This document shows, piece by piece, positions 1-64,000 of a stretch of DNA of 64,000 nt. The notes under the pieces are model-generated. The model was not told where the DNA came from. It worked only from the letters and a program-made list of their open reading frames with translations, and searched no databases. The stretch spans positions 2,767 through 66,766 of the forward strand of contig PLLJ01000045.1 in NCBI GenBank assembly GCA_003140935.1, in the 5' to 3' direction. Origin of the DNA: Candidatus Omnitrophota bacterium (GTDB taxonomy: Bacteria > Omnitrophota > Omnitrophia > Omnitrophales > Aquincolibacteriaceae). Position 1 is the first letter of the stretch; each line of letters begins with the position of its first letter. Position numbers and translations under genes: made by a program.

Positions 1-2033
1 AGCTGTTCGAACCCCCGGATCTTTTCCACGCTCCCAAGCTCCTCCTGGGATACCGGACGGCCTTTTGCTTTAAGAAAATGGTTGTAGAGGATCTTATAAA
101 GGAATGTGCTTTTCCCGGAACCGGAGACGCCCGTCAGGACCGTGAATTTTCCGATCGGGATCTCCACATGGATATTTTTCAGATTGTGCGCCTTCGCGTT
201 CCGGACCACGATCTTATGTTTTGCCGGGGCCGTCCTGCGGGCCTTCCGCTCGATCCCGCGCTTTCCGGCCAGGTATTCCCCGGTGACCGATCCCGGATGA
301 CGTTTGAGTTCTTCCACGCTTCCTTGGAAAATAAGTTCCCCGCCTTTGGCGCCTCCCTGGGGCCCGAGATCGATCACGCAATCCGCGGCGCCGATCATGG
401 TCCGGTCATGCTCCACGACCACGACCGTGTTCCCAAGATCGCGAAGCTTTTGCAGGAGCACGATCAGCATCTGATTATCGCGCTCATGAAGGCCGATGCT
501 GGGCTCATCTAGCACGTAAAGGGTATCCACCAGGGCCGACCCCAGAGAACTGGCCAGATGGATGCGCTCCACCTCGCCGCCCGAAAGCGTGCGCGACGTA
601 CGGTCCAGCGTGAGATACCCGAGCCCGACGTCCTTGAGGAACCGCGTGCGGCTGAGAAGCTCCGCCCAAACAGGTTCCACCTTTTCTTTTTCCTCCGGGG
701 TCAGGGGCAACGTCTCGAGAAATCGAAGCAGCTCTTCGATGCCCAAGGCCTGGACCTCGGCGATGTTCTTTCCGCCGATCCAAAAATCCAGCGCTTCTGT
801 TTTGAGGCGCGTCATCCGGCAAGTCCCGCAGGGTGCGTAACCGCGGTAGCGGTTGAGAAAGATCCGTACGTGCATCTTGTAGGTCCTTTTGTTCATGTAC
901 TCAAAGAACTCCCGGACGCTTACGAAGTCGTCGCCGGGATAGCCCTCGAGGATCCACTTGCGGTACCGGGGCTTGAGCTTCACCCATGGTATGCGGATCG
1001 GAATGCGCTTGCGCTGGCAGAAATCGAGGAACTGCCCTTGTTCCCAGCGGGTGCTGGCCTTGGTCCAGGGTTCGATGGCCCCCTCACGGATCGATTTGGA
1101 TCCGTCCGGAACGACAAGATCCGGATCAACCGTAATGACACGGCCGAATCCCTGGCAGGACGGACAGGCGCCGAGAGGACTGTTGAAAGAAAAAAGGTTC
1201 GGGGACGGTTCCAGGAATGACCGCCCGCACGAAAAGCACCTGGGTTTTTCCGAAAATTTCAGGATCTTGCCCGCAACCCACACCTGGGCTTCGCCGCGTC
1301 CCAGGCGGAAGGCCTGTTCCAGAGAATCGGTGAGCCGCTCTTGACCGGAGAGGTCGATCTTCAAAAGATCCACGCTTACCAAGAGCTCGCTTAAAACGGC
1401 CTTTTTTTCGATCAGAGCCGCCGCGTCGAGCCATTCACCGCCGTTCCGCCAGACAGCGTCGGCGGATCCGTCCAATGCATTATGGCGGACATGAAAAAAT
1501 CCGCTGAAACCCTGCCGCTCCAGTTCTTCCAGATTTTCACGCAAATATTTCGGGCTCTTTTTCCCAAGCGTCACTTGAAAAGCAACGCGTGCTTCCTGGC
1601 CCATGAACTCCGCGACGAGAGTCGTTGCCACTTTACGAGGATCGTATTTTTCAACGGGAACGTGACACGCCGGACACCGCAAACGCCCCGCGCGCGCAAA
1701 AAGGACCCGCAAGTGATCGTTGATCTCGGTCTGAGTCCCGACCGTCGAACGGGCGTTGGTGATGGTATTTTTCGCTTGGATGGCCAGGGCCGGAGGAACG
1801 CCTGAGGCGGACTCCAGGTCGGGTTTGGCCATCCGTTCGAGGAATTGACGCGCGTAAGCGGAAACAGATTCGATATAGCGGCGCTGGCCTTCGGCATAGA
1901 GCGTGTCGAAAGCCAGGGAAGATTTCCCGGAGCCGGAGACACCGGTGATGACGTAGAGTTTCCGGTGCGGGAGTTTAAGATCGAGGTTCTTTAAATTGTG
2001 GGTTCTGACCCCACGGAGCTGGATCGCATCCAA
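1..2033 (-). CDS. uvrA: excinuclease ABC subunit A (UvrA); C-terminal part lies beyond the left window edge
   Basis: Absent from the ORF track because the frame has no stop inside the window. My minus-strand translation reads LDAIQLRGVRTHNLKNLDLKLPHRKLYVITGVSGSGKSSLAFDTLYAEGQRRYIESVSAYARQF ... CPSCQGFGRV ... LYVLDEPSIGLHERDN ... FTVLTGVSGSGKST. That gives two Walker A boxes, Cys-pair zinc modules and the ABC signature context of UvrA. There is no in-frame ATG near the N-terminus. TTG at 2033-2031 is the likeliest start, but this is uncertain. Confidence 0.9.
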   Translation of the reverse strand, partial: MDAIQLRGVRTHNLKNLDLKLPHRKLYVITGVSGSGKSSLAFDTLYAEGQRRYIESVSAYARQFLERMAKPDLESASGVPPALAIQAKNTITNARSTVGTQTEINDHLRVLFARAGRLRCPACHVPVEKYDPRKVATTLVAEFMGQEARVAFQVTLGKKSPKYLRENLEELERQGFSGFFHVRHNALDGSADAVWRNGGEWLDAAALIEKKAVLSELLVSVDLLKIDLSGQERLTDSLEQAFRLGRGEAQVWVAGKILKFSEKPRCFSCGRSFLEPSPNLFSFNSPLGACPSCQGFGRVITVDPDLVVPDGSKSIREGAIEPWTKASTRWEQGQFLDFCQRKRIPIRIPWVKLKPRYRKWILEGYPGDDFVSVREFFEYMNKRTYKMHVRIFLNRYRGYAPCGTCRMTRLKTEALDFWIGGKNIAEVQALGIEELLRFLETLPLTPEEKEKVEPVWAELLSRTRFLKDVGLGYLTLDRTSRTLSGGEVERIHLASSLGSALVDTLYVLDEPSIGLHERDNQMLIVLLQKLRDLGNTVVVVEHDRTMIGAADCVIDLGPQGGAKGGELIFQGSVEELKRHPGSVTGEYLAGKRGIERKARRTAPAKHKIVVRNAKAHNLKNIHVEIPIGKFTVLTGVSGSGKSTFLYKILYNHFLKAKGRPVSQEELGSVEKIRGFEQ

Positions 2034-2040
2034 GGGCGGA

Positions 2041-2433
2041 TCACGACTTGATCTCGCGGCCCAAAGCTTCGCCGATGGCTTCCAGAAGCTTTTTTCCGCC
2101 AAAGACCTTTTGACTTTTGGGATCGATGGAGACCGACGTCGTTTCGCGATCCACGCGCTTGACCACGAACGTGATGACCCTTAGGTCGGAGTCATCGAAA
2201 CGGCTATAATTCATGTCCCGTACGCTGATCAAGCCTTTCTCTTTATCGGTCTCCTCAAGCTGCCAGTTCTCTATGGCAGTGAGAACATCCAGCGTTCGCA
2301 AATAGGTCAGATCGTACGGAAGCTTGTAGACGAACACTTCATCATTGGGCGGAAGGACTTCTCCGACGGTATTACATCCGGCAAGACCCAGCCCCAAGAT
2401 CAGAACGAGTACGAACTTTGAAAAATAATTCAT
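2041..2433 (-). CDS. small lipoprotein, function unknown
   Basis: 130 aa. The N-terminus MNYFSKFVLVLILGLGLAGC has a lipobox (LAGC). It sits 8 nt upstream of the uvrA start region. Confidence 0.6.
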   Translation of the reverse strand: MNYFSKFVLVLILGLGLAGCNTVGEVLPPNDEVFVYKLPYDLTYLRTLDVLTAIENWQLEETDKEKGLISVRDMNYSRFDDSDLRVITFVVKRVDRETTSVSIDPKSQKVFGGKKLLEAIGEALGREIKS

Positions 2434-2443
2434 GGGATGTCTC

Positions 2444-5400
2444 CTAAAATTTTCCGGTCATGCGCACAAACGGCCCATGACTTTTGAAACTATTCGTGTC
2501 ACGAAGGTCATCGCTGAAGTCAGTGAAATTATACCCCACCCCGAGCCGCACGTATTCATAAAATTCACGGTCAACTTCCACCAGGGCGCCTTGCTTCAAG
2601 GTATCCAAGGCATACGACTGCATCAGGATCCGGTACTCAAGCGCCAAGTCCCATTTGCGTGTCACGTGGAAATTGATGCGGTTCGCGGTCAGGAACGTGT
2701 TGACGTCCACCTTGTCGCCCACAGCGGAATTGACCACCGAATGTTTGAAGGCCAATTTCTCGGCCAAACCGAAATAGCGGTTCACGTCATAAGCCACATC
2801 AGTCGCAAGGATATGGGCCTCTTGGTCGAATTGGAAACCGTTGTATTGAGTGTCGTTGTATTGCTGGCTGGCGCCGACGTCCTTCAGAAAAGTGTACCGT
2901 GCCAATAAGTTCAGTTTATCAAGCTTGATGGGTCGGTAGGCAAACCCCGTACTGCCCTCCACAAAGTTCGCGGGAGTATTGGCCGGATCGTATTGACGGG
3001 TATCCCCGTAATTGAAGTAGGAAAGAAAACCCAGATCTTCGGTGATCTGGTAACTGAAAGAGTTGCGCGTGACGATCTGCGCCATTTTGGGGGCATCTTT
3101 ATCGCCGCGCAATTCCCAGTAGGTTCGCGCCCGGAACTTCTTCCCGCTCGCATAGGCGAGGTTGACGCCGGCGGTGTTGAAATCATTAGCGCGGGCAAGT
3201 GAATTCTGGGCCGCCTGATCGATCAGGCGCGTACTGGAATTCTCCAAGTGGCGGCGCTCGTACTTGGCTCCGTAATCCCAATGATCCCCTGCCTTTCCTT
3301 CATAACCCAGAATGTCCGCGAAGCCGTCGCTTCCCTGATAGGAGGAATATTCGCGTTCGGAATACATGCGCGATTTTTCGGTAAGCGCGAACGAATTTCC
3401 GATGGCCGTCGAAAGCGTCTTGTCCCCGATCCCGCGGTCTTCAGAACGGATGTTCGCATAACTCCGGGCGCCGTTCCCGTGCTGGCGCTCAAACCCGAAA
3501 TAGGTCGAATCCCCCAGAGGCCCGACCATTTCTTCCAGATAAGCAAAAAGATTATTCAAGATCTCATAACGCACGCCGCCGCCGAACTGCTGATCGCTCT
3601 TTCCGCCGATCGCGGTCTGGACCTTCACGTAAGGAAGCAGGCGATCGTTGATGTGATAGCCCAGTTTCCCCGTGACGCCGTTCTTAAAGGGGAACTGATT
3701 GGTGAGATCGGGTATCAGGTTCCCGACATCCTGCACCTCATCCAGATTGCGGCGTTGATATTCCAGTTCCGCGAGATATTTCGCGTCGTCATAAATGATC
3801 TGCGCGGTTTGGGTTTCGAGCGACTGGAACGGCTCCTGGGTATTCGTCACATCGAGCGGCATGAGCTGACTGAGGACCTCATTGCGATCGAAACGATAGC
3901 GAACGGACAAATTGTCCGTGAACTTGTACCGTGTGGCTAAGCCGTATTTTTCAAAACCTTCCTGATCCCGCATATAACCGTTCGAAAAACCCGGATTCAC
4001 GCCCTGGACATAACCGCTCGTTTCCAGTTTTTTTACAGGTTCTGAAGAGGCCTTGATGAGATAAGCGTCTTCCTGGGGCCGCGTATGCCTCCCGTTCAAA
4101 GGACCCAGACCCGCGTAGCTGATACCGCCGTCATAAGAGATCTCGGTCCCCGTCTGCTGGTTGATCGTTCTGGCATACTCCGCCGTGACCTTTGTGTTGC
4201 GTCCGAACTTCATCATGGCGTCCACGCCGGCCATGTCATAATCTCCACCGGGCCGGCTTTCCTGGACCCCGGTCGCGCCGATCCTTACGTGATCTCCCAT
4301 CCAGGTGTAGCCGCGTACGCCTTGGTTTGCGATCGAGGGGACCGCGTTGCTAGGGTCGAATTCATAATCGACGATCAAAACGACCGGACTCCCGTCCAGG
4401 ATGTCGGTCGAAGTCATCGTATCGGCCGCGGCCACGGAGGAAAGCGGCCGGGTAAGCATAATGCGGCCTTCGGGGTAATTGATCTCGTAATCCAAGCCCT
4501 CCTGCAGGTCATAACTGGAGACGGTCATATTCTGGATCTTGTCGCGGATCTCGACGCGGATCTTTTCGCTGCCTTCGATGATGTTACGGTTACGCGTGTA
4601 GAAAAGCGAACCGCCCGTGGCATAAAGCTCGTTATGGTCCGCCTGGTGCGAGGATTTTGCGCTAAAGACCTTGAACCCGCGTTTCGGATCGCCGTAGGCC
4701 GTGCTATCCACCGTATCAAAATTGATCTTCAGCCCAGAAAGCGTGCGGTTGTACGTGGCGAGCTCCGTATCCGTGAACTCGGTCTTGAAGCTTCCCCATT
4801 GGGCGTAGGAGCGGTCCATCTCGACCAGCACGTAAAGCTTTTGGGCCGTGTCCTGCGCCTGATAGTCGCGCGTCGAATTGTCCCCATAGATTGGATAATA
4901 GTCGTTCGGATTGAGGTTCGTGAAAAGCCCGTTGCGCTTATCGGCGGTGTCGTACTTGGCCTTCACAAGGAACTTGCCCTTGAGCTTGCCCTTCAAAAAG
5001 AAAGACGCACGCCCTTGTTCGCGGAACCCGTCGCGGTAAACCTCTGAGTCCGCGGCTTCCATCGCGCCGCTCGCCTCGTTCAGGCCCAACTGTTCTTCTC
5101 CCAAGGCCACCATGAAAAAGGTGCTGTCCTTCACCTTGATCTTCTTGTTGAAGCTTGTGGTCTCGCCCTCCGGCGTCGTGGCTGAAATAGCCACTTCATA
5201 TTCACCAGGCTCCACGAAGAATTCTTTCTGGAAGAGACCGCTTTCTCCGTCCACGGTCACGGGAGTATCGTTGATCATGATCTTATTTTTGGGTTGGGTC
5301 TTGCCCTGCACGCGGACCGTGGGCTTCGCCACAAGCGGAATGCTCCGCTGTCCGTCCTTCAAAAGATTGAAATCGCCGACCGGCGGGATCTCGGGATGGT

Positions 5401-7060
5401 AGTTCGGCTTCGCCTTCGGGTCCGATTTGGTCATGACCTCGAAAAATTTAAGCGCCGTCCAGTCTTCGCGGTTCTTCGCGTCGCGGACCTTGAATTGATA
5501 GGAATAGATCCCGGGCTTGATCAAAAGGCCCGACTCCGTGATCCCGGACCAGGTCACTTCCGGAGGCGGATGCCCGACCCCGTAGCCGGTCCATACCGGT
5601 TGCCCCATGGCATCACGGACTTCCAAGGTCCATTTTTTGATGAATTTCCCGTAATTATTATCGAACGTGAATATCGGTTCTTTTTCGAGAACCCCGATCC
5701 CGATCTTCACGACATCCGGAGATATCTGAACATCAAGGGTCGGCTTAGAAACATCCACGCCCTGCGTGACCATCACCGTCAGATCTTTCCGGAAATTCTC
5801 GGGGATCTCGGACGGCGGCAAAAGCACCGCGAAGTTCGCTTTATTCATAATGCCCGGCGTGGTCTTCACGAGGTACGCCTCTTCCGTGATGAATTTCGTT
5901 CCTTCAGGCAGGCTGTGTCCGTCGATCTTGACCACGTGCTGGCCCGGGGTCACGGCGGGGATGTGGTAGAGACCGTTTTCGTCGGTCACGACCGCGATCC
6001 CTTGTTCGGTGTAAAGACGGACGAACGGAACGCCCTCTTCTCCTTTGTCCTGAACGGTGTTCTGGTTGAGGTCGTTAAAAACTTTTCCGATGATCGTTCC
6101 CTGCTCAAAGACAGGATCCCCCTGCACAAAAAACTTTAGGCCCTGCGTCTCAGAGAGCATGCCGGCTCCCACAATGGAAAATTCCATGGAATATTCTTTT
6201 CCGAGCTCGACCCCGCTCGTCACCATCAACACGAAACTTGTGGAAAAAACAGCCCCCGGAGGCAGGGTCCCGACAGGAATGATCACGGAGCCTTCCCGGA
6301 AGCTGGCTTTTTGCCCGTTCACGCGGATCGTCTTTGTGGCAACGTCGAAACCGTGCGGAAGCGTGGCTCTCAGTTCCACGTTCGTTAAAGTGTTCCCGGA
6401 AGCATTGTTGTAACTGGCATTGATCCCCACGGCGTCCCCCGACGACACATTCTGTTTCGAGGCCGATACGTTCAGCTTCGCCGGAGTTACTTCCCCGTTG
6501 GCCAAGTCAAAACAGACACGCCCGGGAGCGCCCCCGAAAGTCCTGAGGACAAAAACGATGCGCTGTGTTCCCTCAGGCGCCGTGCCCTCCGTTGTGAATG
6601 TTTGGTATCCGGCGCCGGGAAAAGCGTTGGCCTGCGTAATAAACACGGAAGGCGCGGTGGTAATCACCGTATCGGAACCGTCGGGATTGATTTTTTTAAA
6701 TTCGATGACAAGCTGCCCGCCCACTCCGCCGAGGTTGGGAATACTTGATTCCGCTAAAGCGCTGAAAGTGGCGTATTGCCCCGGCTTCACGCCATCCAGG
6801 ACTTGAAAAGTGAAATTGCCGGCAGGACTGCTTTGCACGATCGCGAAAATTCCGTCCGGGACATTGGAGAACCCGGGCGGCTTGGATCCTGGAGCATTGG
6901 TAAAACGGGTGGTCCCGTTCGTGTTGTCCCAGTTCCCGCCCGAGCCGTTCCCGATGTCATTTTCAAAACTGGGATTGCCGAGTCTGTTCGCGAAAGCGAG
7001 CGGCGCACCCAAACTCACAAAACAAAGGAGGAAGCAAACGAACGGAAGGAGAGCTTTCAT
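2444..7060 (-). CDS. giant outer-membrane/surface protein (sugar-binding-like N-terminus, Ig-like repeats, C-terminal beta-barrel)
   Basis: I start it at ATG 7060, at the signal peptide MKALLPFVCFLLCFVSLGAPLAFA. The 65 extra codons in the track ORF overlap the upstream gene. NPSFENDIGNGSGGNWDN resembles CBM4/9-type modules. There is a DUF11-like repeat region and an SdrD-B/Cna-B-like segment (GKVFNDLNQNTVQDKGEEGVPFVRLY). The C-terminal half is long and beta-rich and ends in FVRMTGKF, an aromatic terminus typical of BAM substrates. Confidence 0.75.
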   Translation of the reverse strand: MKALLPFVCFLLCFVSLGAPLAFANRLGNPSFENDIGNGSGGNWDNTNGTTRFTNAPGSKPPGFSNVPDGIFAIVQSSPAGNFTFQVLDGVKPGQYATFSALAESSIPNLGGVGGQLVIEFKKINPDGSDTVITTAPSVFITQANAFPGAGYQTFTTEGTAPEGTQRIVFVLRTFGGAPGRVCFDLANGEVTPAKLNVSASKQNVSSGDAVGINASYNNASGNTLTNVELRATLPHGFDVATKTIRVNGQKASFREGSVIIPVGTLPPGAVFSTSFVLMVTSGVELGKEYSMEFSIVGAGMLSETQGLKFFVQGDPVFEQGTIIGKVFNDLNQNTVQDKGEEGVPFVRLYTEQGIAVVTDENGLYHIPAVTPGQHVVKIDGHSLPEGTKFITEEAYLVKTTPGIMNKANFAVLLPPSEIPENFRKDLTVMVTQGVDVSKPTLDVQISPDVVKIGIGVLEKEPIFTFDNNYGKFIKKWTLEVRDAMGQPVWTGYGVGHPPPEVTWSGITESGLLIKPGIYSYQFKVRDAKNREDWTALKFFEVMTKSDPKAKPNYHPEIPPVGDFNLLKDGQRSIPLVAKPTVRVQGKTQPKNKIMINDTPVTVDGESGLFQKEFFVEPGEYEVAISATTPEGETTSFNKKIKVKDSTFFMVALGEEQLGLNEASGAMEAADSEVYRDGFREQGRASFFLKGKLKGKFLVKAKYDTADKRNGLFTNLNPNDYYPIYGDNSTRDYQAQDTAQKLYVLVEMDRSYAQWGSFKTEFTDTELATYNRTLSGLKINFDTVDSTAYGDPKRGFKVFSAKSSHQADHNELYATGGSLFYTRNRNIIEGSEKIRVEIRDKIQNMTVSSYDLQEGLDYEINYPEGRIMLTRPLSSVAAADTMTSTDILDGSPVVLIVDYEFDPSNAVPSIANQGVRGYTWMGDHVRIGATGVQESRPGGDYDMAGVDAMMKFGRNTKVTAEYARTINQQTGTEISYDGGISYAGLGPLNGRHTRPQEDAYLIKASSEPVKKLETSGYVQGVNPGFSNGYMRDQEGFEKYGLATRYKFTDNLSVRYRFDRNEVLSQLMPLDVTNTQEPFQSLETQTAQIIYDDAKYLAELEYQRRNLDEVQDVGNLIPDLTNQFPFKNGVTGKLGYHINDRLLPYVKVQTAIGGKSDQQFGGGVRYEILNNLFAYLEEMVGPLGDSTYFGFERQHGNGARSYANIRSEDRGIGDKTLSTAIGNSFALTEKSRMYSEREYSSYQGSDGFADILGYEGKAGDHWDYGAKYERRHLENSSTRLIDQAAQNSLARANDFNTAGVNLAYASGKKFRARTYWELRGDKDAPKMAQIVTRNSFSYQITEDLGFLSYFNYGDTRQYDPANTPANFVEGSTGFAYRPIKLDKLNLLARYTFLKDVGASQQYNDTQYNGFQFDQEAHILATDVAYDVNRYFGLAEKLAFKHSVVNSAVGDKVDVNTFLTANRINFHVTRKWDLALEYRILMQSYALDTLKQGALVEVDREFYEYVRLGVGYNFTDFSDDLRDTNSFKSHGPFVRMTGKF

Positions 7061-7121
7061 TCTTTCGCCGCTTTTTTGTTTTGTGGAAGATCGAACGTTC
7101 ATAGGCTCCATGTCTTTTTGA

Positions 7122-8945
7122 TTAAAACCGACGGCTCGAGAACTTGACGCCGAAGCGAAGGTCGTAATGGGGAATAAGCGGCGGTTCACCATCTTGTTTG
7201 GCGAACTGGGTCCCGCCCACTCCGACGAATTCGCCGAAGATCGCCGTCTTAGCAAGCCACTCGTTCTCTTTCCACCGTTCGGTCCTGAACGGCATGATCC
7301 TCAGACCTGCGGCGACAAAGTATTGGTTCTGGTAAAAGAACGAAAAGGAGGCATTATTGACGTGCTCGAAGCGCATGTAAGGCATCAAAACAAGTTCGTC
7401 ATTAATGTAGTTTTGCGGCAGCGGGATCCCGGGAAGTTTGATGCCCAGGGTGACTTCTGAGTTAGCAATGAAAGCATTAAAGCTTTTTTCGGAACTGAAA
7501 TTGGTCTTGGAAACGAAATAATTCCCGAAATATTCGCCCCAGACATACTGGTGAAGGTAATCCGAGAAAACCTCGGGTTTCGTCTCGCCAAGCGACGGCG
7601 GTTCTGTGCCCCATTCGTAGTAACACTGAAGACCCCAGACTAGATCGTTGTCACGGCTGTTCGTGATATTGTCCTTGATATTGAATTGATCACCGTACTT
7701 GATATAAAAACGGTAATTCCGCATCCACTCCAGGATCGGGATCCCCCCGAACGGCTGGAAATTCTCAACCCAGGGATTGCGGGCAAGGGGCCGCCATTCC
7801 AAACCTGCCCAAAGCTGTAAATTGCTGGCAAAGTCCGCGGAATCGGACTGCAGGCTGACCGTTTCTTCGATGAAGGGAGAGATATTATCCAGCGGAAAAC
7901 GGATCCCGCTAAAGACCAGGCGATTGGTCCAAAAACCCACCTGCGTGTCGAAGCCTTTGGCCGCGAGGTTGGTCTGGCGCCAAGAGGTCTCGCCGAAGGA
8001 TTGCCACGTGATCGCGGTGCCGCAAGGCGTTCCTTGGAGGACCCCGTACATCTTCTCACCGATGCCCATCTGGTCGGTGAATTTGAGGATGAGTTCTTCT
8101 TCTTTTTTGAATTGTGCGGGCGTTTTGACCTCGATGGGTTTTTCCGCCTCGGGCACATAAACCGGCGCGCTGCGCACGGCCTCGGCGAAATTCCCGCCCC
8201 GCGATTCCACATTCGCTTTACTCGCAATGATCGCGGTCATAGCCTCTTCAGAAGACGCAAACGCCCGGTCCCCGACCCAAAACAGATCCGTGACCTGGCC
8301 CTTCGCGTTGGGGATAGGAAGCTGGCGTATTTCGACCCCTTCGAAATTAGCCGTCTTGAGGTTCTTCTTGATGTAATCGTCGACAGCCTTCACGTCTTTA
8401 AGACCGGAAAGGTGACGGGACTTCACGGCCCCGCCGCCAAAATCCGTCACGATGGAAAATTCGGCGTCCTGCTCACGGGAGTGGCTCTTGAGGACCGGAA
8501 ATCCACGGACCTCGCTCATTTTATGATCGAGCTTTTGCGGGGCCGCGGCAAAAAATTGTTCGGCGAAAAGGTTGGTCGTATGTTCGACCCGGCCTTCAAG
8601 CTGAGAGGCGCGATGGATTCCGGCGGCCGGGGACCGAACGGGTTTTGTTTCTGCGACGGGTGGGGTCATAGGTTGAATCTCAGCCCCAGAAGAAGCCGCG
8701 GGTTGGACCTGAGCCGCAAGCGGGGGGACTTGCTCTGTGGTCACGGCCGGGACCGGGGCAGGTTTTGTTTCCGCGGCAGGTGGAGCAGCAGGTTGGGCCG
8801 CGGGTTGGGCCGCGGGTTGGGCTTCGGCCGTAGAAACGGCCGCGGGTTCTATTTCAACAACGGGAGTTTTTTCTTCGGCAAAAGATGGGAAAGCTGCGGA
8901 TAGAAAAAAAGCAATGAAGAATATTAAAAAGTTTTTAATTCTCAT
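7122..8945 (-). CDS. outer-membrane beta-barrel protein with Pro/Ala-rich N-terminal linker
   Basis: Signal peptide MRIKNFLIFFIAFFLSAAFPSFA (ATG 8945; alternative upstream ATG 8984). It has AQPAAQPAAQPAAPPAA low-complexity repeats. The C-terminus is beta-rich and ends in RFGVKFSSRRF. Confidence 0.65.
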   Translation of the reverse strand: MRIKNFLIFFIAFFLSAAFPSFAEEKTPVVEIEPAAVSTAEAQPAAQPAAQPAAPPAAETKPAPVPAVTTEQVPPLAAQVQPAASSGAEIQPMTPPVAETKPVRSPAAGIHRASQLEGRVEHTTNLFAEQFFAAAPQKLDHKMSEVRGFPVLKSHSREQDAEFSIVTDFGGGAVKSRHLSGLKDVKAVDDYIKKNLKTANFEGVEIRQLPIPNAKGQVTDLFWVGDRAFASSEEAMTAIIASKANVESRGGNFAEAVRSAPVYVPEAEKPIEVKTPAQFKKEEELILKFTDQMGIGEKMYGVLQGTPCGTAITWQSFGETSWRQTNLAAKGFDTQVGFWTNRLVFSGIRFPLDNISPFIEETVSLQSDSADFASNLQLWAGLEWRPLARNPWVENFQPFGGIPILEWMRNYRFYIKYGDQFNIKDNITNSRDNDLVWGLQCYYEWGTEPPSLGETKPEVFSDYLHQYVWGEYFGNYFVSKTNFSSEKSFNAFIANSEVTLGIKLPGIPLPQNYINDELVLMPYMRFEHVNNASFSFFYQNQYFVAAGLRIMPFRTERWKENEWLAKTAIFGEFVGVGGTQFAKQDGEPPLIPHYDLRFGVKFSSRRF

Positions 8946-9007
8946 CGCCAATAAGTTTTTTCTTTTCGTTGTAACGCATTGCAAAACTTAGGGTAAGGAA
9001 CTGCCGC

Positions 9008-9811
9008 TTACGCTATGCCCAGCACCTGAGGCATATGATAAAGACCCTGCTTCTTTTTCGCAAGAAATTTTGCCGCCAAAAGCGCCCCGCGGGCAAAAGC
9101 TTCGCGCGAGGAAGCCTTGTGGACCAGTTCGATCCGTTCTCCGTCCCCGAAAAAAGATACCGTGTGGTCCCCGACCACGTCCCCGCCCCGGAGCGCGAGC
9201 ACCCCGATCTTGCCTTTTTCACGAACACCGGTCTCGCCTTTGCGCCCGTAAACCACATCCTTATTCATGTCACGGCCCCTGGCCCCAAGCAGGACCTCCA
9301 GGAGCTTCATGGCGGTACCGCTCGGCGCGTCCTTCTTCATCCGGTGATGGATCTCCATGATCTCAAGATCGTAGCTTTCATCCAGCGCTTTTCCCGCGAT
9401 CGCGGCCAGCTTGAAAAGCAGGTTCACGCCCACGCTCATGTTGGGAGATTGCACGATCGGGATCTTACGGGAAGCTGCCTGGATCTGCCGGAGCATGGGA
9501 GCCGGGATCCCCGTAGTCCCGATCACACACGCCGTGTGCGTTTTAAGAGCGGCTTTGAGATTCTCCCGAAGCGCCGAAAAATGGCTGAAATCGATCAGAA
9601 CATCCGCATGTTTCATCGCGGCAGTCGCGTCCTGGGTGATCTTCACGCCCATGAGGTCCCCACCGAGCACCGGCCCGAGGTCCTGGCCCAAAGCGGCATG
9701 CCCGCGTTCTTCAAGCCCGCCCACGATCTTGAAAGCTTTGTCCCGGCTCGCCAGCTGAAGGATGGTCTTTCCCATCCGTCCCGCAGCGCCTGCCATGACG
9801 AGCTTGATCAT
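9008..9811 (-). CDS. dapB: 4-hydroxy-tetrahydrodipicolinate reductase
   Basis: N-terminal NAD fold VMAGAAGRMGK and the EIHHRMKKDAPSGTA signature. 267 aa. Overlaps dapA by 4 nt. Confidence 0.9.
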   Translation of the reverse strand: MIKLVMAGAAGRMGKTILQLASRDKAFKIVGGLEERGHAALGQDLGPVLGGDLMGVKITQDATAAMKHADVLIDFSHFSALRENLKAALKTHTACVIGTTGIPAPMLRQIQAASRKIPIVQSPNMSVGVNLLFKLAAIAGKALDESYDLEIMEIHHRMKKDAPSGTAMKLLEVLLGARGRDMNKDVVYGRKGETGVREKGKIGVLALRGGDVVGDHTVSFFGDGERIELVHKASSREAFARGALLAAKFLAKKKQGLYHMPQVLGIA

Positions 9812-10695
9812 TTAACGACCCCCAGTTTTTTGAGGACTTCCGCGAGCTTCTTCGCGTTCTCGGGTCTCATCGCGCAAAGCGGCATCCGGAATTCGGGCTT
9901 GATCTTTCCCATCATCCCGAGCGCCGTTTTCACCGGGATCGGATTCGTCTCCATAAAGACGGCTTTGGAGACCGGATAAAGCATCTTATGGATCGAACGC
10001 GCTTCTTCCATGTTCCCGTTCAATGCCGCGGTCACCAGATTCTTCACAAGTCTCGGTGCGATGTTCGCGACGACCGAGATCACGCCGCGCGCGCCGATTG
10101 CGATCAGAGGGAAATTCAGGGAATCCTCCCCTGAAAGGACCGGCAGGTCGCAAAGCTGCATGATCTGATCGGCCTGGTCCATGCTGCCGCTCGCTTCTTT
10201 GATCGCGACGATCGTATCGATCTTGGAAAGACGCGCCACGGTCTCGGGAGCGATGGAGACCCCCGTGCGTCCCGGCACATTGTAAAGCACGATAGGTATA
10301 TCGACGCGACGGGCGAGATATTGATAGTGACGGAAAAGGCCTTCCTGTGTCGGCTTGTTATAATACGGGGTCACGACTAGCACGCCGTCCGCATTGATCC
10401 TTTTGGCATGCTGGATCAGACCGAGCGCCTCGGTCGTATTGTTCGAGCCGCAACCGCAGATCACGGGGATCCGGTGATGGATATACTCGACCACGAACGA
10501 CATGGCCGCGCGATGTTCGATATGCGACATCGTGGCGGATTCGCCCGTCGTGCCGCACGGAACGATCACGTCCGTGCCTTCCTTGAGGTGAAAATCCAAG
10601 AGCCCCTTGAGCGCTTTTTCGTCCACCTTCCCGTTACGGAACGGTGTCACAAGCGCGACCATCGAACCTTCGAAAACAGATCTCTTTTTTTTCAT
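9808..10695 (-). CDS. dapA: 4-hydroxy-tetrahydrodipicolinate synthase
   Basis: PCGTTGESATMSHIEH and the YNVPGRTG motif. 295 aa. Confidence 0.9.
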   Translation of the reverse strand: MKKKRSVFEGSMVALVTPFRNGKVDEKALKGLLDFHLKEGTDVIVPCGTTGESATMSHIEHRAAMSFVVEYIHHRIPVICGCGSNNTTEALGLIQHAKRINADGVLVVTPYYNKPTQEGLFRHYQYLARRVDIPIVLYNVPGRTGVSIAPETVARLSKIDTIVAIKEASGSMDQADQIMQLCDLPVLSGEDSLNFPLIAIGARGVISVVANIAPRLVKNLVTAALNGNMEEARSIHKMLYPVSKAVFMETNPIPVKTALGMMGKIKPEFRMPLCAMRPENAKKLAEVLKKLGVVK

Positions 10696-11591
10696 AGAAA
10701 ATATTCCCCTTTGTAAACGAATTGGGCTTTGCCTTCTAAAAAGACTTGGGTGATCTCATTACCTTTTTGCCGCATCTCGATCCGGAGCTTTTCGCCGCTT
10801 TTTGTCAGAACCTGGACGGGCGATTCGACATAGCCCTTGAGAACGCTTACGACCGCCGAGGCCGTAGTCCCCGTGCCGCAGGCGAGCGTTTCGTTCTCCA
10901 CGCCGCGTTCGTAGGTCCGGACCGTGATCTCTTTCTTGCTTTTCACTTCCACAAAATTCACGTTCGTTCCGAACGGCTGGAAACGCGGGTGGTTCCGGAT
11001 GGCCTTACCGTTCTCAAAGACCCCTGTTTTCCCTAGATCTTCCACGAAGATCACCACGTGCGGCACGCCAGTATCGAGAAAGGCGTAAGGGAAACGGTGC
11101 TTCACCACCTCCAGGACCCCGTTCATCTCAAAAATACGCGGCTTCGCGAGCTGGACCCTGACGCTGTCCCGGGGTCCGACCGCGGCTTCGATCATCCCCG
11201 ACCCGGATTCAAAGGTCATGCGCGAAGAATATTTTAAAACCTCATGGGCATAGAGCGCGATGCAACGGAACCCGTTCCCGCACGCCGCGGCCTCCGACCC
11301 GTCCAGATTAAGGATCCGCATCTTAAAATTCGCCCTCTTGGAATTTTCAAACAGCAGGACCCCGTCCGCTCCCGCACCCTGATGGGGACGGCAAACCTCC
11401 CGGGTAAAGGCGAGCGCGTCTTTCACGACCCCCTGGCGGTTATCCACCACGACGAAATCGTTCCCCGAAGCGACCATTTTGTAGAACGGAATAGAGTTTT
11501 TCATATAAAGGCTTGCCAGTCTTTTGGTTACAAGCTGGTGTATTGTATCAAAAATCCTGGGAACGGGGAAAGGGAAACGCTTTTTTACCAT
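10692..11591 (-). CDS. dapF: diaminopimelate epimerase
   Basis: FYKMVASGNDFVVVDNR, plus the two catalytic Cys contexts ACGNG and ACGTG. The true start is probably the internal MKNSIPF (ATG about 11504), because the upstream 29 codons cover an intergenic repeat. Confidence 0.88.
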   Translation of the reverse strand: MVKKRFPFPVPRIFDTIHQLVTKRLASLYMKNSIPFYKMVASGNDFVVVDNRQGVVKDALAFTREVCRPHQGAGADGVLLFENSKRANFKMRILNLDGSEAAACGNGFRCIALYAHEVLKYSSRMTFESGSGMIEAAVGPRDSVRVQLAKPRIFEMNGVLEVVKHRFPYAFLDTGVPHVVIFVEDLGKTGVFENGKAIRNHPRFQPFGTNVNFVEVKSKKEITVRTYERGVENETLACGTGTTASAVVSVLKGYVESPVQVLTKSGEKLRIEMRQKGNEITQVFLEGKAQFVYKGEYFL

Positions 11592-11691
11592 GGGGACTCG
11601 GGACTTGTGCCTCGGGACTCGTTTAAAGAAGAATTTTCGAGTCCCTAGTCCCGTACTGAATGACGGGTAGAAATTAATGGTTATTCAGTAC
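11592..11691. repeat. intergenic repeat cluster: GGGACTC/GAGTC heptads plus D-like hairpin
   Basis: ggggactcgggacttgtgcctcgggactcg faces cgagtccctagtcccg. Then comes the hairpin gtactgaat-(21 nt)-attcagtac. The aatgagagccag + acgagtc motif at 11716-11747 recurs at 28203-28240. Confidence 0.7.
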
Positions 11692-11751
11692 TGCACTGGC
11701 TTCCAATAAAAATTTCAATGAGAGCCAGGCGAACTACGAGTCTCGCGAAAA

Positions 11752-12930
11752 TTATACGAGTATAATTTTAGCAGGTTCGAAACCGTTGAAATTGGGGACG
11801 GCGCTGGCCGAAGAGTAGGCGCCGATATTCTTGGCGTAAACCACATCCCCGACATAAAGCTCGGGCAGTTCTTCGTCATTGGAAAGAATATCGAAGGAAT
11901 CGCAGGTGGGTCCGGCCAGCGTGGTCTTGTATTTGGCCCCGCGGCGCAGGGTCTTGAACTCGTACTTGCAGTGGTCAAAGACCATCCCGGAAAAATCCTG
12001 ATAAACACCGTCGTTCAGGTAATAGAAATTCTGATTGTCACGGAACGCGCGGCCGATCACCTGCGTCACAAGGATCCCCGCAGGACCGGCGAAAAAGCGC
12101 CCCGGTTCCGCGATGAATTCCGTTTGTTTCGAAAAAAGCGACTTCATCTGCTTGCGGATCTCGGCGGCCATACGCTCAAAATTGATGCCGATCTCGTTCT
12201 CGAAATGCTGGATCGGGAACCCGCCGCCGATATCGACGGTCTTAAGCGGCATGTCGTTCTCCCGGGCCTCCCGGAAAATAGCCGCCGTCAGCTCGAGCGC
12301 CTGAAGATAATTCTCCACGTTCGTGGATTGCGACCCGACATGGAAGCTCACGCCCCGGGGCACCAGCCCGAGGTTCTTGGCTTTCCGCAAAAGATAAAAG
12401 GCCTGGTCCGGTTCCGCCCCGAATTTGAGCGAGAGCTGCACCACGCTCCCCCGGTTCGCGACCTTGATGCGGATGATCACGTGCGCCTTGGGGAAATTCT
12501 CCGCGATCTTGTAAAGTTCGGCCTCGTTGTCAAAGGTCATGAGACGTACCCGCCGGCGGCGGGCCGTGATGAGATCTTCCTTGGATTTGATGGTATTGGC
12601 GAAAATGATGCGGCTCGGGGACACGCCGTGCCTCAGGACCGCTTTCATTTCCGCGGCGCTCGCCACGTCGAAACTGGTGCCGAGTTCCGCGAAGGTCTTC
12701 ACGATCTTCGGATGCGGGTTGGCCTTGATCGCGTAGTAAGGCGTGACTTCCGGAAAGGACTTCTTGAAGCGGGCGAATTGTCTCTCAAGCACGCTCTCGC
12801 GGATCAGCATAAAAGGGGTCTTATGCTTTTTGAGCATCATGCGGATAAGGTTCTCGGCCCCGGAGATCTCGACCGGCTTGGGCTTTTCCAAAGGCGTTTG
12901 AACGGGTGCGTCCAGAACGAGTTGTGCCAT
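11752..12930 (-). CDS. PLP-dependent ornithine/lysine/arginine decarboxylase (alanine-racemase fold, ODC-like)
   Basis: YYAIKANPHP (PLP lysine), GGGFP and GPTCDSFD motifs. 392 aa. Adjacent to homospermidine synthase. Confidence 0.8.
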   Translation of the reverse strand: MAQLVLDAPVQTPLEKPKPVEISGAENLIRMMLKKHKTPFMLIRESVLERQFARFKKSFPEVTPYYAIKANPHPKIVKTFAELGTSFDVASAAEMKAVLRHGVSPSRIIFANTIKSKEDLITARRRRVRLMTFDNEAELYKIAENFPKAHVIIRIKVANRGSVVQLSLKFGAEPDQAFYLLRKAKNLGLVPRGVSFHVGSQSTNVENYLQALELTAAIFREARENDMPLKTVDIGGGFPIQHFENEIGINFERMAAEIRKQMKSLFSKQTEFIAEPGRFFAGPAGILVTQVIGRAFRDNQNFYYLNDGVYQDFSGMVFDHCKYEFKTLRRGAKYKTTLAGPTCDSFDILSNDEELPELYVGDVVYAKNIGAYSSASAVPNFNGFEPAKIILV

Positions 12931-12937
12931 CTAATGA

Positions 12938-14446
12938 TTATACTCTTTCATCCACGAGGAACGAGTTGAATTGCCAAAGGGCTTCTTCTCCGGGGGCTTC
13001 GGAACCGAATTTCATGTATTTCTTGTTAAGGTTCTGAAGCGGCGTCCAGTCCGAAGGAATTGAAATGAAAGGAACGATGTAGGGCGTCACGAATTTCAGA
13101 ATGAATTCGTGATCGATGTCGTCGGGGAGCAGGAATCCTTCCTTGGGATTTTGGATCATCCAAAGCGCCGCGGCGACGACCGAGACCGCGACCTGGAGCG
13201 TCGTGGCCTGCTGATGCGCCACAAGTTTCCGCGTGGTGTGGATATCGAGAAGACTGCCGCACCACCAGGACTTGAAATCATGCCCCATGAGAAGCACGCC
13301 GAGCTCGTCGCGTCCTTCCGTGATGTCGTCGGCAAGAGTGCGCTGTTTTTCCTGCATCTTGTACTGGCGCATCCTGAGCTCATGGAGCGAAAGGACCGCC
13401 GAATCCGAAGGACAATAGGCGTAATGAACGGTCGGGCGATAGACCGCCTTGCCGTTTTCCCAGACCGTCAACCGGTCCGAAAGACTGTACGCCTCTCCGT
13501 GACGGATCACCATGCCGTTGATCTCGCCGCACGGCACCCAGGACCGGACCAGCGTGTTCATGCCGAGCGTCCCGAGACAGATCTGGTTCTTCGGACCTTC
13601 CTTGTGCTCGTACCCGTCCTTGGGGAATTCCTTTTCGTGCGTCCCCCATCCCATCTCGGCCGGGGCCACGCCTTCCTCATAGAAACCTTCGATCGACCAC
13701 GTGTTCACGAATTCGTTCACCTGCTTCGGAACATCCGTGATTTGCGTGTCGCGTTCGCTGACGTGGATGACTTTGACGCCGGTGATCTCGGCAAGTTTCG
13801 GAAAATTCTTTTCTTCAAGATACTTTTTGAGGTCCCCGGCGCGCGGGTCCGCGGATTTTTCTTTGAGGATCTTTTTCGCGATATCGATCAGGGCCTTTTT
13901 CGTGAAATGCGAAACAAGCCCGGGGTTCGCGCCGTGGTCCACGATCGCCGTGGCGCCTTTTTCGCGCCCCCACTTCGCCTCCATCAGCTTGCGGAGTTTC
14001 ATGTGACGGGCATAAAGCGTGTACTTAGTCGGGTCCGTCCGCTTATCATCGAGGTACGGGTCCCACACTTCGACCGAGGTGTTCACATAAAGCACCTCGT
14101 TCGTGCGGCACCAGTCCAGGATCTCCCAGCAATCGATGTTCCACGCGAGATCGATGATCATGTCTCCCGGCCCCGCGTACTTGGCCAGAAGCTTTTTGTA
14201 ATTGTCCTGGGTGACCTTGTCGAAGACGTATTTCACGCCGCGCTTGAGGGCGTCCTTCACGCGGGGGCGGTGGTCCACGAAATCCATGATCGTGATCTTC
14301 GAGGCCGGCATATCGAAGTGGCGCAGGACCAGCGGCACGGCGCATTGCGCGACGCCGCCGCAGCCGATCATGAGAAGCCTGCCGCCGAACTTCACTTTTG
14401 TTTTTGGAATGACCGCTTGGGCCTTCGGGTATTTAAATCCGCTCAT
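12938..14446 (-). CDS. hss: homospermidine synthase
   Basis: Long stretches match my memory of bacterial HSS: MIGCGGV, GANPGLVSHF, SERDTQ, VNTWSIEGF, PAEMGWGTHE, VYRPTVHYAYCPSDSAVLSLHE, DELGVLLMGH, DWTPL, WQFNSFLV. I start it at ATG 14446 (MSGFKYPK, preceded by GGAGAGAGAAAG). The 45-codon extension in the track ORF is rejected. Confidence 0.85.
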   Translation of the reverse strand: MSGFKYPKAQAVIPKTKVKFGGRLLMIGCGGVAQCAVPLVLRHFDMPASKITIMDFVDHRPRVKDALKRGVKYVFDKVTQDNYKKLLAKYAGPGDMIIDLAWNIDCWEILDWCRTNEVLYVNTSVEVWDPYLDDKRTDPTKYTLYARHMKLRKLMEAKWGREKGATAIVDHGANPGLVSHFTKKALIDIAKKILKEKSADPRAGDLKKYLEEKNFPKLAEITGVKVIHVSERDTQITDVPKQVNEFVNTWSIEGFYEEGVAPAEMGWGTHEKEFPKDGYEHKEGPKNQICLGTLGMNTLVRSWVPCGEINGMVIRHGEAYSLSDRLTVWENGKAVYRPTVHYAYCPSDSAVLSLHELRMRQYKMQEKQRTLADDITEGRDELGVLLMGHDFKSWWCGSLLDIHTTRKLVAHQQATTLQVAVSVVAAALWMIQNPKEGFLLPDDIDHEFILKFVTPYIVPFISIPSDWTPLQNLNKKYMKFGSEAPGEEALWQFNSFLVDERV

Positions 14447-14587
14447 TTTCTCTTTCTCTCTCCGTCCGTTCAATGAAGAAGGGACGAATACTACATCAAA
14501 AAAAAATCCACAGCAAGAAATACCATGGGGAAAACGCGTCGGGGGAAGAGAACGGCGTCCCAATCCTCCGAGACATCTCAAGGGTTG

Positions 14588-14722
14588 ATTGGGACTGTCC
14601 TAATACTTATCAATTTCCGCACAACGGAAATTGGGGCTGTCCAAGTCAGCCATCCTGGAAATAAAACGAAAGACTTGGACTGCACTGAACTTCCATTAGG
14701 TTTTATGGGTTGTTCAGTGCGG
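14588..14722. repeat. composite intergenic hairpin element (modules C-A-D)
   Basis: Module C is caatttccg-cacaa-cggaaattg, flanked by ggactgtcc/ggggctgtcc. Module A is gtccaagtc-(A-rich 24 nt)-gacttggac. Module D is gcactgaac-(21 nt)-gttcagtgc. A near-identical copy lies at 39686-39814. Confidence 0.85.
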
Positions 14723-14735
14723 CCGGTTTATCGGA

Positions 14736-15434
14736 TCATTTTTCTTCGAACCAGTCCACCTTGCCGGTCTTAACATCGTAGATCGCGAGAACGATCTTGA
14801 GCGTGCCTTGGGCGACCCGGTCCCGGATCTCTTCGCTGTTGGCCCGGAGGTCCCTTTCCACCTGGAAGACATTCTGTTTGATCACCTCATGGGTCAGCGC
14901 GGCGTCCTTCAGGTCCGGATTTTCCAGTTCTACTTCCTTCACGACGGGTATGATCTGTTCCTGAATATCGTGGAGACTCCCCTCAAGCTTCTCCCCCGAG
15001 ACCGCGGCCCCGACCGCTCCGCATTGCGTGTGACCCAGGACCACCAGCAGAGGCACATGCAAATGACCGGCCGCGTACTCCAGGGAACCGACCACACTGC
15101 TGTCCACGGCGATGTTCCCCGCGACCCGCACTACAAAAATATCTCCGATCCCCCGGTCAAAAACCGTTTCCACCGGCACCCTCGAATCCGCGCATCCGAG
15201 CACGACCGCAAACGGTTTTTGGCCGTTCACGGCGGTCTCTTCCCGTCTCGCATTATTTGCGTCGGGATGCTCCATCTTCATGGCGACAAAACGGGCGTTC
15301 CCTTCTTTGAGCAGCGCGAGCGCTTCCTCCGCGGTCTGTTCCGTGCCTTCGCCCGCGAACACCGGACCGGTCTGTGCTGCGATCCCTATCATCCCTATGG
15401 CAAAAAAAACGGCCCTGAAATTTTTTATCTTCAT
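14736..15434 (-). CDS. beta-class carbonic anhydrase, secreted
   Basis: CADSRVP and HTQCGAV zinc-ligand motifs. Has an N-terminal signal peptide. Confidence 0.85.
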   Translation of the reverse strand: MKIKNFRAVFFAIGMIGIAAQTGPVFAGEGTEQTAEEALALLKEGNARFVAMKMEHPDANNARREETAVNGQKPFAVVLGCADSRVPVETVFDRGIGDIFVVRVAGNIAVDSSVVGSLEYAAGHLHVPLLVVLGHTQCGAVGAAVSGEKLEGSLHDIQEQIIPVVKEVELENPDLKDAALTHEVIKQNVFQVERDLRANSEEIRDRVAQGTLKIVLAIYDVKTGKVDWFEEK

Positions 15435-15558
15435 GGGGGCCTCCTTGATTGGGTGGGTAGTATAAACCTGATTTTTATTGCGTTCCAGAAAAAGCAGATC
15501 GAGTCGAAGGATACCGTTCTATTCCCCGTGGATCGCGGCCCGTATTCGGTGGCTTTCG

Positions 15559-15921
15559 CTAGATCACCTGGACCGATTTTGCGACCTTCGTATAACCGTC
15601 CGTACCCACCACGTATCTCACGGAAACACTGTTTCCCTTGAGCCAGCCCAAACTCATCGAACTCCCGTCTTTGCCCGTGATGGTGGCGTCGGGCGCTAGG
15701 ACAAAAACTGTTTGGAGCCCTTCCGCGTCCCGGATCGTCACTTGCTGGAATTTTCCTTGTTGGCCGTCCCGCTCCGCCACCTCATCAACCTTGCCGGTAA
15801 AGATCTCGCCCGGAAGCTTGACCGGAGGGGTGTACTTAGCCAAGATCTCTCCGGTAAAACATACGGAGCTGACGCATAAGATCATTCCTAATATAAAAAA
15901 TTTCTTTTTCATGGGTTCCAT
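15559..15921 (-). CDS. small secreted protein, unknown function
   Basis: Signal-like MKKKFFILGMILCVSSVCFTG (alternative start 15912). Plausible composition. Confidence 0.45.
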   Translation of the reverse strand: MEPMKKKFFILGMILCVSSVCFTGEILAKYTPPVKLPGEIFTGKVDEVAERDGQQGKFQQVTIRDAEGLQTVFVLAPDATITGKDGSSMSLGWLKGNSVSVRYVVGTDGYTKVAKSVQVI

Positions 15922-16116
15922 CTCCTTATTTTTTAATATGAACCCCGCGATGCGGTCAACGCGCTTTTCCCCTTTTTAAGGAATGGGGTCTGGCATCTTT
16001 ATCGAACATTTCCCGCAAAATCTTGATACTCGCATCTTTCCCGACGTCGCACACGTCGCCCATCGGACGTGGCGGCAGGCGTACTTGCGCATCTGCGCAA
16101 GTGCCGTTCCTCCGAT

Positions 16117-16917
16117 TCAGCGGGGAAGATTTTTTAAAAAATTACCGATCCCGTCGAGGTAGGCCTGTCTTGATTCCAGGAATGCCGTATTATGCCCGCC
16201 TTGGATCCTGAGGAACTGTTTCGGCGGTCCCGCGGCTTCGAAGAGCTTCTCCCCCAACGCGTAAGGCACGATCTCATCGTCCGTGCTGTGAACGATCAGT
16301 TTGGGACAGCGGAGGCCCCTGATCTTGGAAACCGAGTCGAACTTCGACCCGAGCACGAAAAAAGGGACCCACGGGAGCACGCGCGGGGCCATGTCTTTGA
16401 CCGACGAGAACGTCTCCTCCGTGACGAGCGCCTTCACTTCTTTGCGGGAGGCCAGGTCGACGGCCACGGCGCCGCCGATCGATTCGCCGTAGAGAAGGAC
16501 CCGGGCGGCGGAGAGGCCGCGCTTTTTTGTAAGATACTCATAGGCCGCGTCAGCGTCCCTGTATAACCCGGTCTCCGAAGGAGTGCCCTGGCTCTTACCG
16601 TATCCCCGGTAATCGAAAATGAACACGCTCAGACCGAGCTCCCGCAAAAGAACGATCTTTTCGAGCCGGTGGCTTATGTTGCCCGCATTGCCGTGAAAGA
16701 AAAGCAGCGTCTGGGCCGCGCCCGGGACCGGAAAATACCAGCCGTTCAGCCGCTGGTGATCGGCGGTCTCAAAATAAACATCCTCATAAACCAACCCGAA
16801 GGCCCGGGGATCCGCCTCGAGGGTTTTCATCGGAAAATAAATGCTGAACTTTTCAAGAAAACGGACCGCGACCACGAAAACAACGACCGCCGCAAGACAC
16901 CCGAGAAAAAACCGCAT
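16117..16917 (-). CDS. alpha/beta hydrolase (S33/BAAT-like), membrane anchored
   Basis: N-terminal TM, HGNAGN oxyanion region, nucleophile elbow GESIGG, and a C-terminal D...H context. Confidence 0.75.
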   Translation of the reverse strand: MRFFLGCLAAVVVFVVAVRFLEKFSIYFPMKTLEADPRAFGLVYEDVYFETADHQRLNGWYFPVPGAAQTLLFFHGNAGNISHRLEKIVLLRELGLSVFIFDYRGYGKSQGTPSETGLYRDADAAYEYLTKKRGLSAARVLLYGESIGGAVAVDLASRKEVKALVTEETFSSVKDMAPRVLPWVPFFVLGSKFDSVSKIRGLRCPKLIVHSTDDEIVPYALGEKLFEAAGPPKQFLRIQGGHNTAFLESRQAYLDGIGNFLKNLPR

Positions 16918-16939
16918 TCACCCTCTCCTTTGCTTCAAA

Positions 16940-18097
16940 TCACCCCTTCACCACTCCGAGCGGCGAAAGTTCCACCCAAATATCCACGAGGTCGGACTGG
17001 TGTTTTATCACCTCGGCAATATCCTTATAAGCTCCCGGCGCCTCGTCCAACTCATGGGCGCTCCGGATGCCGTGCAAGATCCCTTGCTCGTCCATTTTCC
17101 GAATCTCTTCCTTGAGATCCAATGTTCTCTCCGCCTGTTTTCTTCCCATCTTCCGGCCCGCGCCGTGGGAACAGGACTCAAAACTTTCCGGGTTCCCCTT
17201 CCCCCGGACGAGATAACTGGAAGCGCCCTGCGAGCCCGGAATAATTCCGACCTCCCCTTTTTTCGCCGAAGTCGCACCTTTGCGGTGGACCCACACGTCC
17301 TCGCCGAAATGATGCTCTTTGCGCGCGTAGTTGTGGGCGATATTGATGAGCGGCTCGAAGGAACAGCCGGTGTGCCTCAAAAAACATTCGCCGATCCTTT
17401 CCATCATGAGCTTCCGGTTCTTAAAGGCGAACTCCACGCAGTAATTCATTTCCTCGATATAAGCCCGTCCTTCTTCGCTTTCCTCCGGAAGATAGGCGAG
17501 CTGGTGTTCCGGCGGCACGGGAGAATGCCACTTCGCGTTCAAACGTATCGCGATCCTGTTGTAATGGTCCGCGACCTGTTTGCCGAGGTTCCGGCTCCCG
17601 CTGTGCACCATGATCCAAAGGGCCCCGTCCGAACCTTTCTGGACCTCGATGAAATGGTTCCCGCCCCCGAGCGTCCCGACCTGGAAGATCGCGCTCCGGT
17701 ATTCCCGTTCGCAGACCACGCCTTTGGGGAATGATCTTCCGGGCATACATGCGTCGTCCTGCCGGTCCTTGTGATGGTTAAAACCCACGGGCACCGCCGC
17801 CTTGATCTCTCCCAGGATCTTTTTCAGCTTTTCCCGCTCGAGACTTTCAAGGCTCGTCCGCATGACGCACATGCCGCAGCCGATGTCCACGCCGACGGCG
17901 TTGGGAATGATCATGCCTTTCGTCGCGAGCACGCCGCCGATGGGCATCCCGTATCCCAGATGACTGTCGGGCATCACCGCGATATGTTTGAAAGCGAAGG
18001 GAAGATTGGCGAGGTTCCGGAGCTGGCCCATGGCGCCTTCCTCGATGTCCTCGAGCCACATCTTGATCGGAATCTTTTCAGTCGTGCAGACCCGCAT
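16940..18097 (-). CDS. rtcB: RNA-splicing ligase RtcB family
   Basis: PDSHLGYGMPIGGV, DIGCGM, HSGSRNLG, HNYA, GSQGASSYLVRG and SCSHGAGR motifs. No rtcA or rtcR nearby. Confidence 0.88.
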   Translation of the reverse strand: MRVCTTEKIPIKMWLEDIEEGAMGQLRNLANLPFAFKHIAVMPDSHLGYGMPIGGVLATKGMIIPNAVGVDIGCGMCVMRTSLESLEREKLKKILGEIKAAVPVGFNHHKDRQDDACMPGRSFPKGVVCEREYRSAIFQVGTLGGGNHFIEVQKGSDGALWIMVHSGSRNLGKQVADHYNRIAIRLNAKWHSPVPPEHQLAYLPEESEEGRAYIEEMNYCVEFAFKNRKLMMERIGECFLRHTGCSFEPLINIAHNYARKEHHFGEDVWVHRKGATSAKKGEVGIIPGSQGASSYLVRGKGNPESFESCSHGAGRKMGRKQAERTLDLKEEIRKMDEQGILHGIRSAHELDEAPGAYKDIAEVIKHQSDLVDIWVELSPLGVVKG

Positions 18098-18211
18098 GCC
18101 TGCCTCCTTAGGCCTTAGTTCATAGCTAGAAACGATTGGCTATCAGCTACCGGGTATCTTTCTACGGCGTCAGGTTTACCGGTTTACAGGAATCGATGCC
18201 TGGCTTTTCAT

Positions 18212-19879
18212 TCATGCTTTTTTATCCTCATATTTTTTCCTCCACGCTTTTTCATCCTCATATTTTTTTAGCCATGCCTTTTCACCTTTACGCTGATAAT
18301 CAGGATCATACCAAATAACATAGGATGCGCTGACCCCCTTGATCTGGCCCTTCTTATGCTTCTGCAGGTCATAGACAAATACGATCTTTGGATCGAGAAA
18401 TAGATTGTGATAGATGACGTACCGGTCATCAGGCGTAAAGCTTCCGCTATAACCGGACGCTTTCTCCTCCGGAAGCCCTTGTCCGTCGTTGTGGAGCAAT
18501 AATTCTGTTCCCGCAACATGATCTTTCAGGACATATTTCCAATCGTAGGTTTCAAGAGCATACCTTCCATCGGTCGATCCCGTATAATCGGAAACGGTCG
18601 GAGGCCGGTAACACGAAAGCTTGTAGAAAAAGTCATCTTTTGTCATGGTGAGTGTCGAGATCTCATGAGTATCTCGATGATAGACCCATACGATATCCTG
18701 ATAAGGATCCACTTGAATGTAGAGCGAATTTCCGTCTTTTGACCACTGGATAGAACCCGCGAAAAGAGAAGGCATGTCTTTGCGCCACACCGCAAGCGTA
18801 CTGATTTCGATCAAATCCAATTCTGTCGCGGCCTCTTTCTTAAGATCACGATTTCTGAGACAAAAAACAACGCGATCGCCTGCGGGAGAAAATCCCATGG
18901 AGTCGAGGGTTTGCTCAACCGGGAAGGAAAAAAGCTCTTTTTCCTGGAGCGTTACGGTATCCAACAAGATCATCACCTCGCGGGCTTTTCCGGGGTCCCG
19001 GGTCCCCAAAAGCAGGTATTGGCCATCAGGAGAAAATTGAGGGTCCTCCGTCAACGGTTTCGAAAGCAAGACGCGAGGGTCCTTTCCGTTGAGCTTTACG
19101 GAAGACAAAAAACCGTGCGGGTCTTTATAGTAGAGACGAAGATCCGAATCGATCCAATCCGTATAAGGAATTTGGGCAAGGGTTTCTTGGGGCCTGCGGT
19201 TCGGATGAGGATTTGTTACGTAAAGAAAGACGGAATAGATAAGACACGCTAAAATCAAGATCCCATATGATAATAAATTGGCCCGGATGACCGCTTTTTT
19301 TACAACGCCGGCATTATGATCTTTAAAAAAAGTCCTTATGATCAAGAATTCAAGCGCCACGGAAATAAAATAGGCGGGAATGAAACCGATCCCAATAGTG
19401 AGCGCGATGGTCCATAACCCGTCGAGTCCCGTGGGGGGTATCCACGCCGGGAAGGACAGAGGATAAATTTTACTCAGGACGGTTGGATGATGGAGCAATG
19501 AGAGAGAAATGACCGCCATCCCCATCTGCACAGCGAACATACAAAGCCAAGCAAGTGGGATACCGGCGAGGGTCGACGCTAAATTCGCCCACAAGGAAGG
19601 AAACACCCCGGACCGGTATTTGATTTGAAGCACTCGGGCTAATACCATGGCTTCTATAAGCACGATAGGGATCAACGCGATAAACATGGCGGGATAGGTC
19701 ACAAAGATCAAAGGCAGGCCGGCATCCGCATAAGCCAGCGAGGGGCACAAGAACACCAAGAAGCCCATTAAAAAAAAGGTGCGGGAACGCCGGGGCTCAA
19801 CATGCCGGTATGGGATATTCCTTTTAAACTTTTCAGTTAGGATATTCTCATCCATGGTTTGTCTCCGAATTTTGTCCAT
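18212..19879 (-). CDS. polytopic membrane protein with C-terminal beta-propeller-like domain
   Basis: About 6 TM segments, then a WD40/TolB-like repetitive region. The C-terminal tail is AWLKKYEDEKAWRKKYEDKKA, encoded by a 24-30 bp tandem repeat at 18212-18290. Confidence 0.55.
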   Translation of the reverse strand: MDKIRRQTMDENILTEKFKRNIPYRHVEPRRSRTFFLMGFLVFLCPSLAYADAGLPLIFVTYPAMFIALIPIVLIEAMVLARVLQIKYRSGVFPSLWANLASTLAGIPLAWLCMFAVQMGMAVISLSLLHHPTVLSKIYPLSFPAWIPPTGLDGLWTIALTIGIGFIPAYFISVALEFLIIRTFFKDHNAGVVKKAVIRANLLSYGILILACLIYSVFLYVTNPHPNRRPQETLAQIPYTDWIDSDLRLYYKDPHGFLSSVKLNGKDPRVLLSKPLTEDPQFSPDGQYLLLGTRDPGKAREVMILLDTVTLQEKELFSFPVEQTLDSMGFSPAGDRVVFCLRNRDLKKEAATELDLIEISTLAVWRKDMPSLFAGSIQWSKDGNSLYIQVDPYQDIVWVYHRDTHEISTLTMTKDDFFYKLSCYRPPTVSDYTGSTDGRYALETYDWKYVLKDHVAGTELLLHNDGQGLPEEKASGYSGSFTPDDRYVIYHNLFLDPKIVFVYDLQKHKKGQIKGVSASYVIWYDPDYQRKGEKAWLKKYEDEKAWRKKYEDKKA

Positions 19880-19891
19880 CAGGTTGCGTTT

Positions 19892-20539
19892 TTATTGTGT
19901 CCCGTGTCCCCGGGATTCTTCCCACCGTTCCATGATCCCGAGCACTTCCCGGTCCGGCACGTCGTACCAATGCCGGTAGACCTGCGCCACAGCGTGAAAA
20001 ACGACCGGCATCTCGAGCACCACGAGTTCGTCAACGGTCCGGGCGATCTCCGTCGCGACGTCTTCACCGGCCACGGGCGCCGCGACCACGATCTTTTTCG
20101 CGCGCTTGTTCCTGCAGAGCAGGATCGCGGCCCGCATCGTCGCCCCCATCGCGATCCCGTCGTCCACCAAGATCACGGTCCTGCCTTTAAGGTCCGGCAA
20201 CGGCTTTCCTTTGCGGAGCGTCTTGACCCTCCGGAGGATCTCGAGCTTCTGCGCTTCCTGGATCGCCTTCGTTTCTTTTTCCGGGACCCGTGAGGCGACG
20301 CGCTCGATCAAAAAAGTACTGCCGTCCTCGGCGATGGCGCCAAACCCCGACTCAGGGTCGTCGGGAAAAGGCAATTTCCGCGAGACCACCATGGAAAAAC
20401 GGGCGCCGAGAGACCGGGCGACGTAATACCCAACCTCCACCCCGCCTCGCGGAATTCCCAGGACCGTCACGCCCTTGTCTTTATATTTCTCAAGCGCCAG
20501 GGCCAGTTGCTCCCCGGCGTCCTTCCTGTCCTCGAACAT
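19892..20539 (-). CDS. phosphoribosyltransferase-family protein
   Basis: I start it at MFEDRKDAGEQLA (ATG 20539). PRPP-binding motif VILVDDGIAMGATM. The last codons (SRGHGTQ) are encoded by the GGGAC repeat motif. Confidence 0.75.
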   Translation of the reverse strand: MFEDRKDAGEQLALALEKYKDKGVTVLGIPRGGVEVGYYVARSLGARFSMVVSRKLPFPDDPESGFGAIAEDGSTFLIERVASRVPEKETKAIQEAQKLEILRRVKTLRKGKPLPDLKGRTVILVDDGIAMGATMRAAILLCRNKRAKKIVVAAPVAGEDVATEIARTVDELVVLEMPVVFHAVAQVYRHWYDVPDREVLGIMERWEESRGHGTQ

Positions 20540-20555
20540 AGATCCGCATTCCTTG

Positions 20556-21209
20556 TTATTTTTTAAAATGTTGGACCAAACGAGCCCCCATCTCAAAAGC
20601 CCTCCGGCAATCTTGTGGAAAAATGTCTCTCCTGCGGGCCGCCTTTTGGACCGGATCAAAACGGGGCGCGACATATTTGGAATAATCATCAAATTGGAGC
20701 GTGTCATACACCTGCAAGGTCTCCGCAGGCCCGAGGACCCTTCCCATCATGGCGCCCGTCTCGTTAAAACTCTGGTCCCAGCCCAGCTGAATCGCCATCT
20801 CCTCCGTCGCGCCGAAGGCATAGAGGATCCCCACGCGTGTCTTTCCTGGAAAAAGCGACGCCGGCGGATCCGTGTACGTGTAAAAAGGAAAAACCAGCCG
20901 CTCGATCAAAGAGCGCATCGCGCCGGTCGCGCTGGCCAGGTACACCGGTGACCCCAAGAGAATCCCGCGGGCGGTCTCGATCTTCCGAAGGAACGGCGTC
21001 AGGTCATCCTCCATCGCGCACCGGCCGTAACTCTTTCCGCCTTTCAGCTTGCAGGAAAAACAACTGGTGCAGCCTTTATAATCCAGATCATAAAGGTGGA
21101 CCAGTTCCGTTTGGGCCCCGCACGAAGCCGCGCCTTCAAGCGCGCTCTTGAGTAACGTGGCCGTATTCCACTCTTTGCGGGGGCTCCCGTTGAACGCGAT
21201 GACATTCAT
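20556..21209 (-). CDS. flavodoxin-fold NAD(P)H-dependent FMN reductase / iron-sulfur flavoprotein-like
   Basis: MNVIAFNGSPRK start and a CTSCFSC...C cysteine cluster. Confidence 0.7.
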   Translation of the reverse strand: MNVIAFNGSPRKEWNTATLLKSALEGAASCGAQTELVHLYDLDYKGCTSCFSCKLKGGKSYGRCAMEDDLTPFLRKIETARGILLGSPVYLASATGAMRSLIERLVFPFYTYTDPPASLFPGKTRVGILYAFGATEEMAIQLGWDQSFNETGAMMGRVLGPAETLQVYDTLQFDDYSKYVAPRFDPVQKAARRRDIFPQDCRRAFEMGARLVQHFKK

Positions 21210-21667
21210 GACGGATCCTTTCGCGGTTGGAAATAATGCCGGTGATCTTTGATCCAGAGCAGGCCGCCCAGCAAAGCCTGGAAAGCCACGATCACATAGA
21301 CCGCTGAAGATATGATGAAACGGTTCGATCGGAGACGCTTTATTTGGTCTCTGTCGTTTGAGTTCGATTCCCTCAAATATGCCGCGGCGTCTTTCGTTCC
21401 TTTAAGTTGCGCTTCTGTTTTCTCGACAAAACCCTTGGCCGAAGGATTGTGCCGCAAGAGGTTCTTAAGTTCATAATCGATCCCTTCCCGGCCTTTCAAT
21501 TGATAAGCCAGCTCCAGTTTCTCATACCGTGTTTTCTCCAGATTGTAGTATTGCATTCTTTGCCATACGCCATAACGCATCATGAAATTCAAAGATAAGA
21601 GCAGTCCCGCCAGCACAACCCCCGCGATCTGCCGCCGTTTGAGTTTTATTTTAAGGATCCTTTTCAT
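21206..21667 (-). CDS. membrane protein, unknown function
   Basis: Two predicted TM helices. Overlaps both neighbours by 4 nt, so it looks like an operon member. Confidence 0.45.
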   Translation of the reverse strand: MKRILKIKLKRRQIAGVVLAGLLLSLNFMMRYGVWQRMQYYNLEKTRYEKLELAYQLKGREGIDYELKNLLRHNPSAKGFVEKTEAQLKGTKDAAAYLRESNSNDRDQIKRLRSNRFIISSAVYVIVAFQALLGGLLWIKDHRHYFQPRKDPS

Positions 21668-22302
21668 TTCGAGCTCTCAGCATGATAGTTTTGGAATTTC
21701 CTCAGCCTGATAAAAAAGAACACGAGGCCGAGAAGCGTCGTGAAAATGGACAGGCCGATCAAGAAGTGTTGAAGGCCCGGCGAGAACTTAGCCCAATCTT
21801 TACCCGCGACGCCGCCGATCATGAAAAATGTCGCGGACCAGATCGTGCAGCCTAAAGAAGAAAGGACCACAAAATCAAAAATTTCGACCCCGAGCACCGC
21901 CGCCAAAGGACCCAGCAGATGCCGGATCACCGGAAGAAAGTAGCCGAACACAAGCCCCCACTTCCCCACCCACTTAAATGAAGAAACGAGGTATTCTTTT
22001 TTTTCACTCTCAGGATAAAAATAGCGGATGTGTTTTTTTGTGGCCGCGACACCGATGGCATGCACGATCCCATATCCCAGGACGGTCGCCGCGACGCCCC
22101 CTAAAATGATCGCAAGAAGCGCGAGGACAATGCTCAGCTTGCCCTGATAAGCCCGGTAGCCGGCATAGGCCAGAAATCCTTCCACGGGAAGCGGCAACCC
22201 GATCACTCCCAGGAACATCGAGAGGAATATCCCCGCATATTGATGCCTTATGGCAAAAGCTGAGACGGGCCCTAAAAATTTAAAATAATACTTGAGAGAC
22301 AT
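21664..22302 (-). CDS. DedA/SNARE-associated family membrane protein
   Basis: GLPLPVEGFLAYAGY motif and multi-TM topology. Confidence 0.75.
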   Translation of the reverse strand: MSLKYYFKFLGPVSAFAIRHQYAGIFLSMFLGVIGLPLPVEGFLAYAGYRAYQGKLSIVLALLAIILGGVAATVLGYGIVHAIGVAATKKHIRYFYPESEKKEYLVSSFKWVGKWGLVFGYFLPVIRHLLGPLAAVLGVEIFDFVVLSSLGCTIWSATFFMIGGVAGKDWAKFSPGLQHFLIGLSIFTTLLGLVFFFIRLRKFQNYHAESSK

Positions 22303-22337
22303 ATTTTTGAGATCCTTTGAGAAAATTAAGGATACAT

Positions 22338-23618
22338 TTATTTATTTTTTTCCAGAAAAGCCAGCACCTTCGGCAGGATCCGCCGGAAGGTCGTCAACAC
22401 CAGGGGGTCGAAAACAACGCCGTTCATCTCTTCGAGGTGTTCCATCGTCCTCTGCAAAGTCCACGCTTCCTTATAAGGACGGCGCGAGAGGAGGGAATCG
22501 AAGGCGTCGCACAGCGACACGATCCGGCCGATGAGCGGGATCTTCTCGCCCGCGAGCGCGTGCGGATAGCCGGAGCCGTTCCATCGTTCGTGGTGCGTGA
22601 CCGCGATCGTCTTCGCCATCCGCGCGAGCGCGCAGTCGCTTTGGGACAGGATCTCGGCGCCGATCGTGGTGTGCGTTTTCATGATCTCCCATTCGTCCGG
22701 GGTCAGCGGCCCGTGCTTGAGGAGGATGTGGTCCGGGATCCCGATCTTGCCGATGTCGTGCATGGCGCTCGCGTGAAGCAGGGACTCGCATTCGTCCTTC
22801 GGCAGCCGCAGGGCCTTCCCGACCATCGCGCAGATCTGGCTCATCCGCCGGATGTGCAGGCCGGTCGTCGTGTCGCGGTTCTCGGCGGCCGCGGCGAGGA
22901 CGTAGACGATCTCGCGCTGGGTCTTGTCGAGCTCCCGGGTCCGTTCGCGCACGAGTTCTTCCAGATGGTTCTTGTGGAGCTCGAGTTCCTGCGCCGTCTT
23001 GATGCGCCTCTCGATCTCCTTGCGCAGCCGCTGGGCGTTGAGATAGTCCAGCCGGACGTACGCCTCCATTTTGTAACAGGTGTACATCCCGAGCACGTTC
23101 CCCATCACGAGGTAGAAGAAGTTCTTCACGAGCATGCCATACGGGATCGGGTTGATGCCGATCACTACGATCCCGTAACCGAGGACGATCAGGACGCCGG
23201 TGATAGAACCGTAGATGAAGCGCGGCCGCATGACCACGTAGCCGTAGATGAAGATCACAAGCAGGCTCAGCGCGCTGACCGCGCTTTCCGCCTCCGGCAG
23301 GAAGGCGGTCCGGACGATCACGGAGAGCGCGGCGGCCAGAATGCCGGTGATGATCACGTAATCGAGATATTTATGAGGGTTCGGGAAAAAGGAGACGGCC
23401 CAGCACAGGAGCAGGATGGGGCAGACGATCGCGTACCGGACGAAAAGAAGCTGCGGAAGGATCGCGCGCGGCGCGACCCAAACGTCGATCACGCCGAAGA
23501 GCGCCCAAATGATCGCCCCGAGAAGCATGGACGCCCGCATGTCACGGAGGTGGCCCCGGAAATAGGATTCCAGGAACACGGGTTCCTCGGTTTTACTGAA
23601 AGATAGTCCGAAAGACAT
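22338..23618 (-). CDS. membrane-bound HD-GYP domain phosphodiesterase
   Basis: N-terminal 6-TM region, coiled linker, HDIGKIGIPDHILLK ... HHERWNGSGYP. Confidence 0.8.
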   Translation of the reverse strand: MSFGLSFSKTEEPVFLESYFRGHLRDMRASMLLGAIIWALFGVIDVWVAPRAILPQLLFVRYAIVCPILLLCWAVSFFPNPHKYLDYVIITGILAAALSVIVRTAFLPEAESAVSALSLLVIFIYGYVVMRPRFIYGSITGVLIVLGYGIVVIGINPIPYGMLVKNFFYLVMGNVLGMYTCYKMEAYVRLDYLNAQRLRKEIERRIKTAQELELHKNHLEELVRERTRELDKTQREIVYVLAAAAENRDTTTGLHIRRMSQICAMVGKALRLPKDECESLLHASAMHDIGKIGIPDHILLKHGPLTPDEWEIMKTHTTIGAEILSQSDCALARMAKTIAVTHHERWNGSGYPHALAGEKIPLIGRIVSLCDAFDSLLSRRPYKEAWTLQRTMEHLEEMNGVVFDPLVLTTFRRILPKVLAFLEKNK

Positions 23619-23690
23619 CGGTTCGTCTCACCTCTTCGATAGGGATCGGTTTAGATGATGGCGAGAGCCTAACAACTTCTCCCGGAAAAA

Positions 23691-24563
23691 TCAATGCCTG
23701 GCTGAAGGCGGCATTCCGGGGCCGAAAGATCCAGTTTGGGCCGGGAATTTTTCAAAAAATATCTTTTTATCAAAATGGACGATGAGAGCCGCGATCAGGA
23801 TGAGCACGACCGTCTCAATGCATTTCGCGGCCTGCCCCATTTCGAGGAGCCCCTGGCAGTTGATCACGGCGTGGAACAGGACCGCCGGCAGGATATGGCC
23901 CTTATTCTTATACCATAACCAGTTGAGGATGAACGCCGCCGGCAGGATGCTCACGAAGAAGTTGAGAGCGAACCAAGGGTGGGTTAAAAGCGTGTGGTGA
24001 TAGTAATGATCGATCAAGAACAAGGGGATGTGCCAGAAAGCCCATAAGGCGGCGAAGATCCATGTCGCTTTGAAGAAAGTGCGTTCCCCGCGCAGGCTGT
24101 CCATGCCGTAACCTTTCCAGCCCAATTCCTCGGTCAAGGCAGCCCCGAAGAACATCACGGGAAGCGGAACAAACCCCGACGCATCATGAACGGTTCCGGC
24201 CATGCTGAGCTGGCCCAGGGACTGGCCGAAGAGGAGATGAGACAGGAACACCGAAAGGACCACCACAAGGGGCATGAGAAAAAAGACGGCCGGAAGGGTC
24301 GAGGGTTGGATCGATCTGAGATCAAAAAGCCGGTCCTGAAAATTCCGCTTGAGCCCGGCGTTCTTCGAAGCGAAGATCAGCCCCAGGGCCGCGCATAAAG
24401 GGCCGAAGAGTCCCGCGAGTTCGAGGACGGAAAGCCATGCCTTCGCCCCGCCGCCCGGCTGATAACTGAAATAAGCCGCCCCAAGCCAGGCGGCCCAGGT
24501 GATCAGATTGGCAATAAAGAAAAATTGAACCGGCTTGTAGACATAAGGTTTTTCCATAAGCAT
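23691..24563 (-). CDS. CPBP (CAAX) family intramembrane glutamic protease
   Basis: EELGWKGY and FWHIP / HAVIN motifs. Polytopic. Confidence 0.75.
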   Translation of the reverse strand: MLMEKPYVYKPVQFFFIANLITWAAWLGAAYFSYQPGGGAKAWLSVLELAGLFGPLCAALGLIFASKNAGLKRNFQDRLFDLRSIQPSTLPAVFFLMPLVVVLSVFLSHLLFGQSLGQLSMAGTVHDASGFVPLPVMFFGAALTEELGWKGYGMDSLRGERTFFKATWIFAALWAFWHIPLFLIDHYYHHTLLTHPWFALNFFVSILPAAFILNWLWYKNKGHILPAVLFHAVINCQGLLEMGQAAKCIETVVLILIAALIVHFDKKIFFEKFPAQTGSFGPGMPPSARH

Positions 24564-24700
24564 CTCCGGGCCCGGCTCATCTATGTTTTACGTGTCCCGT
24601 GCGAAAACGAGAACCCCAAGTTCCCGTGAGCCCGCCGAAAACATGGATTTCCGTCCGGGATGCTTCATGAGCGCCTTCGCTTCGCCCCGGTCCTGCTTTT

Positions 24701-24916
24701 TTATGCCCGCTGCGGGTTCATCAACTTAAACCAGGGACATCGCTTGACGCAAAATAGCAAACCCCTGCCCTTCGCTTTGGAACAACCCGCTTTGTCCAGA
24801 GAAGACGCGACTTCCCAGCATTTCCTGCCCGTTGACGGAAAGGCGGCGCATTGGATCTTGGTGGCTCTCGGGCAATCCCAGAATTCCCAGCAGTTCTGCG
24901 GTCTCGGATCCGTCAT
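24701..24916 (-). CDS. small Cys-rich two-CW-domain protein
   Basis: NCWEFWDCP ... GRKCWEV ... C..C.WFK. This matches the pattern I recall for 'two-CW domain' proteins. 71 aa. Confidence 0.55.
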   Translation of the reverse strand: MTDPRPQNCWEFWDCPRATKIQCAAFPSTGRKCWEVASSLDKAGCSKAKGRGLLFCVKRCPWFKLMNPQRA

Positions 24917-25010
24917 AGACCTTTTTCCCCTTTCTGCTTTTTGTCGAACGGTCCCATTTTCTCTTTCTTATTTTGACCGCCTTCGCGGAACCCCTTTATC
25001 AAATAGTAAC

Positions 25011-25042
25011 ACTATTTTACGAAGATAGGACGAAGAACAAAG
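25011..25042 (-). promoter_or_regulatory. 32-bp promoter-like motif, diverged copy (upstream of the two-CW gene)
   Basis: The minus strand reads CTTTGTTCTTCGTCCTATCTTCGTAAAATAGT. It matches 24 of 32 positions of the copies at 31888 and 32255 and carries a TAAAAT -10-like hexamer. Confidence 0.4.
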
Positions 25043-25083
25043 CGTTTTGAGGATGAGTCGAACGGTGCTGTCCAACTTTGGGC

Positions 25084-25147
25084 TCTATATCCTATCCGCC
25101 AAATTTCGCGGACGGATCCGTCCACGCCGTGTGGCGGATAGGGTATA
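25084..25147. repeat. module-B hairpin repeat
   Basis: ctatatcctatccgcca pairs with tggcggatagggtatag (17-bp stem, 1 mismatch). The stem encloses the palindrome ggacggatccgtcc. Confidence 0.8.
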
Positions 25148-25169
25148 GGGTTTGTCACTCATTCCGGGG

Positions 25170-25305
25170 TATTGCGCTCGCTTTACGGAATCCCCTCTAC
25201 GTTTTCGATGGAATCCCCGGAGTGCCGGGCCCCGTTCTACTGATCTTGATATTTTATAAGCGCCAGGGCCAGTTGTCGCCCGGTATCTTTTCTGTCCTTG
25301 AACAT
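25170..25305 (-). pseudogene. decayed 5' fragment of a phosphoribosyltransferase paralog
   Basis: The minus strand reads ATG TTC AAG GAC AGA AAA GAT ACC GGG CGA CAA CTG GCC CTG GCG CTT ATA AAA TAT CAA GAT CAG TAG, i.e. MFKDRKDTGRQLALALIKYQDQ*. The intact gene at 20539 reads MFEDRKDAGEQLALALEKYKDKGV. I judge nucleotide identity at about 75-80% by eye over about 65 nt. A frame-broken GIPxxxVE-like trace follows. Confidence 0.55.
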
Positions 25306-25307
25306 AA

Positions 25308-25370
25308 CCCCGAGTCCCGAATCCCGAGTCCCTGTATTATTGTGTCTCGCGTCCCGAGTTGCGAGTCCCC
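25308..25370. repeat. GAGTC/GGGAC heptad motif cluster (family E)
   Basis: cccgagtcccgaatcccgagtccctgtattattgtgtctcgcgtcccgagttgcgagtccccc, immediately 3' of pcm. The core gagtccctgtattattgtgtc recurs at 29448. Confidence 0.7.
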
Positions 25371-25375
25371 CGCTT

Positions 25376-26080
25376 TTATTGCTCCGCTTTCATGGGAACA
25401 AAAATGACGGGGAGCAGGGACTCCCTCTCAAAACCCGTATCCGTTCGTGTAATGCGGACGAGCTCCTGGGAAGAACCTCCCACGGGAATCACCATCCGCC
25501 CTCCGACCTTCAACTGCTCCAGCAATGCTTCCGGGACTTCGGTGGGCGCCGCCGTGACCAGGATCACATCGAACGGCGCATGTTGGGGCCATCCCTGATT
25601 GCCGTCCCCCCATTTGACTTCTACGTTGTTGTATCCGAGCTGTGTCAATTTCTGGGTCGCCGCATCCGCAAGTTCTCTTATGATTTCCACACTATAAACT
25701 TCTTTGGCGAGCTCGCCAAGGATGGCGGCTTGATATCCCGAGCCTGTTCCGATCTCAAGCACGCGGTCCTCCGGTCCGACAAGGCCTTTCTCCGTCATGT
25801 AGGCCACGATATAGGGTTGCGAGATCGTCTGCCCGCGGCCGATCGGGAGAGGCTGGTCCGCGTAAGCCGCGCCGCGAAGAAGCGCCGGAACGAACAAATG
25901 GCGCGGGACCTTCCGCATGGCGTTGAGCGTTCTTTGATCGCGGACGCCGCGCAGGACGATCTGTTCGTCCACCATCTTTTGCCGCGCCGAGACGAACGCG
26001 TTCTCTTCCGCTAAGACCGGTCGCGGCAAAAGCGATGCTGTAAAACAAGCCAGATAAAAGATCTTTGCTGTGCTTATCAT
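25376..26080 (-). CDS. pcm: protein-L-isoaspartate O-methyltransferase
   Basis: VLEIGTGSGYQAAIL SAM motif, TISQPY, and family-typical length. Has a signal/anchor N-terminus. Confidence 0.85.
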   Translation of the reverse strand: MISTAKIFYLACFTASLLPRPVLAEENAFVSARQKMVDEQIVLRGVRDQRTLNAMRKVPRHLFVPALLRGAAYADQPLPIGRGQTISQPYIVAYMTEKGLVGPEDRVLEIGTGSGYQAAILGELAKEVYSVEIIRELADAATQKLTQLGYNNVEVKWGDGNQGWPQHAPFDVILVTAAPTEVPEALLEQLKVGGRMVIPVGGSSQELVRITRTDTGFERESLLPVIFVPMKAEQ

Positions 26081-26169
26081 GACCCCCGCTCCCCCGCGTC
26101 TTTTTCAGGGAAAAATGCGCCGCGTAAAAAAGGGTATCGCCGTACGCGGCGTCCACGCTGTTTGTTTTG

Positions 26170-27036
26170 TTATAGGTTAATGTTCAGAAAGGCCCGCACG
26201 CCGAGCCCGATCAGAAAAGAAAGGCCGGCGACGCCGAGCGAGATCGAGACCATCTCGACGAACCGTTTGCGGAAATCCAGGCCCTTGGCGACCGAGATGT
26301 AGAAGGTAAACGCAAAGATGATCACCACCGCGGTCACGAGCATCACGGCAAGGGAAACGAGGAGCTCTTTCGATAAAAGATAGGGCAGGACCAGCAGGGT
26401 CACGGTCAGGAGATAGGCGATGCCCGTATAGACCGAGGCCTTGACCGGGTCCTTGCCTTCGCTCTCCGAGCGCGTGGAAAGGAATTCCGAAGCCGCCATG
26501 GATAAAGAAGCGGCGATCCCCGTAATGGCGCCGGCCGTCGCCACGAGCTTGGCGCTCCCCAGCGCGAAGGTGAACCCCGCGAGCGCGCCGGTCAGTTCCA
26601 CCAGCGCGTCGTTCAGTCCCAGCACGATCGAACCCACGTACTTCAAACGCTCCTCGTCGATCATCTCCAGGAGCCGGTGTTCATGCCCCTCTTCGTCGGC
26701 GACGATCCCGGAAGCCTCCGCCACGCTGAGACTCATCAACGCGTAGGCCTCCTGGGCGTCCGCCTCCCCGCCCTCCATGAGCTTGAGACCGAACGTGAGG
26801 CCGAGCACGCGCGCGATAAGGAAATATTTCCATACCGTGGCGCGGTCGGGCAAAAGGTCCCGGCCCGTGTGCTTCTTCCAGATCTCATAATGGCGGAGCT
26901 CGTCGGCGGCGATCTTTTCCAGGACCTCTTTATTTTTCGCGCTTTTTTCGATCGAGGCCAGCTTGAGATAGATGAAATGCTCCGTGATCTCGTTTTTCTG
27001 GAAAGCCAGAATTTTTTCCATGACCGTGTGACTCAT
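26170..27036 (-). CDS. VIT1/CCC1-family iron transporter with N-terminal ferritin-like domain
   Basis: N-terminal rubrerythrin/ferritin-like ExxH pairs (ELRHYE, EEGHEH). GLNDALVELTGALAG and C-terminal TM helices. Confidence 0.8.
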   Translation of the reverse strand: MSHTVMEKILAFQKNEITEHFIYLKLASIEKSAKNKEVLEKIAADELRHYEIWKKHTGRDLLPDRATVWKYFLIARVLGLTFGLKLMEGGEADAQEAYALMSLSVAEASGIVADEEGHEHRLLEMIDEERLKYVGSIVLGLNDALVELTGALAGFTFALGSAKLVATAGAITGIAASLSMAASEFLSTRSESEGKDPVKASVYTGIAYLLTVTLLVLPYLLSKELLVSLAVMLVTAVVIIFAFTFYISVAKGLDFRKRFVEMVSISLGVAGLSFLIGLGVRAFLNINL

Positions 27037-27143
27037 CGCGTTCTCCTGTTCCCGGACATCATCCCGCGTTCCTTTTTTGAAAAAATACGCCGCTTAAGCT
27101 GAAACCACGTTCCATTTTAGAGGAAGGATGGAATGAAGTCCTC

Positions 27144-28007
27144 TCAATTTTCACTTCTCAAATATCTCAGCCACTCACTTTCCAGATCTTCGACGCTGCT
27201 GATACGGGTTGAATAAGCAAAACTCAGGGCTTCTTCCAGACTCTTTCCATCGCGCAGTTGCCTGCAAAATTCGGTAAAACTGTCTGCGCCGTAATGGGCT
27301 ATTAAAAATCCCACTAAAGAAACCGCTTCTACGTAAAAGATGTCGACCACCTCTTTGCCGTTTAAGGACAGCAAGGTCCTTTTTCCGTCTTGATCGCGTA
27401 TGGAATGAATGGCCACTCTGTTATTGCCGCTGACTTTGCGGATATCCAGGTTCACCACATCGGCCACGGAAAAGAATCTGCCGTTCTTTAAAAGATACTG
27501 GCTGACAACCTTGACCCGTTCTCTTTTAAGCGGTTCCGCCCACTGGGCGACGCCTTCATCCAACCAAGTGGCCACTTCACCTTTAAAGCCCACGAAATCC
27601 CTGAAAATAAGATGCGCCATTTCGTGCGGCAGGAGCGTATCTAAAAACCCCTCCCCATGGGCATAGCTAATGATCCGCTTGTTCCTGTAATCAGCCATCC
27701 CCTCGGACCAGCCGGGCTGATTTGATACTTTCTGATACGTTTGACGATCAGGATAAATATAGATCTTGACCCGATGTTCCCAGGTCCAGAATGCTGAATA
27801 GCGGGGATATCCCAGATCCGAAGCGATCTGAACATAATAAGCCTCGGCCTTATTCAAAACCTCTTGGGCGAATTCTTTATCCTGGGTGAAATAGACCATG
27901 AAGTGTTCGCCTTCTGCTTCTTGCCAATCCTGGGCAAAACATGCCGTCACACCATTGAAAAAACAAAGAATGATAATTACGCCCCGGGTCAGAGATCGAG
28001 TCATCAT
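27144..28007 (-). CDS. secreted zinc metallopeptidase-like protein (HExxH)
   Basis: I start it at MMTRSLTRGVIIILCFF (ATG 28007). The upstream 48 codons of the track ORF are a translation of repeat modules. HEMAHL motif. Confidence 0.6.
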   Translation of the reverse strand: MMTRSLTRGVIIILCFFNGVTACFAQDWQEAEGEHFMVYFTQDKEFAQEVLNKAEAYYVQIASDLGYPRYSAFWTWEHRVKIYIYPDRQTYQKVSNQPGWSEGMADYRNKRIISYAHGEGFLDTLLPHEMAHLIFRDFVGFKGEVATWLDEGVAQWAEPLKRERVKVVSQYLLKNGRFFSVADVVNLDIRKVSGNNRVAIHSIRDQDGKRTLLSLNGKEVVDIFYVEAVSLVGFLIAHYGADSFTEFCRQLRDGKSLEEALSFAYSTRISSVEDLESEWLRYLRSEN

Positions 28008-28054
28008 AACTTTTCTATCTGCGTGTTCCAAGCCCCTGAAACTATACGGGTCCC

Positions 28055-28182
28055 GCACTGAACAACCCATAAGACCTATTGGAAGTTTAGTGCGCCATGA
28101 TTCTCTTTTTTTAAAAAATAAACGGGTAATCATGACAGTCCAAGTCGCCATTCAAGAAAAAAATGAAGACTTGGGCGGCACT
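28055..28182. repeat. composite intergenic hairpin element (modules D-inverted, F, A)
   Basis: gcactgaac-(21)-gtttagtgc. Then catgatt-(25, A/T-rich)-aatcatg. Then gtccaagtc-(A-rich 21)-gacttgggc. Confidence 0.8.
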
Positions 28183-28202
28183 CGCTTTCGATAAAATATT
28201 TT

Positions 28203-28240
28203 AATGAGAGCCAGTGCCGAGTTACGAGTCCCGAGTCCCC
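28203..28240. repeat. family E motif (aatgagagccag + GAGTC heptads)
   Basis: aatgagagccagtgccgagttacgagtcccgagtcccc, directly 3' of the radical SAM gene stop. Confidence 0.65.
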
Positions 28241-28246
28241 GGAATT

Positions 28247-29383
28247 CTAAAACGTAAGATACGGCCCGGACTTTTTAAGGACCTTCGTCAGTCTGCCAAG
28301 ATCGCCGAGGGACCGGATCCGGGCACCTTCGCTGCGGAAAGCCATGACGCGATCGACCATCACCTGTCCCAAACCCGGGACGCGGAGCATGCGCTGCGGA
28401 TCATCATGATTCAGGTTCACCGGGAAAAACTCCGGATGCGCATGGGCCCACATTTCTTTCGGGTCGATCGTAAGAGAAAGGTTGCCGCCGGGGTCCAGAG
28501 GGATCTCATCCGCTTGAAATCCGTATTTCCGGATAAGCCAATCGGCCTGGTAAAGCCGGTGTTCGCGGACCAGAAGATCCCGGTTGGCGGCCCCCGAGCT
28601 CTCTCCCGGAAGTTCCGGCGCGCCCGCTCCTCTTTGATAAGCGCTGAAGTAGACGCGGGAAAGCCTCAATTGCTTATACAATTTCCAGGAATACCCCAGG
28701 ATCTCCTTGTCCGTTTCCGTAGAGGCCCCCACCACGAACTGGGTGGTCTGCTTGATCCCGGCATACTCCGCTCCTTTCCCGGTCAGTTTGCTGATCAACT
28801 GAATGGGCCGGATAATGTCCCGCAGATAGTTCTTGGTCGTGCTGAGATGTCTGAAATTCGCCTCACCCGCGGTTTCGATATTTAAAGACACGGCCGTCGC
28901 CAATGAAAGACTCTGGCGGATCGCGGTGTCAGACGCTCCGGGAATGACCTTCAGGTGAATGTAACCCCGGAACTGCGACTTGCGCAAATGGAGGGCCACA
29001 CGATTGATACGCTCCATTGTGGTATCCGGGTCCTTTGCGACCGCACTGCTCAAGAAAAGGCCGCTCACCTTCCGCGCGTGATAGTAGGAAAGAAAAGTCC
29101 GGGTCAATTCCTCGGGGCTTAAACTGCATCGCCGGGCGGCCGAACCCGTCCGGAGCGGACAGTATTTACAATTGTTCACGCATTCGTTGGAAAGAAGCGT
29201 CTTGAAGAGGAAGGTCCGCCCGCCATTCGGGAGAATGACCGGATAGATCCATTTGTTTTCCTGGGACCGGCGGCGGTGTTCCTCCGCTCCTGTCGCGCAG
29301 GCGCAAGCTAGGTCATATTGAGCGTCCCGCGCCAGAATGGCGAGCTTTTCTTCCGCATTGGGACTTCTTTGAATGCCGATCAT
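28247..29383 (-). CDS. putative DNA modification/repair radical SAM protein (HhH C-terminus)
   Basis: CVNNCKYC (CxxxCxxC) and a C-terminal helix-hairpin-helix LRVPGLGQVMVDRV. It resembles the family I recall as TIGR03916. Confidence 0.75.
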   Translation of the reverse strand: MIGIQRSPNAEEKLAILARDAQYDLACACATGAEEHRRRSQENKWIYPVILPNGGRTFLFKTLLSNECVNNCKYCPLRTGSAARRCSLSPEELTRTFLSYYHARKVSGLFLSSAVAKDPDTTMERINRVALHLRKSQFRGYIHLKVIPGASDTAIRQSLSLATAVSLNIETAGEANFRHLSTTKNYLRDIIRPIQLISKLTGKGAEYAGIKQTTQFVVGASTETDKEILGYSWKLYKQLRLSRVYFSAYQRGAGAPELPGESSGAANRDLLVREHRLYQADWLIRKYGFQADEIPLDPGGNLSLTIDPKEMWAHAHPEFFPVNLNHDDPQRMLRVPGLGQVMVDRVMAFRSEGARIRSLGDLGRLTKVLKKSGPYLTF

Positions 29384-29413
29384 AGGCCTTCCGTCGCTAT
29401 CCCCTTTTAATGT

Positions 29414-29480
29414 CCTACGAGTCCCTAGTCCCGTCTTTATTTATCCCGAGTCCCTGTATTATTGTGTCCCGTGTCCCAAG
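29414..29480. repeat. family E motif cluster
   Basis: cctacgagtccctagtcccgtctttatttatcccgagtccctgtattattgtgtcccgtgtcccaag. On the minus strand this gives six GGGAC units. Confidence 0.7.
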
Positions 29481-29491
29481 TGCAGCGTCAT

Positions 29492-30184
29492 TCACTGTGG
29501 GGGCGTGAATTGCGAAAGCTCATAGAGATTCAATTCTTTTTCCAATTCCGAAACTTCTTTAACCTTGCCTTCAAACCCGGCCTCACCGAAGAGCTCATGT
29601 TCCTTATCTTCAAATTGATCTCCCATGGCTTCATATTCTTTTTCAGAAATAAGCCCGCGTAAAGCAGGGAATAAAACCGTGTCTTCCCGCGCGGCGTGAG
29701 GACGGTACATTCTGATGAAGGCGCGCAAAAGACCGGCTAAAGCCTTGGGGTCCTCTTGGCCGCCGGGTCGTTGATCCTTCGAAAGCCGCAGAATGGACTG
29801 GGTAAGTTCACGGCCGGCCACGTGCTGCTGCCGCAAAGTCTTTGTCAGGTCCGTAAGCTTCCCCGCTTTCTCAAAGACCGGGAAGATGTGATCTTCTTCC
29901 AGTTTCTCATGATAGCCTTCGATGAATTCACGGATCATAGTGGCGGATCTGAACAGAACTTCGTACTGAGGGGTTTTATGGTTCTCTATATCTTTCAGCT
30001 CTTGATCATAGATCAAAAGGATCCTTCTCAGGACGCCGTGCTCACGCATAAGATCTTCAACGGGCGATATGGGAATGGCTGCTAATTTTGAGTCGCTCGA
30101 TTTTTCTTCCGCCGGCGTAATGCCTGGGAATGAAAAGACAACGAGTGCTAAAAAAAAGATCGTCACACAGATCGCTTTTTTCAT
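29492..30184 (-). CDS. secreted hemerythrin-like domain protein
   Basis: I start it at MKKAICVTIFFLALVVFSF (ATG 30184, ATGA overlap with doxX). H/E-rich helical pattern (MREHGVLRR, HHEKLEEDHIF, HAAREDT). Confidence 0.65.
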   Translation of the reverse strand: MKKAICVTIFFLALVVFSFPGITPAEEKSSDSKLAAIPISPVEDLMREHGVLRRILLIYDQELKDIENHKTPQYEVLFRSATMIREFIEGYHEKLEEDHIFPVFEKAGKLTDLTKTLRQQHVAGRELTQSILRLSKDQRPGGQEDPKALAGLLRAFIRMYRPHAAREDTVLFPALRGLISEKEYEAMGDQFEDKEHELFGEAGFEGKVKEVSELEKELNLYELSQFTPPQ

Positions 30185-30702
30185 ACTGCGCCTCCATCTT
30201 TTGGAGCTAATTTTGCGTCTAGGGACCAAGCTCCGGCACCGGCGATGATCAAAAAAAGCAAGCCGAGCACCATCGAACAATCGGTGCGCGCCTCACTGGC
30301 CATAGCCCAGAAACCATAGCGTGGCGCTTGAGCGACATGAAACAACCAAAAATCATGACCCAGCAGAATAGGAATTTTGGTAGAAATGATCGCCACAGAG
30401 ATATTGATCAACAGAGGAATGGCAGCCAATCGCGTACATAGCCCCAAAAGAATAAGCGTGCCAAAAATAATTTCCACACCGCCGACAAAAGGGGCCATGA
30501 TTTCGGGATTTGGAATCCCGATCCTGATAAAACGGCCTACGCCAAGCAGATCAGAAAAGAGGAATTTTTGAATGCCTTCGGAAAGAAATATCCCGCCAAC
30601 CATAAGTCTTATAAAAATGGTCGCCTTAGGAGCTACGGTATGAAACAGGACGGTAGAGAGTAGGTTTAAAATCCTATGGATCATATTTTGTAGCGTATAC
30701 AT
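30181..30702 (-). CDS. DoxX-family membrane protein
   Basis: Four TM helices. RLMVGGIFLSEGIQKF is typical of DoxX. Confidence 0.7.
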   Translation of the reverse strand: MYTLQNMIHRILNLLSTVLFHTVAPKATIFIRLMVGGIFLSEGIQKFLFSDLLGVGRFIRIGIPNPEIMAPFVGGVEIIFGTLILLGLCTRLAAIPLLINISVAIISTKIPILLGHDFWLFHVAQAPRYGFWAMASEARTDCSMVLGLLFLIIAGAGAWSLDAKLAPKDGGAV

Positions 30703-31011
30703 TTTTTTTATCCGGTCAATCGGCTCATCTATCTTTTTTCTGACTTTTTTCCTCTCCTCAACCAGGACAATGCCATGATTGATTTAAAAATAAAAAAGGC
30801 GCTACCGCTGTTATGAAGTTATCGACAATAGTAACGCCTCTATTGATAAAAACTCCCCCGCCTGCGATTAAACCGAATGTCGCTTTTGAGGGTAAATGCG
30901 GCATCGCATCCAAGGAATGGCTATTTCTGACGCGGATCGGACAAGATTGTCAAAATCTTGCCGAAGCCGCCCTGGTTTTACATTATTCAAATCAATCGGA
31001 AAACTAGGGCT

Positions 31012-31052
31012 GCACTAATTTTCTTTTAAAAAAATTTATCGAAAATCAGTGC
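31012..31052. repeat. module-G hairpin
   Basis: gcactaatttt-(A/T loop)-aaaatcagtgc. The same module occurs at 52681-52721. Confidence 0.6.
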
Positions 31053-31148
31053 GTACCAAAGCATTGGGCTTTGATGCATTCAACCGGTCCCCGGGGTGCC
31101 AGCTTGTCCGCCTCTGGCGGAGTACTGTTCTATTCCGCTTCCGGTTGC

Positions 31149-31215
31149 CATATATCATATCCGCCAAATTTCACGGACGAATCCGTCCACGCTGTGTGGC
31201 GGATATGATATACGG
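31149..31215. repeat. module-B hairpin repeat
   Basis: tatatcatatccgcca pairs perfectly with tggcggatatgatata (16 bp). The stem encloses ggacgaatccgtcc. Confidence 0.8.
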
Positions 31216-31297
31216 TCTGTCACCGCCCCGCGTCTTTTGTCCTCGTGCCCCGAGCTACGAGTCCCGAGTCCCGTCTTCATTTGTCCCGATTCCCCGT

Positions 31298-31819
31298 TTA
31301 TATCTTTTTCGATTCCTGTTCCAGGCGCTTCATTTCTTCCAGGCTCGAGTTCTCTTCCCCGGCAATCTGTTGTCGGTTGTCCCCATCTTTATTCGAGTCC
31401 CGAGGAGCGAGTCCCGAGTCCCGCGGTGTTTCGTTCGAGTCCCGAGCTACGAGTCCCGAGTCCCGTGGTTTTTCGTCCGTCGTCTTGGCCTCAGGGGAAG
31501 AAAGTCCTTTTTTTGAGTCCTGTTCCAGGCGCTTCATTTCTTCCAGACTCGGGTTCTTTTCCCCGGTAGTCTGTGGTCGGTTGTCCCCATCTTTATTCGA
31601 GTCTCGAGCTACGAGTCCCGAGTCCCTGTCTTTATTCGAGTCCCGAGGAGCGAGTCCCGAGTCCCGCGGCGTTTCGTCAGCCGCAGCTTTATTCGCTCGC
31701 CGGGCCGCGATCGCCGTCCTCGCCGCCCGGATGCCAAAGATCGCGTGCGCCGGAGGCGCTCCGAGAAGAAACGTCCCCGTCACCAGTCCCGCCATCACGA
31801 TTTTAAAAGTTTTCGACAT
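31298..31819 (-). CDS. membrane-anchored/secreted repeat protein built on GGGACTC heptads
   Basis: ATG 31819 is preceded by GGGGAGGTTGGAG. The anchor is MSKTFKIVMAGLVTGTFLLGAPPAHA. Two repeats of about 68 aa follow (PRDSGL[AV][AP]RDSNKDGDNR...SLEEMKRLEQ[DE]SKK). Coding status is uncertain because the DNA is the intergenic repeat motif. Confidence 0.45.
   Translation of the reverse strand: MSKTFKIVMAGLVTGTFLLGAPPAHAIFGIRAARTAIAARRANKAAADETPRDSGLAPRDSNKDRDSGLVARDSNKDGDNRPQTTGEKNPSLEEMKRLEQDSKKGLSSPEAKTTDEKPRDSGLVARDSNETPRDSGLAPRDSNKDGDNRQQIAGEENSSLEEMKRLEQESKKI
31314..31677. repeat. tandem direct repeat, period about 204 bp, 2 copies
   Basis: The unit tcctgttccaggcgcttcatttcttccag...gtccccatctttattcgagtc...gagtcccgagtcccgcgg begins at 31314 and again at 31518. 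The second copy has an extra insert of about 38 bp. Confidence 0.85.
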
Positions 31820-31887
31820 CTCCAACCTCCCCATGCTGCGTTGTCCACTTAGGAATTTTATTCAACATGCCCTGAGATTAGAACGGC

Positions 31888-31919
31888 ACTATTCTACGAA
31901 GGAACGGTGAAGAATAAAG
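31888..31919 (-). promoter_or_regulatory. 32-bp promoter-like motif (upstream of the repeat-protein gene)
   Basis: The minus strand reads CTTTATTCTTCACCGTTCCTTCGTAGAATAGT. It contains a TAGAAT -10-like hexamer about 70 nt upstream of ATG 31819. Confidence 0.45.
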
Positions 31920-31929
31920 TACCATTCCT

Positions 31930-32250
31930 CTATTGTTCTTCCCTCGACCCATTGATCTCATCGCCCCGCGAATATCGTGCGGTGTCTCCGGCCTTATAAT
32001 ATTTTGTGACGGAAATGACGAATTCTAAAAAGCCCCGCGCTTTGAGCTCATCCTTGATCTTCTCCAAAAGCTCCTGTCCCGGATCTTTCTGGCTCCATAT
32101 AAAAAAAGAGAGCGTATCTTTCCGGACGGTCAAATGGTCCACATTCTCATGGGCCCTTAAGATCTGTTCGAGAGGGTGCACATCCTCCAGACGCAGAAAA
32201 CGCGACGGGAATTTGATCTCAATGATCGTTAAAGTGTTTAAAAGTTTCAT
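31930..32250 (-). CDS. hypothetical protein (106 aa)
   Basis: I start it at MKLLNTLTIIEIKF (ATG 32250). No motif recognised. The TAGAAT of the 32-bp motif lies 7 nt upstream of the ATG, so the mRNA may be leaderless. Confidence 0.4.
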   Translation of the reverse strand: MKLLNTLTIIEIKFPSRFLRLEDVHPLEQILRAHENVDHLTVRKDTLSFFIWSQKDPGQELLEKIKDELKARGFLEFVISVTKYYKAGDTARYSRGDEINGSREEQ

Positions 32251-32254
32251 GCGT

Positions 32255-32286
32255 ACTATTCTACGAAGGAACGGCGAAGAATAAAG
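32255..32286 (-). promoter_or_regulatory. 32-bp promoter-like motif (immediately upstream of 31930-32250)
   Basis: The minus strand reads CTTTATTCTTCGCCGTTCCTTCGTAGAATAGT. It matches 31 of 32 positions of the copy at 31888. Confidence 0.45.
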
Positions 32287-32358
32287 CCTTTTGCGGATTA
32301 AAACAACAAACGGAGAAATCAAACAATGGAGTCATCCCTTCCCTCTTTTGGATGGCTG

Positions 32359-32970
32359 TCATCTTTTTTTCAGAGTAGCTTTGTCTTTATAGCTTGTACA
32401 TCGCACATAAAAATCAAATTGAATTAAAAAAAGAAGTATTGCGAACATAATTGTTAGAAATAAATTTTTCGTTAAACTTAATAATCCTATCGCTAATAAA
32501 GTCCCATTTAAAAAAGCCATTAAAAATACGAGGATCGGGAAATGATGCAAAAAACCTTCAAAATGTTTTGGCTCCTCATCGGTTATCGGCAACTTCAAGT
32601 ATTTTGTCAGATCGTCTTCCAGACTATTATCTGTGAAATACTTGCGAGTAAGGTTTGCGCTTTTTGCATAAAAAATCATCCGCATCCTAAGATTCATTAT
32701 GATCGCAAGGAAAATAACTCCTATAACAACTAAAAAAAGAACTATATAGACAAATGGCACTGGCAGATTATACAAGTCCCAAGTGATGGAGTTTATTTCT
32801 CTTGTTAATGCTAAGAATAAAGAAAGCGGAATCGCAATAACACCAAAATAATATTTAAATAATTGATAAAGAATTGTATATAAATGCTCGTAAAGCTCAT
32901 GCAAAAGCTTGTGCTCCTGCATCATAAATTCAAATTCTTGCTGAGCAGATAGTTGAGGATGTTTTTCCAT
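32359..32970 (-). CDS. 4-TM membrane protein, last gene of the AT-rich island
   Basis: 203 aa. Cytoplasmic N-terminus, then hydrophobic helices FGVIAIPLSLFLAL, VPFVYIVLFLVVIGVIFLAIIM, FPILVFLMAFLNGTLLAIGLLSL and LFLTIMFAILLFLIQF. AT-rich codon usage matches the three upstream genes. Confidence 0.6.
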   Translation of the reverse strand: MEKHPQLSAQQEFEFMMQEHKLLHELYEHLYTILYQLFKYYFGVIAIPLSLFLALTREINSITWDLYNLPVPFVYIVLFLVVIGVIFLAIIMNLRMRMIFYAKSANLTRKYFTDNSLEDDLTKYLKLPITDEEPKHFEGFLHHFPILVFLMAFLNGTLLAIGLLSLTKNLFLTIMFAILLFLIQFDFYVRCTSYKDKATLKKR

Positions 32971-32990
32971 TGCTATCTTTAATGGGGTCG

Positions 32991-34070
32991 TTATTTCCTT
33001 CCCAATCTTTCTAATTCCCGGTTGTATGATTCAAAGCCATGTCTTATGACTATGTTTTGCTCTCGTACTTTTCTTCGAAAAAGTTTAACTTGCCAATCCA
33101 TCCAATTCTGATGAATAAAATAATCCGCAGAAGTCTGCGCGACTCTTGGGTTATAGTTATCGAACGTTTGATTTAAAGGCCGATAACGGCAATCAGCGGT
33201 TTGAACTCCCCATTTTTTACATTCTTTAATTTTTTGCAACATTTCATAAAAATCATGTTCGAAGTTAGATATCATGAACACGTACATCTCTTTTGCTCTG
33301 TATCCGGCTTCGATCAGCATCTCGATTTGTTTTTTTATCATTTGGCGCTGGGAATATCCATGATCCCAAGCGATCCTCGGGTTAAGAAAATGTGCCTGCT
33401 TCAACAATTTCGCCAATTCTGGCGTCAAAAGCCTCCCGTCAATTCCGCACTGACTTTCAGAATAGACCGCTCGCCCATTGCACTTCGCATTCTTCAATTC
33501 ATCCAAAATGTCTTTTATATATGGATTAGCTAAAAGATTATTATCGTAAAAAATTACCCTATTGCTACAAATCTCATCTTTGATACTTTTTTTGGGAATA
33601 AATTCGGGCTCGATTTTCCAAGTTCCGCAGAATTTACATTTTCGCACACATCCTCTTGAAGAATGAACGATCTGATAATCGACATCAACTAAACTGTAAT
33701 CTGGCGCAGATGCTTCCGCCTTTGGATCCACGCCAACAAAAACTTTATCGCATTCAGATTGTTTACAGTGGTCTGGCATGAGTGATGCATAAATGCCACC
33801 GACAGTTATATGGGCCCTGGGATAATTCTTTTTGTAGAATTTCACACTATCCCACACGTATTTGGACCAATAGGTAAATAGAGAGGTAATCTTAATTTCA
33901 TCCGGACAAAACTCTCCAACCAGCTTGTCCCCTCGCACAAGTCGGACTTTATCACCATTTGCTTTGTGGTAACTGGCTAGCTTGAGTAAGCCAACAGGCA
34001 AAAAATCTCGGTGATTTTTGCTTTTTGCTGGAATCGGAAAACCTGGTTCCACTAATAATATTTTAGACAT
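32991..34070 (-). CDS. radical SAM enzyme with N-terminal B12-binding-like domain (class-B-like), AT-rich island
   Basis: SSRGCVRKCKFCGTW contains CxxxCxxC. The N-terminus ILLVEPGFP...FLPVGLLKLASYHKANGDKVRLVRGD follows the Rossmann-like pattern of B12-binding radical SAM proteins. 359 aa. Its ATG overlaps the HD gene stop (ATGTCTAA). Confidence 0.8.
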   Translation of the reverse strand: MSKILLVEPGFPIPAKSKNHRDFLPVGLLKLASYHKANGDKVRLVRGDKLVGEFCPDEIKITSLFTYWSKYVWDSVKFYKKNYPRAHITVGGIYASLMPDHCKQSECDKVFVGVDPKAEASAPDYSLVDVDYQIVHSSRGCVRKCKFCGTWKIEPEFIPKKSIKDEICSNRVIFYDNNLLANPYIKDILDELKNAKCNGRAVYSESQCGIDGRLLTPELAKLLKQAHFLNPRIAWDHGYSQRQMIKKQIEMLIEAGYRAKEMYVFMISNFEHDFYEMLQKIKECKKWGVQTADCRYRPLNQTFDNYNPRVAQTSADYFIHQNWMDWQVKLFRRKVREQNIVIRHGFESYNRELERLGRK

Positions 34071-35583
34071 TTTTATTTAACAAGGTTTCTGGTAATTTCA
34101 ATTTAATGCCATTAAATTTTATATTATTCATAACATCTTTGTACTCGGGGAGTTTTCGAGCTAATTGCTCAGGATTAGCCCATCGGACTTTAACTTCAGC
34201 GTAATTATCTTCAAAACGGAAACCATCAAAAATGGCAAATTCCGCCGTTTCTTCGAAAGAACCGTTTCTTTTCCAATCATGTATGCTATCTAAAAAAATT
34301 AATAATACGGCGAAAGGGAAACGAGAAATATTAATCGGGAAGACTTCATGCTTTCTGAGTTCTTTCCAGATTCTGCTGTCATGTAGCGCAATAGAAGTAA
34401 CCGCTGGTATAACATGGGTAACAATTAACGGCCTATTGGGACGGCTGGTCACGACTTTTGATTCGCGTAAAACTCTCACAAGAAATTGAAAACATCCTGT
34501 TACTCCATGCGATCTATGTTTTATCAAATGTTCTCGTAGTATGTCCTTGATACTAGAATCCTCATCTTCTGACATTTCGGGCGTCCAATTATTAAGGATA
34601 CGTTCGGAACAACAATGTCGAATGAAGGATTGTAATTGTATCGCAGCCTGCAAATAATCACTTTTATCAGCGATCTTTTCCAAACCAATTAGTTCTATAT
34701 CCTCATTGTACCCGTACATTTCGCCAATTAAGTTGCCTGCTTTTTGCGAAGGGTAACCAATATCATGGAATATAGAAGTAATTAACCAGATGTATTCGAT
34801 GGAAAAATCTTTTTCCCGAGGAAAAACATTTTTATAATATTTTTGAAATTCCGCATAGTATTTATCGATTATTACGCATCCCATTAACATAACTTGAAAA
34901 GAATGCAAATAATGCTCACGCGTGCCCTTCAATAAGGGCTCATAATATTTCAGCCTCAAGTAAGGTTCCGAAGAATAATGAAATCTTTTATTATCAAAGA
35001 TTTTCTTTATCGTCAAATCAACTAATTCGTATTCCTCCTCTGAGATATTTTTTGTTTTTCTTAATCGTGAATATTTCGATACAAAATCCTTTAGGATTTG
35101 GCGGTATGAAATATTGTCCAAATCGCCAACGTACGATAAAAGCTTATTTGGAACATGTCCATGCTCAGAAGCCGCCTTCTTTTTTATTAGTTGTTTATAT
35201 TTTTTTCCACTAATTGCTTTGGCTTTAATATCAAGAAGTACGGAAAGCGAAGAATTGCTTAACTGAATTAGCCCAAATCCATTATTGAAACATTCAGAAA
35301 ATATCTGATCATATTCATATTCCGGCGGAATATAATAATAAAATTCAAAATTTTTAATTTGTTTTTTTGCTTTGATGATTTCTTTAGCGCCATTCGCTGG
35401 AAAAGCATTGCTTGTATTTATATCAATTGAAATTAATTTGGACTTATAGCGGTAAAGAAGATCTGGGCTCCACGCAATACCTCTTAAAATCCGATCTCCA
35501 GCCTTTTGGGAAAGTCTTCGCCAGTTGTATTTTTTCACTAAAATTTTATTGAGTTTATCTAGAAAAATTTCTTTTTTTGACAT
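34063..35583 (-). CDS. HD-domain phosphohydrolase with uncharacterised N-terminal domain of about 230 aa, AT-rich island
   Basis: Metal-ligand series H (EHYLHSF), HD (SIFHDIGYP), H (HRSHGVTG) and D (ALHDS / LDSIHDW). 506 aa. Confidence 0.7.
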   Translation of the reverse strand: MSKKEIFLDKLNKILVKKYNWRRLSQKAGDRILRGIAWSPDLLYRYKSKLISIDINTSNAFPANGAKEIIKAKKQIKNFEFYYYIPPEYEYDQIFSECFNNGFGLIQLSNSSLSVLLDIKAKAISGKKYKQLIKKKAASEHGHVPNKLLSYVGDLDNISYRQILKDFVSKYSRLRKTKNISEEEYELVDLTIKKIFDNKRFHYSSEPYLRLKYYEPLLKGTREHYLHSFQVMLMGCVIIDKYYAEFQKYYKNVFPREKDFSIEYIWLITSIFHDIGYPSQKAGNLIGEMYGYNEDIELIGLEKIADKSDYLQAAIQLQSFIRHCCSERILNNWTPEMSEDEDSSIKDILREHLIKHRSHGVTGCFQFLVRVLRESKVVTSRPNRPLIVTHVIPAVTSIALHDSRIWKELRKHEVFPINISRFPFAVLLIFLDSIHDWKRNGSFEETAEFAIFDGFRFEDNYAEVKVRWANPEQLARKLPEYKDVMNNIKFNGIKLKLPETLLNKNV

Positions 35584-35593
35584 ATATTTGGAA

Positions 35594-36592
35594 TTATTTG
35601 TTATTTATCATTTGGTCAATGGTGTCTCGAAGTTTTTTTAAAGAAACCAAGATTCCTTCCTTTCTTTTTTTATCAGTTTCCTTCTTTAAATCAAACTCAG
35701 ATAGCTGTGAATTTAATTTATTAATATTTTTAATTAATGAACGGCTTGTTGTTTTGCTGGTCAAGGTGGGTATTTGTACTTTTTTAGTTAAGTCGTTTTT
35801 CAAGTCTTCGATTGTATACTCGATGTTTTCAATAAATCTTTTTGCTGAAGCAGCAAAAATTTCGATTTTGTCCAACTTCTTGCAAGTCATGATGGCATCG
35901 GGTATCCAAAAGAATGCGCGAGTTGTCCCAAGAAGACCTTTTTCTGCTTTCGCTATAAGCTTCCCTCTAATTTCTTCCCTCGAGTGATCCTTAAAAGTTT
36001 GGGGTATGTTTTTTTCTAACTGTTCAACAAAATTTTGTTCTATCTGCACAAGGTAACTGTCATCCAGCTTATTCTCCATAACTTTTTCTTGCGTTTCTTT
36101 ATTAAACCTCAAAAGCCGCAATCTATCTTCGACCTTTTTTCCGTCCATTTTGGTTATCTTTGCTATTTCGCCAATTAGGTCTTGATCGGTTATCGATTTG
36201 TTTTTTCTTTTTATCAAATCAACATAGAATTTTAGCGCTTGGGCTTGCGCCATCGGCTCCCATTGTTCTCTCAGCATGTGAATTTGAAACATTCGTTTTA
36301 AGCCTTCCCCTTGGGCTTTGGCTTTTTTAATGGCCAACACATGGATGGGCACGCCTTCTCGTTTAACTTTTTGAGCAGCTTTAAGCCGTCTTTCGCCATC
36401 GAGCAAAATATATTTTTTGCCTTTTTTGCTATCGTTTTTAAAAACGATCAAAGGCACCATGACTCCAAATTGCCGAATGGATTCCTCTAGTGCTATGAAA
36501 TCCTTATCCTCATAATCCTGGCCTCTGGGATTATCTGGATTGAAAGCTATATCATTAGGAGAAACATACCTGATCTGCTCGTTTTTATTCAT
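35594..36592 (-). CDS. ParB/Srx N-terminal-domain protein, first gene of the AT-rich island
   Basis: VSPNDIAFNPDNPR ... VPLIVF ... YILLDGERRLKAAQ (the ParB box II GERR arginine motif), followed by a helical, K/E-rich C-terminal half. ATG 36592 is preceded by GGAGG at a 6-nt spacing. Confidence 0.75.
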   Translation of the reverse strand: MNKNEQIRYVSPNDIAFNPDNPRGQDYEDKDFIALEESIRQFGVMVPLIVFKNDSKKGKKYILLDGERRLKAAQKVKREGVPIHVLAIKKAKAQGEGLKRMFQIHMLREQWEPMAQAQALKFYVDLIKRKNKSITDQDLIGEIAKITKMDGKKVEDRLRLLRFNKETQEKVMENKLDDSYLVQIEQNFVEQLEKNIPQTFKDHSREEIRGKLIAKAEKGLLGTTRAFFWIPDAIMTCKKLDKIEIFAASAKRFIENIEYTIEDLKNDLTKKVQIPTLTSKTTSRSLIKNINKLNSQLSEFDLKKETDKKRKEGILVSLKKLRDTIDQMINNK

Positions 36593-36761
36593 TCTATACC
36601 TCCATTTATTCCATAAATCATTTAAGATTTTTTATCTTTGTAGACGGAATCGATCCTACTTTCTTTCGTAAGTCAACGGAACACCGTCTGGGGAAAGACG
36701 TTAACTCCCCAATCTTATAGACGCACTCTTCGTTACAGGCAAGGGGAAAAAAGAAACCGCC

Positions 36762-37211
36762 TCAAAGATATAAGGCGCAGACGAAGGCGAGGGCGCCGGC
36801 GACGAGGTTGGCCAGGGTGCCGATGAGCCAGCGCTGGAGGTTATAGGCGGCGATCCGGTTCCTCGCGCTCCAATAGTACATCGGGTCGAGGCCTTCGATA
36901 TGCTCCGGCGTTTTGACGATCAACGCCCACGCCACCCATTTGGAAACGAGCTTGAACGCGAGCCACCCGACGATGATCCTGGCGGAATGCGTGGTGAACG
37001 CGATATAGAACAGGACCACTTCGAGAAGCCCGAGGACTTTGCCGAAGACCGGGCTTACCTGGCCGATGAGGAACGCCTTGGCCAGCTTCTCGTCCACGCA
37101 GTGGTAGTCTTCGCGCTTTCTCAGGAGCCTGAAGAGCCCGCGGATCGCGAACGACAGGAGCACGGCGACGGACAAACCCACCACAAAATGTTTCAGCGCC
37201 AGAAGCTGCAT
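36762..37211 (-). CDS. membrane protein, unknown function
   Basis: 149 aa, 4 hydrophobic helices. GC-rich like the backbone. The overlapping alternative-frame ORF 36841-37362 is rejected. Confidence 0.55.
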   Translation of the reverse strand: MQLLALKHFVVGLSVAVLLSFAIRGLFRLLRKREDYHCVDEKLAKAFLIGQVSPVFGKVLGLLEVVLFYIAFTTHSARIIVGWLAFKLVSKWVAWALIVKTPEHIEGLDPMYYWSARNRIAAYNLQRWLIGTLANLVAGALAFVCALYL

Positions 37212-37251
37212 GTGAATCCCCCCTTTTCTTTAAAAAGTTTTTCCGTTTTGG

Positions 37252-37429
37252 ACTAGTACTGTTCTCCATTTGATTTTCCGCCACAATTCTTCGGACGGAT
37301 CCGTCCTTTGGCGGATAGGGGTTAACAGCACTTGTTCTCAAAAAAAACTTAAAGGTTAACAAGTGCTGTCCAAGTCGCCCTTAATAAAATAAAAACGAAG
37401 ACTTGGGCCGTACTGTGTACCGCATACCC
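37252..37429. repeat. composite intergenic element (module B, 11-bp-stem hairpin, module A)
   Basis: ccgccacaattcttcggacggatccgtcctttggcgg. Then cagcacttgtt-(21)-aacaagtgctg. Then gtccaagtc-(23)-gacttgggc. Both termini match those of 52667-52845 in inverted orientation. Confidence 0.85.
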
Positions 37430-37452
37430 TTAATTTCAAATGTGATGCGGTG

Positions 37453-37926
37453 CTAGAGACCTTGCTGCACGGGCGAGCTTGAGCCTCCGCTGCCCAGCAT
37501 AAAAGTATACTCCGTCGGTGACTCTGCGGAGACATGGACCGGCGTCTCTTTCGAAGCATAGCCCGTAGCACTCAGCGTAAGCAGGACCTGGAAACCGGAC
37601 TGCGGGAAAGGGCTTTTTCCGTCGAACGGGACCTGGCTCATTTCGCCGTCCTTGGTCATTCCGCTGAGCGTGAACCCCATGAAATCTTTCACGGGAAAGA
37701 ACGCGATCCCTTCCCGGTTAACCGCCGCCGTTCTCGTCACGTTAGAGGCCGCTAGCGTATCTCTCATTTCGATCTGTCCCGCGGAAGGCACGACGTTCCC
37801 CGACTCTTCACGCACGATGACCTTGAGCGAGGGCGCTGCCTCCTCAGCCTTCAAAGGCAGGGTCACGCCCCAAAAAACCAGGATCGCCAGTATCCATCCC
37901 GTTCTTAAGGTCCTCAGGTTTCTCAT
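37453..37926 (-). CDS. secreted protein, unknown function
   Basis: I start it at MRNLRTLRTGWILAILVFWGVTLPLKA (ATG 37926). Beta-rich composition. Confidence 0.5.
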   Translation of the reverse strand: MRNLRTLRTGWILAILVFWGVTLPLKAEEAAPSLKVIVREESGNVVPSAGQIEMRDTLAASNVTRTAAVNREGIAFFPVKDFMGFTLSGMTKDGEMSQVPFDGKSPFPQSGFQVLLTLSATGYASKETPVHVSAESPTEYTFMLGSGGSSSPVQQGL

Positions 37927-37991
37927 CCTTTTTTTCTTTTCGTTTAAAAAAAACAGGGGACGGTCCATCGCGTGACGTCCGCCTCTAAGAC

Positions 37992-38024
37992 AAAAAAAGC
38001 GGTTCCCCTTTAAAAGGAAACCGC
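37992..38024 (-). terminator. rho-independent terminator candidate
   Basis: The minus strand reads gcggtttcc-ttttaaa-ggggaaccgc followed by TTTTTTT. It lies about 170 nt 3' of the nuclease gene. Confidence 0.5.
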
Positions 38025-38207
38025 CGCGAAAATGCAAAATACCAGACGTTGTAGCCTTTAAAGGTGCTGGATATCGGGTATTATATACCTCGATTCTTCA
38101 TGAACCCTAGCAAGTAATTCTGATCGAGAGTTGCCCGCCGTTGGCAGGTCCTGGCCGGAAAAAAACAGACGGCATTCAAGTGCGGCTTCATTTCCTTTCG
38201 CGCGCAG

Positions 38208-39560
38208 TCACCTTTGCATACGAACAGCGTGCCCTTTTTCCAGGAGTTCCTGGTTCACGTAAGTCCCGCCGGCCCAAATGTCGACCAGGTACCTGTCGTA
38301 TTTGTCGGACTTGACGGTCTTGATGAGGATTTGCGCGCTGATTTTTCCATCCGCCATTTTCAACATCTTCTCCATGGCTTCTTTCGCTTCTTTTCCTTCC
38401 TTGCTCACGAGCTCGGGGGCGTCGAGACCGCGCAGGCGCAGGGTCTGCACGCTGCGCACGCCGAAGCCCAGATCGACCACCGCTTCGATCGTGTCGCCGT
38501 CGAGAATGCGGAACACCCAGGCGCGGTAAGTAAAAAGGTCGGCGGAGGTCCGTTTCGAGAGTTTGATCAGATCCGAGGGCGCGGAACCCGCTCCCGGGAA
38601 CGCGGGCATCACTTCGATGATCGCCCCTTCCTTGAAACGGAGGTCCCGGGACGTCCGGTAATAATTGGAGAACCCGAGGTCGATCACCGCCTTGCCGGTC
38701 TCGGGGCCCGCGGCGGCTTTGACGATCTTATAAGTCCCGGGCTTCCCCGGCTTGGCCGTGAGCGGGGTTTCTTTCACCGGCGCCGGCGCCTCATTTTTCG
38801 CGGCCTTGCGCTTTTTCACTTCTTCACGTACCTGGTCGCGGGTCCAGTTTTCTTTTTCAGCCATGGCCGCGACCTCGTCTTGCTCCTTGATATCATTCAG
38901 CGAAAGAAGCTCCTCATAATGGCTCCAGCTCAATTTTCCCGCGGGCGGGGAAATCGGGTAATCGCGGGCGAACTGAAGCATGGCGTACAGCTGGGTCTCG
39001 CTGATGGGCAAGTCTCCGGACAATCTTAAGATCACCTGCTTGCCGTAATCCGCGCGCTCCTTGTGCTGGAGCACGTGCTCGTCGATCAGTTTGCCGATCT
39101 CCCACGCCTCGCGGACTTTTTCCTGTTGGGCGGCCTGCTCCACACGGGCCTCGCTGGCCGCGTGGGCCTTGCGAATGGCGGCGACGAGCTGCTCGTAAGT
39201 TCCAACCTGGGTCGCGAGCACTGTAGACGATGGTCCCAAATCGTCACCGGGCCGTGCCTGTTCACGGCGCTCTTCAGCCGTCCCTGTGGGACTGGGAACA
39301 GGCGAGGTCTGGACCTGCGGCGCGGGCACTGTAGACGATTGTCCCAGATCGTCACTGTGCCGTGCCTGTTCACTGGGAACAGGTGCGGGGACCGGCGGGT
39401 TCATCGAAGGGACCTGCCCTGAGCTTGCCGAAGGGGCCTGCGAAGACGAGGACTTCAAGTCCCCGCGAGCGTGCTGAGGAACCGGGTCCTCAGCCTGCAA
39501 GGACGGGGATATCCAGAGGAGCGTGAGGAAAATACCGAGGGTGATCGTCGTCGTCTTCAT
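38208..39560 (-). CDS. secreted fusion protein: DUF1016-N-like helical domain + staphylococcal-nuclease (SNase)-like domain
   Basis: Signal peptide MKTTTITLGIFLTLLWISPSLQA. P/S-rich duplicated linker. Central EAWEIGKLIDEHVLQHKERADYGKQVILRLSGDL...LSWSHY resembles the YhcG/DUF1016 N-terminal region. The C-terminus ILDGDTIEAV...LRGLDAPE...DKYDRYLVD is thermonuclease-like. Confidence 0.65.
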   Translation of the reverse strand: MKTTTITLGIFLTLLWISPSLQAEDPVPQHARGDLKSSSSQAPSASSGQVPSMNPPVPAPVPSEQARHSDDLGQSSTVPAPQVQTSPVPSPTGTAEERREQARPGDDLGPSSTVLATQVGTYEQLVAAIRKAHAASEARVEQAAQQEKVREAWEIGKLIDEHVLQHKERADYGKQVILRLSGDLPISETQLYAMLQFARDYPISPPAGKLSWSHYEELLSLNDIKEQDEVAAMAEKENWTRDQVREEVKKRKAAKNEAPAPVKETPLTAKPGKPGTYKIVKAAAGPETGKAVIDLGFSNYYRTSRDLRFKEGAIIEVMPAFPGAGSAPSDLIKLSKRTSADLFTYRAWVFRILDGDTIEAVVDLGFGVRSVQTLRLRGLDAPELVSKEGKEAKEAMEKMLKMADGKISAQILIKTVKSDKYDRYLVDIWAGGTYVNQELLEKGHAVRMQR

Positions 39561-39685
39561 TCCAAAGGTCCTTTCTTCTATGTAAGGCGTACGGTGTACG
39601 GAGTACGGCGTCCCGCCTGTCGTTCCTGTTCAAAAAAGGCGGGGCAGTGCGTCCCAACCTTCCCATCCATTTTAAAGGCCGGTTG

Positions 39686-39814
39686 AGACTGTCCTAATAC
39701 TTATCAATTTCCGCGCAACGGAAATTGGGGCTGCCCAAGTCAGCCATTCTGGAAATGAAACAAAAGACTTGGACTGCACTAAACTTCATTTAAGCTTTAT
39801 GGGTTGTTCAGTGC
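39686..39814. repeat. composite intergenic hairpin element (modules C-A-D), second copy
   Basis: Aligns over about 130 bp with 14588-14722 with only scattered substitutions. Confidence 0.85.
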
Positions 39815-39820
39815 GTCCGT

Positions 39821-40159
39821 TTAAGGAGTTTCCTGCGTCTCTTCCGGGTTCGTTTCTTCTTTTACCGGGGTCCCGAGGGGTTGGGCGGCCTCCAGATCGT
39901 CGATCCGGGATTCCAATTCCGCGTCCTGCCGGACCATGTACTTCATTTTGGAATCGTTCGTGTCGAGCCTGTTTTCCAATTGGCTTATTTTTGCCGCGAG
40001 GGCTTCCATTTTCGAGCCGCTCGCCTTGGCCTTGTTTTCCAATGCGTTCACCCTGGCCTCCAAAATGTCCGTACGGAAAGTATCCTCGACCGCGAGGACC
40101 CGGGTACCCGGAAGAAGCCCAAAGATCAGACAGAACGCGATTAGCAGTTTCTTCTTCAT
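39821..40159 (-). CDS. secreted coiled-coil protein (Lpp-like heptads)
   Basis: Signal peptide MKKKLLIAFCLIFGLLPGTRVLA. Heptad-rich ARVNALENKAKASGSKMEALAAKISQLENRL. Paralog of 40335-40739. Confidence 0.55.
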   Translation of the reverse strand: MKKKLLIAFCLIFGLLPGTRVLAVEDTFRTDILEARVNALENKAKASGSKMEALAAKISQLENRLDTNDSKMKYMVRQDAELESRIDDLEAAQPLGTPVKEETNPEETQETP

Positions 40160-40334
40160 TTCAGATCTCCTCTTTTTTTAGGGGATGCCTGCGGACAAAC
40201 GGGAAAGCCGGGGATAGAAGGAAGAACGTGAGGAGCCTGCCGGAAGGAGCTGTCTTTTTCATGACAAGAAGCCCAAGGTTCACGGAACGATAGACGGAGA
40301 ACGATCCGTGAGGCGTTCCCCGTTCGCACGGTTT

Positions 40335-40739
40335 CTAAATACTTTTCTGCGTTTCTTGCGGGTCCGTTCTTTTTTTAGATTTGTCCCCGGAGTTTTTCGT
40401 CTCGTTTTGGGCGGTCTCCAGATCGCTGACCCGGGATTCTAATTGGATCTCGTTCATCCGGGCCGCCAGGTTTCCCATTTTGGAGGTATTCGCGCCGACC
40501 CTGCCTTCCAATTGGTTCATTCTTGAATTTGAGATGTTCGCGCCGATCCTGCCTTCCAATTGGCTCATTCTTGACTCTAAGGTTCGCATCTTCGCGTCGC
40601 TCGCTTTAGCCTTCTCTTCCAATTCCTGCACTCTGTTGTTTACAGAGTACGTGCGGTTCGCATCATCGAACGCAAAGACCCGGGCACTTGGAAGAAGTAA
40701 AAAGACCAGACCGGACACGAGAAGTATTTTCTTGTTCAT
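40335..40739 (-). CDS. secreted coiled-coil protein, paralog with internal 48-bp duplication
   Basis: MNKKILLVSGLVFLLLPSARVFA. The SRM[SN]QLEGR[IV]GAN repeat is encoded by direct repeats starting at 40489 and 40537. Confidence 0.55.
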   Translation of the reverse strand: MNKKILLVSGLVFLLLPSARVFAFDDANRTYSVNNRVQELEEKAKASDAKMRTLESRMSQLEGRIGANISNSRMNQLEGRVGANTSKMGNLAARMNEIQLESRVSDLETAQNETKNSGDKSKKRTDPQETQKSI

Positions 40740-40830
40740 TTCAGCTCTCCTTTTTTATTTCATGAATGCGAACGGACGAGAAAGCCGGAGCTTCGTTTTA
40801 ATCTCTTAAGTTAAACCCGTTCTGCCGCCG

Positions 40831-41433
40831 CTAGTTCCCGGGAGGCGGCGAAACGGCCTGATAATAAACACCGTTCGCTCCGAAGTAGGGCCGGTACCAC
40901 GAAGTCCCGCATTGATAGGCCATGACATTATTCACATTGACGGCCGAACATACGCCCGGAAGCACCGAGACTTGAGTGCCTACCGGCGCCGCCGCGGGGA
41001 CGACCTGCTGGACCACGGTCGTTGCGGGTTGTTCCACCACGACCGTTGCCGGCTGCTGCTGCGCGGTCGCGGCCCCCACCATCGTCCCCATCATCATGCC
41101 GGCAAGGGCATCGTCGGCGGCTCCATATCCCCATCCGGGGCCCCACCCGCCGTTCCACCCGTCGACGGTGTAATTGTTGGTGGTGTTGCCGTTGTTATCA
41201 TTGTTGTTATTCCTTCGATGATTGTCTCCATGGTTCCACTGCCCGCCGTGGTATTCGCCGCTTCCGTGTTCCCCCGGCCTCTCACCGCGGCCTCCGCCGC
41301 CAAGATTTCCGCCGCGTCCGCCGCCGCTCCAACCCCCAACCCCGCGTCCGCCGCCCCGCGCATACGTATCGCCGGAGCCGAGCGAAAAGATCATCGCGAT
41401 CAACACCATCATTATAAGTTTATTGTTTTTCAT
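40831..41433 (-). CDS. secreted Gly/Asn-rich low-complexity protein with Cys-containing C-terminal domain
   Basis: I start it at MKNNKLIMMVLIAMIFSLGSG (ATG 41433), which overlaps the upstream gene by 14 nt. The sequence has GGGRGVGGWSGGGRGGNLGGGGRG, NNNNDNNGNTTNNY and a C-terminal C...C. Confidence 0.5.
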   Translation of the reverse strand: MKNNKLIMMVLIAMIFSLGSGDTYARGGGRGVGGWSGGGRGGNLGGGGRGERPGEHGSGEYHGGQWNHGDNHRRNNNNDNNGNTTNNYTVDGWNGGWGPGWGYGAADDALAGMMMGTMVGAATAQQQPATVVVEQPATTVVQQVVPAAAPVGTQVSVLPGVCSAVNVNNVMAYQCGTSWYRPYFGANGVYYQAVSPPPGN

Positions 41434-42328
41434 GACCGGGCTCCTCGCGTTGTTGGTCCGCAGTGCCGGAAGGAATTCCCCCGCCCTGCTGCATCGGATT
41501 GCGGAATTCGACCTTCGCCGCTTGGGTCGCGTTCTGGAACACGAAGGTCTCCGGAGGAACAGGTTCATCGATCTTCCAACCGCCGAATTCCACCAGGTAG
41601 CTCGGTTCTCCCGTGTTCTCGAGATAGGTCGCGCATACCAGCCGCGGCAGGTGGTCCTCGGTCCCAATCCAGATCTGCCACTCCACTCCCTGATTCGAAA
41701 ATGCCAGATGGTCGGTCTTGACGTTTCCCGCGCCCGACAAAGGCTGGAAAGTCGACTGGCCGACAAAAACGGCGCTGACCAGTCCTTCGGTCAGAATAGC
41801 GTACGGCTGGTCCCTGAGGATATCGGCATACGGAAAGGACTTCCCTTCTTCCTGGTAGGCTTTTTCGATCATGCTGTCCACCGTGCCGGGCGCCGCCTTC
41901 TCGGCATAAAGATTCTTCTCCGGCGCGTACGCCGTGATCGTCTTGCCGTCGAAATAAAAATCGTACGGGAAAAAATCGCCCCGGGTTTCCACAAAGAGTT
42001 TCCCGGAGCCTTCCTTCACGACCCGCGAGGTCCCGTAAAGGCTGACCCACGCCCCGCTCGGCGACTTGATCGGCTTCATACTTCGGGCTTCAAAACGGAA
42101 CGACTTTGCCTGAGAAAGTTTATCGCTCATGAGCTTAAGCGTATCGAGAGCGCGCGGGTCACGGGACGCCGCGACCGGTTGTGAGGACGCGGGTGCCGCG
42201 ACCGGTTGTGAGGACGCGGGTTGCGGAGCCGTTTTTGCGGGAGCCGCTTCTTCCGCCCATCCGGTACCGGCCGCTGCCACGAACACCGCCAGGCTGAACA
42301 CTCCTACCCAACATTTCTTTGAGAACAT
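41420..42328 (-). CDS. periplasmic LolA-fold-like protein (DUF2092-like)
   Basis: Signal peptide, duplicated PASSQPVAA linker, and beta-rich body. The family assignment is from memory only. Confidence 0.5.
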   Translation of the reverse strand: MFSKKCWVGVFSLAVFVAAAGTGWAEEAAPAKTAPQPASSQPVAAPASSQPVAASRDPRALDTLKLMSDKLSQAKSFRFEARSMKPIKSPSGAWVSLYGTSRVVKEGSGKLFVETRGDFFPYDFYFDGKTITAYAPEKNLYAEKAAPGTVDSMIEKAYQEEGKSFPYADILRDQPYAILTEGLVSAVFVGQSTFQPLSGAGNVKTDHLAFSNQGVEWQIWIGTEDHLPRLVCATYLENTGEPSYLVEFGGWKIDEPVPPETFVFQNATQAAKVEFRNPMQQGGGIPSGTADQQREEPGHEKQ

Positions 42329-42385
42329 AAAACCCTCCTTGATTGTTTTGAACCGCCCACCGCCCTTTTGACCCCGCGGAACAGG

Positions 42386-43660
42386 TTAAGCCCGTTCGCC
42401 GCGGATGAGATCCTGATAGGTCTCGCGTTTGCGGACGACCTTGAAGGTGCTGCCCTTGACCATGACTTCGCAGGCGCGGGGACGGGAATTGTAATTGGAG
42501 GCCATGGCAAAACCGTAGGCGCCCGCCGTCATGATCGCGAGGGGGTCGCCGGAGTGCATTTCCAGGAGTTCGCGGTTCTTCGCGAAAAAATCCCCGCTTT
42601 CGCAGATCGGACCCACCACGTCATAGACCCACGCTTGCGCTTTTTCATTTTTCACGACAGGCCAGATCTGGTGGAACGCGTTGTAGAAGGCGGGACGGAT
42701 AAAATCGTTCATCCCGGCGTCCACGATCACGAATTTCTTCATGTCGGTCTCTTTGACGTAGATCACCCGTGTCGCGAGGATGCCGCTATTGGCCGCAATA
42801 AAACGGCCGGGCTCGAAGATGAGCCGGAACTTTCTTTTCTTGAAGAGCGGGAGGATCTTCCGTGCGAACTCCTCCGCGGTCTGGGGATTTTCGTCGCTGT
42901 AGACCGCTCCCAGGCCGCCGCCCAGATTCAGGAACTTGATCTTGATCCCGCTTTCTTCGAGCTCGTCGATGAATTCCAGGATCTTCTGGAACGCCTCGAC
43001 GAAGGGGTCGCCGGTCTCGATCTGGGAACCGATGTGCACGTGGATCCCCGAGACCTGGGCGTGGGTGAAGCGCTTCACGTCCTGGAAGACCTCGCGGGCC
43101 TTTTCGAAATCGATGCCGAACTTGTTCTCGGCTTTGCCGGTCGTGATGTAATCGTGCGTGTGCGGGTCCACGTTGGGATTGATCCGGAGCGAGACGTTCA
43201 CTTTCTTGCGCATCTTCCTGGCGATCGCGTCGATCTGTTCGAGCTCGGGCACGGACTCCACGTTAAAGAGCAGGATCCGGACCTTGATCGCGGCGCGGAT
43301 CTCCTCGTCGGTCTTCCCCACGCCGGCGTAGACGATGTTCTTCCCCTGGCATTTCACTTTCCGGGCCCGGAAAAGCTCGCCCCCCGAGACGATGTCGAGG
43401 CCCGCGCCTTTTTTGACGAGCGCGCGCAGCACCGCCAGGTTCGAGTTCGCTTTGACGGAATAGCAGAGGAGCGGCTTCGCGGAACGGAACGCCCGCTGGA
43501 GTTTCGCGAGGTGGTCGGTGAAGGTTTTGTGGCTGTAGATGTAGGCCGGCGTCCCGGTTTTTTTCAGGATCTTGCTGACGCGGACCTTGTCGCAGTAAAG
43601 CTCGCCCTGCTTGTAATAAAAATCGTGCATCTTCTCTTCGTGAAAATCGGTCGGGGGCAT
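42386..43660 (-). CDS. lysA: diaminopimelate decarboxylase
   Basis: TPAYIYS, LCYSVKANSN (PLP lysine), GGGLG and GPICESGD motifs. 424 aa. Confidence 0.9.
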   Translation of the reverse strand: MPPTDFHEEKMHDFYYKQGELYCDKVRVSKILKKTGTPAYIYSHKTFTDHLAKLQRAFRSAKPLLCYSVKANSNLAVLRALVKKGAGLDIVSGGELFRARKVKCQGKNIVYAGVGKTDEEIRAAIKVRILLFNVESVPELEQIDAIARKMRKKVNVSLRINPNVDPHTHDYITTGKAENKFGIDFEKAREVFQDVKRFTHAQVSGIHVHIGSQIETGDPFVEAFQKILEFIDELEESGIKIKFLNLGGGLGAVYSDENPQTAEEFARKILPLFKKRKFRLIFEPGRFIAANSGILATRVIYVKETDMKKFVIVDAGMNDFIRPAFYNAFHQIWPVVKNEKAQAWVYDVVGPICESGDFFAKNRELLEMHSGDPLAIMTAGAYGFAMASNYNSRPRACEVMVKGSTFKVVRKRETYQDLIRGERA

Positions 43661-43661
43661 A

Positions 43662-45044
43662 TCAGCTCCTCAGGGTTTTCTTCCACTCCGCGATCGCCTG
43701 TTTCACGCGCGCGGGGTGCGTGCTTCCGATCGTCTTTTTCCCTCGTACGGATTCTTTTGCGTCAAAAAGGTCGTGGATGTCCGCGCCGAACTTGGGCGAG
43801 AACTTCCGCCATTCCTGGACGGACCACTCGCGGAGCCGCTTCTCGGATTCGATGGCTTGCCGGACGGTCCTGCCCACGAGCACGTGCGCCTCGCTGAACG
43901 GGACTTTTTTCCGGACGAGATATTCCAGGATGTCGGTCGCAAAAAGGCTGTCGTCGTCCAGGGACTTTAAAAGGGCCTTCTTGTGCCAGCTCGCGGAACC
44001 CACGGCCAGGGCCAGGAGCTCCAGAGCGGTCGCGGTCTTTTTCACGGCGTCGAAGACGCCCGGCTTGTCTTCCTGAAGATCGCGGTTATAGGAAAGCGGC
44101 AGGCCTTTTTGCACGGTCAGGATCGCCTGGAGATAACCGAAGATCACGCCGGCCCTGCCGCGCACGAGCTCGAACACGTCGGGGTTTTTCTTTTGCGGCA
44201 TGAGGCTTGATCCGGTCGCGAACGCGTCATCGAGTTCCACGTAGCCGAACGCCTCGGAGTTCCAGAGAATGAAATCCTCCGAAAGCCGCGAGAGATGCGC
44301 CCACAAAATGGAAAGCACGCTCAGGAATTCGGCGAGGGACCCCCGGTCGCTCACCGCGGCGATGCTGTTGGCGGCAATGCCGTCAAACCCGAGCTCTTTC
44401 GCGAGGAATTTCTGGTCGATCGGAAGCGCGGACCCCGCGAGCGCGGCGGAACCGAGCGGCAGGATGTTCACGCGCTTGGCCGCGTCCTGAAGCCTCGACT
44501 TGTCCTCTTCGAGCATTTCGACATACGCCAGCAAATGATGCGCGAGCAGGATGGGCTGCGCCTTCCGGAGGTGCGTCATGCCGGGAATGATCATCTCTCC
44601 CGCTTTCTCGCCAGCGGTGATCAGACTCTTCTGGAGTTTCCGGATGCCGTCTTCGATCGCGACGATCTTCTCCCGGAGGTAAATGCGGGTCGAGGTGATG
44701 ACGAGATCGTTCCGGCTGCGCCCGGTGTGGATCTTTTGGGCCACCGCACCCGCCTTTTTCTCGAGTTCCATCTGGATGAGCGTGTGGATGTCCTCATACC
44801 GGTCGGCATAAACCGCGAGGTCCCGGCCTTTCAGGGACCGGATCACCGACTTGAGGCCCCGAAGGATCGCCTTGGATTCCGCGCCCGTGATAAGACCGAC
44901 CCGGGCGAGCATTTTCGCGTAGGCTTCATTGACGCGGACCTCGGCGTCGAAAAGTTCTTTGTCCGTTTCCAGCGAATAACTGAAGCACTTGAGCGCCGGG
45001 TGCATGTCCTTTTTAAATCGTCCGCCCCACATTTGTTTTGTCAT
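43662..45044 (-). CDS. argH: argininosuccinate lyase
   Basis: MWGGRFKK start, the GSSLMPQKKNPD signature and TGRSRNDLV. Confidence 0.92.
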   Translation of the reverse strand: MTKQMWGGRFKKDMHPALKCFSYSLETDKELFDAEVRVNEAYAKMLARVGLITGAESKAILRGLKSVIRSLKGRDLAVYADRYEDIHTLIQMELEKKAGAVAQKIHTGRSRNDLVITSTRIYLREKIVAIEDGIRKLQKSLITAGEKAGEMIIPGMTHLRKAQPILLAHHLLAYVEMLEEDKSRLQDAAKRVNILPLGSAALAGSALPIDQKFLAKELGFDGIAANSIAAVSDRGSLAEFLSVLSILWAHLSRLSEDFILWNSEAFGYVELDDAFATGSSLMPQKKNPDVFELVRGRAGVIFGYLQAILTVQKGLPLSYNRDLQEDKPGVFDAVKKTATALELLALAVGSASWHKKALLKSLDDDSLFATDILEYLVRKKVPFSEAHVLVGRTVRQAIESEKRLREWSVQEWRKFSPKFGADIHDLFDAKESVRGKKTIGSTHPARVKQAIAEWKKTLRS

Positions 45045-45075
45045 GAGATCACCTTTTTTCCCGCCACGTACCGCG

Positions 45076-46260
45076 CTAGTTTTTATACATGCCTTCGTAC
45101 GGAAGTCCCCAGAGTTTCATAAAACCGACCGCGGCCTTCCGGTCAAAAATATCGCCCTTCGAATACGTCGCGAGCTTTTCTTGATAGAGGGCATAGTTCG
45201 ATTCCCGGCCGACGCACACCGCGTGGCCCCGGTCCAATTTGATGCGGACCTTGCCCGTCACGCGCGCCTGGTTGGACGCGAAAAAGGCGTCCAGCGACCG
45301 CTTGAGGGGTGAGAACCAAAGCCCGAAATACACGAGCTCCGCGTATTTCTCGGAAAGGACCCTCTTATAATGAAGGAACTCCCGGTCCATGACGAAGCCT
45401 TCGAGCTCTTCGTGGGCCTTCAAGAGCACGTCCGCGGCCGGCGCTTCATAGACCTCGCGGCTCTTGATCCCGACGAGCCGGTTCTCGATCATATCGAACC
45501 GTCCGACCCCGTACCGGCCCGCGATCACGTTCAAATGCTCGATCAGGTCGACGAGCGGCATTTTCTTTCCGTTCAATTTTACCGGAACGCCTTTTTCGAA
45601 AACGATCTCGATATAACGCGGTTTCTTCGGCGTCTTGGAGGGGGCGCAGGTCATCACGTACGCGTCCTCCGGCGGCTCGACCATCGGGTCTTCTAAGATC
45701 CCCGCCTCGATCGCGATCCCCCAGATGTTCTTGTCGATGGAATAAGGGCTTTTCTTGGTCACGTCGATCGGGATCCCGCTTTTTTGGGCGTACTCGATCT
45801 CCTCTTCGCGCGTCTTGAATTCCCAGTCGCGCAAAGGCGCAATGATCTTGAGGCCCGGGTCGAGCGTCCGTACGCCCACTTCGAGCCGCACCTGATCGTT
45901 GCCTTTGCCCGTGCAGCCGTGCGCCACGCATTCCGCGCCTTCTTTCTGAGCGACGTCCACCAGATGTTTCGCGATGAGCGGACGGCCGAGGGCGGTGGCG
46001 AGCGGGTACTTGCCCTCGTAACGCGCGTGCGCCCAGAGCGCCGGCATAATGTAATCCCTGGCGAACTCCGCCTTCAAGTCCACGATCAAGGTCTTGATCG
46101 CTCCCGCGGCCTTGGCCCGGCGGACGAGCGGGGCCTTCTCTTTGACTTCGCCGATAAAGGCGCAAAAACAGATCACGTCCAATCCGTGAGTTTCCCCGAG
46201 CCATTTCACGGCGCAGGAAGTGTCCAGTCCCCCGGAATAAGCCAAGACAACTTTTTTCAT
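45076..46260 (-). CDS. argG: argininosuccinate synthase
   Basis: KVVLAYSGGLDTS and GCTGKGNDQVR motifs. Confidence 0.92.
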   Translation of the reverse strand: MKKVVLAYSGGLDTSCAVKWLGETHGLDVICFCAFIGEVKEKAPLVRRAKAAGAIKTLIVDLKAEFARDYIMPALWAHARYEGKYPLATALGRPLIAKHLVDVAQKEGAECVAHGCTGKGNDQVRLEVGVRTLDPGLKIIAPLRDWEFKTREEEIEYAQKSGIPIDVTKKSPYSIDKNIWGIAIEAGILEDPMVEPPEDAYVMTCAPSKTPKKPRYIEIVFEKGVPVKLNGKKMPLVDLIEHLNVIAGRYGVGRFDMIENRLVGIKSREVYEAPAADVLLKAHEELEGFVMDREFLHYKRVLSEKYAELVYFGLWFSPLKRSLDAFFASNQARVTGKVRIKLDRGHAVCVGRESNYALYQEKLATYSKGDIFDRKAAVGFMKLWGLPYEGMYKN

Positions 46261-47192
46261 TGGATCGCTCCTTGGTTAAAAAGATAAAGCAAAATGGCTT
46301 TCTGAATGTGGAGCCGGTTCTCGGCTTCGTCGAAGACGACGCAATGCTTGCTTTCCATCACGTCGTTGGTGATCTCCTCGCCCCGGTGCGCCGGCAGGCA
46401 GTGCATCACGAGCGCGTCTTTTTTCGCGTGCTTCAAGAGTTCCTTATTGATCTGCATGCCCTTGAAATCCTTGAGCTTTTTCTGGCGCAGGGCCTCTTCG
46501 CCCATGCTCACCCACACATCGGTGTAGACCGCGTCCGCGTCTTTGACGGCTTGGGCGGGGTCCGCGAACCCTTCGATCACGGCGCCCGTTTTTTTCGCGA
46601 TCTGCCTCGCGAGCGCGAGGAGCTTGGGCTTGGGCTGATATTTTTTGGGCGTCGCGTACCGGATCTTCGCGCCCAGTTTCGCGGCGACCAGCATCAGGGA
46701 ATGCAGGACGTTATTGCCGTCCCCCACGAACGCGAGCACCGGGTCTTTTTCCGCCGGGATCTTTTCATAAAGGGTCATGTAGTCCGCGAGCGCCTGGCAC
46801 GGGTGTTCGAGGTCGCTCAAGCCGTTAATGACGGGCTTCTCGAAATAATCCTGGAACTCGGTGATGGTCCAATGCGAAAAGGTCCGCATCACGACCCCCG
46901 AAAGATAACGGGAGAGCACGCGCGCCACGTCCCGCACCTCTTCCCGGATCCCGAGCTTGATGTCTTCAGGCCCGAGATAGATGACGCCGCCGCCCATGGA
47001 ATAGATGCCGGCCTGGAAAGAGACCCAGGTCCTGGTCGAGGGCTTCTCGAAAATGAAACCGAAGATGTGGCCTTCGAGCGCGTCGCGGACCTCCTGCGGC
47101 CGCGCCTTCACTTTGGCCGCGAGCTCCATGAGCTTCCGTATCTCTTCGGTGCTGAGGTCGTTGATCGAGATCAGTGATTGGAACATGCGCAA
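46257..47192 (-). CDS. argF: ornithine carbamoyltransferase
   Basis: FEKPSTRTWVSF, HPCQALAD and HCLPAHRGEE motifs. Confidence 0.9.
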   Translation of the reverse strand: MRMFQSLISINDLSTEEIRKLMELAAKVKARPQEVRDALEGHIFGFIFEKPSTRTWVSFQAGIYSMGGGVIYLGPEDIKLGIREEVRDVARVLSRYLSGVVMRTFSHWTITEFQDYFEKPVINGLSDLEHPCQALADYMTLYEKIPAEKDPVLAFVGDGNNVLHSLMLVAAKLGAKIRYATPKKYQPKPKLLALARQIAKKTGAVIEGFADPAQAVKDADAVYTDVWVSMGEEALRQKKLKDFKGMQINKELLKHAKKDALVMHCLPAHRGEEITNDVMESKHCVVFDEAENRLHIQKAILLYLFNQGAIQ

Positions 47193-48394
47193 CCTTCTTT
47201 TTTTTGCGACTGAAGCTTTTGGAAAACATTTCCTAATATCTTCATGCCGAGTTTGATCTCTTTGGCCGTGATCGTCATGGGAGGCATGATCCTCAGGATG
47301 TCCGTCTGCGTCGCGTTGATGAGAAGCCCCTGTTCCCGGGCCTCGCTCGCGTAAGGCGCGGACGGTTCCCTGAGCTTCAGTCCCTGCATCAGTCCTATCC
47401 CCCGCGTGCTTTCGATCACGGGATACTTCTCCTTAAGCTTCTCGAGTTCCTGTTGCAGAAGTTTTCCCATCCGGACCGTGTTCGTGAGCAATTTTTCTTT
47501 TTTGATCGCCTTAAAGACCGCGAGACTCGCCGCGCAGACGAGCGGGTTCCCGCCGAAGGTCGATCCGTGCATCCCGGCCGTGAGCACCTCTTTTTTGATC
47601 TTCCGGTTCACGACAAAGGCCCCGATCGGCACACCGCCGCCGAGCGTTTTCGCGAGCGTCATCAGGTCCGGCTCCAGATCATAATGCTGGTACGCGAACA
47701 TCTTCCCCGTGCGCCCCACCCCGGTCTGCACTTCGTCCAGGATCAGAAGCAGGTCCTTCTCGTCGCAGAGTTTCCGGATCCCTTCCAGAAAATCCCGGCT
47801 CGCCACGCAGACCCCGCCCTCGCCCTGGATCGGCTCGAGCATGATCGCGACGGTTTTATCGGTCACCAGCTTTTTGACGGACTCCAGGTCGTTGAAATCC
47901 GCGTGATGGAATTTTTCCATCAGCGGCTGGAACCCCTGGTGGAATTTTTCCTGCCCCGTCGCGTTCATCGCCGCGAGCGTCCTCCCGTGAAAAGAATTTT
48001 TCATCGTGATGATCTCGAAGCGCCCGGTCTCGCTCCCGTACTTCTTGGCGAACTTGATGGCCCCTTCGTTGGCTTCGGCGCCGCTGTTACAAAAAAAGAT
48101 CCTCGCGGGGAACGAGGCCTCGGAGAGGGTCCGCGCGAGCTCGGCCTGCTTCACGCTCAGAAAATTGTTCGCCACGTGGAGCATCTTCCGCGCCTGTTCC
48201 TTGATGGCGTTCACCACGATGGGATGGCAATGCCCCAGCCCGGAGACCGCCCAGCCCGGAAAAAGGTCCAGATACACCTTGCCTTCCAGGTCCCACACGC
48301 GCGCGCCCTTACCTTTGACCAGGCACACCGGCACCCGGGTGTAGGTCGGCATCACGTATTGATCGTATAATTTCTGTACGTCGGCTGTCTTCAT
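47171..48394 (-). CDS. argD: acetylornithine aminotransferase
   Basis: Class-III aminotransferase motifs: SGAEANEGAIK, DEVQTGVGRTG and TLAKTLGGG. Confidence 0.88.
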   Translation of the reverse strand: MKTADVQKLYDQYVMPTYTRVPVCLVKGKGARVWDLEGKVYLDLFPGWAVSGLGHCHPIVVNAIKEQARKMLHVANNFLSVKQAELARTLSEASFPARIFFCNSGAEANEGAIKFAKKYGSETGRFEIITMKNSFHGRTLAAMNATGQEKFHQGFQPLMEKFHHADFNDLESVKKLVTDKTVAIMLEPIQGEGGVCVASRDFLEGIRKLCDEKDLLLILDEVQTGVGRTGKMFAYQHYDLEPDLMTLAKTLGGGVPIGAFVVNRKIKKEVLTAGMHGSTFGGNPLVCAASLAVFKAIKKEKLLTNTVRMGKLLQQELEKLKEKYPVIESTRGIGLMQGLKLREPSAPYASEAREQGLLINATQTDILRIMPPMTITAKEIKLGMKILGNVFQKLQSQKKEGCACSNH

Positions 48395-48420
48395 TGAATG
48401 TTGTCCGCGTTCCCCGTTCT

Positions 48421-49275
48421 TTAAAGCGTGATCTCGGTCCCGATCCCCTGGTCGGTAAAAATCTCAAGCAAGAGGGCGTGCATAATACGTCCGTCGATGA
48501 TGTGGGCCTTCAGAACGCCGGCCTCCAGCGCATCGATGCAAGCCTTGACCTTGGGGATCATGCCCCCCGAGATGATCTTCTCGTCGATCAACCGCTGGGT
48601 CTCGCTCACGCGGAGCGAAGGGATCAGCGTCTCTTCGTCCGCCGGATTGCGGAGGATCCCCTGTACGTTCGTCAGTACCATGAATTTCGGAACGTGCATG
48701 GCGGCCGCGATATTGGCCGCCGCCTCGTCCGCGTTCACGTTGTACATTTCACCGTCCGGCCCTTTTCCCACGGGAAAGATCACCGGGATCCTGCCAAATT
48801 CCGTCAGTTCCTTGAGGGGCACGGTGTTGACCGAGGCCACGTCGCCGACAAAACCCACGTCGCCGTTCTCGGTGTGTTTCACCACGTTCAGGATCTCGGC
48901 GTCGTAGCCGGAGAGTCCGACCGCGGAACCCCCGAGACGTCCGAGGTCACGGACAATGCTGCGATTGAGTTCGGAAAGCGTTTCATGGACGACCTCGATC
49001 GTCGCCTTGTCCGTCACGCGCAGTCCGTTCACGAACTCGCTCTGGACGCCTTTTTTCTTCATGGCCTCGGTGATGAATTTTCCGCCGCCGTGGACCAAGA
49101 TGGGACGGATCCCCACGTAGCTCATGAACACGAGGTCCTGAAGCACCATGTCGCGGACCTCCGGATAGGTCAGGGCCGCGCCGCCGTATTTGATCAAGAC
49201 CTCTTTGCCGCGGAATTTCTGGATGTAAGGAAGCGCCTCGACCAGGGCCTGCGCTTTTTCGATGTATTCTTTCAT
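48421..49275 (-). CDS. argB: acetylglutamate kinase
   Basis: IKYGGAA, VHGGG, and the NVNADEAA motif. Confidence 0.9.
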   Translation of the reverse strand: MKEYIEKAQALVEALPYIQKFRGKEVLIKYGGAALTYPEVRDMVLQDLVFMSYVGIRPILVHGGGKFITEAMKKKGVQSEFVNGLRVTDKATIEVVHETLSELNRSIVRDLGRLGGSAVGLSGYDAEILNVVKHTENGDVGFVGDVASVNTVPLKELTEFGRIPVIFPVGKGPDGEMYNVNADEAAANIAAAMHVPKFMVLTNVQGILRNPADEETLIPSLRVSETQRLIDEKIISGGMIPKVKACIDALEAGVLKAHIIDGRIMHALLLEIFTDQGIGTEITL

Positions 49276-49285
49276 GATCCCTTTT

Positions 49286-50506
49286 TTAGGAATAGGCGGC
49301 GTTGATCAGCACGTACTTCGTCGTGAGATCGGAAGTGATGAATTCCGCGCGTCCCCGCCCCTTGCCGATCACAACATCGATCGTGTATTCCTTTTTCTGC
49401 AGAATGCGCCGGGCCTTGGGAAGGTTCAGCACCCGCAATCTTCCCTGATTGACCACCTGGGCGTCGCCGAACCAGATGCTGAGATTGTTGGGGTTGAAAT
49501 CCACGCCGCTCGCGCCGACCGCGGCCGCGATGCGGCCCCAGTTCGGGTTGGAACCCGCGAGCATGGTCTTAAAAAGCATCGAGTTGGCGATCTGCCGCGC
49601 CGCGCGCTCGGCGTCCGTCGGTTTTTTCGCGCCCGAGACCCGGAGCCGGCAGACATGCGTCACGCCTTCGCCGTCCTTGACCATTTCATGCGCGATATAG
49701 CGCATCACTTCTTCGAGCGTCTCCCGGAACATCCAGTAATCCTTGCCGATCTTCTGGATCGTGGGATTCCCCGCTTCCCCGTTCGCGAGGCAAAGCACCA
49801 TATCGTTGGTGCTCATATCGTTGTCGATCGCCATTTGGTTGAACGTATCGTCCGCCGCGTGGCGCACGGCCCGCCGGAGAAGCGATTTCGTGATCGCCGC
49901 GTCCGTCGTGATAAAACAAAGCATGGTCGCCATGTTCGGATGCACCATCCCGGCGCCTTTCGCGCAGGCCGCGATCGTGACCTTTTGGCCGCCGAGTTCC
50001 AGCGAAAGCGCGATCTCCTTGCTGGAAAGATCGGTGGTCAGAATGCCTTTGGCCGCGCCGTGGCCGCCTGTCCCGGAAAGACGCTTCACGAGTTTGGGGA
50101 TCGCCCGTTTCACGCAGGTGATCGGAAAAGGAACGCCGATGATCCCCGTCTGCGCGAGCAGGACTTCCTGAGGCAGGACCTCCAGGCATTTCGCGACCTC
50201 CCACGTGATCTCATCGACCGCCTTCTTTCCGACCGGACCGTTCAGGCAATTCGCGTTGCCGCTCGTCCCGAGGATCGCGTGATGTTTCGAGGCGTGGATG
50301 GCCTTCATCGAATAGAGCACCGGCCAAGCCTTCGCCCGGTTCGTGGTAAAGGTCCCGGCCGCGACGCACGGCGCTTTGGAATAGGTCAGGGAAACGTCGT
50401 ACCTTTTCTTTTTCTTCTTGATCCCCGCGTGAATACCGCCCGCGACAAAACCCTTGGGCGCGGTCACGGAACCGTTCTTTTCTTTTTTCCAAAAAGGTTT
50501 TTTCAA
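49286..50506 (-). CDS. argJ: bifunctional ornithine acetyltransferase / N-acetylglutamate synthase
   Basis: ATMLCFITTDA autoprocessing site. 406 aa. Confidence 0.9.
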   Translation of the reverse strand: MKKPFWKKEKNGSVTAPKGFVAGGIHAGIKKKKKRYDVSLTYSKAPCVAAGTFTTNRAKAWPVLYSMKAIHASKHHAILGTSGNANCLNGPVGKKAVDEITWEVAKCLEVLPQEVLLAQTGIIGVPFPITCVKRAIPKLVKRLSGTGGHGAAKGILTTDLSSKEIALSLELGGQKVTIAACAKGAGMVHPNMATMLCFITTDAAITKSLLRRAVRHAADDTFNQMAIDNDMSTNDMVLCLANGEAGNPTIQKIGKDYWMFRETLEEVMRYIAHEMVKDGEGVTHVCRLRVSGAKKPTDAERAARQIANSMLFKTMLAGSNPNWGRIAAAVGASGVDFNPNNLSIWFGDAQVVNQGRLRVLNLPKARRILQKKEYTIDVVIGKGRGRAEFITSDLTTKYVLINAAYS

Positions 50507-51525
50507 AGAAGCCCCGCTTCTTCCGGAAAACCGAACCGGAGGTTCATGTTCTGAACGGCCTGGCCCGCGGCGCCTTTGACAAGATTATCGATCGCCGTGA
50601 TGATCACCACGCGGCCCGTTTCTTCCTGGACGCCGACGCCGATATCGCAAAAATTCGTGTGCTGCACGTCCTTGAGGGACGGGTAGAGCCCCGCGGGTTT
50701 GATCCTGACGAAAGGCGCCTTTGAGTACGCCTTTTCCAGCGCCTTCCGGATCACGGTCTCGGTGCCCTTGGCCGTTGTCTGCGCGTAGCACGTCGCGAGA
50801 ATGCCGCGGCTCACCGGCAGGAGATGCGCCACGAACGTGATCGTCACGGGCTTGCCGGCCGCCGCCGAAAGCGTTTGCTCGATCTCGGGCGCGTGCTGAT
50901 GCCGGTTCACCTTGTAGGCGCTGTAATTCTCATCGGCCTCGCAGAAATGGGTCGCGGTTACAAGCTTCTTGCCGGCGCCGCTGACGCCGGAGGCGGCATT
51001 AATGATGATGGACTTGGGGTCAATCAGTTTTTTCTTAAGAAGCGGGATCAGCGCAAGCGACGGCCCCGTGGGATAACACCCGGGATTGGCGATCAGGTCC
51101 GCTTTTTTGATCTTGTCCCGGTAGACCTCGCAAAGCCCGTAAACCGCCTTGGAAAGATGCCGGGGCGCGACATGATTCACGCCGTACCATTTCTCGTAGA
51201 TCTTTTTGTCTTTCAGCCGGAAATCCGCGGAAAGATCGATCACGACCTTGCCGGCCGCGAGAAGCTGTTCGGCCGCGGTCATCGCCTCCGTGTGCGGCAG
51301 GCACAAAAAGACCACATCCGCCTTTTTTTTCACCGCATCGAACGAATAAGGCGTGATCTCAAGGGTCACGTCTTTTGCGACCGAAGGCAGGATTTCTCGA
51401 AGGGCAATGGGTTTTTCCTGCCGGGTGGTCAAGAGAGAGACCCGGACATGGGGATGGGCCAGGAGCAACTTCGTGAGTTCGGCTCCGGTATATCCCGTGG
51501 CGCCAAGAACTGCACAATTCAGCAT
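50503..51525 (-). CDS. argC: N-acetyl-gamma-glutamyl-phosphate reductase
   Basis: VLGATGYTG NAD motif and PGCYPT catalytic Cys. Confidence 0.9.
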   Translation of the reverse strand: MLNCAVLGATGYTGAELTKLLLAHPHVRVSLLTTRQEKPIALREILPSVAKDVTLEITPYSFDAVKKKADVVFLCLPHTEAMTAAEQLLAAGKVVIDLSADFRLKDKKIYEKWYGVNHVAPRHLSKAVYGLCEVYRDKIKKADLIANPGCYPTGPSLALIPLLKKKLIDPKSIIINAASGVSGAGKKLVTATHFCEADENYSAYKVNRHQHAPEIEQTLSAAAGKPVTITFVAHLLPVSRGILATCYAQTTAKGTETVIRKALEKAYSKAPFVRIKPAGLYPSLKDVQHTNFCDIGVGVQEETGRVVIITAIDNLVKGAAGQAVQNMNLRFGFPEEAGLL

Positions 51526-51572
51526 TTTAGTATGTTTTTCTCCTTAAGGACATTCAAACTATCGAGTTCGGT

Positions 51573-51601
51573 ATTATAGAAATGGCTCTATCCTTTGTCA
51601 A
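51573..51601 (-). promoter_or_regulatory. consensus sigma70-type promoter of the arg-lysA block
   Basis: The minus strand reads TTGACA-aaggatagagccatttc(17 nt)-TATAAT. It lies about 45 nt upstream of the argC ATG, and AAGGAG lies between them. Confidence 0.6.
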
Positions 51602-51614
51602 TTTAAGAAGTTAC

Positions 51615-51697
51615 GCCATGACCCTCTTTGATCAAAAGAACGGGAGGCCATGACAGCCCAAGTCACCCTCATGAAAAAGAAATAAAGGCTTGGGCGC
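51615..51697. repeat. intergenic hairpin modules F and A
   Basis: ccatgaccctc...gggaggccatg aligns with 28096-28134. gcccaagtc-(23, A-rich)-ggcttgggc follows. Confidence 0.7.
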
Positions 51698-51775
51698 AAA
51701 ATGACCATTGGGACCGTCTTTTTCGATGATATGCTCTATCCCCTATTCCCAGAACCACTTACGTGATTTTCTCCA

Positions 51776-51804
51776 TTGACAGGAACGCAGAAAACTCCTA
51801 TCCT
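51776..51804 (+). promoter_or_regulatory. candidate promoter for rnc
   Basis: TTGACA-17 nt-TATCCT. It would put the module-C hairpin into the rnc 5' UTR. Confidence 0.35.
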
Positions 51805-51837
51805 TGTCCTCGATTTTATTTCTTAACGGGTGACAAG

Positions 51838-51885
51838 GATTGCCCCAATTTCAACTCCGTTGAAATTGATAAGAATTGGGACTAT
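51838..51885. repeat. module-C hairpin
   Basis: ccccaatttcaac-tcc-gttgaaattg ataag aattgggac. The stem sequence differs from the copies at 14611, 39706 and 59911, but pairing is kept. Confidence 0.75.
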
Positions 51886-51894
51886 GTTACGCAC

Positions 51895-52644
51895 ATGTCG
51901 AAGCTGATATCCCCCAAAGATCCTCAGAGCAGGGCCTCTTTGCGTAAGATCCTCGGATTCCCGGTGAGGTCCCTCACTCTCTACCGCGCCGCGCTCACGC
52001 ATCCCTCTTTCCGCAATGAGAACGCGCGCATCACCCAAGACCTCGAGGATTTTGACCGGCTGGAATTCCTCGGAGATTCCATTTTAAATGAGGTCATTTG
52101 TCAGAAATTGTTCGAGAAATTCCCCGAGGCCGACGAAGGCATGCTCTCCAAGCTCCGCTCGATCCTCGTCTCTCAGAAGATCTTGAGCCGTATCGCGCAA
52201 GCCCTGGAGCTTCAACACGTCCTCCGGATCAGCAGAAACCTGCGCCAGAATTTCAAGGACTTTCTTAAAGCCAAACTGCTTACCGACGCGCTCGAGGCGC
52301 TTTTCGCGGCGATCTATTTCGATCGCGGCCACGACAAGATCGAGGCGTTCATTCTGAAACATTTCGAAAAATACTTTGATCCCAAACTCCTCTTCCGGCT
52401 CGACCCGAACCCCAAGAGCACGCTTCAGGAAATGACGCTCAAGAAATGGCAGAAGCTCCCGGAATACACGCACGCCTTTTCCGACAAGGGCGTCAAGACC
52501 ACGGTTTCGGCCGGGGGGAGACGCAAGGCTTCGGCCCTTCACAAGATCAAGCGGGAGTCCGAGGTCTTGGCCGCCAGGGCTTTGATCCGGCGGTTACGGA
52601 AAGAGTTTAAAAAAGTGAAGTCGCGCGGCCGGCGACGCGCCTAG
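51895..52644 (+). CDS. rnc: ribonuclease III
   Basis: I start it at MSKLISPKD (ATG 51895). It carries the DRLEFLGDSILN signature and a C-terminal dsRBD (DPKSTLQE...). Confidence 0.85.
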   Translation: MSKLISPKDPQSRASLRKILGFPVRSLTLYRAALTHPSFRNENARITQDLEDFDRLEFLGDSILNEVICQKLFEKFPEADEGMLSKLRSILVSQKILSRIAQALELQHVLRISRNLRQNFKDFLKAKLLTDALEALFAAIYFDRGHDKIEAFILKHFEKYFDPKLLFRLDPNPKSTLQEMTLKKWQKLPEYTHAFSDKGVKTTVSAGGRRKASALHKIKRESEVLAARALIRRLRKEFKKVKSRGRRRA

Positions 52645-52666
52645 TGCCGCATCACGTTTGAAATTA

Positions 52667-52845
52667 GGGGTATGCGGTACAGCACTTGATTTTCATCCAA
52701 AAAATGATAGGAAATCAGTGCAGTCCAAGTCACCATCCATGTGAAGAAATAAAGACTTGGGCAGTACTGTTAACCCCTATCCGCCGAAGGACGGATCCGT
52801 CCGAAGAATTGTGGCGGAAAATCAAATGGAGAACAGTGCTAGCCA
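52667..52845. repeat. composite intergenic element (module G, module A, module B inverted)
   Basis: The 52768-52845 arm is nearly identical to the reverse complement of 37252-37325. The left end ggggtatgcggtac is the reverse complement of 37416-37429. Confidence 0.85.
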
Positions 52846-52853
52846 AGAAAAAA

Positions 52854-55337
52854 TTATTCCGTTACGATCTCGCAGAGAAAATCCTTCGCTTTGCCCTTGA
52901 GGATCTTGGCCTTCAGCTCCGCGACCGGGGCCGGAACGGGTTTCACTTCGGGGGCAAGCAAGGTCCCGGAAAACAGCATCGGGATAGGACCCCAATGGGC
53001 TTTTGGATTTTTTTTGCGGGAAGAAGCCATGTTCGGCAATAACTTCGCCGCAAGATCGATGGACAAGAACACGTCCGTCCGGAAATTCGCGAGCCCGTCA
53101 AACCCGAGCGTCCCTTCGCCGTCCAACACGTAATCTTTGCTCTCGACCAGGAAGTTGTCGGTCGTCACTTTGCCCTCCGCAAGCTTCCATTTAAAATTCA
53201 TCGAGTCAAAATCCTTCAGACCGGACCGGATCTTTCCAAGTCCCTGGAACGGTTCGATCATTGAAAGGGCGTCTTCGAGATCAAACGTCAGGAACTTGCC
53301 GCTCTTCAGGGTCCATTCGCCTTGCCCCGCCAAAGACTTGCTCCAGACTTCCGGTCCCCACCCGGTACCCGTCACCGAGCCTTTAAGATCCAGCGCTCCC
53401 TCAAGGACCTTCCCGCCCACGTCCTGACGGCCCAGAAAAAGCCCGAGGTCCACACCGTGGAATCCGCCTTCAAGATTGTACGCGGGCTCTTTGCCGCTGA
53501 AATTCAACGCGCCTTTGAGCTCGGCCTTCCCGCCGTAACCCTCGAATTGAAGGGACGGGACATTCCATACGTTTTTCTCGTAGAGGACATCCGCTGAGAC
53601 ATTCTTGAGGATCTGATCTTTCGGACAGATCGTCTGGACGAATTCTTTCGCGCGACCGAGGGCGGTCATCCCGGCGCCCTCCTCCTTATGCGGTAAAAAA
53701 GCCGTGACCGCTTGCCAAACCTCCAGCGGCTTCAATGCTCCCGCAGACACCTTCAGGATGACTTGCGGTCTTTCCGGAATTCCTTCGATCCTCAGGTCCG
53801 CCACGATGGGCGAGCCGCCGATCTCGAATTGCATCTGCCGGCCTTCCAGCATGAGCGGACTGTAATCCAGGGAAAGCGACGCGTTGCGGAACCCCGGACC
53901 TTCAGGGACTGTCCAGGACACTTTATCGAATGTGAGGTTAAAAATGTGCTCGGTCTTCTCCAGTTTGCGGAGATCCCCTCTCCAATTCGACATCAGCTTG
54001 ACATCGCCTCCCAGCTTGTAACTTTGAAGCGCGGGAATATATTGTTCCCAACCGTTCACGGAGAACTTGTTGGTGATCAAATTGAGCTGTCCCTCCCCGG
54101 TTTTCAGGTCCAGGTCCTTCAAATTCCCTTTCATGCTCAATTCTTTGAATTTCACGGCAAAATCACCGCCCAGTTTCGCTCCTTTCTGAAGGAGAAGATC
54201 GAAGCTCAGATCCAGCGGAATGTCTTTGGGCTTTGTGAAATATTGACCGTAAGAGAGAAGCGCACGCGCAAGATCCCAGGCGAAATGAAGCGACAGATGG
54301 TCCAGCGTTCCTTCCATGGAAAGAGCCCACTTCCCGGGGCCTGAAAATCCGATATCAAAAGGAAGCGCTTTTCCGAGAGCCGGCCAATATTTCAAAATAT
54401 CTTCAAGCGCCATGTCCGAACCCGCAACATGCACGCCACTGATCTCTCCCGTATTCAGTTTCATGCTTCCGTTCGTTTCGATCTCGCCGAAGGGGAGTTT
54501 GACGAGTCCCTTGTGAAGCTTCAATTCCGTTGTGTCGTTGTTCCAAGCGGCCGTGATTCTCCACTCGGCGTCAAGCGCGGGCAACGCAACCCAAGCGTCC
54601 CCTTGTGACACTTCATAAGAAAGTCCCTTTCCGGCTCCTACCACGTTCAATTCAAGAAAAACCTCTTGCGCTTTTTTCTGGATCTCCACGGAGGTATCGA
54701 TCTGGCCCCCCTTCATAAGGAAGGGCTTTTTCGGACCGGACGCGAGCCCCCCTGCCGTGTCCCCCAGCGAAAGCTGTTTGAGTTCCACCGCCACATACCC
54801 GCTCGCCTTCTCCCAGTTCCACTTTTCGACGGAATCCAGCACGACATGGCCTTTCATCACAAGTGCGTTCGGTTTCCCGGCCAGATCTGTGGTGAAATAG
54901 AACGGAATGGGGATCTTGGGACGGACGGCACCGACCCGAAGCGAGAAATTCTTGAAACGTACCGGATTTAAAAAATCCAGACCGGGAAGGGAAATCTCGG
55001 CTTTACCGGATTGCACATAAAAAGCTGCGGGTTCCACCCGCCCGAGAAGAAGGGGAAGGATATTAAAATCAAATTGGATCTTTTCCGCTTCCACGACGAG
55101 CGGATGATCGGCAAAGGTTAATTGCACATGCTCGAAAACGAGCTTGGGCTGGGGGAAGTAACCCACCTGGGCTTTCTGATATTTCAATGTCCCCGCGGTG
55201 ATCGCTTGGATCTTTTGGATCAGAAGTTCATGGAGTTTTTCGGAGGGAAGGAAACGATGGGCTTGGAACCAAAGGCCCGAAACAAAAATAACGAGGAGAA
55301 GAACGAACGATAGCAGCAATGCCTGGCTTTTTTTCAT
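52854..55337 (-). CDS. AsmA-family outer-membrane biogenesis protein
   Basis: 827 aa. Single N-terminal anchor MKKSQALLLSFVLLLVIFVSGLW, then a long beta-rich periplasmic body. Confidence 0.65.
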   Translation of the reverse strand: MKKSQALLLSFVLLLVIFVSGLWFQAHRFLPSEKLHELLIQKIQAITAGTLKYQKAQVGYFPQPKLVFEHVQLTFADHPLVVEAEKIQFDFNILPLLLGRVEPAAFYVQSGKAEISLPGLDFLNPVRFKNFSLRVGAVRPKIPIPFYFTTDLAGKPNALVMKGHVVLDSVEKWNWEKASGYVAVELKQLSLGDTAGGLASGPKKPFLMKGGQIDTSVEIQKKAQEVFLELNVVGAGKGLSYEVSQGDAWVALPALDAEWRITAAWNNDTTELKLHKGLVKLPFGEIETNGSMKLNTGEISGVHVAGSDMALEDILKYWPALGKALPFDIGFSGPGKWALSMEGTLDHLSLHFAWDLARALLSYGQYFTKPKDIPLDLSFDLLLQKGAKLGGDFAVKFKELSMKGNLKDLDLKTGEGQLNLITNKFSVNGWEQYIPALQSYKLGGDVKLMSNWRGDLRKLEKTEHIFNLTFDKVSWTVPEGPGFRNASLSLDYSPLMLEGRQMQFEIGGSPIVADLRIEGIPERPQVILKVSAGALKPLEVWQAVTAFLPHKEEGAGMTALGRAKEFVQTICPKDQILKNVSADVLYEKNVWNVPSLQFEGYGGKAELKGALNFSGKEPAYNLEGGFHGVDLGLFLGRQDVGGKVLEGALDLKGSVTGTGWGPEVWSKSLAGQGEWTLKSGKFLTFDLEDALSMIEPFQGLGKIRSGLKDFDSMNFKWKLAEGKVTTDNFLVESKDYVLDGEGTLGFDGLANFRTDVFLSIDLAAKLLPNMASSRKKNPKAHWGPIPMLFSGTLLAPEVKPVPAPVAELKAKILKGKAKDFLCEIVTE

Positions 55338-55519
55338 GGCTCCCGATCTCTTGCTGGCACTGCGTCACGATGTGTTTTAAGGGCCCGCAGTACCGTACCG
55401 TGCACCCGCAGAAACTGAAATGACACGGTGCTGGAACCGCGCCTCCCGGGAAGACCCGGATCAAACCCTGAAGAAGACCCCTGCACGGCTCGCGCCGGAG
55501 AAACTCGGGAAAACCGCGA

Positions 55520-55645
55520 TTATGGGTTCGGATTGGACGACATCGCACCCACCGGATGATAATTATAATCGTCCATAAATCCCTGGCAACCGGTCAGAAC
55601 AAAAACAAGCGCGAGAAAGAACAGCCCGAGTAACAAAAGTCGCAT
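55520..55645 (-). CDS. 41-aa lipoprotein candidate translationally coupled to rpsI
   Basis: Below the ORF-track size cut-off. My translation is MRLLLLGLFFLALVFVLTGCQGFMDDYNYHPVGAMSSNPNP*. It has a lipobox (LTGC), and its ATG overlaps the rpsI stop (TAATG). Confidence 0.4.
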   Translation of the reverse strand: MRLLLLGLFFLALVFVLTGCQGFMDDYNYHPVGAMSSNPNP

Positions 55646-56043
55646 TAACGTTTCGTGAACTGGAAGCTTCTGCGAGCGCCTTTACGACCCGGTTTCTTTC
55701 TTTCTTTCTCTCTGGGGTCACGGGTCATAAAACCGCCCTTGCGCATCGTCGCGCGCATTTCGGGGTTGAGACCCACAAGCGCCCGGGCGATCCCGAGCTG
55801 GATCGCACCCGCCTGGCCGGCCACTCCGCCGCCCTGGACGCGGGCGCGGATACGCACTTGTCCGAGAAGGTTCGCGGATTTGAGCGGTTGTTCGACAAGC
55901 ATCTGAAGGTTCGCGCGTTTCAGATATTTTGCGGAATCCTGCCCGTTCACGATAAAACCCTTTTGTCCCGGGAAAACCCACACGCGGGCAATGGCGGTTT
56001 TACGGCGTCCGGTAGCATACATCAGTGTCGCGGGAGCGGTCAT
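55645..56043 (-). CDS. rpsI: 30S ribosomal protein S9
   Basis: GGGVAGQAGAIQLGIARAL and a C-terminus ending in KR. Confidence 0.92.
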   Translation of the reverse strand: MTAPATLMYATGRRKTAIARVWVFPGQKGFIVNGQDSAKYLKRANLQMLVEQPLKSANLLGQVRIRARVQGGGVAGQAGAIQLGIARALVGLNPEMRATMRKGGFMTRDPREKERKKPGRKGARRSFQFTKR

Positions 56044-56048
56044 ACGGA

Positions 56049-56477
56049 TTAAACCTCGATCTTAATGGGTTGTTGCGCTTTATTCCGGTATTCCGTACCG
56101 GGGTAAACGCGAAGTCTCTTGAGCATCACATCGCCGATCCGGTTCTTCGGAAGCATGCGCTTGACGGCGCGCATGATGATCTCCGCCGGATTTTTTTCCA
56201 TGAGCTGTTCATAGGTATAAGTCTTCAGACCGCTTGAAAAGCCGGTGTAATGGGTATAGATCTTATCTTCTTTCTTGTTCCCCGTCACATGGACCTTCTT
56301 GGCGTTGATCACGATCACCTGATCCCCGGTAAGTTTATCCGGCATGAAGCAGGTCTTGCCTTTACCGATCAAAAGGGACGCAATCTTGGTGGACATCCGC
56401 CCGAGAGTCTTCCCGTCGGCGTCGATCATATACGTCTTTCGCGCGATGTCTTTTTCAGTGGGAATAAAAGTCTTCAT
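56049..56477 (-). CDS. rplM: 50S ribosomal protein L13
   Basis: KTLGRMSTKIASLLIGK and the YTHYTGF context. 142 aa. Confidence 0.92.
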   Translation of the reverse strand: MKTFIPTEKDIARKTYMIDADGKTLGRMSTKIASLLIGKGKTCFMPDKLTGDQVIVINAKKVHVTGNKKEDKIYTHYTGFSSGLKTYTYEQLMEKNPAEIIMRAVKRMLPKNRIGDVMLKRLRVYPGTEYRNKAQQPIKIEV

Positions 56478-56563
56478 GATCTTCTTTTCTGTTTAGTTTG
56501 GAACAGGCAGTCGGAAAGGCGAGAAACCTTCTTGCGACTCAAAATATCTTGAAAAGTCTGCGG

Positions 56564-56592
56564 AGTATAACAAAAACCCCTTGGGGTGTCAA
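56564..56592 (-). promoter_or_regulatory. near-consensus sigma70-type promoter of rplM-rpsI
   Basis: The minus strand reads TTGACA-ccccaaggggtttttgt(17 nt)-TATACT. It would give a leader of about 80 nt containing the hairpin agtcg...cgact. Confidence 0.55.
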
Positions 56593-56745
56593 ACTTTTAC
56601 CCCTCTTTTTTTACCTAGGCTTTTCCGGCCAGGGTCCCGGGATGAATGCCTGTAGAGACAAAAAACACCGTTTGATAGTTGGGATTGCCGTCCCTTGTGA
56701 AGATCCGTTCGCAGCCGCTTTAAAAGACCGCTTTTGACTCAAAAC

Positions 56746-56770
56746 AAAAAAACCTTTTCCTGCCGGAAGG
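56746..56770 (-). terminator. terminator candidate downstream of truA
   Basis: The minus strand has an imperfect hairpin ccttccggcaggaaaagg followed by TTTTTTT. Confidence 0.4.
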
Positions 56771-56828
56771 CTAACACATTATTTGAATTAGGCAAGACCT
56801 CCGGATTGTTTAAATACGGCCCTTCGGA

Positions 56829-57596
56829 TCAATACGTAACCCTCATCAGGGTTAGACCTTCGGAGGGTGCCGTCGTACCGGCAAAACGCCGGTCCTTGGC
56901 CTTAAGAATGGCGGCGATATCCCCAACCTTTCGCTTCCCTCTCCCCACTTCCAAGAGCGTTCCCACCATATTCCGGATCATGTGATAAAGAAATCCATCC
57001 GCTTCGACATGCATGAGGATGAGGTGCCCTTGCCGCTTGATCTGGAAGCACTTGATCGTCCGGACGCAGGAATTTCCTTTTTTCATGGACGACACGGAAG
57101 TAAAGGAACGGAAGTCATGCTCGCCCATCAGAGACTTGGCAGCTCTCCGCATCGCGGCAAGATTCAGAGAGTACGGAACATGGAAGGCCCGGCCCGCGAC
57201 AAGAGGCGAGCGGCAAGGGTGGTTCCAGATCCGGTATTCATAGACCTTGGAACGGACGCTATAGCGGGCATGAAAACAGTCGGGGACTTCTTCAATGTCT
57301 TTGACCGCCACGGCGGGCGGCAAAAGCGCGTTGAGGCCTTTTTGGATCTGCTTCAGTCCGTGAGCGCTTGAGGTCCTGAAGTTGACCACCTGGCCCTCAG
57401 CATGAACGCCGGTGTCCGTGCGGCCGCTCGCGGCCGCGATCTTCATTTTGCAGTCAAAAAATCCGGAAAGGGCCTTCTCAAGAACTTCCTGGATGGTCGG
57501 CTGGCCGGGCTGTTTCTGGAACCCGAAGAACATCGATCCGTTGTATTCGAGGACAAGCTTGATGTTTCTCATAAGGGTCGACAAGCCACGGAACAC
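56829..57596 (-). CDS. truA: tRNA pseudouridine(38-40) synthase
   Basis: GRTDTGVHAEGQV catalytic Asp motif. The probable true start is MRNIKLVLEYNG (ATG 57572). Confidence 0.88.
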   Translation of the reverse strand: MFRGLSTLMRNIKLVLEYNGSMFFGFQKQPGQPTIQEVLEKALSGFFDCKMKIAAASGRTDTGVHAEGQVVNFRTSSAHGLKQIQKGLNALLPPAVAVKDIEEVPDCFHARYSVRSKVYEYRIWNHPCRSPLVAGRAFHVPYSLNLAAMRRAAKSLMGEHDFRSFTSVSSMKKGNSCVRTIKCFQIKRQGHLILMHVEADGFLYHMIRNMVGTLLEVGRGKRKVGDIAAILKAKDRRFAGTTAPSEGLTLMRVTY

Positions 57597-57619
57597 GAAA
57601 ATCTTGCGTGGTACGTGGT

Positions 57620-58624
57620 TCAGCTTGCGAAAGCAAGCTCGGCGATCTGGATGGCGTTCAAGGCCGCGCCTTTGCGGATCTGATCGCCGGAAACGAACAT
57701 CGAAAACCCGTTCGCTACGGTCGGATCCTCGCGCAAACGCCCGACGAGAATGTTGTCTTGTCCGGTCGCCTCAAGCGGCATGGGAAAATAATTCTTCTCG
57801 CGATCATCGATCACCTCGATGCCGGGAGCCTTGGAAAGGAGTTTACGCACTTCGTCGACCGAGATCTTTTTCTCCGTCTCGATGAAAAGCGCTTCGGAAT
57901 GCGCGCGCAATACCGGCACGCGGACGCAGGTCGCGGTCACCCGGATCTCCGCATCATGAAAGATCTTCTGGGTCTCCTTCACCATCTTGGTCTCTTCTTC
58001 GCAATAACCATCCGGTCCGATCTTCGAATTATGCGAGAACACATTGAACGCGATCTGATGCGGCAGGACCTGTTTCTTGACGGGCCTTCCGGCAAGAAAG
58101 TCCTGGGCCTGGGTCTTAAGTTCCTCCATGGCCTTCGCCCCGGCGCCGCTCGCGGCCTGGTAGGTGGCGGCGATGATGCGCTTGATCTTTGCGACTTTAT
58201 GGATCGGGAAAAGCGGTACGAGCATAATAATGGTAGAGCAGTTCGGGTTCGCGATAATGCCTTTATGCTTGGCGATATCTTCGGGATTGATCTCCGGCAC
58301 GACAAGCGGGATCGCCGGGTCCATGCGGAACGCGCTGGTATTGTCCACCATGAGCGCGCCGGCCTTGACGATGTGTGGCGCAAGTTCGCGGCTGATCGCC
58401 CCGCCCGCGCTTGAAAGCACCAGGTCCAGTCCGTCAAAAGAAACGGGCGAGGCTTCTTCGACCGGGTAATTCTTTCCCATGAATCCGATCTGTTTTCCGG
58501 CCGAACGGCCCGAGGCCAAAAGTCTCAGTTCTGCGATCGGAAACTTCCGCTCCTTCAAGAGCTCCAGAAATTCCTGCCCTACGGCACCGGTCGCGCCCAA
58601 GACTGCCACTTTTAATTTTCGCAT
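57620..58624 (-). CDS. asd: aspartate-semialdehyde dehydrogenase
   Basis: VLGATGAVG and IANPNCSTI (catalytic Cys). Confidence 0.9.
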   Translation of the reverse strand: MRKLKVAVLGATGAVGQEFLELLKERKFPIAELRLLASGRSAGKQIGFMGKNYPVEEASPVSFDGLDLVLSSAGGAISRELAPHIVKAGALMVDNTSAFRMDPAIPLVVPEINPEDIAKHKGIIANPNCSTIIMLVPLFPIHKVAKIKRIIAATYQAASGAGAKAMEELKTQAQDFLAGRPVKKQVLPHQIAFNVFSHNSKIGPDGYCEEETKMVKETQKIFHDAEIRVTATCVRVPVLRAHSEALFIETEKKISVDEVRKLLSKAPGIEVIDDREKNYFPMPLEATGQDNILVGRLREDPTVANGFSMFVSGDQIRKGAALNAIQIAELAFAS

Positions 58625-58697
58625 CTTAGTATTTCTCCTGTAACGTTCAGAGTCGAGCCTACAGGGAATAGTTTCTCTATACCCTGAACTCTATCCC

Positions 58698-59777
58698 CTA
58701 GATCCTGTTTTTCGGATCCAATCCCTTCACTACAAGATCCCCGACCTCCGTGGTGGAATATCCCATCTTTCCCGCCGCAAGGCTTTTGAGTTTCTTCGCC
58801 GTCACCCATTTTACGGATGCTTCGATCGCGGCGGCCGCTTTCTCTTCCCCGAGAACTTCGAGCATCATTTGTCCGGCGCAGATCGCCGCGAGAGGATTGA
58901 TCACGTTCAGGCCGGTGTACTTCGGCGCGGATCCGCCGATCGGCTCGAACATGGAAACACCCTGAGGATTCAAATTGCCCCCGGCCGCGATCCCCATACC
59001 TCCCTGGATCATGGCGCCAAGGTCGGTGATGATATCCCCGAACATGTTGTCCGTTACGATCACGTCGAACCATTCGGGGTTCTTGATCATCCACATACAG
59101 GTCGCGTCCACATGCGCGTAGTCCCTTTTGATATCCGGAAAATCTTTGGCTCCCACCTCGTGAAAAATGCGCTCCCAAAGGTCCCAAGCGTAAGTTAGAA
59201 CATTGGTCTTCCCGCAAAGCGTGAGCGTCTTTTTCTTGGAATTACGCTTACGGGTATACTCAAAGGCATAGCGCAAACAGCGCTCAACGCCCTTGCGGCT
59301 GTTGCGGCTCACCTGGATCGCCACTTCATCCGGTTGCCCCTTATGGATGAATTCTCCCTCGCCGACATAAAGGCCTTCGTTATTTTCGCGGACCACGACG
59401 AAATCGATATCCTCCGGTTTTTTATTCTTGAGCGGGCAATCCACGCCGGGGAAAAGCTTTATGGGACGGAGATTGATGTATTGTTCCAGGGAAAAACGGA
59501 GTTTGAGAAGAAGCCCTTTCTCCAGGATCCCGGGCTTTACATCCGGATGCCCGACGGCCCCGAGATAGATCGCCTGGTAACCCCGGAGCTCCTGGATCAC
59601 GCTATCCGGAAGCACTTCCCCGGTCCTTTTATAGCGCTCCCCCCCGAGATCATATTCATGCCGGTCGAGTTTAAAGCCGTACTTTTCGGAAGCGGCCGTT
59701 AAAACCTTATTCCCTTCACGGATGACCTCCGTACCGGTCCCGTCTCCCGGGATCACTGCGATCTTGTATGCTTTCAT
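58698..59777 (-). CDS. isopropylmalate/tartrate dehydrogenase-family oxidative decarboxylase
   Basis: [10 protein letters not shown] and [29 protein letters not shown] cannot discriminate the subfamily (LeuB versus tartrate/D-malate dehydrogenase) by eye. Confidence 0.8.
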
Positions 59778-59907
59778 AATGGCCTTTTTCTCCTTGTTCG
59801 CTTTAAGTTAGGACGCCGAATGTTTTTTCGCGGAAAAGTGTATCGTTTAAAAATGCGAAGGGCGGATTCTATACTGTTCTCTATTAAATTTAAAGAGTTA
59901 ACAGTAT

Positions 59908-59953
59908 TGCCCCAATTTCATCTGTGATGAAATTGATTGGAATTGGGACTATG
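59908..59953. repeat. module-C hairpin
   Basis: ccccaatttcatc-tgt-gatgaaattg attgg aattgggac, 3' of glgA. Confidence 0.75.
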
Positions 59954-59960
59954 TCAAGAT

Positions 59961-61433
59961 TCAGCTTTTTTCAATCTTTACCGGACGTCGCTTCACCGAC
60001 TCGTAAAGCTTCTCATATTTCCTGGCCGAGGCGTCCCATGAAAAGTCGCTTTCCATGGCATTCTTCACGAGCGAGTTCCAAAGTTTTTCCTGTTTGAATG
60101 TTTTGACCGCGCGAAGAAGGACGGTATGCAGCGCATCGCTCGTATAATCCTCAAAAGTAAATCCGTTCCCTTTTTGGGACGTGAATTCGAAGTTCTGGAC
60201 CGTGTCCGCCAAACCGCCGGTGGCGCGGACGATCGGCACCGTCCCGAAGCGAAGTCCGATGATTTGTCCCAACCCGCACGGCTCGTAATAGGAAGGGATG
60301 AGCAGCATGTCGGAACCCGCATAGATCCTTTTGGCCATTTTCGGATCGAACATGATGTGTACCGCAAGCCACTTTTTGTTCTTCTTCGCAAGATCCCGGA
60401 GGATCTGATGGTATTTGTCCTCGCCGGTCCCGAGCAATACCATTTGAATGTCCTGCTGTTGGGAGAGCTGCTCGATCGCCGGGACCAGAATATCCAACCC
60501 CTTCTGGTCCACGAGGCGCGCCACAAAACCAAGAAGAGGAATATTCGGGTCGACCTTCAAACCGTTCTCTTTTTGGAGCGCAGCCTTGTTGAGTTTTTTC
60601 CCGGAAAGGTCTTTTAAGTCATACTTCGCGTCAAGGTCCGGATCGGTGGCCGGATCCCAATCCTTCGGGTCGATCCCGTTGATGATCCCCGTCACGCTGT
60701 CCTTGCGCGCAGCAAGCACGCCCTCCATCCCGCACCCGAACTCCTTGGTCTGGATCTCGCGGCTGTAGCGTTCACTTACGGTCGTCACCTCGTCAGCAAA
60801 GACAAGTCCCCCTTTCAAAAAACTGAATTTCCCGTAGAACTCCAGAAAATCGGACTTGTAGAATTCCCATCCCAAACCTGTTGCCAGAAAAGAGTCGGGA
60901 GGAAAGTTCCCCTGGTACGCAAGATTGTGGACGGTGAATACGCTTCGCGCTTTTTGGAAAGGCGTGTAGCCTGTTTCCGTGGTCTTGAGATAGACAGGAA
61001 TGAGACCTGTCTGCCAGTCGTGGCAATGGACAATATCCGGGGCCAATTTTAATTTTTCAATAGACTTGAGCGCGGCCCGCTGAAAATAGGTGAAACGGCG
61101 GTCGTTGTCCTGATAATCCCCGACCAGTGTCCCGTAAAGCTCCTCCCGCATGAAATAATCGGGGTGTTCGATGAAATACACCTTGACCCCATTGGCCAGT
61201 TTTTTCAAAAAAACACGCGTGGCCTCGAGCTGGTTCCCCACGATCAATTCGAAATAATCGATCGCGGTTTGGAGCTCCCACTTTTGGATGTCGATGGAAC
61301 GGTAGCGTGGCAAAAAAACCGACACTTCGTGGCCTAAGGCGTGGACCGCACTGGCAAGGGAATCGACAACATCCCCGAGGCCCCCTGTCTTGGCGAAGGG
61401 GGCCATCTCGGAACTGATGAAGAGGATCTTCAA
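59961..61433 (-). CDS. glgA: glycogen synthase
   Basis: MKILFISSEMAPFAKTGGLGDVV and the GT5 C-terminal motifs. Confidence 0.9.
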   Translation of the reverse strand: MKILFISSEMAPFAKTGGLGDVVDSLASAVHALGHEVSVFLPRYRSIDIQKWELQTAIDYFELIVGNQLEATRVFLKKLANGVKVYFIEHPDYFMREELYGTLVGDYQDNDRRFTYFQRAALKSIEKLKLAPDIVHCHDWQTGLIPVYLKTTETGYTPFQKARSVFTVHNLAYQGNFPPDSFLATGLGWEFYKSDFLEFYGKFSFLKGGLVFADEVTTVSERYSREIQTKEFGCGMEGVLAARKDSVTGIINGIDPKDWDPATDPDLDAKYDLKDLSGKKLNKAALQKENGLKVDPNIPLLGFVARLVDQKGLDILVPAIEQLSQQQDIQMVLLGTGEDKYHQILRDLAKKNKKWLAVHIMFDPKMAKRIYAGSDMLLIPSYYEPCGLGQIIGLRFGTVPIVRATGGLADTVQNFEFTSQKGNGFTFEDYTSDALHTVLLRAVKTFKQEKLWNSLVKNAMESDFSWDASARKYEKLYESVKRRPVKIEKS

Positions 61434-61455
61434 GGAAAACTAAAAACGTGCCGTC

Positions 61456-61773
61456 TTATTTTGCGACTTCGATAATGCAGTTCCAGCTGCCGAAAGCATT
61501 GGGAACACATTCGACCGGCTCTTGCGCGTTCTGCCAAACCCCGTCCACCAGATAGCGGTACTGATAACGTCCGTTCTTGAGCTTGAGGGACGCTTTCCAA
61601 TTTCCCGTTGCATCTTTCGTAAGAGGGGTCTTGTTTGCTTTCCAATTGTTAAAATCGCCGCCCACCTCGACTTTTTTGGCTTGCGGGGCGTAAAATTTAA
61701 AATTTATGGTCTTTTCGCAAGTGCTGGTGCTGGAACTGGAGGTGGGACAACATTTCGTCGACATCTTTGCCAT
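61456..61773 (-). CDS. CBM48 / early-set glycogen-binding domain protein
   Basis: FKFYAPQAKKVEVGGDFNNW...YQYRYLVDGVW, upstream of glgA. Confidence 0.7.
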   Translation of the reverse strand: MAKMSTKCCPTSSSSTSTCEKTINFKFYAPQAKKVEVGGDFNNWKANKTPLTKDATGNWKASLKLKNGRYQYRYLVDGVWQNAQEPVECVPNAFGSWNCIIEVAK

Positions 61774-61891
61774 AAAAAACTCCTTTTTTGTTTAATGGGT
61801 GATCCATGTGCGAAAGAGAATTGCAGCGAGGGATTATATATCAGAAAAAACAGCTTGCCAAGAAACATCTCCTCACTATAATAACCCGCCT

Positions 61892-62155
61892 ATGAGAACC
61901 TGTGCCATCTGCAAAAAGAAGCCTTTAACGGGCAATTCCATCGTGCGTCGTGGTCTTGCGAAAAAGACCGGCGGTATTGGTAAAAAGATCTCCGGGATTA
62001 CGCGCCGCCGCTTCTTCCCGAACCTCCAGAGGGTGAAGGTCCTCTTCTTGAATGGAACGGTACGCCGCATCAATGTTTGCGTAAGCTGTCTGAAGGCCGG
62101 AAAAGTCAAAAAAGCTCCTTCCCGTCGTTCTTACACCCCGACTCCGGCCGCTTAA
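61892..62155 (+). CDS. rpmB: 50S ribosomal protein L28
   Basis: I start it at MRTCAICKKKPLTGNS (ATG 61892). RRRFFPNLQ motif. Converges on recJ with a 4-nt overlap. Confidence 0.85.
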   Translation: MRTCAICKKKPLTGNSIVRRGLAKKTGGIGKKISGITRRRFFPNLQRVKVLFLNGTVRRINVCVSCLKAGKVKKAPSRRSYTPTPAA

Positions 62156-63837
62156 AGAGACGCCGGAAGTTTCTCCCTGAATTCTTTCACCGACAAGATG
62201 AGTGTTTTCATGCCGTTCCACTGCTTTGTCTTGATGGAGTAGGCCGCCTCAAAACGTGTCTCCGGCCCGGAAGCCGCACAAAGTGACATCTGCTTCTCAT
62301 GAAGATGGGCCTGAAAGGTCTGGGAACCCTCCGTCAGCACCACTTCATACGTCTCGCCATAAAGACGCCTGGGCTTGGACTTTAACCGGAGATCGTCGCT
62401 TTGAAAAACAGGCCGCGGGTTTCCGACTCCGTGCGGTTCTAAAAATTCAAGCTCTTCAAGAAAACCGTCCGTGACTTCATGGAGCTTCAAGGCCATATCC
62501 ACCGGCACTTGCCTCTTTAATGCTTCCGGGGAAAGATGCTCGAACGCGAAGGCATTGATCTTTTCTCGTAAAAGCGGAATGTTCTTTTCCGTGACCGTCA
62601 GTCCGGCCGCTTGCGCATGTCCCCCGAATTCTTCGAGGACCGTCTCACAAGAACGAAGCGCGTTAAAGAGATGAAAGTTTTTAATGGAACGGCCCGATCC
62701 CCGCCCCACGCCTTCTTCGACCGAGATCACGATCGCCGGACGCTCGTATTTTTCCACAAGCCTCGACGCCACGATCCCGATCACCCCGCGGTGCCAGCCA
62801 AGACCCTCCACCACGATCACGCGTTCGCGGTTGAAATTGACGATCTGTTCGACTTTGCGCATCGCTTCCTGCGTCGTCTCGCGCTCCGAACGCTGCCGGG
62901 CCTTGTTCTCCGCCTCCAGGATCTTCGCCAAACTTTCCGCTTCGCGAGGAATTTTGGTCAGTAAAAGCTGGAGTGCGGTATCCGCAGAACTCATGCGCCC
63001 CGCGGCGTTCAACCTCGGCCCCAGAATAAATCCCACATGCCCGGTATTGACCCGGGAGGCTTTCATCTTGGCGACTTCCGCCAGTGCGCGGATCCCTGGA
63101 TTTTTCCGCTCGGAAAGCATGGCCAGCCCTTCCTTGACGAGAATGCGGTTTTCACCCACAAGCGGCGCAATGTCACTGATCGTGGAAAGCGCCACCAGGT
63201 CCAGATACTCGAACGCCTGGTCCCCCGTAAGCGCCTGGCTTAGTTTGAACGCCAGCCCGGCGGCCGAAAGCTCCTTAAAAGGATAAGAGCAATCCTCCTG
63301 GAGCGGGTTGAGGATGAGATGCGTGTCAGGCAATCCGTCGGCGGGCAAACGATGATGGTCGATCACGATCACGTCCATGCCGTGAGAGCGGGCGATCTCG
63401 ATCTCACGCTTGGCCGTGATCCCGCAATCGACCGTGATGATCAGACCCATGCCCTGCTCCCGCGCTTTGTGGATCGCGTCTTCACTTACACCGTAACCGT
63501 CGCGTTCCCGTTCCGGAAGAAAGGTCGTGTACTCCCCCCCGATCTTTTCGAGCGTCCGGGCCAGGACCGCGACGCCGGTGATCCCATCGACATCGTAGTC
63601 GCCATGGATCAGGATCTTTTCGTGGGTTTGAACGGCTTTCTCGATGCGGGCTTTGACTTCTCTCATGTTCTTCATAAGGAAAGGATCGTGAAGCGAGGAA
63701 AGACCGGAAAAAAGAAAGGCCTCCACCTCGGAATCCGTTTTAAGGCCCCGCTTTTCAAGCAGCTTCCGGAAAACGGAAGAAAAGTTCGAGAGGTTTGTCC
63801 TGCCGGAAATTTCACTATTAAGTTTTGAAGTAACCAT
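62152..63837 (-). CDS. recJ: single-stranded-DNA-specific exonuclease RecJ
   Basis: DHH-family motifs HGDYDVDGITG, TVDCGI and VIVIDHH, plus the DHHA1 GGHAQAAG. Confidence 0.88.
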   Translation of the reverse strand: MVTSKLNSEISGRTNLSNFSSVFRKLLEKRGLKTDSEVEAFLFSGLSSLHDPFLMKNMREVKARIEKAVQTHEKILIHGDYDVDGITGVAVLARTLEKIGGEYTTFLPERERDGYGVSEDAIHKAREQGMGLIITVDCGITAKREIEIARSHGMDVIVIDHHRLPADGLPDTHLILNPLQEDCSYPFKELSAAGLAFKLSQALTGDQAFEYLDLVALSTISDIAPLVGENRILVKEGLAMLSERKNPGIRALAEVAKMKASRVNTGHVGFILGPRLNAAGRMSSADTALQLLLTKIPREAESLAKILEAENKARQRSERETTQEAMRKVEQIVNFNRERVIVVEGLGWHRGVIGIVASRLVEKYERPAIVISVEEGVGRGSGRSIKNFHLFNALRSCETVLEEFGGHAQAAGLTVTEKNIPLLREKINAFAFEHLSPEALKRQVPVDMALKLHEVTDGFLEELEFLEPHGVGNPRPVFQSDDLRLKSKPRRLYGETYEVVLTEGSQTFQAHLHEKQMSLCAASGPETRFEAAYSIKTKQWNGMKTLILSVKEFREKLPASL

Positions 63838-64000
63838 AGAGGCGCATTCTACCTTAAAAAAGATTCCTCATGAGATTGTTTTGATTTCTTCTGAAATTGG
63901 AAGGATTTCGACTCTATAGCGAAGGCGTTATGCTTAATGCTTCGAGATGAGTTTCAGGAGAGATGGAAATCACTAAGGTTCTGACAAAAAAACTGTCTGT

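Follow-up and report, generated by a model that had tools for sequence, protein, structure and literature searches.

Why does a block of four AT-rich genes lie amid the housekeeping genes of a Candidatus Omnitrophota bacterium, and on what might its radical SAM enzyme act? The block is part of a stretch of 64,000 nucleotides (GCA_003140935.1, PLLJ01000045.1:2767-66766), called the window below, and positions are counted from its first letter. An initial annotation, based on the DNA sequence alone, had read the block as a recently acquired, defence-like module with a membrane effector.

A compositionally foreign island

The genes, named A to D in their order of transcription (Table 1), are all co-oriented on the minus strand, with a gap of 10 nt between A and B, an overlap of 8 nt between B and C and a gap of 20 nt between C and D, exactly as first described. 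The GGAGG ribosome-binding site reported before the first gene is likewise present, at 36603-36599, 6 nt before the ATG of gene A. A terminator-like hairpin of the upstream gene (36777..36758) is located just before the leader, in which no Rfam family and no cobalamin riboswitch were found.

Table 1. Features of the island and their positions in the window
Feature	Position	Strand	Size	Basis
Leader, probable promoter region	36593..36761	-	169 nt	Read from sequence
Gene A, ParB/Srx-superfamily protein	36592..35594	-	332 aa	Pfam ParB_N and motifs
Gene B, putative restriction-endonuclease-fold and HD two-domain protein	35583..34063	-	506 aa	Fold matches, motif
Gene C, B12-domain-type radical SAM enzyme	34070..32991	-	359 aa	Motif, fold
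Gene D, protein with about four TM segments	32970..32359	-	203 aa	Hydropathy

The sharp drop in base composition, originally noticed by eye, proved to be real: G+C content was 35.6% (0.356) across 32359-36592 compared with 54.9% (0.549) in the rest of the window, and returned to flank level above approximately 36700. In 514 windows of the same size placed elsewhere in the 64 kb, mean G+C was 0.55 (sd 0.021, minimum 0.493); the island lies approximately 9 sd under the window mean and is the sole low-GC stretch in the 64 kb. Codon usage sets it apart as well, with GC3 of 0.31-0.38 in genes A-D and 0.74-0.84 in the flanking genes, which have housekeeping functions (argG, argH, lysA and others). 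A second radical SAM gene of the window (28247-29383) is unrelated.

Within the 64-kb window, no tRNA and no integrase were found around the island, and no repeats bracketed it. When an empty site was sought in related strains, none was detected, and all contigs of this organism that reach the site carry the island. The findings support a compositionally foreign, horizontally acquired island. Of the "recent horizontal acquisition" originally claimed, the foreign composition was borne out, while "recent" is not supported, the island being present on every contig spanning the site.

Proteins encoded by the island

The N-terminal NTP-binding domain of gene A was matched by Pfam ParB_N (PF02195) at residues 5-93, well above the cut-off (47.7 versus 26.3 bits, E 1.6e-12), and contains the motifs NPRG and DGERRLKA, the latter comprising GERR and the GxxRxxA box. 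Both motifs were conserved in 17 ParBs linked to radical SAM genes. Pfam HTH_ParB gave a match with E of only 0.039, and no family was matched by the C-terminal ~100 residues. Gene A does not match a partition ParB of the ParABS type: scores stayed under the NCBIfam cut-offs (TIGR00180, 47.5 versus 58.45; Noc, 52 versus 315; RepB, 24.6 versus 201.5) and no ParA-like gene was present inside or beside the operon; a parS-like partner was not found either. Judging from DpdB-DpdA, DndB and the phage thymine dioxygenases that depend on ParB, gene A may load onto DNA or serve as an activator, partnering the radical SAM enzyme, the nuclease, or both.

Gene B matched no Pfam or NCBIfam family significantly, and no match was obtained in a PDB sequence search with its profile. 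In a predicted model of moderate quality (pLDDT 65), residues ~1-120 resemble the PD-(D/E)xK restriction-endonuclease fold, the catalytic residues of which vary among remote relatives. Residues ~215-440 form an HD-superfamily domain according to motif and fold matches, and its motif (H224, H227, H273-D274, H359, H401, D432) is kept in 50 remote relatives. The HD phosphohydrolase of the initial annotation is right as to this domain, but the N-terminal domain had been overlooked, and B is more than a plain HD enzyme. Its fold and motifs suggest that gene B acts as a restriction or effector nuclease.

Gene C falls within the radical SAM superfamily, as judged from a partial TIM-barrel fold or a profile match, and it has the two features expected of the "B12-like" enzyme first proposed: i) a CxxxCxxC motif (C141-x3-C145-x2-C148), invariant in 24 close homologs and 130 wider family members, and ii) an N-terminal Rossmann-type, B12-binding-like domain, as in class B radical SAM methyltransferases. 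Cobalamin binding is putative, and a fold of this kind can operate without B12, as in AprD4. No chain of the PDB was matched by the gene C profile at the sequence level. The closest solved folds were AprD4 (acting on an aminoglycoside), MgmA and RimO (proteins), TsrM (tryptophan) and MiaB (tRNA); none of them acts on DNA. A methylthiotransferase of the MiaB/RimO type, or another enzyme with an auxiliary Fe-S cluster, was rejected, as the extra cysteines are not conserved: a second [4Fe-4S] cluster would take three conserved cysteines in the N-terminal domain, which has only C102 (in 70% of members) and C107 (56%), C208 is replaced by Ser in 66%, and C284 and C294 are missing in a remote subfamily. 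A viperin or pVip was rejected too, the viperin-type domain being undetected by defence HMMs. As a point against self-marking, gene C lacks a variable region for target recognition; any sequence specificity would have to be supplied by its partners.

Given these fold relatives, the enzyme might have RNA (tRNA or rRNA), proteins or a small molecule as its substrate, in which case the island would be a laterally transferred cassette for metabolism or translational modification, unrelated to defence. We regard this as very improbable, because the recurrent neighbours of the gene are all DNA-directed conflict proteins (ParB/DndB, SNF2, PLD/HKD nucleases, DrmABCE, PbeAC, GHKL, HerA-like, type I M+S). 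In addition, the protein partners are too variable to be the substrate, no biosynthetic genes are linked, and the missing conservation of auxiliary-cluster cysteines speaks against methylthiotransferase chemistry.

A conserved core of three genes

The ParB-B-radical SAM trio was present in four unrelated genomic contexts, with B proteins 64-76% identical. A metagenome locus scan for B relatives, based on a 14-sequence B alignment, returned 54 loci; the trio was found in 39 of these, with B mostly 23-32% identical, and was co-oriented in the same order in 37 of the 54 (remote examples are L095, L096 and L098). The ParB gene lay directly upstream of B in 45 of the 54 loci, and the B and radical SAM genes overlapped by 4 nt in 25 of the 37 co-oriented trios. 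The A-B-C order is deeply conserved, with translational coupling. Lack of synteny in other genomes had been named at the outset as a refuting outcome; for these three genes, the result is strongly to the contrary. Restriction enzymes as a rule diverge more than the methylases that accompany them; across the metagenome trios, identities were 50-76% for the radical SAM protein, 29-41% for ParB and 23-32% for B, and the higher conservation of the former counts for a methylase-like, marking role.

A few ParB-B pairs (L127, L149, L155 and L156) have no adjacent radical SAM gene, and defence genes cluster for reasons beyond shared function. ParB and B could accordingly form a complete, stand-alone nuclease defence, with the radical SAM gene as a mere passenger of the defence island. 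Such an arrangement would hardly explain the frequent 4-nt overlap, the order kept over B identities of 23-76%, or why the radical SAM gene directly follows its partners as the last gene in almost every context seen, with the linkage kept despite gene inversion in three methanogen loci, and we consider it the least probable of the readings weighed here.

The fourth gene behaves differently. Hydropathy of gene D is in agreement with the 4-TM protein predicted initially, with about four hydrophobic segments (~37-55, 64-102, 141-167 and 157-192), and its G+C content of 0.319 is in line with the island. It matched no Pfam or NCBIfam family significantly, only four homolog clusters were found, and homologs were absent from all 54 metagenome loci with B relatives. 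One homolog (55% identical), located in L093/L094, has an N6-methylase-like protein encoded on one side and a radical SAM homolog (57% identical) on the other. The syntenic four-gene unit that had been proposed is reduced to three genes by this distribution, and the idea of a membrane effector as a core component has to be abandoned, the TM protein being missing from every other ParB-B-radical SAM locus. Gene D is taken as a rare, lineage-specific accessory and not a core feature.

The radical SAM gene in other architectures

We then surveyed 80 genome loci carrying the radical SAM gene. It came last in at least seven restriction-like architectures of Bacteria and Archaea, namely Pbe, class 2 DISARM-like, Dpd-like ParB/SNF2, GHKL ATPase, two-gene ParB, HerA-like and type I/IIG. 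It followed GHKL ATPase modules in 20 loci, two-gene ParB modules in 15 and HerA-like or type I M+S modules in five, and accompanied Dpd-like ParB/SNF2 modules in five; in one locus (L064) it followed a DndB-HEPN protein. In 14 loci of the Pbe type, PbeA (2e-228), PbeC (1e-184) and a ~145-aa protein preceded it, and in nine it followed DISARM-like modules (DrmA 4e-70, DrmB 2e-21, DrmC 4e-16, DrmE_C 1e-13). A radical SAM locus is also present in Atabeyarchaeum deiterrae-2 (CP147780.1, within 594,914-612,017), for which PacBio HiFi data exist; six of the 11 motifs of this archaeon are without an assigned methylase (PMC11529989).

Pbe/CxC cores are otherwise paired with phosphorothioation or (cytosine) methylase modules (PMC10853773). 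The flanks of four Pbe-type and two DISARM-like modules were scanned for their ten largest unassigned genes, all of which were housekeeping or unrelated; neither a methylase nor a dnd gene was among them. In the DISARM-like loci the DNA covered reaches as far as DrmA, and a methylase may lie upstream of it. In Pbe-type and DISARM-like modules, the radical SAM gene occupies the usual slot of the DNA methylase or Dnd module. From this recurrent position it can be inferred that the enzyme probably marks host DNA.

A further observation counts against marking. Type I M+S loci encode an N6-adenine methylase alongside the proteins c78 and c79 and the radical SAM gene, and a 1096-aa N6-methylase-like protein is part of the radical SAM module in L093; where such a methylase is present, a second modifier looks redundant. 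The N6-methylase module may serve recognition in these loci, or the radical SAM enzyme may hypermodify.

A further possibility is that the radical SAM enzyme is itself the effector, producing a toxic or chain-terminating nucleotide analogue in the manner of viperins, or damaging nucleic acids directly through radical chemistry, after ParB and B have sensed invading DNA; the initial annotation favoured a version in which nucleotides are also processed or depleted by the HD domain of B, with the TM protein as an abortive-infection arm. HD dNTPases are known defence effectors. Effectors are commonly swapped between sensor modules, which would fit a radical SAM gene common to many modules, and a TM protein adjoins this gene in two architectures (the window and L093/L094). 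Radical SAM antiviral effectors also exist, as exemplified by pVips and Ophion (10.1101/2025.09.30.679545). However, nucleases already form part of the partner modules (HKD/PLD, restriction-fold plus HD, DUF2779), which leaves no need for the radical SAM enzyme to act as effector, and we consider this role unlikely.

As for the partners, a ~180-aa C-terminal domain is common to the 475-aa ParBs and the 610-aa GHKL proteins. An adaptor domain common to all partners was rejected, HMM and hhalign comparisons having given no relation to B, c4/c8, c2, c6 and others; among the partners compared, only c4 and c8 were mutually related.

The loci show signs of horizontal transfer. In 31 of 51 loci, G+C content of the radical SAM gene fell short of that of the distal flanks by more than 5 points, and an excess of this size was seen in none; T4SS/ICE genes, type I R-M, GmrSD and a reverse transcriptase are among the genes nearby. 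Orphan radical SAM copies, devoid of restriction-like partners, occur in phages, one immediately ahead of the gene for the large terminase and another near a phage DNA methylase. We count them in favour of DNA modification, although it is just as likely that they are defence or counter-defence genes carried by the phages. In Velamenicoccus (V. archaeovorus of the LiM enrichment, CP019384, about 598.7-602.3 kb) the trio has an HTH_17 excisionase-like gene on one side and T4SS genes on the other, and in L091 an HTH_17 gene lies upstream of it. Together with the phage orphans, this might indicate a role in mobile-element maintenance, addiction or counter-defence, with ParB used for partition or silencing and with B and the radical SAM protein either forming a toxin-antidote-like pair or shielding element DNA from host restriction. 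ParB-family proteins act in plasmid conflicts, according to a statement in PMC10853773 that cites Maindola et al. 2014. We consider such a role improbable: the island lies amid housekeeping genes and has none of the integrase, tRNA, flanking repeats, parA or parS-like partner of an element, gene A scores under the partition-ParB cut-offs, and the radical SAM gene is mostly found in restriction-like modules of the chromosome. Moreover, if an addiction pair consisted of a nuclease and a modifier protecting against it, its mechanism would in effect be restriction-modification.

A model of self-marking

Our preferred reading, to which we assign a rough probability of 0.55, is that the island is a restriction-modification-like defence system in which C marks self DNA, A loads or activates and B restricts unmarked DNA. 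According to this model, gene C would place a covalent mark on host DNA, C-methylation being the simplest guess from its fold relatives. The ParB-type gene A would load on DNA and deliver or activate the modifying enzyme, and possibly the nuclease. DNA lacking the mark would be cut by gene B, while gene D would be a rare add-on outside the three-gene core. The DNA-centred, defence-like character first suggested for the island is supported by the results above.

The broader reading, that this radical SAM family installs a new covalent DNA mark serving as the "self" label for at least seven restriction architectures, is put forward tentatively, as we hold its chances to be slightly below even. 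It includes the prediction that the mark would occur in anaerobic Bacteria, Archaea (DPANN, methanogens, Asgard) and CPR, and that phages would carry orphan copies to escape. If true, this would mean a new DNA modification chemistry and a new restriction-modification-like immune family, with a wide distribution in anaerobes and archaea, groups whose defences are little explored. It would constitute the third major non-methyltransferase route of epigenetic self-marking beside phosphorothioation and 7-deazaguanine, explain the Pbe-type and DISARM-like modules in genomes without Dnd genes or methylases, and add a further case of ParB as a cofactor of DNA-modifying enzymes. The enzyme could also become a tool for site- or context-directed DNA alkylation.

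Comparison with known systems

The absence of a match to any named system, claimed at the outset, stands. A PADLOC scan of the four window proteins gave no significant match (best E 0.017), NCBIfam had no family for B and D, and the signature proteins of DISARM, Pbe, Dnd/Ssp, Dpd, BREX and R-M types I-IV were absent from the island and its immediate flanks. No description of the trio or of the radical SAM family was found in PADLOC, Pfam, NCBIfam or the literature, nor did the literature yield a report of a radical SAM enzyme marking DNA for self/non-self discrimination; a lead for PF28273 ("PP_RS20740") turned out to be an unrelated paper.

Dpd resembles the system proposed here in pairing a ParB-family NTPase with a DNA-modifying enzyme and in its modification-dependent self/non-self logic; DpdB, a ParB-like ATPase, is required for DpdA activity on DNA (PMC10164549). 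The Dpd-like architecture of our survey (ParB - small protein - SNF2 - ParB-like - radical SAM - SNF2 - DUF2779) even contains helicases matching DpdE models (up to 1.6e-32). However, Dpd has DpdA (TGT), DpdC and a link to preQ0, none of which is present here, the presumed modifier being a radical SAM protein. While Dpd uses SNF2-type helicases, the window system has no helicase and its presumed nuclease is the endonuclease-fold plus HD protein; the PADLOC Dpd models did not match the window proteins.

In Dnd, the modification enzyme is accompanied by DndB of the ParB superfamily, and in L064 the radical SAM gene directly adjoins that of a DndB-domain protein. The window differs from Dnd and Pbe in having no DndA/C/D/E, PbeA/C, desulfurase or PP-loop protein, and the presumed modification is distinct from phosphorothioation by DndC. 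Another parallel for gene A is the ParB homolog encoded beside a phage thymine dioxygenase (5mYOX), which activates post-replicative modification on double-stranded DNA (PMC13229309). This ParB has a conserved NTP-binding domain, but the base modifier that it adjoins is an Fe(II)/2-oxoglutarate dioxygenase and serves phage hypermodification, not a host restriction-type operon.

With pVip and Ophion the system would share the use of radical SAM enzymes in anti-phage defence; Ophion is a radical SAM antiviral system different from that of gene C (10.1101/2025.09.30.679545). Class B radical SAM methyltransferases (TsrM, MgmA, TokK, CysS) and AprD4 are related by fold, but are only 10-15% identical to gene C and much longer (417-658 aa versus 359 aa), and their known members act on small molecules, peptides or proteins and not on DNA. 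In the gene order of class 2 DISARM (DrmE, DrmA, DrmB, DrmC, DrmMII), the cytosine methylase DrmMII is terminal. In nine archaeal and bacterial loci, DrmA, DrmB, DrmC and a DrmE-like gene are followed by the radical SAM gene in this position; the window system has no Drm genes, and what these loci have in common with class 2 DISARM is the module, with the radical SAM enzyme in place of the methylase.

Composition and surroundings of the island

The abrupt drop in G+C content described by the initial annotation was real: block 32359-36592 has 35.6% G+C and the remainder of the window 54.9%, with same-size windows elsewhere averaging 55.0% (sd 2.1%; next-lowest 49.3%), and GC3 is equally apart (0.31-0.38 in genes A-D vs 0.74-0.84 in neighbouring genes). 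Coordinates bore out the four co-oriented genes (A and B 10 nt apart, B and C overlapping by 8 nt, C and D 20 nt apart), and a GGAGG ribosome-binding site was indeed located 6 nt ahead of the gene A ATG. The leader (169 nt) begins after a terminator-like hairpin closing the upstream gene. The flanks are housekeeping as stated (argininosuccinate synthase and lyase, diaminopimelate decarboxylase, DoxX, hemerythrin and similar proteins), and the deviating composition of the island upheld the proposed horizontal acquisition. Around the island, no tRNA, integrase or bracketing repeats were found, nor did contigs reaching the site include an island-free strain or empty site.

Coordinates of features in the window and in loci from other genomes, metagenomes or viral contigs (L-numbers)
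Sequence	Position	Strand	Feature	Length (aa)
Window	36592..35594	-	Gene A, ParB-like	332
Window	35583..34063	-	Gene B, predicted restriction-endonuclease fold + HD	506
Window	34070..32991	-	Gene C, B12-type radical SAM	359
Window	32970..32359	-	Gene D, 4-TM protein	203
Window	31888-31919, 32255-32286		32-nt direct repeat (31/32 identical)	
Window	31930-32250	-	ORF bracketed by the repeat	106
Window	31298-31834	-	PRDSGL-repeat ORF	178
Window	31229-31710		30-118 nt repeats	
Window	38208-39560	-	DUF1016_N/SNase protein	450
Window	28247-29383	-	Second radical SAM gene	378
L044	4051-6522		GmrSD_N/Mrr_N protein	
L091	7860-15096		Complete type I R-M system	
L093	9504-11090		Reverse transcriptase (RVT_1)	
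L098	9491-11335		GmrSD	
L054	7980-9170		Radical SAM paralog	396
L054	9260-10639		Radical SAM paralog	459
L070 (CP147780.1)	594,914-612,017		ParB-SNF2-ParB-like-radical SAM locus	

Several further features were observed nearby. Two short contigs from different samples (L163 and L164) both stop exactly 165 nt inside the ParB gene (window ~36428); strain heterogeneity may lie behind this break in the assembly at the edge of the island. The 32-nt repeat around the ORF of intermediate G+C (0.46) just downstream of the island could be regulatory or have been left by a small insertion. The 30-118 nt repeats lie within an ORF encoding PRDSGL-ARDSNKDGDNR-like units; its version in strain L086 is shorter by 243 nt (92 aa called), so the number of repeat copies differs within the population. 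The protein encoded two genes upstream of the island, with signal peptide, Pro/Ser-rich linker, DUF1016_N and SNase nuclease domains, is a probable nuclease, either secreted or on the cell surface. The second radical SAM gene, in normal-GC DNA, is unrelated to the island enzyme by BLAST.

The conserved unit and its proteins

Close copies (B 64-76% identical) occupy four unrelated neighbourhoods: that of the window organism, one in Velamenicoccus archaeovorus with an excisionase-like gene on one side and T4SS genes on the other, one upstream of archease and RtcB, and one adjoining a type I R-M system. When metagenomes were scanned with the B alignment, 54 loci were obtained (B mostly 23-32% identical). 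The trio of ParB, B and radical SAM homolog was complete in 39 of them and co-oriented in this order in 37, with a 4-nt overlap of B and the radical SAM gene in 25 of these 37; most loci without the full trio end at contig edges. Within trios, identity to the window proteins was 29-41% for ParB, 23-32% for B and mostly 50-76% for the radical SAM enzyme. Set beside this order, the reading that the radical SAM gene only happens to lie next to ParB-B is the least probable of the explanations considered.

The suggested four-gene system thus held for A-B-C, whose order is conserved, but not for D, which lies outside this unit and had no homolog at any of the 54 metagenome B loci. Protein D (about four hydrophobic segments) has only four homolog clusters among 5.8 billion proteins searched. 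The gene of its one informative relative (55% identical) lies between two genes and overlaps both, one for an N6-methylase-like protein of 1096 aa and the other for a radical SAM homolog (57% identical); this system differs in type from the trio. Since gene D shares the composition of the island, we regard it as a rare accessory that came with it; the membrane protein as core effector was abandoned.

Protein A scores 47.7 bits with ParB_N (cut-off 26.3) and carries NPRG and DGERRLKA motifs, which by sequence mark it as a ParB/Srx-superfamily member. As a partition ParB it was rejected, falling under every such family cut-off, and no parA gene was found near gene A.

Protein B had no match in Pfam, PADLOC, NCBIfam or PDB sequences; 1275 relatives were found when 1.8 billion representatives were searched with a profile. 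Across 50 relatives (19-29% identity), H224, H227, H273, D274, H359 and H401 never vary and D432 seldom does, a set predicted to form an HD-type metal site. This site and an AlphaFold model of moderate quality (pLDDT 65 overall, ~85 over residues 1-120) point to a two-domain protein of predicted nuclease type; the HD assignment therefore stood, but not that of a plain phosphohydrolase. The endonuclease-fold catalytic residues vary among remote relatives.

In protein C, the CxxxCxxC motif corresponds to C141/C145/C148. Only these three cysteines are universal across 130 family members, so a second, MiaB/RimO-type Fe-S cluster is unsupported. The best 120 of 2400 homologs are 65-78% identical, the organism-named ones among them belonging to Elusimicrobiota, Omnitrophota, Zixibacteria, Atribacterota, Ignavibacteria, Bacteroidota and Nanoarchaeota. 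Radical SAM genes lay >5 G+C points under their distal flanks in 31/51 loci and >5 points above in 0/51. On IMG/VR contigs, L102-L105 carry a remote subfamily (~30% identical); L103-L105 keep a ~193-aa gene upstream, with divergent genes of ~212, ~445-472 and ~1000-1040 aa, which may be another uncharacterised architecture.

Modules upstream of radical SAM homologs

We surveyed 80 bacterial and archaeal genome loci, assigning modules by PADLOC and Pfam scores (PbeA 2e-228, PbeC 1e-184, DndB 7e-16, DrmA 4e-70, DrmB 2e-21, DrmC 4e-16, DrmE_C 1e-13). The radical SAM gene was almost always terminal in a co-oriented module, preceded by a GHKL (HATPase_c_3) ATPase that has a ~330-aa partner or carries a C-terminal domain by fusion (20 loci), a ~475-aa ParB as a two-gene system (15), PbeA, PbeC and a ~145-aa protein (14), DrmA-DrmB-DrmC-DrmE-like genes (9), ParB, a small protein, SNF2 and ParB-like (5, with SNF2 and DUF2779 after the radical SAM gene), HerA-like ATPases (5, two with type I M and S genes) or ParB and B (1). 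Two others had a DndB-HEPN protein abutting the radical SAM gene (L064) or HerA-like and AAA_23 ATPases (L061); seven had a contig edge upstream, and in two the radical SAM ORF was not called. Three methanogen loci have Pbe genes that run opposite to the radical SAM gene but still adjoin it. The enzyme is thus a module common to restriction-type systems.

A ~180-aa domain without Pfam match forms the C-terminus of ~475-aa ParBs (L014, L044, others) and ~610-aa GHKL proteins (L008, L016), in every case encoded just ahead of the radical SAM gene; it may be a reader module or a nuclease. Reverse transcriptase, GmrSD, GmrSD_N/Mrr_N and type I R-M genes (L093, L098, L044, L091) adjoin some radical SAM systems, all of them company typical of defence islands. 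The tandem paralogs of L054, a Thorarchaeota MAG, adjoin HerA-like genes (clusters c18/c88/c25).

Proposed DNA marking by the radical SAM enzyme

In class 2 DISARM, the DrmMII methylase stands at the end. For Pbe/CxC-DndE cores, the published description has them operate alongside phosphorothioation or cytosine-methylase modules (PMC10853773). Among the ten largest unassigned flank genes of four Pbe-type and two DISARM-like modules, no methylase or dnd gene was found (housekeeping or unrelated genes). The radical SAM gene hence occupies the modification-enzyme position in both module types; flanks of DISARM-like loci were covered up to DrmA, upstream of which a methylase is possible, and some radical SAM architectures already include an N6 methylase.

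Five more points agree with a role in DNA modification. Methylases evolve slower than their restriction enzymes, and the radical SAM enzyme likewise evolves much slower than its partners. All its recurrent neighbours are DNA-directed conflict proteins; action on a non-DNA substrate, with which the closest solved radical SAM folds (none DNA-acting) would agree, appears improbable. Nucleases are already supplied by partner modules, and we consider it unlikely that the enzyme is itself an effector or nucleotide-analogue maker. DNA-modifying enzymes are already known to act with ParB-family partners, as seen in DpdB, whose ATPase activity is needed for preQ0 insertion into DNA by DpdA (PMC10164549), in phage thymine dioxygenases activated on double-stranded DNA by a ParB homolog (PMC13229309), and in Dnd machinery, accompanied by DndB. 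Finally, phage contigs bear orphan radical SAM copies without restriction-like partners: the large terminase gene (phrog_38, 2e-93) directly follows one of them, and a phage DNA methylase (phrog_116, 6e-91) precedes a second by ~770 nt. These resemble orphan methylases evading restriction, with other explanations possible; that the trio is a mobile-element maintenance or counter-defence module seems rather improbable, if slightly less so than the non-DNA substrate.

From the position and these five points, we read the operon as a restriction-modification-like system (probability about 0.55), in which C would mark self DNA, A would load C onto DNA or activate it there, and B would restrict DNA lacking the mark. 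The defence-like, DNA-modifying part of the earlier hypothesis is thereby retained, but not its emphasis on nucleotide depletion. A concrete lead is Atabeyarchaeum deiterrae-2, which carries locus L070 and in which a methylase was assigned to only 5/11 modification motifs from PacBio data (PMC11529989).

Comparison with known systems

Signature proteins of DISARM, Pbe, Dnd/Ssp, Dpd, BREX and classical R-M are absent from the window system, and PADLOC matched its proteins to no named system; it therefore lies outside all of these. In the full-text literature searched, of incomplete coverage, no description of the radical SAM family or the ParB-B-radical SAM trio was found, in line with the suggestion of an undescribed system. 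Just one recent radical SAM defence system, Ophion, turned up there; its enzyme and its partners are different. Nearest in working are Dpd and Dnd, which combine a ParB-family partner, an unusual DNA-modifying enzyme and restriction, roles that A, C and B would take here. The radical SAM class, in its putative role, is new as the DNA-modifying enzyme of such a system, whose logic would be that of restriction-modification with a new class of modification enzyme.

Follow-up and report, generated by a model that had tools for sequence, protein, structure and literature searches.

The window analysed here, a stretch of 64,000 nt from a Candidatus Omnitrophota bacterium (GCA_003140935.1, PLLJ01000045.1 positions 2,767–66,766, forward strand), contains a low-GC island at about 32.0–36.75 kb, and within it lies a cassette of three minus-strand genes in the order ParB, 506-aa protein, radical SAM protein. 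The first gene (35594..36592, −) encodes a 332-aa protein with a ParB_N domain (Pfam ParB_N, E 1.6e-12; NCBIfam parB_part, E 1.7e-12) and a GERRLKAA box at residues 66–73 (36374..36397, −); it clusters with the ParB–HEPN partners that we found at other loci. After a short gap follows the gene of the 506-aa partner (34063..35583, −), the stop of which overlaps the start of the radical SAM gene by 8 nt (ATGTCTAA). The radical SAM gene itself (32991..34070, −) encodes a 359-aa protein with a class-B-type two-domain fold, and is the conserved 3' gene of the cassette. A preliminary description had noted this 359-aa reading frame, its position inside an island, and a ParB domain encoded two genes upstream, all of which is borne out: the ParB gene lies on the same strand, and the island has a GC content of 0.29–0.43 versus 0.55–0.60 in its flanks.

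The 506-aa protein is one of a rare family, for which there are 11 database matches and no match in Pfam, and has a confidently modelled alpha/beta N-domain (residues 1–125) and an HD-like helical region. Positions H224/H227, H273-D274, H359, H401-D402, D432, and H435-D436 are invariant in the family, and these motifs suggest that the protein is an HD phosphohydrolase. The AF2 model has a pLDDT of 52 overall and is good for residues 1–125 alone, and the fold search gave weak nuclease-like hints, all with E above 0.001, and no significant match; because of the poor model and the lack of a significant fold match, it is the motifs to which the HD assignment is owed.

Downstream of the cassette and still inside the island lies the gene of a 203-aa membrane protein (32359..32970, −) with hydrophobic segments and no family match. 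It is not a conserved cassette partner, as other genes take its place in L001, L096, L098, L099, and L101, and neither is the 130-aa protein encoded at the island edge (31930..32322, −) conserved as a partner outside the lineage of the window. The upstream border of the island is marked by a terminator-like hairpin (36758..36777, −) that ends the preceding host gene. The window cassette is mobile, and occurs complete in five contexts that are independent of each other and the flanks of which are unrelated: the window, which lies on metagenomic contigs of up to 967 kb with flanking genes of the arginine-/lysine-biosynthesis type; a region of Velamenicoccus archaeovorus with TraG and type IV secretion genes; L098; L099/L100, where it adjoins a Type I R-M system, AbiEii, and a HEPN/nucleotidyltransferase pair; and L101. 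There is no tRNA gene in the window, no integrase was seen beside the island, and a promoter scan of the window performed no better than on shuffled sequence.

Several further elements lie in the neighbourhood. A palindromic element of about 73 nt (TATATC.TATCCGCCAAATTTC.CGGACG.ATCCGTCCACGC.GTGTGGCGGATA...) occurs at 25086–25158, 31151–31223, and 37285–37320 with a spacing of about 6.1 kb; copy 2 and the partial copy 3 flank the low-GC island on either side, and the element could be a REP-like element of the host or could be tied to the insertion of the island. A GAGTCCCGAGTCCC-rich repeat, both dispersed and in tandem, is present at 31229–31677, 25306–25369, 28213–28239, and 29415–29481, and its block at 31.2–31.7 kb, just outside the island, overlaps long open reading frames on both strands that encode repetitive peptides. 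Outside the island and with normal GC, a second and unrelated radical SAM gene (28247–29383, −) encodes 378 aa with a helix-hairpin-helix tail and matches TIGR03916, the 'putative DNA modification/repair radical SAM protein', with E 4e-83 but below the cut-off. About 1.6 kb upstream of the cassette, the gene of a 450-aa protein (38208–39560, −) encodes DUF1016_N and SNase nuclease domains (precomputed Pfam, identical contig) and contains an internal 61-nt direct repeat with a spacing of 108 nt (39205–39373).

Fold and motifs of the radical SAM protein

The gene of this protein is genuine: at least 2,400 database proteins match its product, the best with E 6e-195, and this family, with members 50–78% identical, spans bacteria and archaea. 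Its fold is that of a minimal radical SAM enzyme of the class-B type, in which a Rossmann-like, B12-binding-type domain (residues 1–125; 33696..34070, −) lies N-terminal to a radical SAM core with a partial TIM-barrel (beta/alpha) fold (residues 126–300; 33171..33695, −). A short basic C-terminal region with a pI of about 10 (residues 301–359; 32994..33170, −) completes the protein, which is also basic as a whole (pI 9.2). The preliminary description had proposed a class B enzyme on account of an N-terminal ILLVEPGFP segment and the motif CVRKCKFC about 140 aa into the protein, both of which are present, and had named an N-domain that fails to model as a Rossmann-like fold as a ground for giving the proposal up. 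The domain came out Rossmann-like and of the B12-binding type, and the structural reading with its two domains is thereby supported, whereas neither cobalamin use nor the suggested cytidylylated substrate could be established.

The CxxxCxxC motif CVRKCKFC (residues 141–148; 33627..33650, −), which provides the ligands of the [4Fe-4S] cluster, is invariant in 41 close relatives and was found in 81 of 82 distant relatives that range down to about 30% identity. In the same 82 relatives, TSLFT[YW], G91-G92, RGC...C..C, DNN, D211, D236, and N269 are near-universal, with G91-G92 kept in 81 and TSLFT in most of them; in the window protein these include TSLFTYW (33867..33887, −) and GG (33795..33800, −) in the N-domain, and DNN (33537..33545, −) in the core. 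Four cysteines, C107, C208, C284, and C294, were considered as ligands of an auxiliary Fe-S cluster, and this was rejected as a family feature: they are invariant in the close subfamily and not conserved more widely. Conservation in the close-subfamily alignment is uniform with a mean column identity of 70%, variation is restricted to short loops and the C-terminal tail, and the family alignment contains no variable target-recognition region. In the HMM check that had been recommended in the preliminary description, curated models hardly register the window protein, which scores 27.6 bits with PF04055 (gathering cut-off 29.5) and 18 bits with PF02310 (cut-off 32.1). Many close homologues have a precomputed PF04055 match, and the 54% identical relative P0121 passes PF02310 with 41.5 bits. 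NCBIfam and PADLOC hold no specific model for the protein, and nothing relevant was matched in the PDB by sequence, be it with the single protein or with a 41-sequence profile.

A remnant of the S/T-x-L...GG cobalamin motif is present, with T62-S63-L64 followed after 26 residues by G91-G92, and this spacing is that of the cobalamin motif of methionine synthase. The N-domain is probably a corrinoid-binding domain, and a use of cobalamin by the family is likely. The fold by itself is insufficient for cobalamin binding, because AprD4 binds no cobalamin despite its related domain (2026 review, PMC12931638). In the window's subfamily, the N-domain contains C102 and C107, and no N-domain cysteine is kept across the wider family. 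The same type of N-domain holds an Fe-S cluster in MiaB and RimO, and since the requisite cysteines are missing, the present family has no such cluster there. An identity as a methylthiotransferase of the MiaB/RimO type was rejected accordingly, with no three conserved N-domain cysteines and no TRAM match, and so was a viperin-like identity, for which a single-domain core closely similar to viperin would be expected. As to cofactor supply, species-level loci of the family are found in CPR bacteria and DPANN archaea, which are generally unable, or rarely able, to make cobalamin; there is no cobalamin riboswitch in the window, which is not matched by any Rfam family at all.

Operon contexts across the family

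A scan of one genome per species yielded 144 loci, 80 of which were analysed by calling the open reading frames of their neighbourhoods and clustering the neighbour proteins. They come from bacteria and archaea, mostly as MAGs, and the sampled MAG lineages are mostly known as anaerobes. In these 80 species-level loci, the radical SAM gene is tied to recurrent defence-type operons in which it is normally the last gene, and we observe this linkage to restriction-type partners throughout the family. The largest group (20/80 loci) has a MORC-type GHKL ATPase, which either stands alone and has a C-terminal Rx4H HEPN-like domain or is followed by a protein of about 330 aa; restriction enzymes of the BbrUII/HgiDII family are relatives of the ATPase (E 4e-32). 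In 16 loci, the partner is a ParB protein that is fused to the same HEPN-like domain or, at four loci, to a PD-(D/E)xK-like domain, or that is accompanied by the 506-aa protein. Pbe operons (13 loci) combine PbeA (E 3e-225), PbeC (E 9e-130), and a small Dnd-associated-like protein, and some loci of Methanobrevibacter and Methanosphaera have them in divergent orientation to the radical SAM gene. DISARM-like operons (10 loci) contain DrmA (E 2e-91), a DrmB-family protein (E 1e-18), a PLD protein (PLDc_2), and DrmE_C, and ParB–SNF2 operons (5 loci) contain ParB, a small protein, an SNF2 helicase, and a second ParB-like protein. Further partners are DGQHR/DndB proteins fused to HEPN, HerA-type ATPases, and another ABC ATPase. 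The partner lies on the same strand and abuts or overlaps the radical SAM gene in most of the classified loci, with start–stop overlaps of 4–8 nt being common; 17 loci were left unclassified, and 10 of these have less than 1 kb of upstream sequence. Beyond the window, the main finding is that one radical SAM family is a shared module of many defence systems.

Individual loci deserve mention. The ParB partners of L043, L054, L064, and L069 have a domain with a PD-(D/E)xK-type motif (LDFVLKDHKIIVETKYV) in place of the C-terminal Rx4H HEPN-like domain, so that, as judged from the sequences, a putative effector domain is swapped on one ParB scaffold. In the Methanobrevibacter locus L056 (304–16070), an opposite-strand set of PbeA, PbeC, and the small protein lies on each side of the radical SAM gene, so that a single radical SAM gene is framed by a pair of paralogous Pbe modules. 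Distant relatives with 29% identity are encoded on Rhizobium and Agrobacterium plasmids in operons of a helicase, ParB, DGQHR, radical SAM, and an ATPase; in L103 (NZ_CP104153.1 88763–97028, a Rhizobium sophoriradicis plasmid), a 545-aa relative of this identity is found with a helicase, ParB, DGQHR, and ATPases, and since the host is cultured and aerobic, the wider family is not confined to anaerobes. The distant relatives P0226, P0227, and P0231 carry interior inteins with Hint, LAGLIDADG, or HNH domains, which in P0226 and P0227 begin just past the CxxxCxxC region. It is uncommon for inteins to occur in proteins other than those of replication and nucleotide metabolism.

A candidate DNA modification enzyme and competing explanations

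ParB–HEPN genes were also sampled independently in metagenomes, starting from the partner and not from the radical SAM gene. A radical SAM gene lies downstream in 21 of the 22 full-length genes with enough downstream sequence, in 20 cases within 0–18 nt; likewise, 22 of the 25 ParB-N-only matches with 3 kb of downstream sequence have it, and in all five independent contexts the 506-aa family is followed by it. The ParB-type partners are near-obligately dependent on the radical SAM gene. The dependence does not hold in the opposite direction: four viral contigs (L088–L091) carry the radical SAM gene beside a primase, terminase/portal genes, or a Dcm methylase, with no partner, and these solitary copies resemble phage orphan methylases. 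By its context, the gene therefore behaves like the modification gene of R-M-like systems, in which the toxic or restriction partner is absent without the modifier and the modifier also occurs as a phage orphan. A homologue (35% identity) is encoded by the isolated, temperate Marinitoga camini virus 1 (L102; KP836355.1 37383–41209), where it is convergent with HerA and a NurA-like exonuclease in a lysogeny and regulation region.

Three links lead to cytosine-5 methylases of the Dcm type: a fusion with the radical SAM protein (P0208, PF00145 E 5e-57), known from a single sequence, an adjacent gene in the Methanobrevibacter locus L041 (E 3e-64), and the neighbour in the viral locus L091 (E 4e-79). 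A dedicated search for further Dcm–radical SAM fusions returned tandem double-Dcm proteins instead, namely more than 50 clusters (P0282–P0338) of 700–830-aa proteins in which two cytosine-5 methylase domains are fused. DISARM class 2 uses a methylase as its modification partner. In Pbe/CxC-ABC ATPase-DndE systems, the modification partners are methylases or phosphorothioation (PT) genes (PMC10853773). In the DISARM-like and Pbe loci described here, the radical SAM gene occupies the slot of the methylase or PT genes: no methylase or Dnd family is recurrent among 105 proteins from the flanks of these 23 loci, and a tblastn search with methylases of the Dcm, HsdM/Eco57I, and Dam types as queries was negative for all 23, while it did detect such methylases near 11 other loci. 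This absence covers 10-kb flanks, which in most DISARM-type loci end just upstream of drmA, so that a methylase may be encoded farther upstream there. Radical SAM proteins with a mutual identity of more than 70% are found with MORC, ParB-506, ParB–HEPN, and ParB–SNF2 partners, which indicates a role that does not depend on one partner protein.

From this genomic context, we propose that the radical SAM enzyme is the DNA self-marking or modification component of a mobile, R-M-like defence cassette, a reading that we find as easy to believe as to doubt. In the window cassette, the part of ParB would be to load onto DNA or to scan it, the effector would be the 506-aa protein with its nuclease-like N-domain and HD-like region, and the radical SAM enzyme would place a covalent mark on host DNA, for example by a C-methylation beyond the reach of ordinary SAM methyltransferases, which would keep the effector off the host. 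The inferred parts of this scheme are the DNA substrate, the existence of a mark, the use of cobalamin, and the reading of the mark by the partners. A bolder version, toward which we are slightly more sceptical than favourable, holds that a radical, probably cobalamin-dependent enzyme installs a new covalent DNA modification as a portable 'self' label for many unrelated restriction modules, and that phages have captured it for disguise. Candidate chemistries would be the methylation of an unactivated carbon of a base or sugar, or the further alkylation of 5-methylcytosine, and the label might be read by DISARM-like, Pbe, MORC, ParB-nuclease, and HerA modules, mainly in anaerobic bacteria and archaea.

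Several observations speak against DNA marking. Among solved structures, the closest are those of enzymes with a sugar (AprD4) or proteins (MgmA) as their substrate, HEPN domains are usually RNases, the Dcm fusion P0208 is a singleton, the family occurs in CPR and DPANN lineages, and the window has no cobalamin riboswitch. The uniformly high conservation with no variable recognition region is atypical of sequence-specific DNA modifiers and fits a small universal substrate at least as well; such a region is not required of every DNA modifier, and its absence counts against a sequence-specific one. One rival reading is a nucleotide-directed effector, which would turn free NTPs or dNTPs into analogues that are toxic or serve as signals, for instance by a radical dehydration as in viperin or AprD4, while the partners sense the infection; we regard this as unlikely. 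Another is an RNA-modifying immunity factor, by which host tRNA or rRNA would be altered at one position and thereby be spared by the HEPN-type RNase of the partner. However, there is no HEPN domain in the DISARM-like, Pbe, ParB-nuclease, ParB–SNF2, and HerA sets, nor in the 506-aa protein of the window, the family has neither the N-domain cysteine triad nor a TRAM domain, and the Dcm links point to DNA, all of which leaves an RNA substrate distinctly improbable.

A third is a maturase that modifies its upstream partner post-translationally, in the way that MgmA and Mmp10 methylate methyl-coenzyme M reductase, but the proteins encoded immediately upstream (506-aa, c7/c8, HEPN fusions, PbeD-like, DrmE, and ParB-like) are mutually unrelated, nearly identical radical SAM proteins are found with different upstream proteins, and the phage copies have no partner. 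This shuffling argues against a partner-specific maturase, and we consider such a function very unlikely. Finally, unrelated genes do accumulate in defence islands, and metabolic neighbours are present at some loci such as L063, as would be expected of a passenger gene that is functionally unlinked to its neighbours and stands beside them by coincidence. Yet most classified loci have the partner abutting or overlapping on the same strand, the linkage obtained from the partner side is 21/22, and five architectures recur across unrelated phyla, all of which is hard to reconcile with coincidence; the linkage statistics contradict this reading, and we give it hardly any credence.

The DNA-marking enzyme proposed here would be a new type of modifying enzyme within a known principle, the modification-based discrimination of self and non-self. 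Full-text literature searches found no earlier description of the family in defence or DNA modification, although subscription journals may contain some. To our knowledge, the DNA self-marks of prokaryotes are ordinary methylation, phosphorothioation, and 7-deazaguanine. If the proposal is true, a radical SAM/B12-type marker would extend the known epigenetic marks by a chemically new class and give the largest enzyme superfamily a further activity, and it would explain how DISARM-like and Pbe-like operons, in which methylase or Dnd genes are missing, distinguish self from non-self. The family is spread widely among organisms without cultured strains, for the most part anaerobes. Methanogens, ANME archaea, CPR bacteria, DPANN archaea, and Asgard archaea are among them, and an overlooked DNA mark could alter their sequencing signal and genetic tractability. 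There are also cultured carriers, namely the Rhizobium and Agrobacterium plasmids and Marinitoga camini virus 1, and L103 offers a tractable model.

Comparison with known systems

By fold, the closest known proteins form the class I structural group of class B enzymes, with MgmA/QCMT (9CCB), TsrM (6WTE), CysS (9N1B), and TokK (7KDX), to none of which there is detectable sequence similarity, even by profile. The present protein, with 359 aa, is shorter than these enzymes and has no substrate-binding C-terminal domain; its short basic C-terminal region stands where TsrM and TokK have large C-terminal domains. Also, the context of the present family is defence, not metabolism or natural products. 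The best match is AprD4 (6FD2), a radical SAM 1,2-diol dehydratase with a B12-like domain, at 14% identity; it is part of a biosynthetic cluster and has an aminoglycoside as its substrate. The S/TxL...GG cofactor motif is near-universal in the present family.

With respect to the operons, DISARM class 2 comprises DrmA, DrmB, DrmC, and DrmE with the cytosine methylase DrmMII, and ten related loci carry DrmA-like, DrmB-family, PLD (DrmC-like), and DrmE-type genes in one operon. In contrast to DISARM, the operon ends with the radical SAM gene and there is no methylase within the flanks examined, so these loci lack the combination of core genes and methyltransferase that characterises the system; the window itself is no DISARM locus. 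At 13 loci, homologues of PbeA and PbeC and a small Dnd-associated-like protein, as in Pbe/CxC-ABC ATPase-DndE systems, precede or face the radical SAM gene. Dnd and Dpd systems have the ParB-like proteins DndB/DpdB (DGQHR), and here, likewise, ParB- and DGQHR-family proteins are encoded beside a candidate DNA-modification enzyme. The known partners in Pbe, Dnd, and Dpd, in contrast, are phosphorothioation genes, cytosine methylases (PMC10853773), and 7-deazaguanine insertion, none of which recurs in the flanks of the 23 loci.

Radical SAM enzymes act in anti-phage systems also in the case of prokaryotic viperins and OpnA of Ophion. Ophion, a published radical SAM defence system, was considered as a member of the same family and rejected, as it is viperin-like and unrelated. 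With regard to DNA, the sole radical SAM enzyme that we found reported to install a modification is gp53 of phage M6, an isomerase of thymidine hypermodification that acts on DNA after replication (PMC8989533). It differs from the present family in being spore-photoproduct lyase-like, without a Rossmann N-domain, and in belonging to a multi-enzyme phage pathway on 5-hmdU rather than being a cellular self-marking gene, but gp53 sets the precedent that the radical SAM superfamily can install DNA modifications (PMC8989533).

Follow-up and report, generated by a model that had tools for sequence, protein, structure and literature searches.

A restriction-endonuclease-fold/HD-superfamily protein encoded between ParB-like and radical SAM genes in a low-GC island of an Omnitrophota bacterium

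The Low-GC Island and Its Genes

The DNA analyzed here, referred to as the window, is a stretch of 64,000 nucleotides from a Candidatus Omnitrophota bacterium. A low-GC island within it carries four genes (Table 1). Three of these encode, in the order of transcription, a ParB-like protein, a 506-residue protein with two modules, and a radical SAM enzyme, and together they form a cassette. The fourth gene encodes a membrane protein that is not conserved as part of the cassette: among all fetched loci its homologs were found only on the contigs of this organism, and it is absent downstream of the radical SAM gene at loci L001-L011.

Table 1. Features of the cassette and its surroundings in the window
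Feature	Coordinates	Strand	Basis or remarks
Low-GC island carrying the cassette	32300..36650		GC 0.29-0.43 versus ~0.55 in the flanks (composition profiles)
203-aa multi-pass membrane protein	32359..32970	minus	no family matches
Radical SAM enzyme, 359 aa, B12-binding-like N-terminal Rossmann part	32991..34070	minus	downstream of the 506-aa gene, apparently translationally coupled
Protein of 506 aa with two modules, a REase-fold N-domain and a novel HD-superfamily module	34063..35583	minus	ATG-to-stop ORF, 506 codons
C-terminal β-hairpin + helix subdomain (small), residues ~441-506	34063..34263	minus	model; stop codon overlaps radical SAM start
HD catalytic core, residues ~221-440	34264..34923	minus	at least 6 predicted metal ligands: H224, H227, H273-D274, H359, H401-D402, D432
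Helical region, residues ~121-220, part of conserved HD module	34924..35223	minus	model helices; members without the N-domain
PD-(D/E)xK restriction-endonuclease-fold domain, residues 1-117	35233..35583	minus	α-β-β-α-β-α-β-β; active site degenerate across family
ParB_N-family protein, 332 aa, intact GERR NTP-binding box	35594..36592	minus	cassette gene 1, 10 nt upstream of 506-aa gene; Pfam ParB_N 1.6e-12
Hairpin resembling a terminator, closing the upstream host gene directly ahead of the island operon	36758..36777	minus	sequence scan

At the borders of the island in the window no tRNA, integrase, or conjugation genes were found, nor any direct repeats flanking it; a single long repeat pair was present, and it lies on one side. 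A promoter scan of the island gave no excess over shuffled expectation. The island is small and looks horizontally acquired, and the triad of genes looks horizontally mobile. At other loci the triad adjoins HsdM/S/R genes (Type I restriction-modification), AbiEii, HEPN/NTase (HEPN/MNT), HTH_17, pP_pnuc_1, or a Y1 transposase, and in Ca. Velamenicoccus it lies in an integrative and conjugative element (ICE) with TraG/T4SS. Across the loci compared, the triad stays intact while the surrounding element varies.

The open reading frame of the 506-residue protein had been noted in a preliminary description of this DNA. It is real and has 506 codons but lies on the minus strand; on the plus strand the translation of the same interval is riddled with stops, and all three peptide strings quoted earlier are found in the minus-strand translation. 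That the gene is real follows from ten homologs from independent metagenomes (64-76% identity), which have the same length and N terminus, and from a 74%-identical ortholog in Ca. Velamenicoccus archaeovorus, whose genome is complete (CP019384.1, with the cassette at ~598.7-602.3 kb) and which was the only match among the genome contigs searched. A tblastn search of PLSDB plasmids and INPHARED phages returned nothing besides a 62-residue match to the HD motif, and the close clade was absent from 2.9 million viral contigs searched with its alignment. The family defined by the HD module as a whole comprises 1275 cluster representatives (E ≤ 1e-3).

The preliminary description had recognized no motif in the N-terminal part of the protein, a fair statement as far as sequence-profile libraries go: Pfam, PADLOC, NCBIfam, and PHROGs yield nothing above threshold for any part of the 506 residues. 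The sole sub-threshold match was to the HD profile TIGR03401 of NCBIfam (residues 222-313, E-value 0.036), which scored 13.6 bits where the cut-off is 109.85. Searches of PDB sequences with the single protein and with a 128-sequence profile gave no relevant match; those to 3okz and PurE were at chance level, covered only the linker, and were discarded.

Domain Structure of the 506-residue Protein

The structure of the protein was modeled with AlphaFold from a 128-sequence alignment (pLDDT 92.5). This model supersedes an earlier one from 11 sequences, in which the HD region had a pLDDT of 65 and for which the Foldseek output was uninformative. The N-terminal ~230 residues, previously treated as a single region, turned out to be composite. 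Only ~117 residues make up an extra domain, and residues ~121-220 belong to the HD module, because the alignment of family members without an N-domain starts at about position 135 of the query. Helices are modeled in this stretch at residues 121-133, 146-152, 161-174, 181-198, and 206-217. The C-terminal subdomain consists of strands 450-457 and 461-468 and a helix at 471-486.

The N-domain has the α/β core fold of the PD-(D/E)xK superfamily and is not a housekeeping domain. It lacks the catalytic D...(D/E)-x-K triad, having D41, D54, and N56 and no lysine. Of 70 non-redundant N-domains, 20 retain Asp-41 and 42 have an acidic residue at position 54, whereas at position 56 they carry a hydrophobic residue or a gap. 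An alternative active-site arrangement based on Glu-68 is possible. Because the triad is not conserved, the domain gives no independent sign of nuclease chemistry, and it may instead act as a sensor. The suggestion that the N-terminal part is a sensor or nucleic acid-binding domain may hold in a narrower form: the first ~117 residues adopt a restriction-endonuclease (REase) fold, and residues ~121-220 are not a separate sensor domain.

The HD module has an all-α HD fold. The H, HD, H, D ligand series reported previously is present in the C-terminal ~280 residues and is conserved far beyond chance. His-227, His-273, Asp-274, His-359, and His-401 are invariant in all 121 non-redundant family members; Asp-432 and Arg-439 are kept in 120 members and His-224 in 112. 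The HD-core residues Trp-266, Gly-235, and Leu-428 are also invariant. The H...HD...H...H...D set is complete and belongs to the type that coordinates a pair of metal ions, forming a predicted metal site. Di-iron HD oxygenases such as MIOX and PhnZ have ligands in this count and order, H/HD/H/H/D. The six-ligand site (H227, H273-D274, H359, H401, and D432) could on that ground be a mixed-valent di-iron center like those of MIOX, PhnZ, and TmpB, serving oxidative C-P or C-C cleavage. We consider this highly improbable, as the partner radical SAM enzyme is oxygen-sensitive and no phosphonate or inositol genes lie nearby.

Neither the 506-residue protein, which has no Pfam match at E ≤ 1, nor any of 10 + 52 other family members is matched above threshold by a curated HD profile from Pfam (PF01966 and its relatives) or NCBIfam. 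Among HD phosphohydrolases and phosphodiesterases the structurally nearest are the C-terminal domain of GppA/PPX, the class I cyclic-nucleotide phosphodiesterases (PDEs), HD-GYP proteins, PgpH, YhaM, and SAMHD1, with an identity of only 7-15% to the 506-residue protein. Foldseek with the 506-residue model did not retrieve HD phosphohydrolase/phosphodiesterase relatives. Compared with known HD enzymes, the protein has an additional helical N-terminal extension (residues ~121-220) and a C-terminal β/α subdomain, is fused to a REase-fold domain, and shares an operon with a ParB.

Membership in three established HD families was considered and rejected. Class I cyclic-nucleotide PDEs carry the signature H-D-x-x-H-x(4)-N (PDEase_I); here HD-x2-H is absent, HDIGY standing in its place, and Pfam PDEase_I does not match. 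The HD-GYP phosphodiesterases of c-di-GMP have an HD motif and a separate downstream HHExxDGxGYP motif. The local motif of the 506-residue protein is F-H-D-x-G-Y-P, so that its sole GYP directly follows the HD pair (HDIGYP), and no Pfam match was obtained. A Cas3-type HD nuclease was excluded by the lack of any Pfam, NCBIfam, or PADLOC match and by the absence of cas genes at every locus. By fold the HD module comes closest to nucleotide and polyphosphate hydrolases and to cyclic-nucleotide PDEs, and not to Cas3. In addition, two GAF domains precede the core in one family member (GAF-GAF-core), an architecture like that of eukaryotic PDEs. Both observations favor a small molecule over DNA as the substrate.

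The ParB-like and Radical SAM Partners

The product of the upstream gene matches TIGR00180 and Noc in addition to ParB_N, and its matches in the PDB are Spo0J, ParB, and Noc. Its NTP-binding box reads LLDGERRLKAAQK, with the GERR residues at positions 66-69, and a G(E/D)RR box is present in 11 of 11 ParB partners of family members. Orthologs of the 506-residue protein retain their neighbors: a ParB gene lies 0-14 nt upstream in 11 of the 13 distinct family proteins sampled, a small sample biased to the close clade, and a radical SAM gene overlaps or directly follows wherever sequence reaches, except at L112, in a clade without the N-domain. One clade has ParB and the HD core and no radical SAM enzyme, and an HD-core-only member, paired with ParB, adjoins a DNA methyltransferase in the place of the radical SAM gene. 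The most persistent partner of the family is the ParB-like gene, which the preliminary description did not mention, and not the radical SAM gene.

The similarity to ParB_N, Noc, and Spo0J, the ICE location in Ca. Velamenicoccus, and an excisionase-like HTH_17 gene upstream at several loci would fit an integrative element in which the ParB-like protein serves partition or regulation and the genes for the HD protein and radical SAM enzyme are metabolic cargo that has no role in conflict. We find this very doubtful. No cognate ParA was found in the listed neighborhoods of family loci or in the window, which led us to reject a ParABS partition system, and the HTH and dimerization domains of ParB were not detected (HTH_ParB only at a sub-threshold E of 0.039). 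In addition, integrase, tRNA, and conjugation genes are missing from the island in the window, and the three genes stay together as the surrounding element changes.

The window ParB also has a weak match to GmrSD_N (E 4.3e-4). Together with the occurrence of the ParB-HD pair without a radical SAM enzyme, the fast evolution of this pair, and the recurrent fusion of ParB-superfamily domains to nucleases in such systems (PMC3632139), this match could indicate modification-dependent (Type IV-like) restriction or abortive infection. The ParB-like NTPase and the REase-fold/HD nuclease would then constitute a split GmrSD/BrxU/SspE acting on modified or aberrant DNA, and the radical SAM enzyme would be an accessory, for example a repairing or activating one. 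However, the GmrSD_N match falls below the Pfam threshold, the DUF1524 nuclease is absent, and the extreme conservation of the radical SAM enzyme and its translational coupling in the clade argue for a central role. We judge such a split Type IV-like system to be quite unlikely.

Assignment of the downstream gene product to the radical SAM superfamily rests on the CxxxCxxC motif and on profile matches. The motif (C141-x3-C145-x2-C148) is invariant in 27 sequences; the Pfam Radical_SAM match (3.9e-6, 27.6 bits) lies just under the cut-off of 29.5, the B12-binding match has an E-value of 0.0026, and phrog_9298, "radical SAM domain protein," matches at 2e-38. For many homologs the PF04055 assignment is precomputed. 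There are 2400 homologs, more than 120 of them at 65-78% identity and distributed over many phyla; relatives occur on only 7 of 2.9 million viral contigs, and PDB searches by sequence and by profile found none. The stop codon of the 506-residue gene overlaps the start of the radical SAM gene, as reported previously, by 8 nt (34063-34070), and homologous loci keep an overlap of 4 or 8 nt. Judged from this arrangement, the two genes are translationally coupled in the clade and the coupling is conserved; expression of the two proteins may be stoichiometric, as had been proposed from the overlap.

The radical SAM enzyme appears to be the constant element of a wider set of systems in which its partners are swappable. 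Elsewhere these include a GHKL protein related to the BbrUII/HgiDII REases, ParB, DGQHR/DpdB-like proteins, PbeC with a DndE-like protein, SNF2, and HerA-like proteins; the Rhizobium plasmid pR132505 follows the same logic of one radical SAM enzyme with exchangeable partners. PADLOC assigned partners of related radical SAM enzymes to PbeC, DpdB, REase_II, and the candidate systems PDC-M38A/PDC-M34B. In most radical SAM systems the -1 slot is taken by proteins unrelated to the 506-residue protein (NB1, GHKL/ParB-CTD); a profile of NB1 had no match in the PDB, and BLASTP of the upstream partners at L012 and L014 revealed no domain in common with the 506-residue protein. The GHKL and ParB proteins found elsewhere have a C-terminal domain in common, in which a putative R-x4-H motif of the HEPN-like kind was assigned by eye.

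The three genes diverge at different rates. At L100 all three have co-diverged (ParB 32%, HD-family protein ~31%, and radical SAM enzyme 39% identity), and at L034 and L038 the radical SAM enzymes are 74-76% identical at 29-30% for the HD proteins and 32-41% for ParB. The fast divergence of ParB and HD relative to the radical SAM enzyme fits specificity or arms-race components on a constant enzymatic core.

The tight coupling to the radical SAM gene suggests a common pathway, and with the GAF-GAF member, the degenerate REase triad, and the intact GERR box of a protein family that binds CTP, it is consistent with an HD module that acts as a phosphohydrolase or phosphodiesterase on a small nucleotide, be it a (d)NTP or a cyclic or modified nucleotide. 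The REase-fold domain would then be regulatory or DNA-sensing. In a viperin-like manner, the HD module might supply or trim what the radical SAM enzyme uses or makes, the NTP-binding component being ParB, or it might deplete nucleotides as defense enzymes of the SAMHD1/dGTPase type do. The lack of the class I PDE motif and of any Pfam or NCBIfam match to a nucleotide-hydrolase HD family counts against this, as do the occupants of the -1 slot in most radical SAM systems, which are not nucleotide hydrolases, and the ParB-HD pair that occurs beside a DNA methyltransferase with no radical SAM enzyme. On balance a nucleotide substrate seems to us unlikely.

A Proposed Role in DNA Modification and Restriction

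The cassette, ParB-like → REase-fold/HD → radical SAM, looks like an undescribed DNA-modification or defense cassette. Our preferred reading, held tentatively and at a little under even confidence, is that the 506-residue protein serves as effector, an HD phosphodiesterase directed at DNA, in a conflict system that is ParB-guided, radical SAM-linked, and similar to restriction-modification. The ParB-like protein would be an NTP-gated clamp or sensor that loads on DNA and recruits its partners. The radical SAM enzyme would introduce a radical-based covalent change on DNA that marks it as self, or, less likely, would act on a nucleotide. The 506-residue protein would use its largely non-catalytic REase-fold domain to bind DNA, and its HD di-metal center would cut phosphodiester bonds when the DNA is unmarked or foreign, as the HD domain of Cas3 does.

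A broader reading makes the cassette one variant of a large undescribed family in which a ParB-superfamily clamp (ParB_N or DGQHR) delivers the B12-binding-like radical SAM enzyme to place a new, radical-derived DNA mark and interchangeable effectors attack unmarked DNA. The effector would be the REase-fold/HD protein here, a ParB-guided HD restriction nuclease of a new class, and GHKL or ParB proteins, SNF2, or PbeC/DndE modules elsewhere. We regard this extension as possible and clearly less secure than the preferred reading.

PADLOC-DB v2.0.0 has no match for ParB, the 506-residue protein, or the membrane protein and only a noise-level match for the radical SAM enzyme, so that the label "defense" is one of guilt by association. 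A family clade of ~600 residues, which occurs without ParB in RiPP-like radical SAM-SPASM/PqqD clusters, is left unexplained by a DNA-restriction model; the SPASM-type enzyme there is unrelated to the window radical SAM enzyme. Full-text literature searches found no description of a ParB-HD-radical SAM cassette or of its radical SAM enzyme. The Ophion system (radical SAM + PHP + PRTase) is a different one.

Several known systems resemble the cassette in part. CRISPR interference uses HD nucleases, and as in Cas3 and Cas10, an HD DNA-cleaving effector would be recruited by a partner module in defense (PMC3632139). This is a working analogy only, as there is no detectable sequence relationship and no helicase or Cascade, and the partners here are a ParB-like protein and a radical SAM enzyme. 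In GmrSD, BrxU, and SspE (ParB/Srx-like NTPase domain DUF262 and nuclease domain DUF1524) a ParB-superfamily NTP-binding module is likewise coupled to a nuclease module, and such domains are recurrently paired with nucleases in DNA-modification systems (PMC3632139). In contrast to these, the cassette encodes two separate polypeptides, its ParB has a GERR box and belongs to the ParB_N/Spo0J type, an HD protein (with a REase fold) takes the place of the His-Me finger as candidate nuclease, and a radical SAM enzyme is coupled.

Elsewhere the lineage of the partner radical SAM enzyme is linked to DGQHR/DpdB-like, PbeC (CxC ABC ATPase), and DndE-like proteins and so touches on Dnd, Dpd, and PbeABCD (CxC-ABC + DndE), anchors that carry exchangeable modification and restriction modules (Kaur et al. 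2024; PMC10853773). Nevertheless, the window has no homologs of DndA/C, DpdA/C, SspA-D, or PbeA and no PADLOC model match, and the putative modifying enzyme is a radical SAM enzyme, which those systems do not use. Precedents for the ParB and radical SAM part of the model come from phages. ParB-like proteins activate the DNA-modifying T-dioxygenases (5mYOX/ParB) as obligatory partners (PMC13229309), and the radical SAM enzyme gp53 of phage M6 installs a DNA modification, acting on bases post-replicatively (PMC8989533). Those systems serve phage counter-defense with Fe/2OG dioxygenases or SPL-like radical SAM enzymes, whereas the cassette is cellular or island-borne, its radical SAM enzyme is B12-binding-like (COG1032-type), and the HD/REase protein sits between ParB and radical SAM.

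The HD-module family lies outside every curated library, and defining it would annotate many "hypothetical proteins" among its representatives. Its pairing with ParB adds to an emerging picture in which ParB/CTP-clamp proteins have repeatedly been recruited from chromosome segregation to guide enzymes that modify or cut DNA. The partner radical SAM enzyme, strongly conserved across phyla, belongs to a modular network whose other components are of the Dnd, Dpd, Pbe, GHKL, and SNF2 types. If it modifies DNA, it would represent a new chemistry by which hosts mark themselves and, in anaerobes, a new source of epigenetic marks, and the 506-residue protein would be the cognate restriction enzyme.

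The gene and its low-GC island

The HD protein is encoded by an ATG-to-stop open reading frame of 506 codons. The preliminary description had the coordinates right, and the peptides it quoted are found in the product, but the gene lies on the minus strand; the plus strand over the same interval is closed. The composition profile places the gene, with three others of the same orientation, in an island of low GC content (0.29-0.43 versus ~0.55 outside) with sharp borders at ~32.3 and 36.65 kb. Only 10 nt separate the stop codon of the upstream ParB_N gene from the start of the HD gene, and the HD stop codon overlaps the start of the radical SAM (rSAM) gene by 8 nt. The fourth gene encodes a membrane protein specific to the island of this organism: none of the other cassette loci compared carries a homolog. 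It may be a lineage-specific add-on such as a membrane effector or immunity protein.

Coordinates of features in the window and of rSAM loci elsewhere
Feature	Position	Strand	Remark
ParB_N protein, 332 aa	35594-36592	-	
HD protein, 506 aa	34063-35583	-	
Radical SAM protein, 359 aa	32991-34070	-	
Multi-pass membrane protein, 203 aa	32359-32970	-	fourth low-GC gene
Terminator-like hairpin	36777-36758		closes preceding host gene
32-nt direct repeat	31888-31919 and 32255-32286		
130-aa ORF	31930-32322		
Repeat protein, 178 aa	31298-31834	-	tandem units at 31392-31665
DUF1016_N/nuclease fusion, 450 aa	38208-39560	-	
Second radical SAM-like protein, 378 aa	28247-29383	-	
NB0/NB1/rSAM examples	L020-L099, e.g. 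L060:2057-3034, L050:501-2090		
PbeC/DndE-like and DGQHR/DpdB-like rSAM variants	L078:2449-6086; L082:343-3932		

A direct repeat coincides exactly with the downstream (low-coordinate) border of the island. Its copies are 97% identical, lie 367 nt apart and bracket a 130-aa open reading frame. No copy turned up at the opposite border, so this is not a simple att pair. The 178-aa protein contains reiterated PRDSGL(V/A)ARDSNKDGDN-type repeats, in a repeat-rich stretch with 39-42-nt tandem units. Its gene encodes 92 aa in one metagenome contig of the same organism (L016) and 178 aa in another (L017), and the repeat copy number therefore appears to be variable.

Around 1.6 kb upstream of the island is an unusual fusion of a signal-peptide-like Pro/Ser-rich N terminus, a DUF1016_N (YhcG-like) domain and, at the C terminus, a staphylococcal-nuclease domain; it may be a further nuclease of this neighbourhood. 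A second radical SAM-like gene, unrelated to that of the cassette, lies in host DNA of normal GC content downstream of genes for DoxX and hemerythrin, with a sub-threshold Radical_SAM match and an HHH_3 (helix-hairpin-helix) match; the latter motif suggests a DNA-related enzyme, perhaps spore-photoproduct-lyase-like.

An HD module and an REase-fold domain with a degenerate triad

The HD protein had no match in Pfam, PADLOC or PHROGs and no sequence relative in the PDB. Its sole NCBIfam match, to TIGR03401 (HD/cyanamide hydratase) over residues 222-313, was far below threshold (E = 0.036). A word-indexed search returned only ten close relatives, with identities of 64-76%, and a single distant one of 23%. 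When the alignment of the close relatives was used for an exhaustive HMMER search, 1275 cluster representatives came up at E ≤ 1e-3, 126 of them at E ≤ 1e-30. In a 128-sequence alignment His-227, Gly-235, Trp-266, His-273, Asp-274, His-359, His-401 and Leu-428 are invariant, and His-224, Asp-432 and Arg-439 are conserved at ≥90%. The H/HD/H/D ligand series noted in the preliminary description is borne out by the non-redundant rows, all 121 of which have the five His/Asp ligands (120 of 121 for Asp-432 and Arg-439). The HD site is intact, invariant and of the di-metal type. That the protein is a di-iron HD oxygenase we consider highly improbable. By the criteria specific to each, it does not qualify as a class I phosphodiesterase, an HD-GYP protein or Cas3.

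AlphaFold2 gave a confident model from the same alignment (pLDDT 92.5, pTM 0.93). Foldseek, queried with it, retrieved no HD structure and gave no match of any kind at E ≤ 1e-3. By fold the protein belongs to the known HD and PD-(D/E)xK superfamilies; it belongs to no curated family. The nearest folds are nucleotide/polyphosphate hydrolases and phosphodiesterases, and one family member has two GAF domains. Both observations favor the main rival to the mechanism proposed below, namely nucleotide hydrolysis by the HD centre in a pathway common with the rSAM, which we rate as rather unlikely.

The N-terminal ~230 aa, previously described as one region, comprise two parts. Many family members lack the REase-fold N-domain (residues 1-117) and align only from query position ~135, which makes residues ~121-220, a set of five helices, part of the conserved HD module. 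An iterated domain HMM found the N-domain in ~76 of 160 representatives, with Trp-38, Pro-40, Cys-98 and Gly-102-x-Gly-104-Leu-105 conserved. The REase triad is degenerate: Asp-41 is present in 20/70 sequences, position 54 is acidic in 42/70, and none has Lys at position 56. The window protein has Asp-41, Asp-54, Asn-56 and Glu-68. Since the catalytic positions are not maintained, the N-domain probably serves in DNA binding, sensing or assembly rather than as the catalytic centre, although it may retain residual activity.

Genomic company of the HD and rSAM families

Every close relative sampled has the order ParB_N, 505-506-aa protein, rSAM (359-386 aa), and the stop-start overlap of the preliminary description recurs as 4 or 8 nt; translational coupling of the HD gene to the rSAM gene is conserved. 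Among more distant members, P0138 (31% identity) retains ParB (32%) and rSAM (39%) with genes touching or overlapping, P0132 (28%) retains ParB on a contig that ends after it, and loci L034 and L038 retain the triad. ParB lies 0-14 nt upstream in 11/13 distinct family proteins, a small sample biased to the close clade, and a G(E/D)RR box is kept in 11/11 ParBs. The N-domain-less P0177 (364 aa) has ParB without the rSAM, and next to the pair is an N6_N4 DNA methyltransferase of divergent sequence. We consider it unlikely that the cassette is a split ParB and nuclease pair of Type IV-like character to which the rSAM is accessory.

The neighbours of the triad vary between loci and are of the sort commonly met in defence islands and on mobile elements (HsdM/HsdS/HsdR, AbiEii, HEPN with nucleotidyltransferase, HTH_17, pP_pnuc_1 and Y1 transposase). 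TraG/T4SS genes lie near the triad in Ca. Velamenicoccus archaeovorus, the genome of which is complete, and Ca. Velamenicoccus alone carries the close clade among 185,579 species representatives; PLSDB plasmids, INPHARED phages and IMG/VR contigs have no member of it. A function in element maintenance is very unlikely, given that no ParA occurs in any neighbourhood examined.

The only branch sampled without ParB is a ~600-aa clade (P0011, P0135). It directly follows a SPASM-type rSAM, a PqqD-like gene and a 58-aa open reading frame in a RiPP-like cluster (L003:7773-10728, L102:192-3555). This SPASM-type enzyme is unrelated to the window rSAM, and the HD family is thus linked to two unrelated radical SAM lineages. 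None of the models, preferred or rival, accounts for this setting.

The rSAM has 2400 homologs at E ≤ 1e-3, with >120 at 65-78% identity from Elusimicrobiota, Nanoarchaeota, Zixibacteria, Atribacterota, Bacteroidota, Ignavibacteria and others. Its CxxxCxxC motif and four other cysteines are invariant. Among 71 usable of 80 metagenome loci of this clade, with mechanically called open reading frames, just two have an HD-family protein ahead of the rSAM; a third (L049) was left out of the count because its rSAM frame is truncated. The commonest layout is NB0, NB1, rSAM. NB0 (43 loci) is either a GHKL ATPase akin to the N terminus of the BbrUII/HgiDII REases or a ParB_N protein; a domain common to the C termini of both types bears an R-x4-H motif, which by eye looks HEPN-like. 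NB1, an unannotated protein of ~325 aa immediately ahead of the rSAM in 32 loci, has invariant Lys-22, Arg-26, Trp-29, Asp-57, Glu-107, Leu-132 and Asp-133 and only a weak match, to NF047698. These genes form a widespread three-gene system, of which we found no description in the literature.

Immediately ahead of the rSAM, other loci have a DndE-like small protein preceded by a PbeC/CxC ABC ATPase (PADLOC PbeC, 2.7e-132), an REase with a DGQHR/DpdB-like protein, a ParB-like protein preceded by an SNF2 helicase, or a HerA-like ATPase; HsdM/HsdS or N6_N4 methyltransferases are often downstream. Rhizobium leguminosarum plasmid pR132505 (L111, NC_012854.1 9482-22549) encodes a helicase, ParB_N, DGQHR, a 543-aa radical SAM protein (29% identity to the rSAM) and an ATPase, in a cultured, tractable host. 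Marinitoga camini virus 1 has a relative at 35%. The rSAM gene is the constant element of the system, around which Dnd-, Dpd-, Pbe-, GHKL- and SNF2-type components are exchanged as modules. Within this one clade, between L034/L038 and the window, the rSAM is 74-76% identical, versus 29-30% for the HD protein and 32-41% for ParB, suggesting either much faster evolution of the ParB/HD pair or module exchange between cassette components.

A proposed DNA-marking system

From sequence, predicted structure and context we tentatively propose, at a little under an even chance, a ParB clamp or sensor acting with a DNA-marking rSAM and a phosphodiesterase. ParB would load onto DNA and serve there as a clamp or sensor gated by NTP, the rSAM would place a radical-based mark on DNA, and the REase-fold/HD protein would act as a DNA-directed phosphodiesterase against unmarked or foreign DNA. 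What has been observed is the domain composition, the HD site, the degenerate REase triad, obligate ParB adjacency, rSAM coupling, the island or mobile context beside R-M and Abi systems and the module exchange around the rSAM. Each step has precedent: ParB-like partners switch on DNA-modifying dioxygenases (PMC13229309), an rSAM installs a DNA modification (PMC8989533), ParB-superfamily domains and nucleases are combined in DNA-modification-linked systems and HD nucleases serve in CRISPR interference (PMC3632139), and CxC-ABC/DndE anchors carry modules for modification and restriction that can replace one another (PMC10853773).

None of the window cassette's components matched a PADLOC model, and full-text literature searches turned up no account of this rSAM lineage or of a ParB-HD-rSAM cassette. 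Ophion is a different rSAM system. The 506-aa protein represents a new HD family within a new domain and operon architecture. We give a low but appreciable chance to the possibility that the whole cassette stands for a new class of DNA modification/restriction system based on an rSAM.
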